Assembly (NCBI GenBank): GCA_020536535.1
Contig: JAHLWZ010000165.1
Coordinates: forward strand, 1-64,000
DNA length: 64,000 nucleotides
Reading direction: 5' to 3'
Source of the DNA: Pelomyxa schiedti
Lineage: Eukaryota; Protista; Evosea
The translations under genes were made by a program, and so were the position numbers. Position 1 is the first letter of the stretch. Each line of letters starts with the position of its first letter. The notes below the pieces were generated by a model. The model ran no database searches, was not told the origin of the DNA, and worked only from the letters and a program-made list of their open reading frames with translations. Positions 1 to 64,000 of this stretch are shown piece after piece.

Positions 1-91
1 CAAGTACTTCGTTCTGGGAAGGCTAGTTGTCCAGAGTTCCTTTTTGGAGAAAAGTGAGAAAAGAAATATTTTTTTTTTTTTGTTAATTGCC

Positions 92-1703
92 ATGGCCACA
101 GCCAACCAATGCATTTTTGACAACATTGCAGAGCTGTTGACCCGTCCTTTTCTGCTATTCTCCTTTCAACTTCGGCATCAATCCCCAGCACTCCCTCCAT
201 CCCGTCCATCATTTTGGCGTTTCGTCGACCAAGACTTGTTTCTCCCAGACAACCAGAAAGCGGGGAAGTGCACCCCTTGTACGGAGACTAGGGATCATAG
301 GAGAGTGTCACGAAACCCTGAACCCCTCCATCCCAAGACCCAAGGCAGGGTTCACCAACTTGATCTCTCTGCTTCTTTGAAGCGAAATGACCCTTTCCAA
401 CCGCCGAAAACGATTGAAGTCGGCACCTCCGGCACTGTTATTGCCCTGTGCGAGCAGCCTCATGACAAGTTCGTTGGGGCATTGACGCGGAGTGACGGTG
501 ATCCACGCTGCGCCGAGTCTTCTCCTGGAATCAGTTCAGATGCCCATGTTGGCTATAAGAATGCTTTTCAGTGTGTGGAAATTGGAACTGAAGGGTGTGT
601 GGGCCTTCCATTTATAATGTCCGCCTTTAAGCAAATAGTTAACAACTACAAATTGAAACTTGGGAGTTAATTTACTCTTTGGGGGTGTATCAAATGGAGA
701 CTTTCCTAGGGACAGGTTGTCGTGTGACAAGTGTTGCACTTCACAACAATGTTCTATTTGCTGGGATATACGGGCACCTTTTTGCCATCAATCCGGTTGT
801 TGGAACAATTTTGTGGCATGTGAAACCAACAGGTCTATCTGCCTTTTTTTCTCTATTTGATGGCCGGGAAGAAATACTGACTGACGAGTTGGCGTTGGCC
901 AGGCCATGCGCGCAGCTCAGGAATGGCCATTGACTTCATGAGTGACAAATTGATTGTAGGGAGCGAGGGCTATGTGTCTTGTATTTCTTGCATTGATGGA
1001 CATGTTCTGCCACTCTAACCCACCAAAAAAAAAAAAATATTTCTTTTCTCACTTTTCTCCAAAAAGGAACTCTGGACAACTAGCCTTCCCAGAACGAAGT
1101 ACTTGGAGGTCAACATGATTCTTCAAGATGATGCCATTTACGTGGGAAGTTTTTCTCGAGTTTTTGCGTTGAGGACAGATGGCTCAGTAATGTGGTCCAC
1201 CGACTTGGGACTGTTTAGACATACTTCTCCTGTACGATTTTAACCTCTTTCTGGGACTTGCATATGACTGACAATTTGAAAGGTAACGCTTTCTTGGGTG
1301 ACTGGGAGTACTGAAGAGAATTCGCGATTAGTTGGTAAAATTGACCTGAAAACAAACCTTCCAAAACGGTATAATAGGCTGCAATGGGTATCTCTACACT
1401 GTCAGACCGTCCACAGGAGAGGTTTGCCTCTCAATACTATCCCGTAGGTTTTTATCGTCCTCAGATTCTAATGGAAACTTCTCTCCCAAATATTGGTTTC
1501 CACGTTGTGACACTATTGGTTGCTGGGATTCCACAGTCACTGCACCATTCCGTTTACATAAGTAAGAAGAATTCTTGTGTGGGCGCTCTCTTAATTCAAC
1601 AATCAAACAGGCACAAATGCTTCATTACTCCGGTGTGATGCGGTGACCCATGAAATTTTATGGCAAACACCACTCAGAATAAGAGGTGTTTTCCTCTCTG
1701 GTG
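92..1703 (+). CDS. PQQ-like beta-propeller repeat protein (multi-exon, 3' end runs into assembly gap)
   Basis: Spliced exons give repeated blade-like motifs: VLFAGIYGHLFAINPVVGTILW, LIVGSEGYVSCISCIDG, IYVGSFSRVFALRTDGSVMWSTDL. Short GT-AG introns lie between them. Confidence 0.6.
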
Positions 1704-1803
1704 NNNNNNNNNNNNNNNNNNNNNNNNNNNNNNNNNNNNNNNNNNNNNNNNNNNNNNNNNNNNNNNNNNNNNNNNNNNNNNNNNNNNNNNNNNNNNNNNN
1801 NNN
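1704..1803. other. Assembly gap (100 N)
   Basis: Run of exactly 100 N. Confidence 1.
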
Positions 1804-1912
1804 CCTGTGAGAACTTGTTGCTGTGTGGACTGGATGCAAGCTGTGCCATTGTCATCCTCATGTGCCATGCCCAGTGCATCACAAGCATCCTGTGATGACC
1901 ACTGTATTTGCA

Positions 1913-2134
1913 TCAAGGAAGGTTCTGGGTTTTGTGTGAAGCACAAACTGAGAGACTGGAAGAATGACATCTGGCAGTTTTATTACCATCTCTTGTCAAG
2001 CCAGTTTTACAGTGACTTGTGTATGATCCGGGAGTATCCTTGATGTCTGTTTTGCATTTTGCGTATGAGTGGTTGCACTGTGAAAGGTTGACAGATGCCA
2101 TACACCAAAGGTGGAACACCACAAGGAACAACAT
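1913..2134 (-). pseudogene. Decayed EGF-like repeat fragment
   Basis: CNHSYAKCKTDIKDTPGSYTSHCKTGLTRDG resembles the EGF consensus CHxNAxCxNTPGSYTCxCKxGYxGDG with cysteines lost. Confidence 0.3.
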
Positions 2135-2378
2135 GTTAGCTTTGTACTCCTTGTTTAGCCCAAAGCTAAACCCCTCAGTTCACTATTGGTGTGATTGATG
2201 CTGAATTCTATGGTCCCAAGTATTCTAAAACAAGAACTGGCTGAGGCAATGAATAAATGGCATAAGAGCCTCAAAGAGGCTTGTTGTTGAGGAAGTGGCT
2301 TTAACTGGCCTGTCAGCACCGTTAAATATTGAGTTAGATTAAGAGCAACATAAAACAAAGTTTTTTTCTTGTGGTTAA

Positions 2379-2545
2379 CCCAGGGTGGTGATTTTACTGA
2401 CTGGCTTATGCTCAACCACTGCCCAGGGTGGTGATCCGATTTGACTGCAAAAAGTGCATCATCACTGCCCAAAATCACCACCCAGGTGGTGATTTTGGGT
2501 GGTGATGATACACTTTTTGATAGGGAAAAAAATCACCACCCACTG
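2379..2545. repeat. Foldback/hairpin element built from GGGTGGTGAT units
   Basis: Imperfect inverted repeat 2448-2519 (arms of about 35 bp, 2-nt loop, 3 mismatches). Extra CCCAGGGTGGTGAT copies at 2379 and 2422; inverted AAAATCACCACCC near 2529. Confidence 0.8.
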
Positions 2546-2913
2546 ATCCAGATATGCCACTCACACTGTGCCAAGGTAGATTGGGTTGGGATAGTGACCA
2601 CCACACTGTGAGGTGTGCTGGGGTGTCGATGGTTGTTGTTTTACTTGTGTAGTAAGGGAGAAAGAAGCCTGAATACAAACACAAGAGTTTATTGTTTATT
2701 ACTTTAGCTTTTGCTTGCAATAACTACGATGGTGTTGTTCCCGCCTTATAAAGGCGCTAGAATCAGTTCTAGGTGTCGCCTGGATCTCCCTCAGGGTCCC
2801 AACAGATTCGCAGTAGTTTTCCCAGAAATCCATCAGTGATTAGAACCGTACTTAGAACTACAGCGACGCGAAGTCACCTCGCCACACACACCACCCATTC
2901 GTTTTCGTTTGCA

Positions 2914-3181
2914 GGTGACCCAGTACGATATCTTTGGAGCATCAACACTGGTGAGGTTGCACCACAACTTTGCAGTTGATGAGGACCCGGTTCTGTCACA
3001 GCCAGTCGCAGTCGACCTGTCATCGCTGTTTGCCGACTGGACAGTAACATCGGCGGTGGAGGTGTCACTGTCAGCAGCACACAAGGTCCAATCGCTGTCC
3101 TCAATGGCCATCACCCTCAACCCAATGGAGTTCCGGACTTTCGCAGTCTCCCTCACTGAAAAAAAAATCCCGAGTCGGTGA
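2914..3181 (+). pseudogene. Isolated terminal exon of a GH38 lysosomal alpha-mannosidase
   Basis: LVRLHHNFAVDEDPVLSQPVAVDLSSLF...ITLNPMEFRTF matches the GH38 C-terminus. Preceded by acceptor tttgcag (2913); no upstream mannosidase exons are visible between the gap and this exon. Confidence 0.7.
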
Positions 3182-3499
3182 AGACGGCGCCACCTTTTGT
3201 TGTACTTCCCGACATCGAACAAAATGAGACGCGTCCCATAATAACCGTCACCCCCCGCTGCTGCGATTGGCGATTGCGCAACAACACACCCTTCCCCCAT
3301 CACCCCGAGATGAAACTCTAGATACGCTCAAGTATACACTTGCCCACTGGTGCCTCGAACCCACATTGTGGGACACACCAGTTGGTGGCGGTTGTGGCAA
3401 CGCGAACTTTAATCCCAGTGAAGAGATGCCTTCCAAATTAAGGTACCTTTATCTACCGGTGCTGCCTGGAGGATGATTGCATGACATGTAAGGCAAAAC

Positions 3500-4880
3500 T
3501 TATTCACAAGTGCCCAGAATCCTGAACTGGCTAGATACTTCGTTTGTTCCACATACAGGTGCAACTATGTTCCTGGTCGACTGCACTGATCTGAGTGATA
3601 AATATGAGACCATACATGGCACTGAACTTCAGAGAGATTGGAACAAACACGGTCTGCATACACATGGCTTTTTCTGTGTGTCTTCTCTCACTCTTTTCCC
3701 AACTCACCTGCCTTGCAGTTTTGTGCTCACAGTGTGCTGAAGTGCACACAAAACTCCAGATCTTTAGACGTGCCGCTATCACTTTTATCAGCTGCCCCTG
3801 TGAATCCTCCCCCGTTGCTCATAACACCAATAAGTCCACTGGCTTTCATACCCTCCAAAGTGGAGTCACAGCCGATCTCATTGCCAGACATGCCAACGGT
3901 CATCAGAAACACATGTGCTGATGCCACAATGGCCCACACAGTCATTCAACTTGTGCACAACCATTCACAGTTCCCATTCTTCACAGTGACAATGGCACTC
4001 AGGACTTTGCTTAAAACAAAGAACAAGGCCGCTGCTGATGTTGTGTGCCCAGTCTCTCACTGACACTGAAAACATTGATCTTTCTGATTTGAATCTGGAC
4101 TATGTCCCTCACTCACTGAAAACATTGACATGCAGGACACTTGACCTCTCCAGCAACAACCTCCAGAAGATTCCCAAGTGGTTGGCTGCAAGTCCCAATG
4201 TGAGATTGGGAAGAGGTGACAGATGGACACTTTGTAAGAAGGGAGAGGCTGACTTCAGACATTTCACTCCCAACAAGACACACAAACTTGTGATTGTTGG
4301 AGACATGGGTGTTGGGAAGAAAAAACTGACAAAAGCAAAGCATGTTCAACACACAGGAATTGCCATTCACTATGATGTGATGTTCAAATACAATCAGCTG
4401 GACTGTCTGGGACCTTGGTATGACTCTTTCTAACATTAACATTATTGGGGGGGAATCACTGACACCATTCCACTAATGGCTCCTCCTCAGCAGGTCTGTG
4501 TTCATCATCGTTTTTGATGTCTCCTTTGTCTTCTTCATGCAACTCAGCAATGGAAAGGGCTGGTGATGCAACAGCAGCAAGTCTCAAGTGATGGAAGAAG
4601 ATCCAGGAAGAACACCAACACAGCAATGCCATGCGAAATTGAGGAGTGTGCCGACTTCTTGGTGGACATTGGTACCATCGTTCACTTACAGGTATCACCA
4701 AGTAGTGACATCTTGAAAGATGTAGTGGATCCTCCTCCCTTTTTGATGTGCCTGTGTGAGACCATCAGAAAGCTTTGTTCACAGGGAGTACCAATGTAAC
4801 CCTGTGTCTTACAGCCATAGCAAAGAGTCATCTGGGCAGCAAGCAAAAATAATGGTGGCCATATTGTTGTAGTCACTTGC
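3500..4880 (+). pseudogene. Degenerate Roco gene (LRR-Roc-COR)
   Basis: LRR (IDLSDLNLDYVP, LDLSSNNLQKIP), P-loop KLVIVGDMGVGK, Roc-like SRSVFIIVFDVS and COR-like FLVDIGTIVHL...LKDVVDP. Broken by stops and frameshifts; boundaries approximate. Confidence 0.65.
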
Positions 4881-4992
4881 TGACATCAACAAAGTGTGTC
4901 AAGTGATGGAGCAATTACAACAGCACTGAGTGAGTGGCCTTTTGAGTTAGATAAAGTCGATTTTTTTCTCCCAAATCACCTACAACGTGACG

Positions 4993-7888
4993 ATGTCGCA
5001 GCAGCACGTTACGGTAGATGTAAGTTCAGTCGACAGTAGAGTCCGTTACCGGTTTTACAGACTTTTGGATGCATGTAGATCAGGTGACAAGAGGGAAACC
5101 AAGTGGTTGTTGCGCGATTGTGGCTCAACCATAAACATACATGCTACCTATGTACTGGCGGAAGGAATGAATGAAACGCTTCTTAGTCTTGCAGGGAGTG
5201 TCGAGGTGGTCAGAGTGTTGCTTAACCCACCATCCCCCCACACCCCTCTGACAGTTGATGACGTAAACGCAACCGATGGAAATGGCATCACGGCACTGTG
5301 CAAGAATTGCCTTCTTTCCAGATGCTCCATTGTTGAGGTGCTTCTTGCAGTTCCTGGAATAGACGTAAACAAGGGCAGTGAGAAATGGGGAGCACCACTG
5401 TATAGGGCAATATATGAGCTATACCATCGTGACAGCAGACTCAAGATCGTGGAGCTTCTGCTTTCCAGGCCTGAAATTGATGTAAACAGGCCGTGCAGCC
5501 TGAAGAGGCAAAACGATACACCACTTGCATGTGCTATCATCCAACACCACATGCATAGTGCTGAGTTATTACTGAGGCGCGGTGGAACTGTAAACAAAGA
5601 GAGCCAAGTTGAGGTAGACAAGGCCATGGGAGGGCACAAAAAATTTACACAGTGGGTGCAAGAAAAAACCCCCAAGCCTCTTTGCAATCTGAGTTCAACT
5701 GCCACACTGCCCACACGGTCAACAAAAAGCCCATCTGGAACCACCACTAAAGAAGACCGAGTATGCCTTTCACCACTCCTACCACACCCACCAGCCAGTG
5801 TGAAACCGTCTGCAGCATTCCTCCAGCAGACAACCAATACTCCAGCTACCAGCAAACCAGATGATGTAGGGTCTTCACCATCACAAACAGCAGTCAGTGT
5901 GAAGCCAGCTGTTACAGGTCCCCCACAGACAACAAGCAGCACTAAAGAAGAGCAAGTATAGTTTACTCCCTTAGTTTTATTTCTTTTGTTTTATAACACC
6001 AAGATTTCTCAACTTCTGTTGCGAGTGGCAGCACTTGAGAAAGAGAATGCTCTATTGAAAGACTCAGTTCAAGTCCTTGAAGAAGTTGGGAAAAAAGAAA
6101 TGTCTTTGTGTTAACACCACCACTTAGGATCGAAATCAGTGGCAAAGATTCAGTGAGCAAATTGAGACTCTTGGGGCACAAGCAATCAATGAACACGCAG
6201 AACAATTGGAACAAGTGCAACAAACTCAAAAATTAGCTTCTGTGTGTTGTTGTTTCCATGTTCTCCTTCAGTTTTTCCTAAAGTCCCCACAGTACCTTGA
6301 TGTGTACGTAAAAGCAATTGACTTCAGTTGCATGAGATCTTTGGAATTGTCTGACCTTAATGTATTTTCTGCAAAGGTAGTTCTACTTTATGTGAAACTT
6401 TTTTACATGGCAGTATTCCTCTCTCAACGAAAAAAGGTGCTTGGAGAAGGTTGCAATGGGAGCACAAGCAAGGTCACTTTGAAAAAAACAAACGATTTTC
6501 GTGTACCACTGCAAGTTATAGAGTGTGGTGTGGCATTGAAGATGCTGTACAACCTCCAGATAGTGCCAGGTGGAGGTGGAAAGACAGACCACCAGAGAGA
6601 TTGGTTTGGGAGGGAATACTCATCCCTGGTGCAAAATCCACACTGGGGTGTGGCAAACATCCTCAGTTTCTTCAGAAGTTTCACTCAGGTATTTTGTTTT
6701 TTCACACAACTAACACTAAGTTGAACTTAATCAGGCCAACCTTATTCCTCCAGAAACTCCAAAGTGCATCGTCCACTCTGAAACAGGGCAACCTCTCAAC
6801 AACTCCCCTCACAACCACTGTAACTGCATTTCTGTTTATGACAGAACAACGTTCATTTCTGAGGAACTTGGAAGTGAGACAATTGATTCTGTTCTATCAT
6901 CCAAATCACTTGCAGCCAAACCACCTGTTCCCCACCTCCAACAACAACCCCAACCACTGTGGTTTGTTGGGAAAGATCTCACAATTTCCAGTGCATTCCA
7001 GTTGCTCACAACTGTTGACTTCCTCAACAACGAGAGAGGAGTGTTCCACCTTGACATCAAAACTGACAACATCCTCCTGTTGGCAAGGAAGCCACTGTTC
7101 TCACCAGGGCAGTTCACCGTACTATGCGACTTTGGTGCATCAATGAGTGTGGACCCAACAGGAGACACACCAGGGAAGCTGGTGCTGGGGCCAAGAGAGG
7201 GTTTAGATGGAAACCTGATGAACAGGGCTCCTGAGACCCTCAGGCCATTCAGCATCACTCCAAAGTAAGACCCACCTTCTTGTATTCTGCCTGCCAGAAC
7301 TAATGAAAACCAAAAAAAAAAAAAAGTGAATCATGGTGGGATGTATCCAAAACAGATGTGTGGGCTGTTGGATGTGTATTATGGAACATGTGCTTTGGCA
7401 TACCTCTTTTCAAGAGCCAAGAGGAGACCACATCCAAGGCAGTTACAGTGCCCCCATCACTGTCATCTGACTGCCCGTTCTTCTCCAAGCTACTAACTCA
7501 CCTTCTTGACCGGGACACAGCAAGGAGGCCACCAGCATGGCTTGCATCTGCGTTTGTTGGTGCACACATGTTCCTTGACCTTGCACCCCCTGCTTTCATT
7601 TCATCTGGCAGCCAACAACAGAAAACAGAGTGCATTGAAAAGCAACTTGATGCACTGAGGCGTGCCACATGCTCTCAAGTTGATGATCTTGCCAGGGAAC
7701 AAGCCAAACCACCTCTCTTCGTGCCAAATGCTGTGTCATCATCATCCAGGGCAATGAGACCAACAACATCAAGTATCAAACAAACACACATTCCCGTGAT
7801 TCCAGTTAGGCTGTTCCTTCAGATGGTGTTCCTCAACAGCATCACCATCCCGAACCTACTTGATGCTTTTTCCCTTTTTTGTGATTAA
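4993..7888 (+). CDS. Ankyrin-repeat + coiled-coil + PINK1-like Ser/Thr kinase (multi-exon)
   Basis: Ankyrin repeats (DVNATDGNGITAL, DVNKGSEKWGAPL, DTPLACA). Kinase motifs LGEGCNG, VALKMLYN, HLDIKTDNILL, CDFG, GNLMNRAPE, SKTDVWAVG. Intron e.g. 5956-6003. Confidence 0.85.
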
Positions 7889-8054
7889 AACAAACTTTTT
7901 CTCAGTACTGAGCAATAATTAATAACGGTGCTTTACAGGGATGAATCGGCACCAGACTTCCCTCCAGCCATCTGATGATGGTTACCAGCTGGTGATTTTT
8001 GTGCTGGAGGTACAAAGTAGTCCACCAACTCTTTCCCGAGATTTCTTATGCCTG

Positions 8055-8104
8055 CTTGCCTTGCCTTGCCTTGCCTTGCCTTGCCTTGCCTTGCCTTGCC
8101 TTGC
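8055..8104. repeat. (CTTGC)x10 microsatellite
   Basis: Perfect pentamer tandem repeat. Confidence 0.95.
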
Positions 8105-8749
8105 CTGTTCCCGCTGCTGCTGCCTGCTGGCTACTACTAGCTCTAGAGTCAATCCCCACCCATCATCTAGGAGGCACGCCGCAAAACCCACGCCACTCAA
8201 TGCAATGGTGAACTTGAACTTGATGAACAACTTGAACTGATTCCCCCACACTTGTAGTAGTCCTTCCTGTGCGTTGGTGTAAGAAGAAGAACAAAGAGAG
8301 GGAGAAAATAAAGGGGTGTAGCGGTGTAGTGTTGTTATAGTTGTGCACTAGATGGATCTATTGTGACCTGTGGGTAGATCTGAGGACGTTGTAGCGACAC
8401 TAATTGTTACTTTTGTTGTTATTTGTGGATTTTTTTCTTTCTTTTATTTTTATCGAGTTTCCCAGAGAAAAAAGCACTGGGTGGGAAGAAAAGGAGTAAA
8501 AAAAAACCTGCAGCGCCAACTTGGGTCGTTGGGGCTGTGATTTATGGACATATTTCTAATGTGATACGGGTTTGAGTTTTAACTCTTGTACGATGTGTCA
8601 CATGGTATGTTAGGACTTGGTGCTTTTGTTAATGTGTGTTTTTGCTCTGTGAGCAGAGAATGAACAAGTGTATCCGTTCATTGATTTCAGTATGCTGTTT
8701 CAAGTTTTTCTTAAGTGAAAGGGTAAAGGGAGGTATTTGTTTGTTTTGA

Positions 8750-10110
8750 GGGTTGTTGTTGCTACTTGCCATTGTAGCTCCGCCTGTTCTCGTTATCTGG
8801 CTTAAAGGTTAAATTAATTATTGGTGAAGGGTGAAAACTTTATGTTGTTCTCGGAGCTGTTTTCCATTTCCTCCTTGTGCCGGAAGTCTGCTTTAATTTG
8901 GTCAATGTATTGGCTGCTTGACAACTTCTTCAAGACGCTGAACACTCTGGTTGGTGCATATATGTGATTTCAAGGTGTGTGGCTAATTTTGAGGTGCATT
9001 GCTTTTCCGCTGCTAAGTGGGTCTTTGCCTGAAACACGTTCAGTTGAAGAAGAAAAGAGCCAATAAGAATGAATGCACGCGCATCCTCAAGCTCCAGTTT
9101 TGAAGCACGAACAAGTTCCTTCTGCAGAAGTAAATCGCTTTTGGCAAGGGAGGCAGCCACTTTGACAACATCAAGATCAATTTTGAGAGACGTGACTTCA
9201 TGTGTGAGATCAAAAAATTTTCTTCAAGGAACGAGGAATAAGGCTAAATGAGAAAAGGGTCTTCCCAAGGAACCTGCTTTGCTTCATAAGTTCGTTGGTT
9301 TTCTGTGACAGGGTCTGTTCAACATGAAGGAGAGGAATGATACTACAGTTATCCGTTCATTTGCTCGTTTTTTCCTTGAGACTCTGTGATAAGTATGTTT
9401 TTTCACCTTCTTTCTTGGATGGGTCACTATATGTTCTAACTTCCCTCAGTCAGTACCTATTTTGTAGTGAGATTACATGTTCTATCCTCTCCTTCTGTGT
9501 TGATAGAGGTTCTGATTTTTTAAATGGCTATTGTAAGGTATTAGTCCTGGACACATGTCATTTAGGAGACACAAGTTTTGAGAGTGTAGCTGCTGGATGG
9601 TGAGTTTGAGGGACTTTGTCGGAATACATTAAAAGTCCGTATGTCGAAGATAGGCCAGCAGTTTGCCTTGATCAACACAGAATAATTGCGAGGGTTTGGA
9701 AGAAGATATAATGGCGTATTCTACCAGGCAAAGTCGTCGAGCAACAAACGGACTGCAAGTCGTACCACTCACTGAGTACCAACGAGCTGCTTAGAAAAGA
9801 GTAGTAAGTTTGAGTTTCGTTTCTTGCTTGTTGGTCTTTGTGGTTTGTTTCTCTCGTTTTCTCTGTATACTGTATTATGTTGAGCTTGTCTTGTAAACCA
9901 GGGTTCCTTCAGAACCTCTGAGAGGATCTCCAGAAACTCAGAACAATCATCAAGCTGGTGAAACGAAAAATTTACGAAGAGGCCGCAGACCTCGACACCA
10001 CTTCCCTGTCTCGTTTTCTTTATTGTTTGGCAGCAAAACAGTGGGCACAACAACACCGGTTCTACGATGACGGCAGCAGCAGGAATACCAACTTACACAC
10101 CCACCACGTG
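8750..10110 (-). pseudogene. Hypothetical coiled-coil protein gene, probably degenerate
   Basis: Exon-like segments with heptad character (KIFDLTHEVTSLKIDLDVVKVAASLAKSDLLLQKELVRASKLELEDAR). The frame could not be rebuilt end to end; partial copy at 12667-13037. Confidence 0.35.
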
Positions 10111-10303
10111 TGATCCCGAATTTTTCTTTATACAAATTGGCTCTCCTAGCCACAATTCGTACACCTGTGTGAGTTTGGCATCCACAGTTTCACAGTCTCT
10201 AAGCAATCACCGAAATTTTGGTAACAGTTTTCATTGACTTTTCTCTTTTTTTTTCTTGTAAACCCGGAAGTTGGTATCCGTGTACGAGAGTGGTGGTCGT
10301 GGA

Positions 10304-12526
10304 TCACCAAGAGCTCGAGGTTGTAGTAGTAGTGCTTGTGCTGCTTGTTGATGTCGAGGTAGAGGTAGCCAGTGTGGTAGTCGGGAGTGGTGGCTCATAC
10401 TCCATCCCTTGAGTTGCAGCTTGTGCCTTCATTTTCCCCAATGTATGTGAAACAGTGAAAATCGGTGGTCGCTGTGTGGTGGTCAGATAATGGGCTAAAG
10501 AATGAGGAACCGCCAACCTTTGAGGGGGCAGGGTCCCAACATGAAAACACCATCTGGGTAAAGAGTCCAGGGAAGGGTGACGGGTGTGGAGCAGACACCG
10601 GGGGAATTGTCGGCCGAAACCCATCGATTATCTTCCCAACGACCTGGGAACGGGTTGTATTGCTGAAGGGCCGAGCCTCGGCAAATATTTCCCACATTGT
10701 AGTGCCGAAGGAGAACCTGGTGTGAGTAAGGACAGTCAGTCACAAAAAAACGATGTGAAACGTACACATCAGAACGAGGAGATGCTGAATTTCCCAGTAG
10801 CACTTCAGGGGCGGCGTAGAATTCTAAAAAGGTCAATTTGTAAGCTGAGAAAGAAGGATATATGTATATGGGAAGTTGTTACCTGAACCCTCAAAAACCT
10901 CAGGAGAGGAGCAAAGCGTGCTCACTTGGAGGTACCTGCACGCCCCAAAGTCACACAACTAAAATTGGTGTAGGGATGGTCAATGTTGGCTGTTTTTCTA
11001 ACGAAAGGAAGACTCCACCTTTGCTTTCCAATCTGCATCGAATGCAATGTTGCCGGGTTTGATATCCCGGTGTACCATTCCGAGCGTGTGTAGGTGACAG
11101 ATCCCAAGTGCCTACAGGTGAGTGTGAGGAGTGTACAAATACCAAAAGTACTTACGACATCATTCACAATGCTGAACTTCAACGGAGACGGAAGTGGCCT
11201 GCTGGCCACCATCTGCCTAATTTCCTCTGGCACTCTCCTTGTGTTATGTAACAAGGTCTCTACGTTGCACAGCATTTTCTCTAAAATAACCATGACAGGA
11301 GAACGCTCGTCGTTAAACCCTAGATTGTTTCAGTGGTAAGGTTGAAGAGAGGAGGCCTGTGGCAAAAGATGGACTTGCCAAGTACCAATCATATGTAACA
11401 AATTAGCATGGTCCAAGGGCCTTTTTTTGTGACTTAGAGTTTGGAGTGTCTTAAAAGAAGGTAAGAAATACAGTTGCATCTGAGCTTCTTGAAGCAGGAT
11501 AGGGTCAGACCGGCTACCAGTAGAAATCTTTACCGCAACTGGAATTCCGAGATACGTTCCTTTTGATCGAGTTAGATTGGAGCCTTCACTTGCGCACACA
11601 GATACCAGAATAAACGTGCGCGAATCGGCCTCTTCCAAGCACGTCATTATATTGGCAAACAATGTCTTCGGCTCTTAAACGACCAGGTACATGCCCAATG
11701 GCCGAGGAGGGAGTGCTCGTCGACGTAGTCGAAGTCGTCGATGCCGACGGCAAAGGCGAAGGCGAAGGAGAAGGAGACAGCGACGGCGATGGCGATGGTG
11801 ACGGCGACGGTGACGGTGACGGTGAAGGGGACGGCGACGGTGACGACGTAGTTTGGACTCGGGGGATCTTGGGGGGGAACTCGAGTGTCACATCAGTAGT
11901 CACATGTCTGGACCCCCTCTCTGCGTGATACACGTGTGTAGTTCGCATAGCCTCATTCACGTCAGCGCGGCTTTGCAGTTTCACGAACACTTCCCATCGG
12001 CCGTGCTGCACCAACCGCTTTTCGACTTTACACCTGGTTTTCTGGAGTTTAAAAAACGAGAGAAACGGCGAGATTGCGGCTTGTGGGTGTGCTCGCGACA
12101 ACGTGGTGGCGGTTCAACGCCGAGATTGGGACGTACCAACTTACACTTTTTGAGGCAGAAATGCAACTTTCACAGCCTTCTTGTTGATCCAGGGTGCTTC
12201 TTCCAAGCCCTTTACAATCATGAACCCCTTGGCTGGCCCTAACGGCCACGACGACGATGCCGATGCGCTCATTGTCGGTACCCAAGTTTCTGTGGTGGCT
12301 GGAACTTTTATTTAAAAAGTGCCCTTTGATTTGTGTAAAATCGGAGTACAAAGTAAAGGTCAAAAAAGAGAACACATGACTTTGGACAAGAAGTAACACC
12401 ACACGCGCTCAAACAAAGGTGTTCTTCAATTGAGTTATGGAGGGAAGATGCACATTTCTGAGGGTGGGTGTGCCGGGCAAAAGCATAGAAGTCAGTCAGT
12501 CTGACATCATTGTGAATCCGGTACAC
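10304..12526 (-). CDS. Tyrosine-kinase-like (TKL) protein kinase with (SP)n linker; start uncertain
   Basis: Spliced motifs LGRGRFAHVY, VAVK, HANLL, HRDIKPGNI, LCDFG, GSEFYAAPE, SDVYSFG..MWE, CWDPAPSKRP. Confidence 0.85.
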
Positions 12527-12666
12527 TATCTGCGGCTGTGCCGAAAAGGGAGGGAACGTGGTGATGTGGTTTTCTGCTCAGAGGTCTTTAGGTAGTGGAT
12601 TTCCGCTGGGAAACAGAAAGTCCAGCCGGCAAAGAAGAAAGATCAGTTGCGGTATGATTTGATGTT

Positions 12667-13037
12667 GGTACTTTTGTTAATGTGCGGGTTTACTTTGTGA
12701 GTGGAGAATGAACAAGTGTATTCATTCATTGATTTCAGTATGTACTGTTTCAAGTTTTTCTTAAGTGAAAGAGTAAAGGGTATTTTGTTTGTTTTTGAGG
12801 GTTGTTGTGACTTGCCCTTGTAAATCCGCCTGCTCTCCCAGGCTTGCTATTTGCTGTGCTATATTGTCTGGGACAAAGAATAAATTCCATTGGTGAAACC
12901 TTTTCTTTGCTGTTCAACCCTCCATTTGGAAGTCAGCTCTGGGCGTTGTTTTTTGTCAGATCAAAAATTTTGTTTGAGGAACGAGGAATAAGGGTAAGTG
13001 AGAAAGGAGTCTACACAAGGAACCTGCTTTGCTTCAT
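12667..13037. repeat. Diverged, internally shortened copy of 8618-9287
   Basis: Near-identical blocks GAGAATGAACAAGTGTAT...TTTCAAGTTTTTCTTAAGTGAAAG and AGGAACGAGGAATAAGG...CAAGGAACCTGCTTTGCTTCAT occur at both loci. Confidence 0.85.
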
Positions 13038-13536
13038 CCGGAGTAAATCATCGTTCTACGGCGCATCTTACGCTCCGTACTATTTGTTGTGGATTGGGTT
13101 CTAGGAAATGGAAACTGACTCGGGTCTGATTGGCCTTGCTTCGCTGCGGATCCTTCGATTATTGTATCGGATTAGCTTTTCTTTTCTACCAAGTGTTCCA
13201 CTGTGGCAACCCCAGCAGGACCTGACCCGCCAATCCCTCAAGTTCGGTGGAGGTTGTACCCGATGGGCCGTTTCACTCCGGAGAACCCAATTACATTTCC
13301 GAGATTAATCTAGTGATGAATCAGAGGTGACACTCTTCTCAGGGAATCCCAGCCCAGAGAAGTGTTCGTACAGCTTGTGTTATGAAGTGCCAGGGGAGTG
13401 GTTCACTTCAGAACCTCGGTTTTCCGGAAGTACCTACGGGCCAAGAGGTCAAAACAAACATCGTTTCAAGAAGAAAAATTGAGATGGGACCACATGTCAG
13501 TTCCCTGCCGCGTTTTATTTATTCTTTGGCAAGACC

Positions 13537-13578
13537 AACCACAACCACAACCACAACCACAACCACAACCACAACCAC
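13537..13578. repeat. (AACCAC)x7 microsatellite upstream of a start codon
   Basis: Perfect hexamer tandem repeat. Confidence 0.95.
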
Positions 13579-13599
13579 AACAAACCAGTGGCACAACGT

Positions 13600-14894
13600 A
13601 TGAGTCAACAAAACCCACGCGGGACCCGTCATAATACCCCTCAAACACACCACACTTCCCACCAGACCAGCGACGCAAGTGCTAGCGCTACTGTTTACAA
13701 TCAGCAGAACGGCAGACGAGATGATCAGCAACACCGTGATCACGCTCCTCGCAGGCATAGGCGCGACGGTGGTGATGGGGACGCACGGGGGTTCGTTGGA
13801 GAGGACAGGAGTGCCGGGAATGTGAACTCACGCACCCAGGGGCAGCGTCGCGGGCGGGAAAGTGGTGGCAGTGGATATGACTCGGAGGAGGACTTGAACG
13901 AGCCCACGGCTAGAACCAACAGCAGGGAGGCCTATCTCACAACGCAGCCCTACCAGAGGCAATCTCGGCGCCGGCGCCATGTAAACAACAACAATAATGA
14001 CAACAACGCGGCCAGACAACGCCATCCTGCTGATCCCACCGTCACCAGGTACTATGACGATTTAACACCTCACCAAGCACAATCGCACACCCCGCAGAAC
14101 GCTTGGCACCCTCCGCGGTCAGACCCCTGGCAGCCGCAAAGTACTTGGAATCCTCCCCCAGATACTTGGAATCCTCCGCCCCACTATACTTGGGGCCCCC
14201 CGCCACAGCCTTCACAGCAACAGTATCGTTATAACCTCAATGCTCCCCCAAGTAGTGCAGTCAATGTTCTCCCACGTCAAGACATCCTGGACTCGAGGGG
14301 GTCCAATGCAACCAACCAAGTCTGGCCCCCTGTCGACGGAGAGGACTATATGTACAACGCGGCACCACTAAAGACCCCTCAGTACCCTTTGTGGCCTCCA
14401 GTGAATGAAAATGACTACTTGCACAAAGCTACACCATTGCAGCTCCCCCGGCAACCGCAGCCCTCTCAAGTGCCACCATTCAATGGTGCTATCTGGCCTC
14501 CTCCTCCTCCTCCTCCAGCAGAACATGTTTTACCCCAAAGCTCAACAACTGATACCCCCCTATCTGGCAGCCAAATCAGAATGCCACAGACCCTTTTCCA
14601 TGGAAAAACTGGGCAAATGCACCTCCTCCTGAGCCACCAGGAGCCGTCAACAACCCAGAAGTTCCGGTAATACCAGAAGTTCCAGTAATACCAGACGGGA
14701 TATATGTATCGAAGGAAAAAACCTGGCGTGGCGTTCTACAGCAACGAAATGTGGCAGACATGGTCAAGGTGGAACAAAAGCCTCTACTTCCGGGAGTGTA
14801 TCCAGCACTGACACCGGCTCATTACACACTCACTGTGGTTCCCCTCCAGCTGCAACCACCACCCCAACGTAACAAGCCACCACAGCCTCCTTAA
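13600..14894 (+). CDS. Hypothetical Pro/Trp-rich disordered protein; probable frameshift at C6 (14555-14560)
   Basis: Long ORF with repeated WxPP motifs; ORF as assembled ends at 14670. The W/P-rich style continues in another frame to TAA 14892-14894. Confidence 0.55.
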
Positions 14895-15084
14895 AATACA
14901 CTCAATTGTAGCCTCCTTTTGTATTACTTTCCAATTCTCTCGTAAAAACAAGTCCTTGTTGCCCTTTTTCGCTTCTTTCAGCACAAAGAGCTTTAGGGAG
15001 AGTTCTTGTCACGCAAAATTTTGTTTTTCAAGTCAAAAGGTTGTACAAGGTGTGGGAATGGTGTTGCAGTGTTGAGTGGCAGGT

Positions 15085-18000
15085 TTATTCATGAGAACTG
15101 TTGTCTGATCGAGGTGATTGCTGAGGCAGAGTGGGTGACGCAGAGGGAAGGGGCGGAGGTGGAGGTGGTGACGAGGAACCAGGAACCACACACTGGATGC
15201 TGCTGCTGCCACTGTGCCCCCGGCTAGTGATACTTCCATGTGGCTTCTTGTCATGTGAGGATGATGATGAACCCGGCGTCATTGCTGATGCTGAGGCTGA
15301 GGTTTTGCTGTGTGATGATGGTGTTGAGGGGAGCAGGACAGCGCTGAGGGCGAGCTGCTGGTGCCCAGCGTGGGCGTGGGCGCCGTGCTGCCCGTGCTGG
15401 TGGCTGCTGCTGCCCCCGCTCCCGCTCCCGCTGCTGTGGGGAGTCGCTGCGGGCCGCAGCGTCGGGGTGCACGGCACGGCGGCGGTGCTCGCGGGCGTTG
15501 TTCTGGGCGGGGAGGGTGTGCGGGACCTCGGGTGGGTGTGGGGCACCCGCGAGTGCATGTGCGAGGAAAGAGGCGGAGGGGGCTCGGGTACCGGGGACGG
15601 GGAGAGAGGCGGGGGTGGGGGCGGTGGTGAGGAGGTGCGAAGGGGCGATCCTGGGAGCGGTGGAGGTGGGATTCCCTCTCCCTCTAGGAAGGAAAGTACA
15701 TCGGGAATCTCTGTGATATCTTTTACGGGATTCAAATTAGTGAATAAAGAGGGGCTTGGTGACAACGGCACTTACAGTTGGCCTGGTGTTTTGCTGGGTC
15801 AGAGTTGTCTCTTGATGAACCCTCTTTTGATCTGTGGTGACCTTTCGGTTTTTTCTCTTTCCTGTGGTGTCTCCTATTGGCAGCATATTGCATAGCAACT
15901 ATAAGGGACTCGGCAGTAAAAGCGGAAATTCTCTTTAAATCCTCAGAAATAGCTTTCTTTCTCTCTGGTACTGTCTCAGATGTAAGAAGGCGAGCGAGCC
16001 TATATTAGTTAGATACTACTGTAAAATAAACCACGGGGAATCGCACCTCAAAACAGGAAGACAGTTGGCACTGGTCATTTCCTCTGCTATATTCACAACA
16101 TTTTTTCCCTCCGAGTTTGGAACAGTTACAGATGCTCCCGCCCTAGATAAAAAAGAATGAGTGACCCAAGTAACAGTTCATGGCAAATAAAAAAGTGAGA
16201 AGCACCTGAGAAGAGCCAAAGTTTCTGCTTTTCTATCACGTCTCACTGCATAATGAAGTGGTGTGCCAGAAGCATCTAGCCTGTAAATATTAGCTTCGAG
16301 TGATTTCTTAACGATACACACATATCAACGGGGCAGCCACAAACCAGGAGCAAGCTGAGGCACGCAAGGGAGTGATACTGCAATGCCATGTGCAGAAGGG
16401 ACCTACAAATGTGCTTCAGAAGTCCCTTTCAAAAGAGCTTGCAGTAAATTGACCTTCTGTCGGGGGGAAATGTGGTGGTCAAATCGAGTCCATGAGCAAT
16501 GCTAAAGAGTAACTTCTTCACACTTCCATACTTTAAAGACTGATGCACAAACTGAAAACAATTAATTAGCAGTTATGCAGTGGGTTGGGTTGTGACCTCA
16601 TTCAAGTCACTTGGAGGTGGGCCTATAAAGGATTTTTTATCGTATTTGGAGACAATCCAATTTCGACGAGAAACACTGAAATAAAACCAATCAATAAATA
16701 CGTAATAAAGAAAAGCTCAAGTCATACTTGTCAGCATCTGCTTGTATGTGTTGAATATCTGTGGGGATTACATTTTCCCACACACTGTTGGCTTTTTCAT
16801 TTCCGAGTGCAGCCAACATCTTGTGAAATGTGTTATTTATAACATCCAATTTATTTTTTACACAACGCACCATATAAATATCTGGCTCGATATGATCTAA
16901 TTTGAGACTGCGCACTTTGCTTATGTGGGTACCAAGTTGTCTGTGAACACCTTCATCAAGATAAGGAAATTCAAAAACCCAAAGATATCCACTTTACCTG
17001 AGCAATTTATACAAATAATAATTCCCAGATTGATGGAGACCCAGTCTGGATCTTGAAAACCTTTTAATAAAAGGGGAAGAAAGTGAACAAAAAGGACGGA
17101 CCTGGTGCTCCACAATCTGCACATGCCAAGTTAGACTTGTGCAGCTGGCGCAGGCAGTTTAAATTTGGGTTATCCACTGTGGTAGTTTTTTCTTTTTTAC
17201 CGAAGAATTAGAAGAATATCCATCACCCACTTCTATTTCAAGACAACCTTGATTCATTTTTTGCATGAGATTTGCTCTGGAGTTATTAATTGCAGAGATC
17301 CACGAATTCATTTGGTCTTGAGATTCTGCCTGAGACAAAAGTAAGAAGGAATATTCTGCAGGTTTCCTATGTGGCAACCTGCAGAAGAAAGGAATTTGCT
17401 GGGGGAGTGATAATCTCAAAACAGAATCGTCTGTCAAGATCACTGCGAACATGGAGCGTGGTCAGTATGATATCTGTCACTCTGGCCTTGGATGCATCCT
17501 AGTCAAGTCTTTTAGCTGGGTATGTGGGATACTGATGCCTACTTTGCCGTCTTTGTAGTAAAAAAACTTCTCATTCTCAATTTTGAAGTACCTTCGCTGC
17601 CAGCTCTTGCCAAAACTGGTCGTTCTCTTGAATAGATACCTGAAGTCAAGTAAAAAAAGCGATATTTCACTCTCCATACTACGGACCCTTCCATCTCCAA
17701 AATCGTGGTGGGTGCAGCTTGAATCGAAGGCAGATTTGGCAATACATCTCCTTTCTGAAGTAAAAGTGAGTCACAAAAGGTGAACACAAAAGGTAGATGC
17801 GGTAGTAGTACAGAGACTAAGGCCACTTTGAGCTCTGCCTCTTGTCGTTTTTTTGCTGTGACATCTGCTTTATTTTCATCAAGTACTGACTCAAGAACTC
17901 TGAAGAATTGTTCATGGACTTGGTTGGTTTGAGTGATTTGACTGAAAAAAACTTGGTGCTGCTGAAGCATTCCCTTGATCCCTTCCAATAAAACAATCCG

Positions 18001-19528
18001 AAATTGACTCTGGTGGTAAAATAAGCCGTATACTTTGGGTAGAATGTTGGCACACAGTCGCCTGATTAAGGCTACAAGCAAGATCCAGTATTGCCTCCTT
18101 TTGACCTCTTTTTGCAATGACAAGGTCTTCGCTGATCTATAGTCACAATATCAGGGTTTTTTCTTCTTTATGATTTTGAGGTATTTTATGGTTGTTGGAC
18201 ACACCTCATTCAAGCCAGAGCCTTTTTTTACCCGCGAGTACTTGGCTGCCATTGTATCAAGTTGTTCTGATCTCTTGTTGAATTCTTTGGCTTTACTCTA
18301 ACTGAAAATTAAAAATTTGCCCAGCCACCCAATGTGTTCAACCTTGACTTCTTTCATTGTGCTGTCTAGGAAGCGTTGCATGGGCGCCGTCAAATAAATA
18401 TCAATAGAGGAAAGCTAGTTTATGTAAATATATTGATACAGCAGAAAACTCGGGAAAAGTACAAATTTGCTTCTTTCTTCATCAATAGAAAGTAAGGTAT
18501 TAGAGGCAGACTCCAAACTTGTTTCTAGAAAGTGACTGTAAGGAAAAAGTGCAAAGGGGTGTCAAGGAAGCTACGAAGAAACTGGTCCCCTGGTATGGCT
18601 TTCAAGCACGTTGCTAGTTCCTGGCATCGCAATCTATAATCTGTAAATAAACTTAGGGTTTGATCTCACAATGTGCCAGTGCACTACCAGTACTTGCAGC
18701 CATCAGAGCCTTATGGCATTTGATCACATCTTTCACCCTCCCCACTCTTTCTTTCATTTCCAGAATAGCCTTCCTCAGTTCCTCGCGAGAAAGAGGCGAG
18801 TCATCAATGACAGTCTCCAGAGAAATTCCACCCTCAGGCCCCAGGGAAGTCACAGCAGCCGCGATAGCAGCCGAGGTCGTAGCATAAGCCGTAGTTGGTG
18901 CAAATGCAAAAGGGCCGGAAATAGGCTGTGCCCCCGAGGCCGAGAGAGTTGCCAGTGAAGAGGAAGTCATTATTGAGCCAGAGGCCGTCGCCAGAATCGC
19001 CGAAACGACGGAACTTGAGGCCGAAGCCGCCGTCGAGAAGATGGAGCTCAGTCCGGACGAGAACGGCGTCGAGGACGAAGAGGCGCCGAGGACCGGCGAC
19101 GGCTGCAGCGAAACGCCGGTCGATGACGTCACCATCGCGGCGGACGCAACTGCGGGGGCCATCGTCGGCGTCGAAGGCGGGGTCGCCGACGGCGACGAAA
19201 CCGACGACGGCGCCGAGTTTGGTATTGGCATTTGGCTGCTCGCCGAGCTCGACGACGTCGTCGACCCAGGGGCCGCGGTCGCCAACGACATCAAATGGGA
19301 CGACGACACCGAGGCCGTGAGCTGGCTCCCCGATCCCGACCCGCTCCCTCCGGAGACGGAGAGGCAAGAAGAAGACGATGATGGGACCCACGGCTCGTTG
19401 CTGCTGACGCTGGCCATCCTGCGCGGGCGCCTGAGGAATGAATCTACTGAGGCCTGGAGGCCCGTCTCGGTGTGCGACGGCGTCGTAGTGTACGACGTCG
19501 AGGGCGACGTTGGCGTCGTTTGGTCCAT
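15085..19528 (-). CDS. ACAP: ACAP/centaurin-beta-like ArfGAP (BAR-PH-ArfGAP-ankyrin)
   Basis: DDSPLSREEL BAR start; PH (YLFKRTTSFGKSWQRRYF); ArfGAP Zn finger (CADCGAP..PDWVSINLGIIICINCSG..VRSLKLD..LGNEKANSVWE); ankyrin exons; Pro-rich tail. Confidence 0.9.
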
Positions 19529-19897
19529 CCAAGAGGCACTCCTTTGTCTTGTGTGTTCTTTGCGTTATCTTTTTTTTTTTTTTTGTCGTTTTCGTGGAAT
19601 GGCCTTAAAGTTGATGTAATCTCTGAAGAAAAGATGTGATGATCTATGGAATTGACATTTTTTTCTTTCCCAATCATCAATCTGAACACAAGGAACACTT
19701 GTACTGTGACCTTTTTTCTTTCATGTGTTGGTTTGACTGGCAGTAAACAATTGGAAAGAAAAAAAGGGGGTGTTGTTCTCTTGTTAATAATTAAAAAAAA
19801 TGTCTACATTCGAAGTCATTGTAATAAGGACTTGAGTGACTATTTGTGTCAGGGGAGAGGAACTGGCTTAAAGAAAACTGCCTAGCTCGTGAAGAAC

Positions 19898-20862
19898 TTA
19901 GAACTGCTTGAAGAAACCACAAACTTCGGGGTGGTCTTTAAATCCAGCAAGAAATTCTTTGCGGTCTATTGTACCATTCTGTGTTGGGATTGTTAATTGG
20001 AGGCCAATATTATTTGATTTGTCATACCCCATCAGTGTCCACACGTGAAAAAACGGCATCAACAATGCCCTGTATTGTTTGTAGACTTTTCTCGTCAAGT
20101 TCTTCTTGTGGAGCCTTGGGATTGGCTGCTGCGCGTTTCTATTGCACATATGCTTAGATCCAGATAAATTTAGTGTCTAAGGATTACCTGTTTGATGATC
20201 AAAACAAACATGCCTTTTACCTCCTCTTTGGACAGCACGCCATCTCCATTCTAGTGTTACTTGAGTTATTTACATTTTGGGTATCTGTGGAGTGTATACT
20301 TTATCGAATAGATCAAATGATGCTAAAGGGAATGAATGACTACATCTCGAACCGGAAAGGATGCTGCATACCATTAAGCTTTTGTTCGAGAGATCCACCG
20401 TGAGTAACCCCCATCATACTGAGGTACTCCCTCACGTCCATGTAACCATTGTGATCAAAATCAAATGAATCAAACACCTGTACAACAGTGTTCGATAAGT
20501 ACCATCAAAAGTGAAAAGAGGTAGTTCGTACTTGCTCAGCCAGGTCGTCGTGCATCACGCCACCAAGAATGAGCTTGAAAGCATCACGTGTGATTCTGCC
20601 GTCCCTTGTGGCATACTTCCGGAAGTTCTTCAGAACAAGTTCGAACTTTTCCTTTGAGACTATAAAGGTTACACAAAACCAAAAGAACCTACTAGAAAAA
20701 GAAGAAGTAGAAGGTAAAATAAAAAAACATTTTTTTTAAAAAAGAAATGAACATGGCAAAGGGGGAAAAAAAAAGTTGTTGTAGGTAATTCTTCCTACTC
20801 TCGTATTTCGTCCTGTATTCGTTGAGTTCCTTCTTGCTCAGTTTCACGTTATCAGCCCCCAT
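19898..20862 (-). CDS. Neuronal calcium sensor/frequenin-like EF-hand protein
   Basis: MGADNVKLSKKEL (Gly2). EF loops DFDHNGYMDVRE, DKNGDGVLSKEE and DTDGNGTIDRKE; G(S)LEQKL motif. Confidence 0.85.
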
Positions 20863-21071
20863 CGTCGACGGTTTACGTTTTATTTTCTTGTGAATTTTGA
20901 TGGCTGTTGTTTCACGGGCTGGGAACAATCTGAACACACTCTCGCCGAATCTCAGGCCAACATATTACTTGTCACTTGATCGTGTCGCTCCCAGTACCGT
21001 TGGGTGAGTCTGAAGAGATTGTGAGATTGGAAACTAACTTGGTAACAATCAAAATACTGTTTCGGGGAGCG

Positions 21072-22444
21072 ATGGGGCAAGAGCACAGCACCAAAGTTTA
21101 CTTTCACAATTACTGGGATTGTCCCATAAGTAATGTCGCTGTGCGTTTTTCCACAGACAACACGCTCCAGCCGGACACCTACTTTCTTGGCCAAATGGTC
21201 GTAGGCCAGTGCTCGTATGGACTCTACTTAGTTAATTTTGCAATTGTAATTTCATTTTCCTAAAGTTGATGAATGGAAGGGGTCTTGCATTTTTTTTTTT
21301 TGTTCCTGACATAGTGTGAAGGCAGGAGTTGCCTCGTTCATATAGGACTGGAGTGGGCTCTGGATATCATGACTATTGGGATATATCATTTGAGGCTACG
21401 GGTGGGAAGCACCCAGGCAAATGGAAGACGGGCACTCCTTACAGTGTTCAGATATCTTCAGCCAGTGACATTGACGTCGATTCCTCTCAACGAATTGACT
21501 TTTGGGTGACTGAGGAGCACACATGTTGCTACTTAGGGTTCCCACCTCACAACAAGCCATCCAATAGACCCAAGACATCAGAGTATACTACTTGGTGGAG
21601 CCTCACACATGACAAGGTATTAGAGCGATACTATGCATATAATCCAGGCCCGGATGTGCGCGGTACTGCGCTTGTAATTTGCAACTCTAGATATACCGGG
21701 AGAGAGGATGCTCCTGGCTTGCGGATTGAAGCGGGGAGGGTACAAAACCTATTTGAAAGGGACCTCAATTACCACACCCTCCGGTTTGATGACCTCACCT
21801 CAGAACAAATGAAGGAAGTTTTCCATTCTGTCAGAGATAGTGCCGCAACAGAGGGAATCCAGTGGGATTCCATTGCAGTGTATTATACCGGTCATGACTG
21901 CAGAATACCTATAACATATGGATGTGCACATTCTGGGGAAACACCAGAAATGTCTGATGCTATTCTCGGTGTTGATAATATTGCAGTTAGCACAACTGAA
22001 TTGCTGAACCTATTCACCCCATCAAGCCTCCCACTTCTCAAAGGAAAACCCAAGCTGATCATACTCAACTACTTCAGCACTGTCCAAAATGAAGCCATAT
22101 CAACTGAAATTCCACCCCCTGAATTCATACCTACAACAACTCAAAGCAGATTCCCAGATTGGACCGATATGGTAATCGCCATTTCGCCCAGAGACCTTCA
22201 ATTGGCCTATGCAGATCCAGGAGGCACGCCCTACGGCAAAGCCCTGATCGAGTGCCTTTCCATGAACTACGAATCTGCAACGCCTCAGGATTGCGTCTCA
22301 GTCTTGACTGATGTGCACCGCTCAGTCGCCGACACAGTCACTGGGAGCCTGTGCGTTTCATCAGGCTCGTTCACAAGCTACCTCAGTCGAAAATTGTACA
22401 TTGGGAGGGTTGATGCCCTCTCAAACTGGACAAAAAAAAGTTAG
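21072..22444 (+). CDS. Caspase-fold (peptidase C14) pseudoprotease with PUD-1/2-like N-terminal domain; intron 21215-21321
   Basis: p20-like RGTALVICN...LTSEQM...YYTGHD...ILGVD...LPLLKGKPKLIILNYFST; p10-like PDWTDMVIAIS...GTPYGKAL...VLTDVHRSV...SYLSRKLY. No Cys at the QACRG position. Confidence 0.75.
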
Positions 22445-22538
22445 CGTAAACACCAAACCTCCGATCCTGGGCGATGACGAAAATGAAGGCCTTCGAAGGC
22501 CTTCCGGTTATTTCATCAGAAAATCATTTAGAAACACA

Positions 22539-23911
22539 ATGATGGCGACGGGTCGTGGGGTGGTGGCGTTGTTTTGTTGCTGTGTATTTGTGCACGCTGT
22601 TGGAGCCACGGACAGGCCAATTGTGGGAATAATCACTGAACCGTCGCCGTCATCAATTCGGTCTCTGGGATCAGAGTTCATATGTGCATCTTACGTGAAA
22701 TTTGTGGAGTCAAGTGGTGCCAGGGTAGCTCCTATTCGGTAAATACCTTTTTTTTTTCCCCATGAGTATTTTTTTTCCCCTTTGAAATGTTCATAACAAG
22801 GTACACCGATGATGAGGCTTCTTTGAGGTCTGCTGTGAAAAACTTGAATGGACTTTTGTTTCCTGGAGGAGGAGCTGATCTGGAGGGAGTGTACATGAAT
22901 GCTTTGACTGTCCTGTTTGATGAAGCCTTGGCAGTAACTTTTTTCATGTATTTTCTATTGTCTGAGCACTTGAAGACAAATGATGCTGGGGAGTATTTTC
23001 CAATATGGGGCACATGTCTTGGAGTAAAACTCGCTCTTCTCTCTGAAACTCACGCCATCCACAAAAAAGTTTGAGGAATTGCTTGTGCTAGCTTCAGGTG
23101 AGGACAGTTCCATCTTGGACTGCGACTTTGATTCCGAGAACATCTCAATGCCAGTTTATTTCACTTCTTTGGCTCCGTCAAGCAGGTGCAACTGTACTTC
23201 ATTCTCATTCACCTTTTTGAAACTGTTGAAGATTATGGAGCCCGGCCCCATCTGATATTTACAGCATTTACGAAAATGAATCGGTGACACTGAACAACCA
23301 TGTTTGTGGAATGACACCTGCTCATTTCAACTGTATGAATGCATGTGTGCTTTTACCTCGTTGAAAGAACCTTTTTTTATGCAGCGAAAGAGGCATTGAC
23401 CTCTTTCTATGATGTTCTTTCCACAAACTATGATCGACTTGGTGTGGAATTTATTTCATCTATCGAAGGTACTTGCACTTGTCTCCATTTTGAAAACGCT
23501 TTATGAATAATGCGAGACAAAAAGGTAAAAACTACCCATTTTATGGAGTCCAATGGTTTGTCCTTCCCTTCTATATTGCTTTCTTCTCTCCTCAATACCA
23601 CTAACCCTCCATGAACAGGCACCCAGAAAAGCCTATGTTGTATCCTACAACTAAAACTTAAAGCAAATCAATTTCAATTAGATCCTTAACCCCATAAACG
23701 CGAGTGGAATCCTGATGAAGCCATGAACCATGGGACTGATTCCATTGCCGCCAATAGCTACCCAATACAGTTTATCAGCAATGAGATACGCAAGAGCACA
23801 CACTCATTCCCAACCCAGGAGGAAGAAGAGAGTGCCCTTATATACAACTACTCGCCAGTGTACACAGCTGATCGCATTCCAGACTATGAGCAGTGTTACA
23901 TGTTCCAATAA
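22539..23911 (+). CDS. GGH: Gamma-glutamyl hydrolase (peptidase C26) with signal peptide
   Basis: RPIVGI, ASYVKFVESSGARVAPI, NGLLFPGGG, PIWGTCLGFE (catalytic Cys), YPFYGVQWHPEK (catalytic His). Confidence 0.95.
23640..23700 (+). other. Candidate U12-type intron in GGH
   Basis: 5' GTATCCT; branch box TCCTTAAC at 23683-23690. Its removal restores HPEKPMFEW. Confidence 0.7.
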
Positions 23912-25366
23912 AAAGGAACCAAAAAACTGTTCCTACTTGCAATTGAATAAAAAAAATAGCGGACCGCGTCGCGTTTTGTTGCTTTTCAATTCAACAACAG
24001 ATTCGATCGAATTCAAAGAACTGGCGGGGTGATTGAAAAAGACAAACAGCTATGTGACACAGGGAAGAATATTAGTATGAGTTGCCTAAACTCAGCACAA
24101 CTAGTGTTGCTGAACTGCCACCTTTCCTGGCACTTGTGGGCAGCAAAGCATGGAAAGTCTGAAGTTGGGCACTTTGGCCTCTGATCCCTTTGAGAAAAAC
24201 AACTACTCAACACACAACATTTGGCTCACTGTACTATCATGCCAGGTGAATTCCTGTCCTCCTGCCTGTCTCTTTTTTGTGGAGCACATAATATGTAGTA
24301 CTCTACCACCTTACCTACTACGTGTTTTGGACTGGGTGAGAATGTTTCTTGGAGGCTTACCTCTCATCTTCACCAGAACTATCACTCGACGAATCTTGAA
24401 TATGACTCGGCTTGGGACTAGGTTCCTTGTAAATCCTTCTTGTAACATCCTTCCTTCTGACTCACTCTAGAATGCTCTCCTTTTTACAGCCAGGAGAAGT
24501 GTACTACGTTCCTATTGTTTTACTTGGCAATTAATTTCCTTCAGTTGCATCCGGACCCCACCTTAGGTGGTCACAGTGGAATTCTCCTGTTCGTTGCTCA
24601 GTTTTCAAGGCAATTAATGTGTATTGTACAGCATCAACCTCAACTGGTGATTCAGGTCTTCCTTTGATGAACCATGCGATTTCTTCTTGTACTTCTTGCT
24701 CTTCATTCAGTGTTCCAGTTCTCCTACCACCAGGCACCAACACCAAGGCAAACAAAACAAAAAAAAGAAAAGAGAAAAAAAAAAGCAATTCAATGACAAG
24801 GAGATGACGAATGAGAGACAGGCACCAAGCTAGTTTCACAGGAACTTCGGCATTAAGGTCCTCCGTCAGCCATTATTCCCAGCCCCCCTCCCTTGGCTCC
24901 TTTGTCCAACCCGAAAATTTTCGTCTTGGTGTTCATCGTCGCTTCTCTCCGACCGATCAATTATGGGTTCTTTCAAAAAAGAAGAAACAGAAACTTACGG
25001 CAACGTCTGAAGGTGGAGTGAAACGGACCACCGGGTACCCGTACAACCTCCACCGAACTGAGGGATGGCGGGTCAGGGTTGCCTCAGTGGAACACATCGA
25101 CAGAAAAGATCAGCTAAACCGATACAATAATCGAAGGATCCCCGATAATTTGTTGCGGAGTCATCAACGTGCCGTGCATGCACCCCCGACTGTCGACGGG
25201 GCGAACCGCGGTACCCTTCGGTGTGGGAGTATTCGCTTTTGGTGTGTCCATGCTGATGAGCCTCGACATGCCTCGAAACAACGAACGCAACGCCAAGTGC
25301 TGCTGGCTTGATTGTGACATAGCAGTAAACCAGACACACCTTGTTGCAAGGGATTGGAAAAAAGGT

Positions 25367-25541
25367 TCGAGTTTTTACGCTGTGGACAGATGGTTCAATA
25401 ATGTGGTCCACCGACTTGGAATTGTTTAGACATAATTCTCCTGTACAATTTTTTACCTTGCTATAACATGTATGTTTAGAACATGCCTATGCTTACAATT
25501 TGAAAGGTAATCTTTTCTTGCGTTACCGGGAGTACTGAAGA
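25367..25541 (+). repeat. Diverged copy of 1156-1317 (exon-intron-exon piece of the PQQ-propeller gene)
   Basis: Shared TCGAGTTTTT..GGACAGATGG..ATGTGGTCCACCGACTTGG..TGTTTAGACATA..TCTCCTGTAC and ACAATTTGAAAGGTAA..GGGAGTACTGAAGA. Confidence 0.85.
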
Positions 25542-25587
25542 TAGGTACACCATTACCTTCCTTCCAGCTTTGGAATTCTGAGCTGCA

Positions 25588-26608
25588 TCACCAGGTTCCA
25601 CACCATTGGTCATTGCGGTTGTAAATAATAGATTCGAACTGGTGCAACTACTTCTGCAGGTTATCTTCTTTTTCCAGGCACACTCGTCAAGTATCTAACA
25701 TCTCGCTGGCAGAGTGGTGCTAATCCCAACATTCCCGACAAACGTGGCAACACGCCGCTACATGTTGCCCTGGAATGCAAAATTTTCACCAGTTCTCTTT
25801 ATCTTTCGCTCCTTCCAATGCAATCCTCTTTTAGTTGTACAGCTCCTCCTAAAGTACAACGATACAAATCTGGAGGCAAAAAATCTTAAGAACCAAAAGC
25901 CCCTCGCACCTCTTATCACTCACGGTGTTCCGTTTCTTCTAGAACTACTCCATGCATGGCATGGTTCGCTTTAATTTACCAAGATTCTGCCTCTTGACAT
26001 TCTACACAGGAACTCCTCCCTGCCTTACCGCCCAACTGCAATGAGGGAGCAGGTATCTGACCATGATGACAATGAAGATTCTGATGACCAAATGAATGTT
26101 TCATCAGACCCGCACAAAACTTCATCTCCATCACTGATGAATCCGCAGCAGCCGGGGCGTTACTACCCCCAGTGGTGCCACAGCTGCGCCCACAGCACTT
26201 TAGCCCCATCAGAGCCAACAGCACCATCTTCATTATTAACATCATCAACACCCACATCGGCAACGTCACCATCAACAGCAGCAACTTCAGATACAACCCA
26301 CCACCACTGCACCTGCTGTAACATTGAGTCGGCAACAGAACATTCAACACCAGATGAGAGAAAAGAACACTCACTCCATAGTGCAGCAGTTTCTGCTCCA
26401 CGGCAGCGAAGTCAATGCAGTGAATGCATACATGGATACACCACCGCACCTGGCGGCCAATCTGGGACATCACAGTGTGGTGAGGCTGCTGCTGAAACAT
26501 GGAGCTGAGACCACAGCCGGAAATCAGCTGGGCGACACACAACTGAGCCTGGCCACAACAATGGCACACAATTCTGGAATCACAGGAATGCAAGTCACAA
26601 TAATCTAA
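25588..26608 (+). pseudogene. Ankyrin-repeat gene, fragmented or degenerate
   Basis: GSTPLVIAVVNNRFELVQLLL, GANPNIPDKRGNTPLHVAL, EVNAVNAYMDTPPHLAANLGHHSVVRLLLKHGAE. Frame breaks; no clear start. Confidence 0.55.
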
Positions 26609-26882
26609 TAAACACCCCTTCGTACTGTTCTTTTCTGTACCATGAGTAGAACGATAAAAGAAAAAAGGAGGGAGAGGAAACAAGAGTCAGAACTGAGTCC
26701 ACGGCAACTTAGGCATTCGCATCCTCCATCCTCCGTGGCTCCCAGCTGCTCCCCTCATCCCCCACAATTTTAACTTGTTTCTTCGTTTTCGGTTACCTCA
26801 AAAATTTCCCCGTGAACGGTACTTATGGGTTTCGAGAGTGTCAATTGGCATCCACTTCTTTTTCATTTTTCTGTTCCGGTAG

Positions 26883-29085
26883 ATGTACAAGCGTGTTCGC
26901 TGGGTACCAGTGCCACCGGCCGGCGGGCGCATTAGCGCTGTTCGTTCTACGGCAAGTGACACCACGTCGACCACGACGACGACCACGACCACGACGACCA
27001 CGACGACCACGACGACAACCACGATCTCGACCCCGAACAACAACACTGGTGCTACCACTGGGCACCAGGACCAGCCGCAGCCTCCTCCTCCTCCTCCGCC
27101 ACCGCTACGAGGCACTGGCCTGGGACCGGGGCTCAGGGTCGACCAGCCCGTCCCGCTCCACAACCGGCCCCGCAAAACCAGGGAGAGGGAGGGAGCACCG
27201 GACCAACACCAACTTGACCTACATGATGAGTACGGAGAAGGCGAGGGTGAGGAGGGCGAGTGTGAGGGCAGGCAAGGCGATCACGCCGACGAGCACGACG
27301 GCGACGCCGATGCGGAGGCGCGCGAGATGGAGGAGCTGCGACGTAGGCTGCAGCCCCAGTTCGGCGGCTACGAGGGCGACGAGGAGGAGGAGGAGGGCGG
27401 CGGCGGCGAATTTGTTGGAAGCAACTTGGTTCCGGATAACGAGTTCTCATCTTATACACGTCTGACCTTGCGATCGCTGCTGCAGGAACTCGACGCCATC
27501 AACTACGACCCTGGTGTGCTCTTATCTAGCTGTACCCTTGGTGATCTATTCACGTTTAGAAAACTCTTGAACGTGGCAGCGGTGTGTGTTTGTCTTTTTT
27601 GCCTTCTTTATTCCTGCTCATACTACTTAAGGAACGTGAACTTTCATTGGATGAAGCTCCTGCGATGGATATTGCACTGGATATATGTGAGGAGTCGAAG
27701 AACATCCGAGCTGGAAACACAGTCATCAACGCCGCCAAGGTTGACGATGACACTGAAATCTTCGCGTATTACAACACTCAAGACTTCGTCCACAAATTCA
27801 TTCTGGCTCCTCGGAGTGCAACGTTTATTCTCTGCAGTCAAAGTGAATACTCTATTGGTACGGGAAATATTCACAAAAATCCTTCACCACCACGATGCTG
27901 CCAAGTTATTGGAGAATGTCCAGAGCATGTGCCCGTACATCACGTCAAACTATCCTGTGGAAATAGTGATTCCATTGCTACAACGATGACAAACAACAAT
28001 GACAAACAACAATGACACCCGCGAACATGTTGCAGCATGTTCTAATGTTGATGGTGGCGGTGGTAGTGCCTGCTGCTCCAGCGGCAGTTGTGAGGCACCT
28101 GAACCTCAAATGAAACTACTTGAAACCATTGCCGCGAACTCTCTCATAACTCCCAAAACCTCTTGGGAATGGCTTTCACCATGGGAAACGTGAAGCTCAT
28201 GCTGGACGTTATGGGTAACTCAAAGCACCCTCCAAAACAATTCGTGCAACAAGTGATACCATTCTTCAAATCCCACCAAAAAGCATGCAATGCTGACAAT
28301 GAAAACAAATTTACAGCGTGGCTTAAGAAGTGGTTGGAGATGGCCAACCTCGATGATGACACAATCATTGCTTACCTAAGGATGTGCACAAGGGATGCCA
28401 AAAGCCCCCAAATGTTCAAGGACGCTGTGGACGTGTGCTTAGTCAGGGACAGCATCTGCCCGCTTGCAAAGTACTTTTCGGAACTCTGCATGTGCACGCA
28501 CCAACTGGCCCACAATCAATTCATTGGTCTAAGAGCGACGTGCAGCAGGGAGACTGCAGAGAGCGTGAACGCTATGTGCAAATGCAGAGCCTTCTTGAGG
28601 CAGCTTATTCACCTTTGTGGCAAGATGCTGTGTGATTTTCAGATGAACACTACCTTGTGTCTGGCTTCGCAGGCAGGATGCCTACCAGTCGTTGAGGTTC
28701 TTGTGAACAACCTCCATGTGAATCCAGCAATTAATCGCGCTACATCAGAGCTGTCTCCATTGCAAGGGCACCCAACTAACCAGCAAAGAAACCTCCATCT
28801 TGGATGCGTTAGTTGGGTGCCCTTGCAATGGAGACAGCTCTGATGTAGCGCGATTCCTGGTGGAAAATGGCGGATTGGATATGCTGTATTACGGGCAAAT
28901 CCATTTTTTCCCCTTTCTCCTTTTCCTACAATTTTTTTGATTGTTGTTTGTGATCATTCTTTTCTCCCGAGAGATCAAGCAAAGGAACAACGACGTTCAT
29001 TTGTGATGGCCATTCACTGGAGGACTGGCCGTAACAGCCCTGTTCACGCTTTTGGCCTACGTGCACGCGCCACGCTGCAACATTG
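26883..29085 (+). CDS. Hypothetical protein with low-complexity/acidic N-terminus and C-terminal ankyrin-like repeats; several frame breaks; end approximate
   Basis: Long ORFs 26883-27989, 27584-28015 and 28163-28843; TTLCLASQAGCLPVVEVLV is ankyrin-like. Confidence 0.45.
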
Positions 29086-29522
29086 AATGGTTACCTCCTG
29101 CTGCCCCCACAGCCCCAATCCTCACCCTATAACTCACTCGCAACTCAAATGAATGAATTTCCAAAAAAAAAAATTGCACTCTTCTATATGTTTTTTTTCC
29201 TACAGAAGCAACAACAATTTAAAAAAAACCAACACAACAAACGTAGTTGCCTGCCGTCATGGCTCTTCAAGAATCAGAATGAATACGATTTCACTCTGAA
29301 TACGATACGTACTTGTTTACAACTACTGCCCCAGCTCTTTTCTTCCTTGAAACAGAACACAAAGTGAATGGCATAATAATAGCAACACTGAAAAAGCACT
29401 CATACTCCTATCCCCAAGAAATTGGCAAGTTCCACAGAAAGATAAGGCCATTGCAGATTGCAGGTATCTGCCTCTTTTTTCCCAGAACTCCTCTTTGTCT
29501 TTGCAGTAGATACTATTGAATC

Positions 29523-29660
29523 AGTCGGCAACAGTACACCATTCCTCACTGGAAAGGAAACCCCATGTGCCGCAGTGCAGGTAGCTTCTGCTTCAAAAGT
29601 CAATGGCAGTGAACACATACATGGGTACACCGCTGCTCCTGGCAGGCCAAGCTGGGGCAA
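29523..29660 (+). repeat. Decayed copy of ankyrin segment 26327-26470
   Basis: Shared AGTCGGCAACAG, AGTGCAG..TTCTGCT, AAGTCAATG.CAGTGAA...ATACATGG.TACACC, CCTGGC.GGCCAA.CTGGG. Confidence 0.7.
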
Positions 29661-31802
29661 GGCTTCATCACCTGGCACCAGCATTTCTTATTTGTAGGCT
29701 TGCTCTGTTATTGTCTCTTACAGCCCTCGCTCTCTCCCTCTAGTAAGTGCATGCAGCATAGGATTCCCCCTTGGCTCGATTATGAAACATGTTTATGCTA
29801 TGCCGAACTGGTTCCAAACAGTCTTGGGGATGATTATTTTACCGATGACTTGAAAGTGAAAGCAAAGGAAGAGTAGCACTTCCTCGATTTTGAATAATTC
29901 AAGTCACCTAAACAGCTTGCTGGTATCTGTCTCTTTTTCTAGAATACGAATCAAGTAACCATCACATCAAGATGTATGAGGCCAGCAGATAGGGTTTTCT
30001 ACCAGATTCTCGAGGTAAGTATAGAATTCTTACCCCCTACAGTAACTGTTCTGATGATATCTGGCAGAGCTCTGTTTATTACCCTTTCCCCGAAATTCTG
30101 CTTTCATTTGTTAACCACACTCGAGGGTGGTTGTAGAGGCTATGCTCGTTCCACTAGACCATCCCCCCCCCAAAAGTCTGGGGGCTTTGCTTGAAGCCCA
30201 ATATATCAACAGTTACTCTTCTGGCCGCTTCTCGATCTCTTCTTTCTTGGGAATCTAAGTTTGTTCATCCCCACAATCTTCAATTACATCTCTGGCCCCG
30301 AACTTTCTAATTTCCGAGCACATTCCTCGGAGTCGTGTCGTGCTTTCCTGGTCCCCTTTCCTGTTCTAATCTCCATATCATTCCCCCTTTGTACGAGAGT
30401 TCTTGATCCAATTGGCTTCCTACGGCACACTATCAGATAGATGTAAGAGGAGGTAAGCCATAAGCAACGTGCAGAGTGGGTGAGGGAGTTTGTTTGCCAC
30501 GTGCATACGAGAAGAGGAAGTATACACTAGCTATAACCCACATACTATTACATTCAAGACTAAGGGAGCTGGAGCACCAAGAGGACTACTGGAAGTTCGA
30601 GCCTGTCCAGTCAGTATTATAAGAGAGAACCTGAGGCCCATGGATCACACAAGCTTATCCAGCGTCACAATTGCCACTTCTTTGGTAAAGTCAATGGAAA
30701 GACAGTGACACTGCTGATAGATAGCTGTTCGTCTACCTAGTATTCCGCGGCGAAGATGCTCCTCGAGCCAAACGCGGAAGTAACAGAAATACCGACACAG
30801 TTTATGACACACATCAGTTGGGGAAAAGAAAAATTGACCTGCAAGGCAACCCATGCAGTAAAGTTCACAGTCAATAGAGAGAGGACTGAATAATATCGTG
30901 GTACCGATGCTCTAACCCATTACAAAGGAGACATTTTGGCACTCCTGCAATGGCTTTTAGATGGCAAAATGAGAAGAAGAAGAAGGTCAGTTTACTTGGC
31001 CAAGAGTGGGCAGGAAAAACAAGTATATATCGTGGCACAGGCTCAAGATGTGACCGTACCGTGATGGTCTACTGCTGCCAGTGGGTGTCACACTGCCGAT
31101 AGGACTACACGTAAGAAAAGACTAATCTGATTGGTATAAAGGCAAAGAAGCGCTGTCGATCGGAACGGAATACGCACGTAGTGAGCTCCCTTTGAACTTG
31201 TTCTTAAGACCAGGAATATTGAGATGTTCAATCCAAATTGCTAATACTTCGTGAGAAGCCGATAAGGAGCTTCAAAGGACAAACAGTTGCTAGAACTGGT
31301 AGTGCCCAAGATATGTAGCACCACTACCTACTACACTGGGAAGCAAAGTTAGAGCGCTACAGTGGTAAAGCCAGGAAACGTGCCTAACTTTTTCACATTC
31401 ACAGTTGAAGTTGAAAGTCATGAAAGCCAGTGGAATTACTCACGCAAGCACCGATTACTGACCGGAAAGAAGTTGGAGAACACATTTAATATATCAATGG
31501 AAAGAAGAGGTAATATCAGAGGTCGTATCTCTACTACTGAAACAAGAATCGGAAAGTATTCGTTCGCATGTGCGGAAGAACTTTGAGAGCTCGAAATGGG
31601 CCATTGTACAATAATATTATGGGCTGGAGCCACTCTCAAATTCCAATTTCCACCCCTTTCTTCGAGACATAGTTGATTCAGGGGGTCAGCAACGCAGGAA
31701 TGTTTTTCTGATAATATCCAAATCATCAGATCATGACCCAGTTTTGTGCCTTCCATGTGATCTTTTCTTAACAAAATTACACACCCTGTTTTCTGGGGAA
31801 AT

Positions 31803-33083
31803 TTATTGTTTTGAAAAGAAGAAAGAATCTACATCCAAGTGCACGATGAAGTCCCCAACGTGGAATCCAGTGACACAGTCATGCACCTGGAAGCTTATTT
31901 CAGTGACATTAGAATCACTCTCCTGGTGTGATGTAGATGCAACGAGGCCTGATTGTTTGCTGGCCCGTGCCCATGTGCATGGAAAGCACTGTTCTGGTCT
32001 GGAAAGGTTGCCAGTATGATAAACCTCAAATGCTTTGGGGTTGAATAGGAAACAAACAACTGCGTGACTCCTGCCAATTGGTGTAACTTCATAGAACCGT
32101 GGGAATGAGTAATGTCGGTGCCCAGTGGTGCACTCCACAAGGTGAAATGGTTCTGGATTTTCGTGATGCAGAGTGCACATGGAGCCATCTGGCTTCCACA
32201 ACACACCAAGTGGACGTGGCTCTGAGCATGTAATTCTCAGGGTGAACACGATATCCTGTATTTTGAAGCTTTCAGCCAAATCAACAAATTTGACAGTAGC
32301 TGCTGTGGTTTTTGAACCGCGGGTCAGTATTATCAGAATATCATCACACAAAGGGGAGAAATCAATCATTCCTACTTCAATCCCATCTTCAAAGTAGACC
32401 TCTGGCTTGCATGGAACCCCGCCAACAACTTTCCAAACACGAAGCACAACAGATCTGGTGTCAAGTGCAACAATCCAATTTCCACTGCACTTCACAGTAG
32501 TACCATATTCCGAAGTGAATATTCCAACGGAATTTTCAGCTGAATGCGGGTACTCACTGACATCCATATCGAAGTACTCATACAGGCAAGAATCCTGCCA
32601 CCTGGTGGCTTGAAAGAACCTCTTGCACAATACCCTGTCCATGCCCAAGCATCCAACCACAAAAGTGTAGCTTCTTGCATCACCACAGGTGTAACAGCTG
32701 TATCCCACAATTCCCAGCGTATGGGACACACATACGTGCAAATGGTGCTGCACCCTCTTGGTTTTCTCGTTGTCCTTGATGCCCTCGATTGGCAGCACAA
32801 AATCGGCGGCACAGGCAGGCCTGAGGACCCAGTCTTCAGCCCACTCCCTGAACAAAGACGGGGACTGGGCCCAAAGGACCATCGAGGGGCAGCAATGAGT
32901 GCCGGACCACCTCACGATCCCTGCGCAACGCACAGCCATTGCTTGCGACTTGGCGGTAGTTACAGTGGCATGTGCAAGGGGTTGTCGTTCTTCGGTCCGT
33001 GGTTGCTGTTGGGGGAGGGGACCGTGGTTTGTGGGAGTTGGTCGGTACAGGGAAGGCTGTGGTTTTGTGTCACTGGCACCCAT
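31803..33083 (-). CDS. Hypothetical intronless protein (about 426 aa) with beta-rich C-terminal half
   Basis: Single long ORF starting MGASDT; no recognised catalytic motif. Confidence 0.7.
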   Translation of the reverse strand: MGASDTKPQPSLYRPTPTNHGPLPQQQPRTEERQPLAHATVTTAKSQAMAVRCAGIVRWSGTHCCPSMVLWAQSPSLFREWAEDWVLRPACAADFVLPIEGIKDNEKTKRVQHHLHVCVSHTLGIVGYSCYTCGDARSYTFVVGCLGMDRVLCKRFFQATRWQDSCLYEYFDMDVSEYPHSAENSVGIFTSEYGTTVKCSGNWIVALDTRSVVLRVWKVVGGVPCKPEVYFEDGIEVGMIDFSPLCDDILIILTRGSKTTAATVKFVDLAESFKIQDIVFTLRITCSEPRPLGVLWKPDGSMCTLHHENPEPFHLVECTTGHRHYSFPRFYEVTPIGRSHAVVCFLFNPKAFEVYHTGNLSRPEQCFPCTWARASKQSGLVASTSHQESDSNVTEISFQVHDCVTGFHVGDFIVHLDVDSFFFSKQ

Positions 33084-33262
33084 TTTCACAACAGAAAGAG
33101 AGTACAAAGCACCTTACAGTCTCCCAAGGTTCTGAGGAGTGAGCATTCCAAGCAGTGGTTGACTGGGATCAAATCAGGGTGAACCCGATCCAATCAGCGT
33201 TCGGGTTCTCCGAAAGGACACAAGGAAAACAAAAAAAAAAAAGAAGCCAAGAGACACGAGAG

Positions 33263-33867
33263 ATGTTGGTAGGGAGTTCATTAATCACCGCACCGTACTT
33301 ATATTTTGTTGTGCACAGTACAAGGTAAAGGGATGCCTCGGTGCGCAGGTCAAGACCATCGATGTCGAGCAGGGCACTCCGTTTTCTGAAGTTAAACGGA
33401 TGCTCGAAACGAAGTTCCACGTTCCTCTCACTATTTCGTGGCGTAGCACCTCTGTCTATCAGGTTTCAATTCTATTACTTTTCCTCCTTTAAATTACGTT
33501 ATGCAATCTGTTTTTGTCAAATTTATCTTTATTCCCTACTGTTTCGTTACCAAACTATTTACTCTTTCCCAGGATCAACAATACGACCTGGTTCTCAAAG
33601 ACGCCGTTGTTAGTAAAGCTAAATTCGTGAAGCTTGACCTTGTTGCCCCAACCATGGGTTCACAACCATCAACGAGAGCAGAACCGGCAGTTGTGTCATC
33701 ACCAAAGACAACACAGAGGCAACCTGTCAGTAGTACAAGTATGAAATTCACTCTAATTAATTAAAGTAACCATGTCCATAGAGGATGCCTTTGTATTCTG
33801 CTCCAACTGTGGCAACAAGTTGCCAGCAACAGCCAAGTTCTGTGGTAGCTGCGGAAACAGAATGTAA
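33263..33867 (+). CDS. Small PB1/ubiquitin-like domain + C-terminal zinc-ribbon protein (4 exons)
   Basis: Spliced product MLYKVKGCLGAQVKTIDVEQGTPFSEVKRMLETKF...FCSNCGNKLPATAKFCGSCGNRM*. All junctions GT-AG and frame-consistent. Confidence 0.7.
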
Positions 33868-34293
33868 TCACAAAACCGGAACAGAAAAAAATAGCCAATT
33901 CTATTCTATTACTTTCTTGTCTATTCCGGAATAAACAAGAAATCTTTGCGTGACTGCTGATGGGTTTCCACACATTACATTGGCTGAGACTGTGGGGTTT
34001 CTTTGTATTGGATGTCCTTGCCGGTAGCGCTCAGTTGATCTTTCCCATTCTGAGTCTGTTAACCACCCCACCAACAGCACAAAAAAAAGTTCCCTACTTG
34101 GGAGTGATCAGGCGCAGTTGCTCTGGAAGAAACCAAGTTGAGCATCTTTTTTGACATGGAGGTCGCTACTAGCTTTTGGGGCGTTATAAGCCTCAACCAA
34201 CGAGAAATGACAAAACAGATAAAAAAAAACCCAAGCAGCGAAAGCCCAACACGACACAAACAAAACGATACGACAAAAAACAAAACAAAAACA

Positions 34294-35868
34294 ATGACAA
34301 AAAAACGCAAGGCAGGGGGCATTTCTTGTGTTACCGACAACGATTCTCCGTCGCAACAACAAGCTCGGTGCTGTGCACCCAAACGACGGGCCACAAATAG
34401 CAGAAGGAGGGCATGTTCCACACCCCCAAAGCGAGTGTCAATCGGCCCCTCCGTTACTCTCCCCGGGTCTCCTGGCGCTTCCACTGTTGGTTCTCCACTT
34501 ACGCCTTCCTCTCCATCCTCTGCTGAGAGCCCTACCCCGTCTCCCTCTGGTTCTGCTTCTTCTTCTGGTTCTGCTTCGGCGTCGGCGTCTGTTTCACGAA
34601 CACAGAGACCGATGAGGCTGAAGAAGGTGCTGGGATACTTTGGTGGAACGCAGAAGAGATTACCTGTGACTAATGCAATCAAGCAAGCCAGGGCCAGCAG
34701 GCACCGACCTGGGGGTGTAATGGAATTGGGGATCAGCATAAGCGCTGAGGTGGGTGACAACAGAGCAAGCCGCTCTGTGTTTATTCCTGACCCGCAGGTG
34801 TTTGGCGCTGATGGGAGGTTTCTCATCAGGCACACACAGAAGGAGATCCATGATTTGCAACGGGCCAGTAATGATGCAGAAAAGGAACCGAAAACTGACT
34901 ACAACCGTTGGACAATAATTCCATGCCACGGAAATCTGTGGATTGGTGTTGTCAGTATGTACCCCAAAACATATAGTTTCTTCTCAAGTTGAATTTATAC
35001 TCATTCATACCATAGGGCAAAATACTGGAACCGGCGTTCTTCCCTACGTCTACATCGAGAATGTAGACCCCAAAATCAGCGCTGGTGAAATGAGACTCAC
35101 AGTTTCCACAAAGAACAATGATGACACTTGGGAGCAGTCCAGCATCGGTACCTTTCCCCTTTTTCTTTATCCCGTAACACTGACCCAACTTTAGCTATTC
35201 CGCCACTGATGATACATGAAGGCAAGATCTGGCCCATTCTTGGTGGAGATGCCGTACAGTCCCACGAACCTTCACCAACTCCCACAATCACAACTGATAC
35301 CACACAAGAAACCCAAGAGCCACCGCAACAAAACCAACATCCCCCACTATCAACACCGCAGCAAATTGTAAACGAGAACAATTTCACTCCCCTGCCATTG
35401 CAATCTATGTTCGCGCCTAACTCCTATGAATACTATAACACTACAATCACAACAACTCCGCAACAACCTCCCAGCACTACTACCTCTACCTCTACCTCTA
35501 CCTCCACCACACCTACTCCTATACCTACGACTACTACAACTCCCGGCCCCCAGGAGCCGACATGGGGGCCCCCATCACAATCACAAGAGGAGCCATCACG
35601 GAACGACTACCTGAGCATGAGCGGCCAGGAAGCCTCTGAAACCGAGGGAACCATCTGGGGTCTCCCAAGCTTCACTGGGAGTGAATTGTCGTTGCAATCC
35701 GTGGCGGCAGCTGACGGGGCATTCAGCGACCCCATGTTTTCACCTCTTCCGCTTGTGCCACAAGCGGATTGGTTCCAAGATTTCCCTTTCCCACAGCCCT
35801 ACTTCGATGTAGTTCCCAGACCACCAAGTCCGATTGGGCTTGATGAGTCACACCCCTTTCTGGACTGA
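34294..35868 (+). CDS. Hypothetical, possibly nuclear protein (3 exons)
   Basis: MTKKRK basic start, Ser/Pro linker, central globular segment, Thr/Pro linker, acidic-aromatic tail. Confidence 0.65.
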
Positions 35869-36057
35869 GGGACCCACGGCTAAACTGGAATTGTAATCTT
35901 GTAAAAAATAAACTCTATTTATTTTTCCATCTGTCCTGTTTACAGGTGCCGGTTCGTGGATCTTATTTCGAGTTGGAAATACGGCCTGTTACTAATCTAA
36001 TTAGTAGGGTATTGGTCCAGTTCCACTTTTGACAACAAGTCGAAGTGCCGCGGTGAA

Positions 36058-36891
36058 ATGGGTGATGCCGAGAAGGACATTGTGGAGAGTGCGAGGGTAA
36101 GTGTAGAAAGTGTTTTGGAAGTATTCTGGTGGCTTTCGGGGTGCACTGACTTGCTTCAGTTCTCCCCTGAGGTTCTTGCAATGTACACGGATCACGACCC
36201 TCAGCTAGCAAGGGAAGTTGCTCAGGTGTTCATTGAGGAAGCAACTGAAAAGCATCTACCTGCTCTTGAAGAAGCGATTAAAGATAAGGATGCCAAGAAG
36301 TATGCATACAAACATGGTTTTTGCATGTTACAAACAACTGGTTTGACTTTGTGGTGTATTTAGGTGCTTCTATCATGCGCATACACTGAAGGTAATAATC
36401 TGATGCTTCTTTCACAGTGATATGTAGGGAGCAGGAGAAAAATATATCAATTGGTGTAAAAGGGGATAAACTAAATACACAAAAATATCTAGTAGCATAA
36501 GCAGTAACAGAGACCTATACAGGGAAGTAGTGGGTACGTTGGAGCTGAAGGAGTGCAGTGGATAGCAGCCAGAATTGTGTATTATTCAGGGAAGGGACAA
36601 ATGGAACAACTGCCTCCACTCATTGACAACCTCAAATCAGAGTTGACAGCCACAGTAAAGGCTCTCAATCACTACTACTTTTGCCCCCAAACACTACAAC
36701 AACAAAACCAACAAACTCAGATAGCACCAATATCCCTATCCCAATCCTCCTCATTAACGGAAACCAAGAGTGCTCGCTTTCCAACGCCGGCGGAACCCAT
36801 AATTCCACAACAAGGAGCGACAGAGCCAGCAACATTATCGCAGGCGTCGCAACAGCAACAACGCGAACAAGCCCCCAAGGATCAACGTTGA
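36058..36891 (+). CDS. Histidine phosphotransfer (Hpt) protein, RdeA/Ypd1-like
   Basis: Splicing joins HAHTLK|GSSGYVGA, the Hpt signature HxLKGSSxxxGA. Upstream LAREVAQVFIEE...LEEAI helices. Confidence 0.9.
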
Positions 36892-37026
36892 CACCTTTGC
36901 ATCTTCAACGAAAATATAAGAAACAAATAAACGACGAAAGTCTCATGTCAGGAATTCCATTTTTTTCTCCTTCCTCATCAAACTCACCAAACAAACCAAC
37001 ACCAAACACAAACAACGAGAAGTAAA

Positions 37027-40000
37027 ATGAACCAAAGCCACACCAACAAGCCCAGCGGCGGCCCCGACGACAGCAGCGGCGTTGGCGTTGTTGGTGGCAG
37101 CAGCGGCGCCATCAAGATGAGCCGCATCGCAGTCGCCGACCGCGCCGACGGAGCCGGGTCGCCGAAGCGACGCCGCAAAGGGGGCGAGGGCGACGCTACC
37201 AAACAAAGCCAGGACGACGAAGACGATGACGACGACGAGGACGCCGACTGCGATGGAGCCACTGGCAGTAATAACAACAATACAACCGCATGTAAAAATA
37301 GCAATAGCAACAGCAACAACAGCGGCAACAACAACGGCAACGTCAGCGTCAGCCGCAGCAATAGCAACGACAGCAACGACGGCGAAAAGAAACCAACAAC
37401 AACTACTACTACTACCACTACCACCACAACTACGAGTGCGTGTAGTAGTGAGAGCAGCTCTAAGAGCGAAATCGGCGCTGGTGTCGGTGCAAGTTTAAAT
37501 GCAAATGCAAATGGAAATGGAGGTGACAAAAGTGATAATGGTGATGGGAGAAATGCCCAGCACACACACAAACAGGAAGAGGAGCAGGGGGAGGGGAAAG
37601 AAAACGGGGAGAAGGAAGGGGGTGACCTTCCAAAGGCCAAATTCAAAACAAAGAGCAGCCTTTTGAGGGACAAAATCCACAAAGTAAAATTGCGTCACAT
37701 AACAGTGACGAAAGTGCAACCTGCCTTGAGACTGAGGAACCTGAAAACTGACAAACTTGTTGGTGAAGTAGAAAAAGAAGCGAAACCAGTCAAGATAACT
37801 GTAACTTCCCCTGCTCATCTTAACTCTTCTCATTAAACTTTCTCAAGAAGGCCAATACCTCCACTAAGCATGATCAGCACCACCACGCATTGCATTCTGT
37901 AGTCATTCACAAAACTTCCAAAACACGCACAGATGATCCTTTTATCCGAAATATTCCCACATCTGGTTTTGGTTTTTGGATTAAGGTTCTATTATCCCTT
38001 ATAATGCCAACATCTCAATTCAACAGATGGGGGTGCTTCTTGCAGGTGTATTACTAGCAGCTTGGGTCCTTCAACTTTTATGTCTTGGTCTTGATAAAGC
38101 CTCAAGTGGGTGGACACCATACAAACTCTCCTCGGAAATGGTCCAACACTATGACTACAGCCTGAAGGCATTCTTCTATACTTTATTCAATCCGTCACCA
38201 GCTCAATGTATTATCCTCATACTAGTATTAATAGTGATTATCAACAGCTCGAGCATTACTTCAGTCTGTTACTAATGCTATGGCTTTTGTCTTTGGTTTA
38301 ATGATTACCATTATTGGTATTACCTTACAATTTGCCTCTGATAAGTCAACTTCACATGTTTCTTCACTGGTATTTCTTTTCTTTTTCTTACTCTTTTGTT
38401 CTCAAGTACTGCCTTCAGTTTTTCAAAGACAAAGTCATACTTGGACTTATGACTTTTGTGTTGATCACCTGCGCCTTGATTTCTTGGGTTTTTTTGGAAG
38501 TTGGTGACTTCCACTCCCCTAGATTAAGTGTTGGTGTGTCACACTTTTCCCTCTCTTATCTTAAAATGTTAAAGTGATCAGTGTTGCCTGTACGACTTTT
38601 CAGCTTGTACTACTGATACCATTCCTTGCCTACTTGTTTATGTTTCTTGATACGGAGAAAGTGGATGCCAATATAGTTGAACGAGGAATCAATGGAGTTA
38701 TCAGGGGTATAAATGGGACTGGACAAAACGCGGCAAATCAAGTAGGTTTTTTTTTTTTTCCCCTTTTTCTGGTATAATTTTTTTACTCAAAAACCTATTT
38801 AGGCTTTAGTAGCCACTACAGTGGAATTTCTGATGGATGGTGCCTTTACTGCTATAAAAAAGAAGCACCAAGCAATTGCATCAGAGACTGTTGATGCTAT
38901 GTGCTCCTTTTGCATGCATTATCTGGAATTGAAACCAAAAGTTTGGATGAGACAGTCATATGGTTTTTTTCACTTTTCTCATAGACAAAACCCCAGTGGT
39001 TTGATTTGTCAAGTGATGTTCTCCGAAATGCAGATTTCTTCTTGCTGTGTGCTTTTTTCCTCCCATTTAATGTCACGACTCACAAAGAGTTCGTAAATAG
39101 AAATCCATCTACCCTGGAGGAGGTTCGTCCAATGTGGGTTGAATGGAAAGTATTGCGTCAGTATCAAGTACTTTTCTTGGAGGTAGTTATTATCCCTTCT
39201 GTCCTAAACTAATTAGGAAAGGCCCTTAGATGGCTTAAAGAAATGTGCTATCACATTTGCATTAACACAAGACTAATTGCGGAATCATCCGCTATTACTG
39301 ACAACCTGGAAGTCTTGGACATGAGCATCAAATTTTTCAATACCTACCTCAGAGCTGCAATAAACTGTAATGATGTGAAAGTTATATATAATACCCTGTT
39401 TCAGTACAGGCAACTAGCCGAGGTACTTGTGGACTCGACTAGAGGTTCATCACTCCTTTTATGATTCAATTCTCATTTCAACAGGTGTGGCCAACAGGGA
39501 TGCCTCCCGTCGTGCCTTGAAAATAGCAAAATTTCAGCTTTATTACTGCTCTGTCATGTTTGATAAAGCAAAGGCCCCGGGTTTTGGCTATTTTCTGTTT
39601 CTTGTGGAAACAATTGCTCAAGATCTAAGGGTTCTATGTGAGGTTGCCACACGAAGCTTAGCATCTCTTGCCGTACATTTCCACCTTCTTCACTCAATCC
39701 CGTCTCGGCTCAATTCTACTTAGGGTGAGAGCAATAAAGAGCTTTCTTTTTTCAAGGAACTCCACAAAAAGCTACTTGAGGTAAAATCGAGTATTAAACC
39801 CCTATCTCTTAAAGCAACACCACACCAGGTGTTCCTGAGCATCAGTGATTTTGCCAAAAATAATCGTGGTGTCATCCGTGCCCAAGTTATTTTAGCGGCA
39901 TTTTATCTCTCCCAGATACAAGTTCCTGGTTATATTGGGTACGCAAGAAGAATTAAGGCCCAGCTCGACAGGTTACTTTTTACACCACCCAAAATCTCCT

Positions 40001-40416
40001 TAAACAAGGTAGGGAGCCTCAAAAAGATCTTCTTCTATCGGTCAAAGATGAACTACAAAACGCCGCAACCAGAGAATTCTGGGAAGTGAGTGAGAGAGGA
40101 ACCAACTTTAAGTACCTGGAACCACACTTGCGGCCTTTCCTGCAAACTTTCTACGAATATTTTGATTGGCATGTGAACCATGAAGAGATGAGAGCCAAGT
40201 TTATGAGTACCAAATGTGTGTTGAAAGAGAAACTCTCCAACCTGTAATCTAACAACAAACACAGCCGGTATTGACCTGCGTGTGCAGCAGGACTTAGAGA
40301 ACTTTGAGTCCGAATTCCGCACACAACCAGATACCAAGTATGAAACAGATGAGGACCAACCTCCAGAAGAGGAGCTTCTTGAAGAAGGAGCTTTCAGTGA
40401 TGGAGAGGACCTGTAA
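37027..40416 (+). CDS. Multi-pass membrane protein, DUF2254-like, with low-complexity N-terminus
   Basis: Four to five hydrophobic helices (AFVFGLMITIIGITLQFA; LVLLIPFLAYLFMFLD), then WVEWKVLRQY, INTRLIAE, IKFFNTYLRAAIN..DVKVIYNTLFQYRQLAE. Many introns. Confidence 0.6.
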
Positions 40417-40547
40417 TTACTTTACCACTGTAATTACTCTATCAACACACACCTCCCAAGCAAAGCCACAACACACAAACGATTTTGTAAAAACAAGTTG
40501 TCCTAAGTTTTTATTTCTAATTTCTATCTATTCTTTTCATCGTGGAG

Positions 40548-41488
40548 ATGGCGCGGAACTCGGAGAAAAACCTATGCGAGTTGAATAGGTTGTGGTTACA
40601 ACAACAAGGCATGTCATTTGTTCCTTCAACAAAGTTAGTGCTTGCTTTTGTCTATTTGCAAAGACTAACTTGAGAAAATGGTTTCATTGTCAGATAGAGG
40701 AGAGCCAACAACACCCACAACGACCAAAATTGGTTGATGCTTTTTACTCTACAATTTATTTTTTTTTTTAACCCAGCCCAGAGTTCATTGCATAGTGCTT
40801 CGGCAGTGAGGAGATGGATTCCATCTATCAAAGCAGAAATTTCCTTTTGCGTTGATCAGCTCTCTGGGATACGACCTTACCCGCAGTATAAAATAGACGA
40901 GTTCGAGGGTTTGTGTTGTTATGTTTGAGTGACTTAATAATGTGCAAATAGAACGACTAGCACATCTAGAGGGGGAGTACAAACGATTCGTCTCCAAAGT
41001 AATTTGATATGTTACCTTTAAGCTTAATATTCCCAGGCCGGTGCCCTGGACCCCACTGCTCCATACCTACCCGGTGCACCACATGCATATGTTAGAAAGA
41101 GAACCTTAAAGTAATACTTTGACAATTCCGCACAAGTACCATAAACTAACGAAAACAATAACAAAAAAGTAAGGAAAACCCTTCAGGCACTGTTGAATGC
41201 TCCGCTCCAATTGATTCGGACTTGCACCAACAAGCTGCAGTCCCCATGTATTCCAGTTCTTTTAACAATCTAGCAACATCCCCCCAACCACCCGAAATTC
41301 TCACACACCAGGACCCACTCCCCAATGTCCATGACAATCCCAATCCCAACACAATCACAATCAGCACCACCACCGAGAGCAGTGGTACTACACCTAGCCC
41401 CTCTGTGACATTGGACACAAGCCCCACCACCACTACCCACATTGCATCCCAATGCCTTTCATCACTGTCTGGCTACACCTCCGACTGA
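40548..41488 (+). CDS. Isy1-like domain protein
   Basis: MARNSEKNLCELNRLWLQ start (Isy1-type MARNxEK), RPKL, VRRWIPSIKAEI, EYKRFVSK, LPGAPHAY. Confidence 0.7.
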
Positions 41489-41607
41489 TTCCCTTCTGTG
41501 AAACTTCCCAGAAACCTGTTCCAAATTTCTTCGTTTGTTCTCTGTTGCGGGGACGACCAAAAAAAAAAAAAAAACCACGCCGAGAGGTGCCGGCTGTTGT
41601 TTACGGG

Positions 41608-43573
41608 ATGGACTCGCTGCTTTCATCGATGGAGACTTTGGTTCCGATCGACGTTGGTCGTATGATTGTACGACTGGCTGGTTTCAGCTACTGGTCCGAT
41701 GTACACCACCACTAAACCCAAATCTCTCCCTCACTCCGTGGGTGGCATCAACTGAAATGAAATGAAATGAAATGCACACCAGGTGTTTGTCAAGTACAAT
41801 GAACTGAGGAAGAAGCAAACCCAGTGGGGAAAAACCTACTCTGCACCCGCTTCGAGGGCGGCGGCACAGTGGAGGACAGCCAGCGCAGGTATGGTCGGCG
41901 AGGCTGCGCCCAGTTTGGATTACATTCTGAGCAGCCTGACTTCCAATCCTGGAGACACTGAGCATAGGAGGCAACTTTTTTCGCACGCGCGCAGGCCGTA
42001 CACTGTTATGCTGCAGGAGTGCGCTCTCGTTGAGGTGGCCCTATTTATGTGTTACTTTCTTTATCAAATGATTTATAGAACGCAAGTTATTGCATAGGAA
42101 ATAATAGACTATTCTTGTAAGACTAAAAAACCTTGCTAGAGTGGTAATAGCCCGTGTTTCAACTTCGATTTGCCTTCACCTTTGGGAAAACGTGCCACTG
42201 AGATTTTTGTTATCTCTGACTTCAGTGGGGAACTTGACGTGAGATGCGCTGATGGCTCTTCAGGCTCTCTAATACTGCCGGATGTGAAGCCTCATCCTGT
42301 CTCAGTGACTCGCATCAAATGTTACAAGTTTTCATATGGCCCGAAAAGAACAAATGCACCCCCAGATCATATTACTCTCCAGTTCACGAAGTGTATTTCT
42401 TCCTATGTCCCTCACTCTTCGTTTGTTGCAGGTTTTCTACCCTTTTCACTCATCTTTTTTTGTTTTTTTTTCCCCAACACCTCTTCTGTAACAGTTGTTG
42501 CTGCTGATGTAGAGGCTGTAGAGCAAATCAAAAAAGTGTTTACGAGACGCAAACTGCTAAAATTCTTACCGCATGTTTGTTATTCACAGAATGCTCTGTC
42601 AATAACCCCCAGAAAATTTCAAATAGGTTAAGAAATCTATTGAGGCTGCCCCACTAGAAATGGTCATGGAATGCAAGCTGCAGTGTCTGAGTGATTTACC
42701 ACTCTTTATCTACAACAAAATACTTGAAGAGTATGAAAAAGCTTTACCAAACCTCTCGAGCCTTGTAAGGAATAAAGTTTCCTTCTCTCAGACACAGTCA
42801 TCACCTGCTCTACCTTTTAGCAACCAGTTTCTCAGCAGCACCAAAACTGAGCGCATTTTCCAATCTCCCCCTACCGAAATTCAATTATTCACTGTTAACG
42901 GTACAATTTCTCCCCTTGGTATGCTTTTTTTTTAACAAAAAACCTTATATAGACTCCTACGCTGTCACTCTGAGAGCAGATGGCACCTGCAGAATAGGAC
43001 ATACTACTACCAAAGCTTTCAAATATGTAAGAGATTAATGTGGTATACCACTTAAAGTAAGATCTCCTAGACCCTTATTAGTCAGGACATCAATGAAGGC
43101 ACATGGAGATCACTCCCCCCCCTTACCAATTCCACGCTTGAAATAGACATGAGGTTCATTGCACTCCTAACTGCCGAGGGTGGCATACGGTTTGTAATAC
43201 AAACCCCCAAAAACTTTCAATCCCTCTCAACAAGTAACAAAACACCAGATTCTCCAAGATTGCTGATGGTGCCGATGTTACCATAAATAATAAGCAAGTG
43301 GTCAATACGCTGAGGGCGCTAATCACCGCCATCCCCGCGACTCCTCCAAAAACAGATAATAGATTCACCTACTCACTGGCTTTCCAGCCTTCATCAGTTC
43401 CAGTGACTTTGCCGGAGGTTCCCAGGGCGGAATTGACGAATCCAACCTGGCCTGTGAGTTCCAAGAAACCACCTACCACTACAACAACAATTGTTGCAAG
43501 TGTGAATGTGGCTGACATGTTGAAAACCCTTCTGGAACCAACCACTTGGATTGCTCCTTTCTTCATGGTGTAA
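41608..43573 (+). CDS. Hypothetical protein (multi-exon)
   Basis: Chain of ORF segments separated by short GT-AG introns; no family recognised. Confidence 0.55.
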
Positions 43574-43663
43574 ACTACGCACAATGATAAATTTTAAACA
43601 TTCTTCTTTTTCCTTGTCAAGTTTTACAATAACATTACCTCATAAACAGAGGTCTTGTGTTCC

Positions 43664-45671
43664 TTAGAAGGCAATGATAAAAGTCATGAAGCACAGGAGT
43701 GCAAGCTGAACGTGGGGGAGAGAAGAAACAGCCATACTAGTGGAGGGTGTGTGGGAGGTACTGTCACTTGGGCTTGGGGGAACCCAGCCGGAAGCTGAAT
43801 GTAAGCCTTCCTATTGGGTGAATGGGTCCCTAATCAAAAACGCATTGGGGGAAAAACTTACTACAACAGGGTCACTGCATTCGGCAAGGCTGGGGCGTGT
43901 AGGAGAAAGAATGAGTTCGATATCTGCACGGTGTTTTGGTGGGAATAAGTATTATTGTCAGTTGGGGTGAAAAAACCGTCCAACCAGAGTTCCACGGTAT
44001 TGCCGGAATTCTACTTGTTTTGGTTTTTCTTAGTGTTCATTTTATTGGGTTTAGTGTAACCTGAAAATAGACAGTATTTATGAAGTCTGGACAATTAATG
44101 ACTGTCAAGTTGAGTTCAAAAAGTTGCCAAGAACTGGTGAGAGTTGTAAACAACGCTGTGTCACTGATTATGGAATCTAGATTATCATGCAGAGTCACCA
44201 TCAGTGACTCAAACGACCCCGTCACTCGCGCCCAGAATTGAAGTGTATCAAATTGGTTCCTTGATTACTTAAGATAAGTGCTTTAAAGGGTTTGCTCACC
44301 TTGTGGCAGGGATATTGGTACCAATGTTAATTCCGTCCCAGGCGTCGAAGTTGAGGTCCAGAGAAGATGTTCCGGAATGCTTTGTTGAAGTGTCAATCGA
44401 CCCAAGACTGCCCCATTTTTCCCAGGGCCCTGGTGGTCGGTAAAGAGTAGACAAGTATTGAATTTCTATGTACCTTCAAAGTCGTCATCAAACAGAATTC
44501 CGAAGTTGTTTGGCGGTTCACAGCACTCTGGAGAGCTTCCCCCAAACCCGTAGGGTACTTGATCAAACTGACTGGGACCATCCACAACAGCACCGCCAAT
44601 CACCTCATTTACAATCACAGTGATTTGTTGGCCTGTCAGTGAGGTGACACGAACGTGAAGTGGAGTTGTAGTATTGAATCCATCTCCGTTTGGGTGAACT
44701 TCAAATTCATTCCATTCCTTTTTTTCAGAGTAAAAAGATGGAAAAACCCCAGAAAAGGAGACAAAGAGGGCATAATTAAAGGCAAACCTGACGAGGTATT
44801 GTTTCCCAAGCATCTGTTCCTCCATGTTGAGAAACCTCCAGAGAAAGGACTCCGACACGATGATTAACAACTGTGAACGCAGTATAGTACTCAGAGGAAT
44901 CCTACTTTCGCGATAAGAAGGGAAATTCCAGAAAAGGAAAAGAAACCTCTTTAATGAGAAGTTTAATGGGCCCATCAACATCACAGGAGATCATTCTGTA
45001 AGTGACATTTTCACTTCCCATTCCTGTCCTGGGGTCCTGCCAAAGAATGAGAGGAACTGAAGCTCCAAAGTAACTTGCATACCATCAGTACATCAAATGC
45101 CTGCGGACTTAGATCAAAGTGTGCATAAGGCTCGCTACAATCCGGGCAGCTGTCAGTTACCTGAGAAGGGGGGTTTTTATTTGCATTTATTTATCCAGCT
45201 GGAAATACCATTAATCGGACTGCACTGATAGGTCCAACCAATTCATAGCATATTCCACACGCAATAACATCCTGTGTGATGTAAACTAAATTCACGGTTA
45301 TCTTCGGTAGGCTTACATCTCCATACTGCGGCATGAAGTATATGACATTACTGGGTGCTGCTGTGAAATTATAGCCCGGTCCAGAAGGTCCGTTGGTAGG
45401 TCCAAACTGAATTTATGTAACTGTGGTTTCCCTTCCCCAGTATCCTTAGTAACCTGGCATTTTCCCGAGGTCTGTGTCAAGTCCACACTTGTTTTTTTAG
45501 TTTTTTTTGAAGTTTTGATCAATAGTGGTGCTAATTAGATGACAAGACAACATACTCATAGTGTGTGATCATCCCCTCAGTGCAAGGTTCCATTGGACGA
45601 GAGGGTTCTCGCACCGCGCCCACAAACGCGCCTCCCATAATAACAACCATCGACCACAGTAGAGGCGACAT
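43664..45671 (-). CDS. Expansin-like secreted/surface protein with extra C-terminal domain and hydrophobic tail
   Basis: Signal peptide; DPBB motifs ACGICYEL and VTDSCPDC...HFDLSPQAF; expansin D2-like VNHRVGVLSLEV..W....WNEF..VRVTSLTGQ; Ser/Pro stalk and terminal LALLCFMTFIIAF*. Confidence 0.8.
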
Positions 45672-46030
45672 GTCCACAAAAAGCCGAACGGCTGAAACGA
45701 TAGAAGAAAATCGCGGAATGACGCCGAACTGTTCTATCTGCCGGGCACGGTCACTCCCGGGCAAATCAGACCAGAATCAGGGTCACTTGCGTTGGTGGTC
45801 ACTGGTGTTGTGGGCTAGAGGCCCCGCCAGCACCAGACCCAAATGGCACACCTTTTGGAGAAATAATGAAAATCAGATTGTTCCCCGAAAATACCAAATG
45901 CGGCACCCCAAAATCCAAGGAAGAACAACAAACAAACAAACAAAAACCAAACCGCGATAGCCCACGAACTGGCCCCGCGAGCGACACCAGGAGATCTGAT
46001 CTGATCTGCGGGATTACCATCACGTTTACT

Positions 46031-47497
46031 ATGACGATGACAACGACTCCACAACACGCGGGAAGCGTGACGTGCGCTGGTGGTGCCGTGGTTACGGTAG
46101 ACATTGGGCCGCTCATCGTACTTTCGCCGGTGATTCGCGCCCAAATAAAGAACTCGTGGCCGCACAGAGACGTCGCCGTTGGTGTTGCGTTGCCAGAAGT
46201 CAGTGACGTAGTGTTGTTGAAGGTTGGTTTTCGTTTCCTTCTTTTCCCCTCCCTTGCGATAAGGAAATCTTTGTTCTTATACTTGCAGATTTTAGGATTC
46301 TGTGCGGATTTTCTCAGGCTAGGAGCTGCTGTTACTTCAAAGTGGGAGGCTGATTTTTCATCAATGGAGACCTCTACTTTATGTGAAATTGCATCTGTAT
46401 GATTTTTTTTTTCTTTTTAGAGGTTTTCCAATGAAAGTCCATGCAGGCTTCTCATCATCTGCAACTCTCTTCTTTGATCGATGCCAGTTGCAAGGCCATA
46501 GCTGCTCTTATTAAGGGGAAAACACCTGCCGAAATTCGTGCTACTTTCAACATTCCTTACGATTTTGAACCTGGTTCCGACAGTGTGCCACTTTAGAAAG
46601 CACTTTATTTTTTTAACATTTGCCAGTGCCACCTCCCACCATGAGGGACAAACTTCGCAACAAATTGATCTTTCGCGCCAGGAGCCAAACCTTAAAGAAG
46701 CTCTCAAAACCAGCTGTGAAACCGCATCCAGAACAACCTAATACCACTTTCAGTTCAACAAAACTTCCCAAACAGCATTTCCAACCTTCACATAAACAAT
46801 GCAACTCCCAGCTCGTTGGCTCTGCAGTTGAGGAGACAATAAAGAAGACACCAAACAAAGACCCCGAAGTAAACCCAACAGAGCCTTCACATACTCTTTG
46901 TGACACTATTCTTCATTTACCCTTGACACCAGAACGGAACAACAATTCCCCGAATTGTAATGACCAGTCATCTCCACCCCCATCCCCAACTTCCCACACA
47001 AGCAACACACTCACGAATGAACCCCATATATTTTTCTACCCATCTCAGTGCACAACGCCATCCTCAGACCCTTCCGCACCTTCTCCAAAAGCCAGCTCCC
47101 CCATGGTTGACACTTGTTCCTCTCAGTTGAACCACAGTGATACCGATTCTGATTTGGGACAGCCACTTGAAAGCTCCTCTGCCAAGGAACATCTCTGTGA
47201 TATGAGTACCCCCCAGACAAGCTGTTGCGCTGGTGACACTCAGGACAGTGACGAAGAATTTGATATTCAACTAGAGGAATTTCGCAAGAAGCTTGAGTGG
47301 CCTCCACCCACTGTTGTAAGTCCCCTTCTTTAATGTTGTGTCACACCAAACTGCAAAAGAAAAAGAGCCTCTCTCCCCAGCTGCGGACCGCACTGCTGTC
47401 AAACCTGAAGGCGTTTTCTTCTATGCCTAACATTTCGGGGCCCCAGAGCAGCCCCTTGCCGGTGGGCTTCACTCCCAGCCCCACTCCGGCCATGTGA
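46031..47497 (+). CDS. SKP1-like protein with long C-terminal extension
   Basis: LPEVSDVVLLKILGFC..WEADF..TLCEIASASHHLQLSSLIDASCKAIAALIKGKTPAEIRATFNIPYDF; tail DEEFDIQLEEFRKKLEW. Confidence 0.8.
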
Positions 47498-47882
47498 CGA
47501 CACAGTGAGGCCAGCACCATCCCGGGATATGGATTTCCCTGAACACAAACACCACTTGGTCCCTCAGTCCCTCACCTGGACAGTTCGATTTCGAGTGTGT
47601 GGATGACTGGTTCTTGATGCTGGTGCTCACCCCCGAACATACCACTCTTTTCTCCAAATTACGTACACCACAATACTCTCAAATTGCACCCATACACCCT
47701 CTTTCTCCTAGTGCACATGCTTACCTGCATTCAGTCTGTGTGGAAGGTGGCAGTTGCACCAAAGGGAAATAAATTTCATACTACTTGCGTACTTTTTGAA
47801 GAAGAAAACAGTTTTTTCTGTTTAAGCAATGAATTTCCTTTAAGGCACCAAAAAACTTGTGTGCACAGGGAACAATATTTTA

Positions 47883-50541
47883 TTATTCCCACAAAACACA
47901 TACAGCTTTATCAGACGAAGCCACTTGGTGGCCAAGAGGGTTCCAATTAATTGCACAACCAGCCGACCTGAGAGATAGTTAAGGTGGAAAATCTTGAAAG
48001 GAGAATACTCACGTGGGTGTTCTGGGTGGTAGTATTTTTTCTAGTGCCTTGGTGCCGATGTTCCATACAAAAATGGCTCCGTTTGTTGATGCGGAAGCTA
48101 CGTACTTACCATCTGGGCTGTTTGTTTTGGAGGTTATAATGTGTTTTATTGTTATTATTAGTTATTGTGCTCTTTTGACCTGAAGCAAGCCTTTGTTGCC
48201 ACGCCAGCATAGAAGTCATCGTGCCTAGAAGTTGTTACGCTTTGGGTATGAGGATTGGAAGAGGAAACCTGAACGTAGCGACCTTGGCAAATGTACCGAT
48301 ATCCACTAGGTTAATTACATTGTCTCGCCCACATGATAAAGAGTACTTGGCATCTTGTAAACAGTTAGATTAGGGATTATGTGCGAGGCTCACCAGGCGA
48401 AAGACAAACGGAGAGTATGTGATTTTGATGTAGGCCATCAATGATGTGCTCAAGTTGACCTGTATGGATTAGTGATGTGTCAACAGAAGAAAAACAGGGG
48501 ACAAACCATTTCTCACATCCCAAAATCTCAAGCCTTTATCAATGTGGGCAGAAATGACCATTCCAGAAGAACAAAGGCACAAGTCGTTACAACTACTAAA
48601 ACACATTATCGTTCGTACACAGTAACCCTTGACAAGATCCCAAACTTTTAATGTGCGGTCATAACCGCCAGTTATCTATCATTCTCAGTGTAGGGTAAAT
48701 AGGAGAAAGAACTATACCACTTGCCGGGAGTTCTCTGCAAATGTTCCACAGTAGACTTTCCCTGTGTGGCCTGTCAAAGTGTGCTGTATGTTGTAAGAAT
48801 GTTCTCAAGGTTATTTGGGAGAAACCCGTAATTTTCCGTTATTCACAGTCCAAACTCTAGCGATGTTGTCGTTTGAACAGCCCAATACCAATTCATCATT
48901 CGCAGAGATATTGACACTGTTGATACCTTGCATGGATCCTCCAAGAACGGACTTGGAAACACCTATCCAGTTTAGTCAGAATATTAATCCAAAAGAGAAT
49001 GAAAACCAGTTGCGACATCCCAGACTCGAATAAATTTATCGGTAGAACCTGTTACAAGGAGTGTTCCAGTTAGGTTATACAACACTGAATTGATGTCTGC
49101 TTGATGCCCTTCCTTTAAATCTGTCACAATAAAACGGGAATTAATTTCGATACCAGCAGTTTTCTTGCTGCAGTCGGAATTTTAACATGGGTTGCATCAA
49201 ACCTCCTAGGAAAAGTCAACTTAGGGGTGTTTTAAAAAGCAGTACATATTCGCATCAAGTGCAGAAGCTGATCTAAGGAATACAGCAGCCTTAGGCTCTG
49301 GAGTTGGTGAAACAGGAGGCTTAGCAGACTAGAGTCCTGATAAGCCCAAAAACGAAAAAGGTAATAGAAAACCTCTTGTCTGGCTTGAAAAGTGATGTTT
49401 TCTTCATTCATTCTACTAGCTATCTCACTTTTCCGTCTCAATTCTCGGTCTACAAGCTAATGGAAAGCACTTCAGAACCAGAAATCCAAAAAAGGTTCTA
49501 TACCACAGAGTTCTCTGCTCTCAGTTGTTTTGCTTTTTCTTCTTGTTTTATATAGTCTATCTGGGGAAAATTAATACCTCACAAAATCAAGAAAGGTACC
49601 TGAAGGCTGTGTAATTCGCTCCTGAGAATTGACATGGTCGTTTCTTTTTCCCGTAGATCACTTTCCAATTTTTTACGTGCCATTTCATCCTCAGAAAATT
49701 GAGACCGTAAGTCAGAAAGTCTTTTATAGTAAGAAATGACCCCATAGTGGGAGATTACTCTTTTTCTTTTGCAGCGATCTTGGCAGTTAATTGCTTGTTT
49801 TCTTCTGTGAGTTGGTATATTGTCTTCCCGTACTCCGAATTCCGTTTAAGTGTGTCAGTTAATTCGTTGGTTAGCTTGGTGACCATCTGTTGATAAGATG
49901 AAGCACTGTTCAAAGTAAGCTGTGCTAAGGATACGGTATTTACTTCTCATTGGTTGTAGGAACGGTTTTTGCTCGCCGGAAGTTGGCATTTTCAATACGC
50001 AGTTGACCAACCTCTTGGTCAAGTGTGTGGTTTTGTGAAACCAAAACAGCTTCGTGCTGCAGAAGCTCGGTGTCTAGTAAGAATGTGAAAACAAAGAAGA
50101 CCGAGTAGTAGGGCGTTTACTCCGTTCTATAAGTTGGGTCACGTCCGACGATTTAATCATGTCACGCGCCATTAACAGATTGAAAATGCACTGCTTGACC
50201 AAGGGAGGGCACTCTATCGTAGCACCAACAACGGGAGTCATGCCAGGCTGTGCTGGCGGCGTAACGCTTGCGAAAACAGGGGCCACCGTAGGCGACGGCG
50301 GCGTCGGCAGTGCACTCAATGCCGGTTGAAGTGATGCCATCTGCGACGACGCGGTAACATAAGAAACAGGTTGTATAGGTGGGCTCAGTGGTGCAACAAC
50401 AGTGACAGCAGCCGAAGCGGCGACGACAGACGTTCCGGTGGTATCAACATCCGTTGGCGGTCCCGTGACATAAGGCGGTTGCACTGGAGTGGTTGGGATC
50501 TCGTTGTTTGCCGTAACACCACCTTCCACATACGACGCCAT
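47883..50541 (-). CDS. ATG16: Autophagy protein 16 (coiled-coil + WD40)
   Basis: N-terminal IFNLLMARD helix, long coiled coil ending LRAENSVLVDRELRRKSEIASRMNEEN, then WD40 repeats (GGYDRTLKVWDL, SAHIDKGLRFWD, SPDGKYVASASTNGAIFVWN). Confidence 0.8.
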
Positions 50542-50759
50542 CCACTACTACCTTCGTTTTTTTTTTTTTTTTGTGTTGTTTTTGTTGCCGTTTCAAGATC
50601 TAAACACTGGGAAAACCCCGATTCTCCTCGACTTGCTGGTAGATCGACCTCAGTTCCAAGCACGGGTAGATCCATGACCATGAAGTACCACAAGAGAGAG
50701 GAGACAAATGCATGTTCATCACATTCTGATGATCATTGCACTTCCAAGAAATATAATTG

Positions 50760-53700
50760 ATGGCGAGTGCGGACCGTGGTGAAGAGGCTCTTGTACGGGG
50801 AACAGGCACAGGACTCGTGGCGTGGCCGTACGTGGTGTACACGCTGAGGACCGGGGGGGGCAGGGAGGACGCCAAGCTGGAAGCCCTGGCCCTCGCCGCC
50901 CGGCTGCTGCGCTCCCGGTCTCCGGAGGACGACGCCCCCGCGACCTACTTCCACACCCTCTACCCCTGCCTCGCGGGGGAATTCGTCGGCGTACCCCCCT
51001 CCGCCGCCGCGGCCCCCGCTCGGGCAGCGCCGCCCCCTGCCTCGCCAGCGACGGCGGTGCTCCTGCGGGCGCCAGGCGGGGGAAGCAGCGGGGGGAAGTA
51101 CACGGGGGAGAGCGGGATACGGGCGGCGAGGAGGAGCGAGGAGGTGCGGGTGGGGGCGCTGGCGGCCCTGGAGGCCCTGCTGGACAAGTACGGCGGCCGC
51201 GTGGACGCGACCGCGGACCGGTATATGCAGGGGGTGTCGACCTCGCTCGTGGCTTCTTTTTTGGATGACGTCAGGGACAGCGGGAATAGGTGGGCTCCGT
51301 CCCCTTGTCGCCTGCCATTTTGAATGCTTCCTAACTTGCTTTTTTTCTTCTTTGCATTTTCTCCTTCCTTCTCTTGCTGGGCACTCTTTGGGATGCAGAG
51401 AATTGAGACTGCTATGCATTAAATGCCTGGAGAAGCTTCTTGTGAATGTGAAAAGGAACAACCCGGCATTTCTAAGGGGGCTTCTACCTGGAGTTGCCTC
51501 TACTATGTTCAAAGTCGCAACTGGTGACTCCTTTTCCGTCACTGTCTTCCCTTAATTCAGTTAGGTGACTACAAGGCAGGTGGCTACATTATCAGCAATG
51601 CAATCCGGGTAAAATATTGATAGCATTACCAAAGCTGACTAATGTCTAGGTTCTAGCCATTACATTCCACAATACCCTTTCCACATCTACTGATGCTGAA
51701 GGAGCTTGGCGAAGTGAAGTAGCCACAAAGTTTCGTGTAATTGTATCTGCACTCTTTGGATCTTCTCTACCACATGAAATTCAATCAAAATGGCGTGTGC
51801 GCTTGGCCTTGGTAGAAGGTGCTTCAGTATTACTGAATGTGGCAAAATTGGTTGAGACCTGGGAAACCACAGTAAATGAGGAACAGGGTACATATCAACA
51901 TCTGGTTAATTGTCTTGTATTCCATTGTTACGATGAAATTGATCAGGTGAGAAGTGAAGGATTGCAAAATTAATCTAATGCAAATTAGGTGGCCATAGCC
52001 AGCCGAAAGTACTTGCTGGCTTTATCAAATCAGCTTCAACAAACTGTGCAGCTGCCTGGTAGACCTATCTTCCATAAACAAAAAACTCACCAAACATCAT
52101 TAAGACTCAGCTGCTTCTGAAGGTCTGGTGGAAGAAGCTCTCAGGTCTATTCAAGCTACATTCCACAGTTCCAACCTCCCACCAACCCCGGCACATTTTT
52201 CTGTGAATGATATGTTTGCCAAGCACTTATCTCAACTGATTGGCACCCTTGGGTCTCCCACATCAAAGACGGACCAAGTATTGTTTTCTAGGCCAGTGAT
52301 GCACTCACTTAACTGGTTACCTCAAGATTACTTTTGAATTAAGAGGCATAACTGGGTATCTAATACTGTTGGGAACCTTGACAGAGCCAGTTCTGCAGAC
52401 TTGTGCACAATCCTTCATAGAGAAACTAATCCAGTTGTGTGAATTTGATCTATTTGATGTAGTTGCAGAGACTCCATTTCTCAACTCTTCTCGTGGTATG
52501 TGCTTAAGGGCATACAGAGATGTCTTATAGTTGTAGTAAGCACTACATTAAGGCTGGAAGACGTTACCGATTTTCATACAGCTCAGCCTTTGTCACTTCC
52601 AACAGATTACCCTAGAAAAATACTGAAACATTTTCAGTATGGAGTTTGACTCATTTTTTTTTTTTCATCCATTACAGTGACGAAAAAGTATACAATGCCA
52701 TCACTGAGTTATGTACCACTTTGGGAAGCCTCCCCTCACGTACTTTGTTTGTCGATATTATGTGCTCAATGCTTCATGATGAAAAGTACACACTATCATT
52801 TCCTCAGGTGAGACAGTTTCAGGTGTAACACCACTAAAAGTGTCTACCAGATTTGTTTCCTTCTTACAGGGATTCTCTCAGTAAAGAATCGTAAAATAGT
52901 TTCGCACTTCAGCCTTGTTGAGAATCACCCAATATTGCCACTGGACTCAGCAATTAGCAGTCTTATTCTTGATGCGTGTATCCCTCTGACGGTATGTACT
53001 TTTTTATTGTGTACCCACTCAGCGGCCTTTTTGCTAATCAGAGCTGGGAATCTTCAGACACACCTCTCAAAGGAAAGCAGAAGAAAAGTTGTGTTCTTGC
53101 AGCAAGTCTGGCTGTTGAATGTATTGGCACACTTTCCAGAGCAATGGGTCAAGCCTTTTCCTCTCATTTGTTGACGTCATTGTATCCTATCTTGCAAACT
53201 TTGGGGTATGACTTGAGCTTTTTTGTTGCGCAATGAAGAGATTGACATAACTGAGTGAGCCAAGTAGTTTCTTCATTGCACAACAGAGCCATGCAAAGAG
53301 TGACAGAGTGGAGATTAGCCTTACATATTATCTCATTTAGTGTTATTGCAGAGATTACGAACCAGCTGTGGTTGAATCTTCGTGGATGTGTCTCTCTGAT
53401 TTTGCCAATGCCTGTGAGCTTAAAGATGTACCCTCCTTGATAGCTCAAAACGTGGATTACATATTGAATAATATCCAGTACCACATTCACCACATTGGTA
53501 AGTAATAACTCGGCAAAGTAGTGCCTTAACAAAGAGCAGACAGCTACCCGAACACCACTTTAGTCTTCCGAGGGATTTTAAATTTTGCTGGCGCTGGATT
53601 CCTTCCTTTGCTTGAAGACACTCTGGATTCAATTCTCAAAATGTTGGAAGAAAAATCCAGGTCATATTATATCTCATAGAGGAGAAATCTAATTCGTTAT

Positions 53701-54967
53701 CAAAGTTTATATACAGAATCTTTCTTCCGGATATTACATAGCGTCACCTCAGTTATTGCATCTGAAGCAAAAAAGAATTCTCCAGCTCCCTGTTCTGCTC
53801 AGGATGAGTACCCTTTGGATAATTTACCCTCCACAAGTGACAATAGTACTGCACGTGACTCCAGCAGTACCGTTGATCCTGATGTTGCACGAAACTTTTT
53901 TGAAGAGCATTTGAGAAAACAGCAGGAACCCTCTGTCGACGATTGTGCACCGGTACCATTTCCAATCAACTTCTGTTAATGAGCAGAAGGCCTATGAAAT
54001 GGAATCGGAAAAATCTTCAAGAGACCCTGCACAGAGGCAACGGATAGACTATATAGGGAAAATATTGGAGAGGTGCCAGCACTATCTCGATTTTCGCGTG
54101 CCTGCTGTTCGGATACTCGTTTTGGAGATAATAGCGAAGGTAAAGCAACTTCAGTGATAGTAAATACTTAGAACAATCACAGGGTATACAAGCACTTGTC
54201 AATGACCGAGCACCAGAAACATGTTTGGCTACTTCAAAAGAAGTTGCAATATGGCCGCTACTACATGTTCTCTGGGACCCCCTTGTTTCGAGGCTATTTG
54301 ACTCTGAAAGAGTGTGCTAATACCTTTTGTTACCTTTTCTTACTCTTTAAAGCCTGTCATAGTAAAAACCATTGGAGTTTTTTCGGTTATTTCCACTCTG
54401 TGTCAGAGTGTATTGGCTAGTAGATTCAGTCAGACTGTGTGGCCTTCATTAAGCAATAGAATTGTCCCTTTCTTAAAAACGCTTCCCGTGGACAGAACTA
54501 TCAGCCAGGTTTTTTTGTGTTCACCCCTCAGGAGTTTCTTACTTTCCTTTCTCAGTTTGATTGGAATTTCAAAGAGATGTCCGCTATAACGGATTGCTTA
54601 GCAACTATTTCACAGAACATAACAATTTCCCGCAAGACAGTTTTGGATATATGTCACACGTTTCTGCCTCTACTCTCTCAATCATGCCCAGAACCGCTTC
54701 AACAACGGTACCACTTTCACTCAATTCCCCACCCCTTATAATTATTACAGAGCAATAGAATTGTTTCTCGCCCTGGGTGTACACAACGGGGAGAAAGTGT
54801 GGTCATTTGTCTCGCCTATGGCCGGCACAACAGCCGCACTCGGCCCAGTACCAACCCCCCTTGTGGGTTTTGTATGTCCCCCTCCACAATGGTTCTTTTC
54901 CACATCCAGAGATAACAACCAGTATCATCCAGCATGTTCTCGTCTTGCACGCAAATTAGCAGCATAG
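50760..54967 (+). CDS. TTI1: TELO2-interacting protein 1 (TTT complex, HEAT repeats)
   Basis: LLPGVASTMFKVATGDYKAG, KWRVRLAL, LLTSLYPILQTLG, LIAQNVDYILNNI, ILERCQHYL...LWPLLHVLWDPLVSRL, SRFSQTVWPSL. Confidence 0.8.
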
Positions 54968-55270
54968 AGACGAAACACCACAAAAAAAAAAGTGTCAGTT
55001 GCATCCCAGAGGTGCTATAAACATTATTTGTTCTTTAAAAACTCTTTTTAACATCACTCTCTCCTTTCTATCCCGTTGTGGACGTGCTTGGCACAATTTT
55101 TACAAAAAGCAAATTGTGGGCTCCGGCTTTCGTGCGTGGTAAAAAAAAAAGGCATTCCTAAGAAAATGAACACTCAACAAAGGATTTTACATTCAAACGC
55201 AAAATTTAGCCCACCTTGTGGGCTGCTATAAACACGAAAACGTAGATAGAGCATGCCTCCACCCCCATTA

Positions 55271-58200
55271 CTAGGAGGCTCTGTCAGCAGCACAAGGGGT
55301 GGCTGTAGCGCCCGAGGTTCTCAGCGGTGTGTTGGTTGCGGTGCACGAGGTCCGCAGTGGGGTGTTTGTTGTAGTTCCCGAGTTTTGCAGTGGAGTGGTG
55401 GCGGTTGTGGTTGCGGCGGTCGCGGTGGAATGTGGGCCCGAGGCCCTAAGGTGACCGTTGGAGGGGGTGGACTGTGGGCCCGAGGCCCGCAGGTGGCCGG
55501 TGGCGGGCGGCGACGTGCGCGGCGACGAGGAGAGCTGCTGCTGCCACGATGAAATGTTCATCTTGGCGTTGGATATGAGCTCGGACACCTCTGGCATGAC
55601 ACCGGCAAGAGGGTCAAGGAGTGGCATCATCACAAACTGAATGAATGTAGACTGCATTTTAGCTTGGTTGGTGTTGTGTCTATCCATGAATGGGGAAACA
55701 TCCATTTTCAAGGATTTCTCCTTGTCTCCTTGGCCAAAAAGTTCTGTCCAATGGTGTAAACAGAAATCTGGGTGTGTTGGAAGATACCTGCAACAACTTT
55801 ATTTGCCCAAACTGATGCAATTTTCCATGGCCTGGACACATTTGATATGTCTGCGACCTTCAACACAACTCTTTCAAGGGCAAGGCGGTGTTGAGAATTT
55901 CCGGAATCAAAGTGGGATACTTTTAGGATGGAGTTGAATTCTCCAATAACTTCGAGATGCTTGGCCATATCTAAAATAACTCAGGACACAGCGTTATACT
56001 TTAATTATTGTACCAGTTGAGAGTATCAGAGTTATCACCGACTTACGGAAAAGGCGAAACTGGTCAATTGACAAATGCTTTAGGAAGTTCAAATTCTCCT
56101 GCTTCAGGAGTTGGAAGAGTCTCGCTGCATGCATACTCTCTAAGACTGATTGGTCATTATACTGGATGGCCAAGGGATCCATTGAAGATACTAAGAAGTT
56201 ATTATTTACACCTACGAAAGTCAGAAATGAGGGTGATGACAGGTAAATAACCAGGATGACAAAGGTCGTGAGCTAGGGCAGCAATGAGTAAAGCAAGCTT
56301 TTCTAAAGGCGGTATATTACATAGAAGCTCTGTACACATAAGCCAATGTACAGCTTGCATTACATCGGCTGCGTGGAGACTAAGACAAGGAGGTTAAATA
56401 CGATAACCCTCAGTTTTTTGTTCGAACCTTGTGTGATAAGGATTCGTATCCACGTAGTTCTGCTCTGCTACTATAGCAAATCTGATGAATTACGTTACAA
56501 GTGAAGAATTTAGAGAGGCCTTATTACGCCATAAAGGTGGCTTCGTCGATTTCAAACTCTTCAATAAGACCATGGTGTCTAAGCAATAAACAGGCGATGG
56601 TACTGAGGGTATGCGCTTCAGCTGTTTGTGTGTACTATAATTTGCTTACTGAACGCAACATTAAAGGTTTCCTACCTCAAAGAGATCAAAGCTCCACTTG
56701 TTTATTCGATGTTCGGTTACCTTTACACCACACTTAACCACGCCAAAGTTTGAATTGGAGGGAGTCACAGTCCTGGCAGGAGTACAAAAGGAACCCTACT
56801 AACATTAAAGAAATCGGGAAAAACGGGCTGATACTTCAAGTTTCGGAACTAGCTGATCTAAGAGGAAAGCTTTTGCTTCTGACTCAACGCACATTAGTTG
56901 TTGTTCATCAAACTGATACCTACTTAGGTGAGATTTTATTGTTATTCAGAATCGTACAGCTTCTTCTCTGCAATGAGGTGCTTGATCAATTCTAAGTTCC
57001 TAGAACCGTGTGAGTGCCATTTAATTGATCGCGAGTCCAACCTCAATTCATTTGCCTTTAAATGAGAATTTCCTTGTAATTCCTCTAGCATTTGAATTAC
57101 GGATTCGGCTTGAGAGGAAAACCCGATGTCCCCTCGCATTTGAATCATTACAGAGAGCTATGAAAGATAAGCTACGCTAAGCACAATAGAAAGATACTTG
57201 TCTCTGCAGTGCGTCATTGGACTTCTGCAGTTTTCTTCGCTGATGTATCAATAATGCCATACCAACCAAAGATATTCCAAATAGTGCTGCTACACTACAC
57301 ACAATTGCTGGAACTAGAACTTCGGCACTAGGACCCCCATTGGATCTTGCCGGTATCCATGTTGCCCATGTCTACAAATTATTAGTTGTATGGCCTCAAA
57401 GACTTTCTTACAGCTGTATGATTCTGTAGCCAGAGGCAACTAGCTTCCTCATAAGTGAATCCTCTTTCTGCAACGTCATCTGCAAACCAACTTAGTAATC
57501 TTCGAAGCTGAGAGAACGCCTACACATAATATCCATTTGGTCCTCATTGGTCAGGGACAATTGCTTGAGGAGAGAGAATTCATGAGGAAATTCTGTTGGA
57601 AACACAGGCCACAATGCCTTATATAAAACTTCCTCAGGATAGTCACAGAAAACATCAGAAGAATGCTCATAGCAAGAATCAGTGTAATATGGCAGGGTGA
57701 CCCGACTAAGAGCATGCTTGAGAAGGTAATGGTGAGGGTCCCACAAATAAAACACTATGCACTGGTGCAATTCAAATGCTTCATCAATCTTTGCAAGTAA
57801 TACAGATTCATCAGTCGGTACTACCGCGAGATTCCACCCATTGCTTCGGCAAATTTGTTCATCAAAAGTGGCCCACGGTGAAGACCATAAAGTATGATTA
57901 ACAGCTGTAAAGAATTCCTCCCTCTCAGAGGGACTCATCCCGACAAAATTATCTGTAACCAATATTAGTGCATTAAGAGGGAAGAAAGAAAGCACGTACC
58001 TGCCCGCGGGTACCTCTCAAGGCAAAATGTAGGGATGTACCAACCATTTCTTCCAATTACTCCCAGGGGTCCCCCATTAATAACTTGCCCACTCCCAATG
58101 TAAGCTTCTTTATCTTGCTCCTCTCCTGAGGTCCAAACTTCCAAAGCAATATGCCCTGTGCCCTCTCTTAGAAGCTCCCATTTTTCGTGATTATCTACAA

Positions 58201-58462
58201 CTGTTGTCTGTTGAGTGTCAGTGTAGAATATCCAAAGGTTAAGTAAAAAAAAACTCACAGTAACAGCAGTGCCCAACTTTTCCTGTAGCAAAATTGTGGC
58301 TAGTGCCAAATTGACGTCGCTGGCCATCCAGTAGCCGCCCACAATTGCGACGGAGCGGCTCCCGTCCGGAGTGTACCGATCTTGGAAACAAACACTCGAC
58401 GCCACCGGCAGGCCTAACGCACACACAAGTAAGAAAAGAAGGCCCCCGTTGTAGTTGCTCAT
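55271..58462 (-). CDS. Single-pass membrane class I cyclic-nucleotide phosphodiesterase with extracellular ProX/OpuAC-like solute-binding domain
   Basis: Signal peptide; binding-domain motifs ILLQEKLG, IALEVW, GPLGVIGRNGWYIP, FYLWDPH, CDYP; TM VLVPAIVCVVAALFGISLVGMALLI; PDE motifs WSFDLF, NPYHTSLHAADV, HDLCHPGVNNNFL, YNDQSVLESMH, STDM, ADISN..RPW, FGQGDKE, SPFMDR, MQSTFI. Confidence 0.9.
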
Positions 58463-58866
58463 CCTGAAGATCCCGCAGGTCGCACCCCTAGGACCTACTT
58501 TTTCCTTTTCTCGTCGTACCGCGAAGTGATGTTTGCTTGCAAAGAAAAATGCATTTTTCTCGGATGAGCTCATTGAAGTAGGTTCGAGTTAATCAAGATC
58601 CACCAGAATCAATCGGGAAACGGCTCTTTTCGTTGCTTTGTCATTGTCTTTTTCCACGCGGGTCAAATCAGGAGGCTTCGAAGAGACGGGGGGGAGTCTT
58701 GTTCAGTTGAGTCGGGGAGACCCAGACAACACCAGACAACACACAGGTGTGATGTGGTTCACAGAGCAGGTCTGCTTATGACAGCGACTCCTGGCAAATT
58801 ACTCAAAAGGAAAAAATAAGCTTGTTTTCATCACTTTCAAGGAAGGTGCCAAGAGCCAATCAAACA

Positions 58867-60146
58867 ATGGAGGTTCGGGCGGTCGTTATCGATAGTGGCA
58901 CTGGAACCTGCAAGGCCGGTTTCGCTGGCGATGCTGCACCTCGTGCCATAATTCCCGTGAGTGATTTCTCACCACGCTACTCCACGCGGCGGGGGTGCTA
59001 TGGGGATTTTTTTCCCCCCTGACCCCTGAGACTCATCCCCCCCTTCCCTCCAAGAGCGTCGTCGGTCGGCACAACCTCAGCAGCGCCGAGGTCCAGGAGC
59101 GGGAGATCAACGCCGTCTGCCCCTACGTCGGCAACGAGGTCCACAGCACCGGCTGGCGCCACATCCTGAGCCTCAAGCACCCCATCGAGCGCGGCGTAAT
59201 TACCAGCTGGGGAGACATGGAGGCCGTGTGGCACCACGCGTTCCACTCGCAGCTCCGCGTCTTCCCAGAGGAGCAAAACGTCCTGGTCACCGAGGCCCCG
59301 CAGGCCAGCCCCAGGCCCAGCCGCGAGAAGGTGGCCCAGATCATGTTCGAGTGCTTCGCGGTCCCGGGCCTGTGCGTGGCGGCCCAGGCGCCCCTGGCCC
59401 TGCACGCCTCGGGCCGGGCCACGGGGCTGGTGCTGGACTCGGGCGAGGGGGTCACGCACACGGTCCCCGTCTGCGAGGAGGGCTGCGCGGCCGCCCCCGG
59501 CGCCGCCCTCAGGCTCGACCTCGCCGGGGGCGATCTCACGGCCTACATGGAGAGAATCCTCGCCGACCGCGGGCACTCGCTCCAGAAGGAGCCCCCCGTG
59601 GCCAGGGACATCAAGGAGAAGCTGGGATATGTGGCTATTGACTTTGATGCTGAAGTGATGCACCACACAACGCCGTCACCATCACCATCACCATCACCAT
59701 CTTCGGCTTCGGCTACTGCTGCTTCGTTTGAGAAGAGATATGAGCTTCCTGATGGACAGGCAATCATGATTGGGAACGAGAGTTTCATGTGCCCAGAGGC
59801 CCTGTTCCGGCCCTCGCTGATTGGCATGGAGGCTGTGGGTATCCACGAGACTTGCTACAGCTCCATATCCAAGTGTGACGTCGAGATCAGGGGCAGAATG
59901 TACGGCAACATCCTGCTATCTGGTGGCACGACAATGTTCCCAGGACTTCCTGCAAGACTTCACAAGGAAATGACAGCCCTTGCCCCGCCAGGCACAAGGG
60001 TCAATGTAATAGCACCACCGGGTAGGCAGAACTACGCGTGGGTCGGTGGATCGAACCTAGCATCACTCAGCACTTCGCAGATATGGATTACAAAGGAGGA
60101 TTATGACAATTCCGGCCCTTCTGTTGTACACAGTAAGTGCTACTAG
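58867..60146 (+). CDS. Divergent actin / actin-like protein (1 intron)
   Basis: [84 protein letters not shown]. Confidence 0.95.
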
Positions 60147-60312
60147 ATTGAGTCCACTAATGAACGTTTTCACGACTGCCTCTGAGCTCCAAACACAAAA
60201 CATTCCTTGCAATTACCTTGAATTCCGAGACCGCTACTGTTGTTCCTAAGTCGGTGGCTAGCAGTCATCAATTAAAAGAATTGCGTTTCCCTTTTTTTTT
60301 CCTTTCTCTGAA

Positions 60313-62377
60313 TTACATGTGTGGGGTGCCACTGTCGGGATCAACCACGCAAAGCAGAGAGTAGTGCATTTTTGTGGGTTGTTCCTCTGGTGCTGCTAGA
60401 ACCACAGAGTAGCTGTTTATTCCACCACAAGAATTACTCCGGTTATGTGGTTGTGTTGACCAGGCCACCACACTATCAGGGAATCCCCAGGTAGATAGAA
60501 CCGCCCATTGTCCTGGTTCTAACACGGCTCTGTCGTAGGCATTAAAATGGGAGTTTTGGTAAAAGTTTTCTGACCTTATAGCAGACAAGCACTGAGACAC
60601 AAAAGCGGAAGGTAGTAGGCCTTTGCATCTTAGTGACCAGCCACTGCTTTTAGCGTAAGCAACCAGTGCGAAACTCGAGCTTAGTTGCACTTCCGGAGAA
60701 AGAGCGGGTGATTTCCAGGAATGGAGCCCAATCCACTCTTGCAAATCTTGCTGCAGATCCCCGTCCTCTTCCCGTTTATCTTGAGTGGCATTAGGTTCAA
60801 AAACTATTTCCTCATACTGTACTTTTGGCTGGAGTGGTTGTACTTCTAATCACTGCCATGATGTCGTTGTAGCTTGGGGCAAATATGGCAGGTGCGTACT
60901 CGTGCATTGATGCTAATTCGTGCTTGCCAACAACACAATCGGGGGGAAATTCCACAGGGCAGGGGAGTCCATCTACAGTGTTGATGAGTGTTGTACAGAT
61001 ACGGGAAATCTTCAACTTTCTGTATAGGACACAAGCATGGATAATGATTCGACTCGGTGGTTTGCCAAACACCATTGAATTCTATCATAGGAAGGCGCTC
61101 CAGGGTGGTACCGCTCTTCTGCTAGGTTGATAACAACCACTATCGAGGATACTCATTAAACGGTAGGAAACGTCTTACAGATACATACAGTAGCTTGAAG
61201 GTTTTTTTTCCTTAGGTCGCTTTATCGGAGACCCAACCAGCCCAAATGATTGGTAAGTGTCTCTTTCCAGCCGCAAAACAAGATGCCCTATATTTGGATG
61301 AGCACGGTAAAAAAGTATAAGTTAGGACATTACCAGATGGAAGGATGGCACACGAATTGCCTGTGTCTAATACTGTACCAACACTCAGTGCAATAAAACT
61401 TCCTAAAAAGTAGTGGGTTCTTTTGATGGTGGAAAAACCATGACAATAACAAAACAAAAAATCTCAATAAAAAATAAGGGATATGTTGCTCAGATTCTCA
61501 GCCAAATACATCATGGCCATTTGGTGCAATTGTTCAAGTTGCATTTAAATAGCTAAGGAAAATAACCTTCTTCGATATTTTCATCATAGCAACCCCTCAT
61601 TTTGGGAAAAAAGAAAAAAGAAGTAATGCAAAAGGAGTTGTACCTGTCTTATTGCAGACATATCTATCAACAAAAGTTTTCTCAACAAGGGACCACAAAG
61701 TACAATTGACTGTATAAAACCACTGGGCAGAGGCAGCAGCATGTAAAGATTCCACGAGTTGTTTTGCACATGGACAGTTCGTAAATACTTCCATCTGAGT
61801 GCGTTTCAGGAAGGGAAACAAGTCACATAACGTTTCCAAAAAAAAAAAAAAAAAAGGTATCAGGAGGAGGGGATAGAATTGAGAGGGACCATCAAACCGC
61901 GTGGTTGAACGGATGTGACATGATGAAATTGTACACGAAATCGAGCCCATCAACATTCCTTGCCTCTTTCTTAATTTTCTTCACACGAGAATGCGGCACT
62001 TTGGTGCTAGCCCGAGTACTAGCACTGGCACTAGCATTAGAACTAGAGCCAGAGCCAGAGTCAGAGATAGCACCGACGGAAGCAGTTGCAGACGACGAAG
62101 GAGACGCATTGGCCCCAATAGTAGTAGTTGCTGTTGTTGACGTGACGGGAGTAGCCGTAGTGGCCAGGAGGGAGGAGGAGGCGGCGGCTTGTCGTTCTGT
62201 CGCGGTGGCATTCGCTCCCTCGGCGGTACCAGTAAGGGGCATTGGCACGTCGGCGTCGGGCTTGCTCGCAGCAGCACTTGGCGGGGGGTGGCGCGGCACT
62301 AGGCACGTGCGGACGTGCAGCTTCGCGGCGATGGCCCGGTTGCATCGCACGTCGTTTATCGCGAAGCAGCTGGCCAT
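60313..62377 (-). CDS. RPP40: Ribonuclease P/MRP subunit p40; start uncertain
   Basis: SHPFNHAV, KDTYQSFGLVG..VINL..YHPGAPSYDRIQWCL, and C-terminal WAVLSTWGFPDSVVAW...GGINSYSVVL (Rpp40 consensus WxxLxVxGFxDSPVSW...GGxNxY). Confidence 0.8.
61485..61593 (-). ncRNA. Candidate intronic box C/D snoRNA
   Basis: Minus strand GTTGC-T-ATGATGA (box C)...ATGATGT (C')...CTGA (box D)-GCAAC, with a perfect 5-bp terminal stem, inside an unusually long (about 230 nt) RPP40 intron. Confidence 0.7.
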
Positions 62378-62573
62378 TTCCAACTGTGAATCTGGGGGGT
62401 GCGCGTGGAGCCTTCCCCAGTACTGCGGGAGTGCAACACACGTACACAAAGGGGAACAGAGAATGTGCATCCTCTCGCACTTCAGTGTTGGACCTCAGGT
62501 GCCTCTTCAATTCCCAAATTGACTGCGTCGACCATCAAAGCGGAAAAAAAAAAAAACCAAAAACAACCACACG

Positions 62574-63464
62574 ATGTCAGACGACGAAGCGGCACCCGCG
62601 GCCAAGGTTGGCGACGACGCCGAGTTCCTGCGATACACGGCCGCTATGACCAAGTACCACGCCAAGGCACAGGAGTACTTCCAGCAGAGGCAGGCGGAGG
62701 TCCAGGCCGTGGGCGAGGTAGTCGCCGCAGCCCGATCGTCGCCCGCTAAGCTCACCGCCGCGCTGGCTACCGCAATGTCCACCCCTCCCCCTCTCTTCTG
62801 GTCTTTCAATGATAAACAGGTTCTTCGGGGTTTTTTTTTTTTTTTTTTTTTTTTTAACATGGTCCGGTCCATTCATCTACGCGTTCCTTTCTTCCCTTTT
62901 AGTTAGTATTGGTGTTGTACAGCTTCAGCGTTTACTTTTGTATTTTTTTTTTTTCCTCCACTTATGTCTATTGCGTGTTTTTGAGGCGGAAATTTAACTA
63001 ACACTCCCTTGTAGTATGAAGACAAGGTCACACAATTGGAACTTGTTGTCAAGATGAACAAACTCAAAGAAGCTCGCGGGGAGGAACTTAAAGCGCAAAT
63101 GGCTGCAGCTGTTGAGCCAATAAAGGAAGGTCTACCGCGAATGGCAGAGCTTGTTCAACAGGCAACTGCTCAGGTCTTGACTCTACTGGGACTATTCGAA
63201 TCCAAGCCGCCAACGCCAATTGAGCCAGCCGTAATGGCCCTCAACCAAGAACAAGCAGATGCTCTTATGAAATATCTTTACCGACTCCTTTCCACCGGCG
63301 ATAATGCCAATCTCCTACTCAAGTGGCATGAAGCTGCATTCAAGAGGGGAGGCCACGGTTCAATTGTGTGTATTCTCTGCCAATTCGATTTCGCCTCGCT
63401 CATACAATCATAACAATAGGTCCGAGTCTTCACCGACAAGACGGAGCTCACACCAAATGCCTAA
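62574..63464 (+). CDS. ARPC5: Arp2/3 complex subunit 5 (p16-Arc)-like protein with insertion
   Basis: IEPAVMALNQEQADALMKYLYRLLSTGDNANLLLKWHEAAFKRGGHGSIVRVFTD. Confidence 0.85.
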
Positions 63465-63525
63465 GTCCTCCTCTTGTAAAAGATTCTTTTTCTCTTTACG
63501 ATGATGAGAATTACCTTCTTTGAAA

Positions 63526-64000
63526 ATGTTTTTGGTGCGTAGTGCCACGCTGGATGACGTCGATGCTATTCAGCAGTTGTACAAGTGCGTGGCCAGAACG
63601 ACAAAAGGGGGAATTGCCAGAGAGGAGGACGAAATACCCCGCGAGTACGTCCTCAACAACGTGACGTCGGCACTCACGAGGGGAGGCCTGTGCCTTGTGG
63701 CTACCAGAGCCCCATCAGCAACCACAACTGGAGTCTCGGTTGCGCAACCAATGACAGCAGAGTCCACCGCGGATCCCGGTTGGATTGTGGGAGAGATACA
63801 CTGCTACCGGGCAGTGCCCCGCGTATTCAGCCACGTACTCGGCGACCTGACTGTTGTTGTGCACCCTGAGTGTCAGGGACATGGGCTTGGCAGGCTGTTG
63901 TTCGACCAAGTCCTGGGCCGAGTGAGATCAGGAATGCCGGACGTGATGAGGGTGGAACTGATCGCCAGGGAATCGAACCGGCGAGCCATCGGGCTGTATG
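63526..64000 (+). CDS. GNAT N-acetyltransferase (runs off window end)
   Basis: MFLVRSATLDDVDAIQQLY...LTVVVHPECQGHGLGRLL (acetyl-CoA motif A)...ESNRRAIGLY; no intron in the visible part. Confidence 0.85.
   Translation, partial: MFLVRSATLDDVDAIQQLYKCVARTTKGGIAREEDEIPREYVLNNVTSALTRGGLCLVATRAPSATTTGVSVAQPMTAESTADPGWIVGEIHCYRAVPRVFSHVLGDLTVVVHPECQGHGLGRLLFDQVLGRVRSGMPDVMRVELIARESNRRAIGLY

Follow-up and report, generated by a model that had tools for sequence, protein, structure and literature searches.

A caspase-fold protein with phenylalanine at the catalytic cysteine position and its predicted pairing with an intact paralog in Pelomyxa schiedti

The best-described partnership between a dead and an active caspase-fold protein is that of c-FLIP(L) with procaspase-8. 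The protease-like domain of c-FLIP(L) has a caspase fold from which the nucleophilic Cys is missing; the catalytic His has also been lost, and c-FLIP carries two DEDs. In the paracaspase MALT1, the S1 pocket is lined by acidic residues. A second precedent is MCA4 of Trypanosoma brucei, a C14 pseudopeptidase in which the Cys is replaced by Ser and for which no activity could be detected (PMC3220528). MCA4 is tethered to the membrane by Gly2 myristoylation and palmitoylation, and it works with MCA3, an active membrane-bound relative (PMC3220528). Caspases themselves are commonly portrayed as confined to animals, and the abstract of one preprint says so outright (bioRxiv 10.1101/2023.04.28.538660). 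Literature searches for caspases of Pelomyxa or Archamoebae found no paper describing any. Pelomyxa schiedti is a free-living anaerobic amoeba (amoebozoan), and the locus described here, found in a window of 64,000 nt (the whole stretch of its DNA that was analysed), encodes a caspase-fold protein, hereafter the query.

Gene structure and transcript

The gene is read as two exons on the forward strand:

21072-21214, forward strand: exon 1, which holds codons 1-47 and the first two bases of codon 48 (MGQEHSTKVYFHNYWDCPISNVAVRFSTDNTLQPDTYFLGQMVVGQC-)
21215-21321, forward strand: intron of 107 nt, read from the sequence, with GT..AG ends and a T-run ahead of the acceptor
21322-22444, forward strand: exon 2, which holds the third base of codon 48 and 373 further codons and ends in a TAG stop at 22442-22444

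The product comprises 421 aa, encoded by 47 codons in exon 1, 373 in exon 2 and one codon shared between them, and starts at ATG 21072, the first ATG in the open frame 20976-21263. The two-exon structure given by the first-pass annotation stands, as the frame reads through and the intron is common to the NCBI model P0001 of Pelomyxa schiedti, which is 100% identical and has the same junction, between CS and QELPRSY. The NCBI model starts at Met42 (21197), not at ATG 21072, and a possible 66-nt 5′ intron (21004-21069), together with an out-of-frame upstream ATG at 20900, could change the reading of the start codon.

Exon 2 is transcribed, as a single-cell RNA contig (run X1) spans 21322-22443, from the exon 2 acceptor to the stop; the transcript is present in only one of three RNA libraries. 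The first matched base of this contig is 21322, with 6 unmatched letters beyond it. The contig edge falls exactly at the acceptor; exon 1 is without cover in the RNA contigs, and the N-terminal Gly is therefore without RNA cover as well. Over exon 2, RNA contig and DNA show 5 differences, 4 of which are listed (two synonymous, R102L and A336T).

The caspase-fold domain, its relatives and its active site

Exon 2 encodes the caspase-fold domain:

21635-22402, forward strand: Peptidase_C14 domain of caspase fold (PF00656, AF2), spanning exon-2 residues 105-360 and made up of a p20-like and a p10-like half

The Pfam Peptidase_C14 profile (PF00656) matches exon-2 residues 113-338 with an E-value of 8.7e-19 and a score of 68.6 bits, compared with a gathering cut-off of 21.4. 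The match extends over profile positions 1-214 of 233 and so takes in both halves, p20-like and p10-like, as initially proposed. The caspase-type motifs singled out in that proposal also line up with the consensus: RGTALVICN, LFTPSSLPLLKGKPKL and SYLSRKLYIG align to RGxALIINN, CPxLxGKPKLFF and LxKxxYF, respectively. Sequence matches in the PDB are caspases only, with caspase-8 found by the single sequence (E 7.7e-7) and CED-3 by the subfamily profile (E 1.5e-22); the single-sequence search of the PDB gave 49 hits at E up to 10, none of them a paracaspase or metacaspase. A word search with exon 2 returned only the NCBI model itself.

The AF2 model, which is built on an alignment of mostly caspases and may be biased towards them, has a pLDDT above 90 over most of exon-2 residues 110-373. 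It contains six main strands (exon-2 residues 114-120, 151-156, 183-196, 244-252, 283-288 and 349-359) and five helices, with no extra strands beyond the six. The best Foldseek matches are caspase-9 (E 6e-20), caspase-8, CED-3, caspase-3 and caspase-7. VIA Z-scores are highest for caspase-8 (29.7; rmsd 2.1 over 219 residues), followed by caspase-9 (28.8), caspase-3 (28.7), CED-3 (26.3) and c-FLIP (25.5), with MALT1 at 23.1 and metacaspases at 20.7 (AtMC4), 20.1, 16.3 and 13.9. Structural identity amounts to 21-26% with caspases versus 12-17% with MALT1 and metacaspases. The expected caspase-hemoglobinase fold is thus recovered, and solved caspases are nearest to it by both structure and sequence.

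Two relatives with intact active sites, P0002 and P0006, carry YSGHG and FDCCRG motifs. P0002 is a Pelomyxa paralog (HYSGHG/FDCCRG) that is annotated as "caspase 8" and fused to a metallophosphoesterase; it is located on contig C511, together with a second intact-dyad paralog, a QACRG gene with a full Asp pocket. Active paralogs elsewhere in the genome had been predicted, and these two genes, judged by sequence, bear the prediction out. P0006 is a metagenome protein, and a metagenome scan with the subfamily alignment returned its contig only. An insert of the 30s type past the His is common to the query, P0002 and P0006 only. In a tree that held no reference metacaspases or paracaspases and in which the query branch is long (1.58), the query groups with P0002 (support 96/73) and then with P0006 (94/82); the 24 classical caspases form a clade with 99/98 support that includes none of these three. 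The AU test rejected (p 0.0017, for a group named after the tree had been seen) that the query subfamily and the QACRG-type paralogs go back to a single origin in Pelomyxa. The query is thereby placed in a small protist branch just outside the animal caspases. The description "animal-caspase-like" therefore holds for the nearest solved sequences and structures, which are caspases, but not for the phylogenetic position, which is beside and not within the classical caspases. The SGHG and DCCRG motifs and the acidic S1 positions of the intact clade members recall para- and metacaspases.

The active site of the query retains one half of the catalytic dyad:

21893-21895, forward strand: CAT codon of the catalytic His, which is kept (His191 in exon 2, His239 in the complete product), in YYTGHD
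22073-22075, forward strand: TTC codon of the Phe that stands in place of the catalytic Cys (Phe251 in exon 2, Phe299 in the complete product), in KPKLIILNYFST

In three alignments (A1, A3 and A5), His191 occupies the near-invariant His column and Phe251 the near-invariant Cys column, in agreement with the original reading of TGHD and NYFST as a kept His and a Cys-to-Phe replacement. A 3-sequence alignment displaces the Cys column by three residues, and the stretch after KPKL still contains no Cys. The RNA contig and the DNA are identical at both codons. With YTGHD and LNYFST in their place, the SHG and QACxG motifs of caspases are both absent, and the His-Cys dyad of C14 is reduced to its His in a domain that keeps the C14 fold. 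At the columns that form the Asp pocket (R179/Q283/R341, caspase-1 numbering), the query has Ala/Asn/Ala, P0002 Leu/Asp/Glu and P0006 Tyr/Asp/Ser. The query thus has neither the Asp-specific S1 pocket of caspases nor the acidic S1 pocket that is a trait of paracaspases and metacaspases, but P0002 is acidic at two of the three positions; an acidic pocket may therefore be a trait of the subfamily and not of the query. For P0002, the Leu/Asp/Glu pocket would predict that substrates are not cleaved after Asp and are possibly cleaved after basic residues. From these sequence features we infer that the protein does not cut, i.e., that it is a pseudoprotease.

The front domain and the N-terminus

Two further features precede the caspase-fold domain:

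21072-21092, forward strand: MGQEHST, candidate N-myristoylation signal (Gly2, Ser6), by pattern fit
21093-21595, forward strand: front domain of ~140 aa, which the intron interrupts and whose sequence pattern is beta-rich

The PROSITE-type myristoylation pattern reads G-{EDRKHPFYW}-x(2)-[STAGCN]-{P}, and MGQEHS agrees with this pattern. A gene for NMT (PF01233) is found in the genome at C972:26008-26431.

The first-pass annotation had likened the front domain to the beta-sandwich of PUD-1/PUD-2, a likeness that would consist only in its beta-rich sequence pattern and that the searches do not bear out. Pfam and NCBIfam scans of exon 1, the front part of exon 2 and the paralogs on contig C406 gave no family at E up to 10, and a PDB profile search with a 3-sequence alignment of the front domain gave three chance-level hits (E 0.4-0.9), none of them PUD. 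An exhaustive phmmer search of 1.84 billion representatives yielded 17 hits, every one of them in the caspase part, with residues 1-100 left unmatched; a region search with the front part found only itself, and an ESM Atlas feature search with it gave nothing usable. For the exon-2 fragment of the front domain alone, AF2 returned a pLDDT of 30-44 (below 50). An aegerolysin-like reading of YWDCP was dropped because no profile hit backs it.

The only paralogs of the front domain are tandem units on another Pelomyxa contig (C406:13400-14700, reverse strand), where the domain occurs without any caspase domain. The exon-1 peptide aligns to the equivalent segments of two of these units with scores of 40 and 41, and a score of 40 was reached in 15 of 5000 shuffles. 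One C406 unit has an in-frame stop, whereas the frame of the query front domain is intact. A Kazal_C7 match upstream of the C406 unit (17.8 bits, cut-off 27) was taken for chance. By these sequence comparisons, the front domain is a lineage-restricted module with tandem copies on another contig.

Predicted pairing, alternatives and known systems

The complex model assigns the predicted dimer edge to the end of the caspase-fold domain:

22352-22393, forward strand: region of the last strand (..CVSSGSFTSYLSRK..), at residues 344-357 of exon 2 and 392-405 of the complete product, the predicted dimer edge

For the query domain with the P0002 domain, the model reached an ipSAE of 0.79, a score that the predictor may owe to solved caspase dimers it has memorised, versus 0.42 for the best control, which was one that retained the partner. 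That mark was attained for 51 of 78 complexes of solved structure and for 2 of 108 mismatched pairs. Three runs share at least 54% of contacts, and the partner pLDDT is at least 76. The lowest expected error falls on the contacts between exon-2 residues 344-357 and P0002 residues 247-255, and the position of this last strand is that of the beta6 dimer interface of caspases. The complex model is compatible with a c-FLIP-like pairing.

The locus is a real, expressed gene for a 421-aa caspase-fold protein, likely a non-catalytic one that pairs with an intact paralog as its regulator, and as modelled the query is probably the non-cutting partner of an intact sister enzyme. Through its preserved beta6 edge the query would bind such a paralog, the caspase-metallophosphoesterase P0002 being the likeliest, and would then tune or localise it in the way that c-FLIP acts with caspase-8 and the lipid-anchored pseudopeptidase MCA4 within the metacaspase cascade of Trypanosoma brucei. 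Myristoylation of Gly2 at the candidate motif, together with the front domain, would set the location of this pairing.

It is unlikely that the query instead serves as a binding or decoy module independent of the intact paralogs, with the dead domain docking or trapping substrate and the front domain sensing a ligand or membrane. With its retained His and shaped cleft, the dead domain might still bind peptides, and the front domain exists on C406 without a caspase domain; the small or neutral S1 residues (A/N/A), however, offer no obvious specificity, and the complex model prefers the canonical dimer edge. The gene could also be a relic, either decaying or neutral: a caspase-like duplicate that has lost its active site and is still transcribed, without function, on its way to a pseudogene. 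The loss of the Cys and of all three S1-pocket positions, the lack of an ortholog among the 1.84 billion representatives, the transcript in one of three RNA libraries and the two non-synonymous changes among the four listed RNA/DNA variants would fit such decay, which is nevertheless improbable given an intact 421-codon frame across a correctly placed intron, conserved fold-defining columns with a model pLDDT above 90, a dimer edge that is kept in the complex model, and an intact front-domain frame compared with the in-frame stop in one C406 unit.

Catalysis by another nucleophile is very improbable. The kept His, the Cys that follows it in TGHDC (Cys193, two residues past the His) and the Ser252 and Thr253 beside Phe251 would provide the candidates; Cys193 is unconserved, being Thr in P0002 and Ser in P0006, the oxyanion and S1 positions are altered too, and the natural Cys-to-Ser metacaspase MCA4 shows no detectable activity (PMC3220528). 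The NCBI model, in which a single 592-aa protein joins the caspase-like domain to a gamma-glutamyl hydrolase through a 217-nt intron at ~22399-22615, is hardly credible and is rejected on the RNA evidence: GT..AG ends are present and the hydrolase ATG follows just 94 nt after the stop, but the RNA contig, spliced at the first intron, continues unspliced past the donor at ~22399 to the stop, the gamma-glutamyl hydrolase has separate RNA contigs, and the removed stretch contains the C-terminal KLYIG conserved in caspases as well as the initial Met of the hydrolase itself with a hydrophobic, signal-like leader. The gene is separate from the downstream gamma-glutamyl hydrolase, and the public model is thereby corrected: the NCBI "peptidase C26 family protein" is two genes.

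A regulatory, non-cutting partner of an intact paralog thus remains the preferred reading of the query. On the sequence and fold evidence, caspase-fold proteins that are closest, among solved structures, to animal caspases exist in a free-living amoebozoan, and one of them, which carries a new front domain, appears to be already a pseudo-enzyme. Should dead and intact members pair, they would represent an independent instance of the c-FLIP principle and a simple system for studying how pseudo-proteases control clan CD enzymes. A broader proposal, which we regard as doubtful, is that Archamoebae possess a hitherto undescribed caspase-fold lineage just outside the animal caspases, whose intact and dead, lipid-anchored members form a c-FLIP/caspase-8-like heterodimer of animal-independent origin. 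Were such a heterodimer lineage real, then, together with the QACRG gene with its full Asp pocket, it would mean that caspase-type regulation by pseudo-enzymes was not invented by animals. The intact member of such a lineage has DCCRG, a non-Asp pocket and a fusion to a metallophosphoesterase.

The query shares with classical animal caspases (MEROPS C14A) the six-strand, five-helix fold with both halves, as well as RGxALxIxN at the start, a GKPKL strand that leads up to the nucleophile position and SxLxRKLY at the end; the complex model predicts that the beta6 dimer edge would be shared too. It differs from them in having TGHD (SGHG in its intact kin) instead of SHG, LNYFST instead of QACRG, and A/N/A instead of R179/Q283/R341, and it contains no CARD or DED. 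The HYSGHG and DCC motifs of the intact kin recall paracaspases and metacaspases, and P0002 is MALT1-like in being acidic at two S1 positions (D at 283 and E at 341), but by structure paracaspases and metacaspases are further from the query (Z 23.1 for MALT1 and 13.9-20.7 for metacaspases) than caspases are (26-30), and the absence of extra strands in the query model is a further difference. What recalls MCA4 in the query is an MGxxxS start (as a motif only), a putatively dead C14 domain and the presence of intact paralogs in the genome; MCA4 is a metacaspase with a Cys-to-Ser change, whereas the query is nearest to caspases, has a Cys-to-Phe change and carries no palmitoylatable Cys adjoining Gly2. 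The protease-like domain of c-FLIP(L) resembles the query in combining a caspase fold with the loss of the nucleophilic Cys (Z 25.5, rmsd 2.1, 201 aligned residues). While c-FLIP(L) pairs with procaspase-8, the heterodimer of the query with an intact relative via the beta6 edge is a prediction of the complex model, and the query is distinguished from c-FLIP by its retained His, an unrelated front domain and a predicted partner that is a non-classical enzyme.

Gene structure and transcripts

The query gene comes from Pelomyxa schiedti, a free-living amoeba with an anaerobic lifestyle, and encodes a caspase-fold pseudoprotease, which has intact paralogs elsewhere in the genome and does not belong among the classical caspases.

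Gene model of the query (window coordinates)
21072, + strand: start ATG, with no earlier ATG in the open frame
21072-21214, + strand: exon 1, 47 codons, then a split codon
21215-21321, + strand: intron of 107 nt, GT..AG, read from the sequence and also in the NCBI model (CS|QELPRSY)
21322 to TAG at 22442-22444, + strand: exon 2, 373 codons after the split codon

The two-exon product of 421 residues (47 codons in exon 1, 373 in exon 2 and one split between them) described in the first-pass annotation is confirmed by the open frames and by the intron shared with the NCBI model. This model, P0001, is the sole identical database protein, but it starts at Met42 (21197) instead of the ATG at 21072. 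It is a 592-residue 'peptidase C26 family protein', in which the last 15 codons of the query are spliced out, joining the gene to a downstream gamma-glutamyl hydrolase (fusion intron region 22399-22615, hydrolase 22539-24000). The skipped segment holds the conserved caspase C-terminus (KLYIG), as well as the hydrolase's own Met (22539) with a hydrophobic leader. The query locus is represented in three single-cell RNA libraries and in one DNA run, all from a single study. In one RNA run, X1, a single 1130-letter contig lies on 21322-22443 and continues unspliced across the putative NCBI donor near 22399 up to the stop codon, while the hydrolase is found on its own separate contigs with eight short introns. 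Thus, the query and the hydrolase are two genes, 94 nt apart, and not the one fused protein of the NCBI model.

Exon 2 is transcribed. The X1 contig starts exactly at the first base past the intron acceptor, with 6 unmatched letters beyond. Exon 1 has no RNA contig coverage in the libraries examined and is a putative coding exon by homology: its peptide aligns with the equivalent segments of two tandem paralog units on another Pelomyxa contig, C406, with scores of 40 and 41 (15 of 5000 shuffles reach 40), and the exon boundary has the same position in the query and in these units. Between RNA contig and genome there are five differences, none of them in the active-site codons; the four listed comprise two synonymous changes, R102L and A336T. 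The contig ends at 22443, within the TAG stop and directly after an A-run (22431-22444), which may reflect an extremely short 3' UTR or a contig break at low-complexity sequence.

Upstream, a candidate 5' intron of 66 nt (21004-21069, GTGAGT..CTAAC..AG) would end 2 nt before the ATG, and an out-of-frame ATG lies further upstream at 20900. Downstream, a hydrolase intron at 23640-23700, skipped in the RNA contigs of three runs, ends GT..CG and not GT..AG. The segment 24111-24167 is a high-copy repeat, because its word depth in the DNA run is about 500-800 versus about 31 around it and contigs break on both sides.

The caspase domain and its active site

Exon-2 residues 113-338 match PF00656 (E 8.7e-19), and a single-sequence search of PDB sequences with E up to 10 returned only caspases, with caspase-8 (7.7e-7), CED-3 and caspase-9 as the best; a subfamily profile reached CED-3 at 1.5e-22. 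The AF2 model is confident over residues 105-373 (mostly pLDDT > 90) and comprises five helices besides six main strands, although its input, a 30-row alignment of mostly caspases, may bias it towards caspases. The best 50 Foldseek matches are all caspases (caspase-9 at 6e-20). The domain match, the model confidence and the Foldseek result together bear out the caspase fold, and an all-against-representatives structural search with the same model ranked known structures as follows.

Structural matches to the AF2 model of the query domain
Caspase-8: Z 29.7 (rmsd 2.1, 219 aligned, 24% identity)
Caspase-9: Z 28.8
Caspase-3: Z 28.7
CED-3: Z 26.3
c-FLIP: Z 25.5
MALT1: Z 23.1
Arabidopsis metacaspases: Z 20.7 and 20.1
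Yca1: Z 16.3
TbMCA2: Z 13.9

In three alignments (A1, A3 and A5), exon-2 His191 (YYTGHD, codon 21893-95) falls in the near-invariant His column and Phe251 (KPKLIILNYFST, codon 22073-75) in the near-invariant Cys column, in agreement with the first-pass reading of a pseudoprotease with a retained His and a Cys replaced by Phe. A small 3-row alignment moves the Phe251 match by three residues; even so, the stretch around Phe251 contains no Cys at all. The three caspase Asp-pocket positions are Ala/Asn/Ala. Because of the Phe at the Cys column and this altered pocket, the domain is predicted to be inactive, and the predicted loss involves well over one substitution. An enzyme with a different nucleophile is an unlikely alternative to the predicted inactive domain.

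Relatives and placement

Among 1.84 billion representative proteins, 17 match the query at E < 1e-3, namely the Pelomyxa protein P0002, mollusc caspase-3-like and caspase-9-like proteins, and unnamed metagenome proteins. P0002 (KAH3761700, annotated "caspase 8"; locus L002, C511:3419-4207, + strand) retains HYSGHG and FDCCRG and runs on into a calcineurin-like metallophosphoesterase. Its NCBI model removes 18 residues (SNPVDLLRVLQLTNDTIA) as an intron, a call that looks wrong because they align with a conserved caspase helix. The metagenome relative P0006 has the same motifs (HYSGHG, FDCCRG) and is the sole non-Pelomyxa member found of the SGHG/DCCRG subfamily; its 1.6-kb contig (Ga0114950_10205155, L031, 1588 nt) is from a eukaryote in a JGI metagenome. 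Query, P0002 and P0006 share an insert after the His and an NFxSYL ending. The pocket positions of P0002 are Leu/Asp/Glu, unlike those of caspases, and recall the acidic pocket of MALT1.

The genome has at least 26 PF00656 matches, and contig C511 carries three C14 genes. One two-exon gene on it (L004, C511:41952-42630, - strand) has SSHG, QACRG and Arg at two caspase Asp-pocket positions (TRDG, YAWR); its exon B matches caspase-3/-7 (E 7e-17), and it sits on a long branch inside the classical caspase clade. With their complete motifs, P0002 and L004 bear out the expectation of intact paralogs.

A maximum-likelihood tree of 32 domains joined the query with P0002 (support 96/73) and both with P0006 (94/82), outside the classical-caspase clade (99/98), which also takes in two other Pelomyxa genes, with SSHG/QACRG (C511) and IAACRG (C406). 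A single group of all five sequences (query, P0002, P0006 and these two genes), named after the tree was seen, was rejected (p-AU 0.0017). Since the tree included no reference metacaspases or paracaspases, the basis for "closest to caspases" is the ranking of PDB sequences and structures. The proposed likeness to animal caspases stands for these rankings but not for membership of the classical clade.

The front domain and a proposed role

Residues 8 to about 140 show an alternating hydrophobic pattern, which suggests seven or more strands; the exon-2 part modelled alone reached pLDDT 30-44. For this domain, scans of Pfam, NCBIfam and PDB sequences found nothing, Atlas gave no feature match, and two large protein searches (one over 1.84 billion representatives) gave no relative. 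Its sole kin found are the tandem units at C406:13400-14700 (- strand; L028 5400-6700), which are without any caspase domain and share with it, in order, KxxVIFCNxWGxDIxNISLVF, YYAxGVGSGxWDYWYVxF and LWFWVCRSGxxAYCETGFP. In one unit, an in-frame stop takes the place of a Tyr in its neighbour (SNN*TCYQGL versus SNNYTCYQGL), and this copy may be a pseudogene or contain an assembly error. The first-pass annotation is largely upheld in its observations and partly in its interpretation: the pseudoprotease with intact paralogs stands, the protein falls outside the classical caspases, and the PUD-1/2 label finds no support in the Pfam, NCBIfam and PDB sequence searches of the front domain.

The N-terminal MGQEHST fits the usual N-myristoylation pattern, and the genome encodes an NMT. 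Myristoylation, and with it the membrane anchor, is a candidate only, weakened by the Met42 start of NCBI, the possible intron at 21004-21069 and the RNA-uncovered start.

When the dead domain was modelled in complex with the P0002 domain, the score was 0.79, against 0.42 for the best control; one control that kept the partner scored 0.42. Of 78 solved complexes, 51 reached that mark, as did 2 of 108 mismatched pairs. The score denotes a resemblance to caspase dimers of solved structure and does not demonstrate binding. Contact agreement among three runs was at least 54% and partner pLDDT at least 76. The best-defined contacts join the last strand of the query (exon-2 residues 344-357) to P0002 residues 247-255, and the modelled interface would lie where caspases have their beta6 dimer edge. 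Most likely, the query would act as a non-cutting partner, pairing with an intact paralog in order to tune or localise that protein. Less likely, it is a neutral relic or a docking module independent of the paralogs. The query represents a pseudo-caspase in an unexpected lineage, carrying a new front module. Two known pairs may serve as precedents by analogy, the first being c-FLIP with caspase-8. In the second, the myristoylated and palmitoylated pseudopeptidase MCA4 of T. brucei cooperates with MCA3, which is active, palmitoylated and thereby membrane-bound (PMC3220528).
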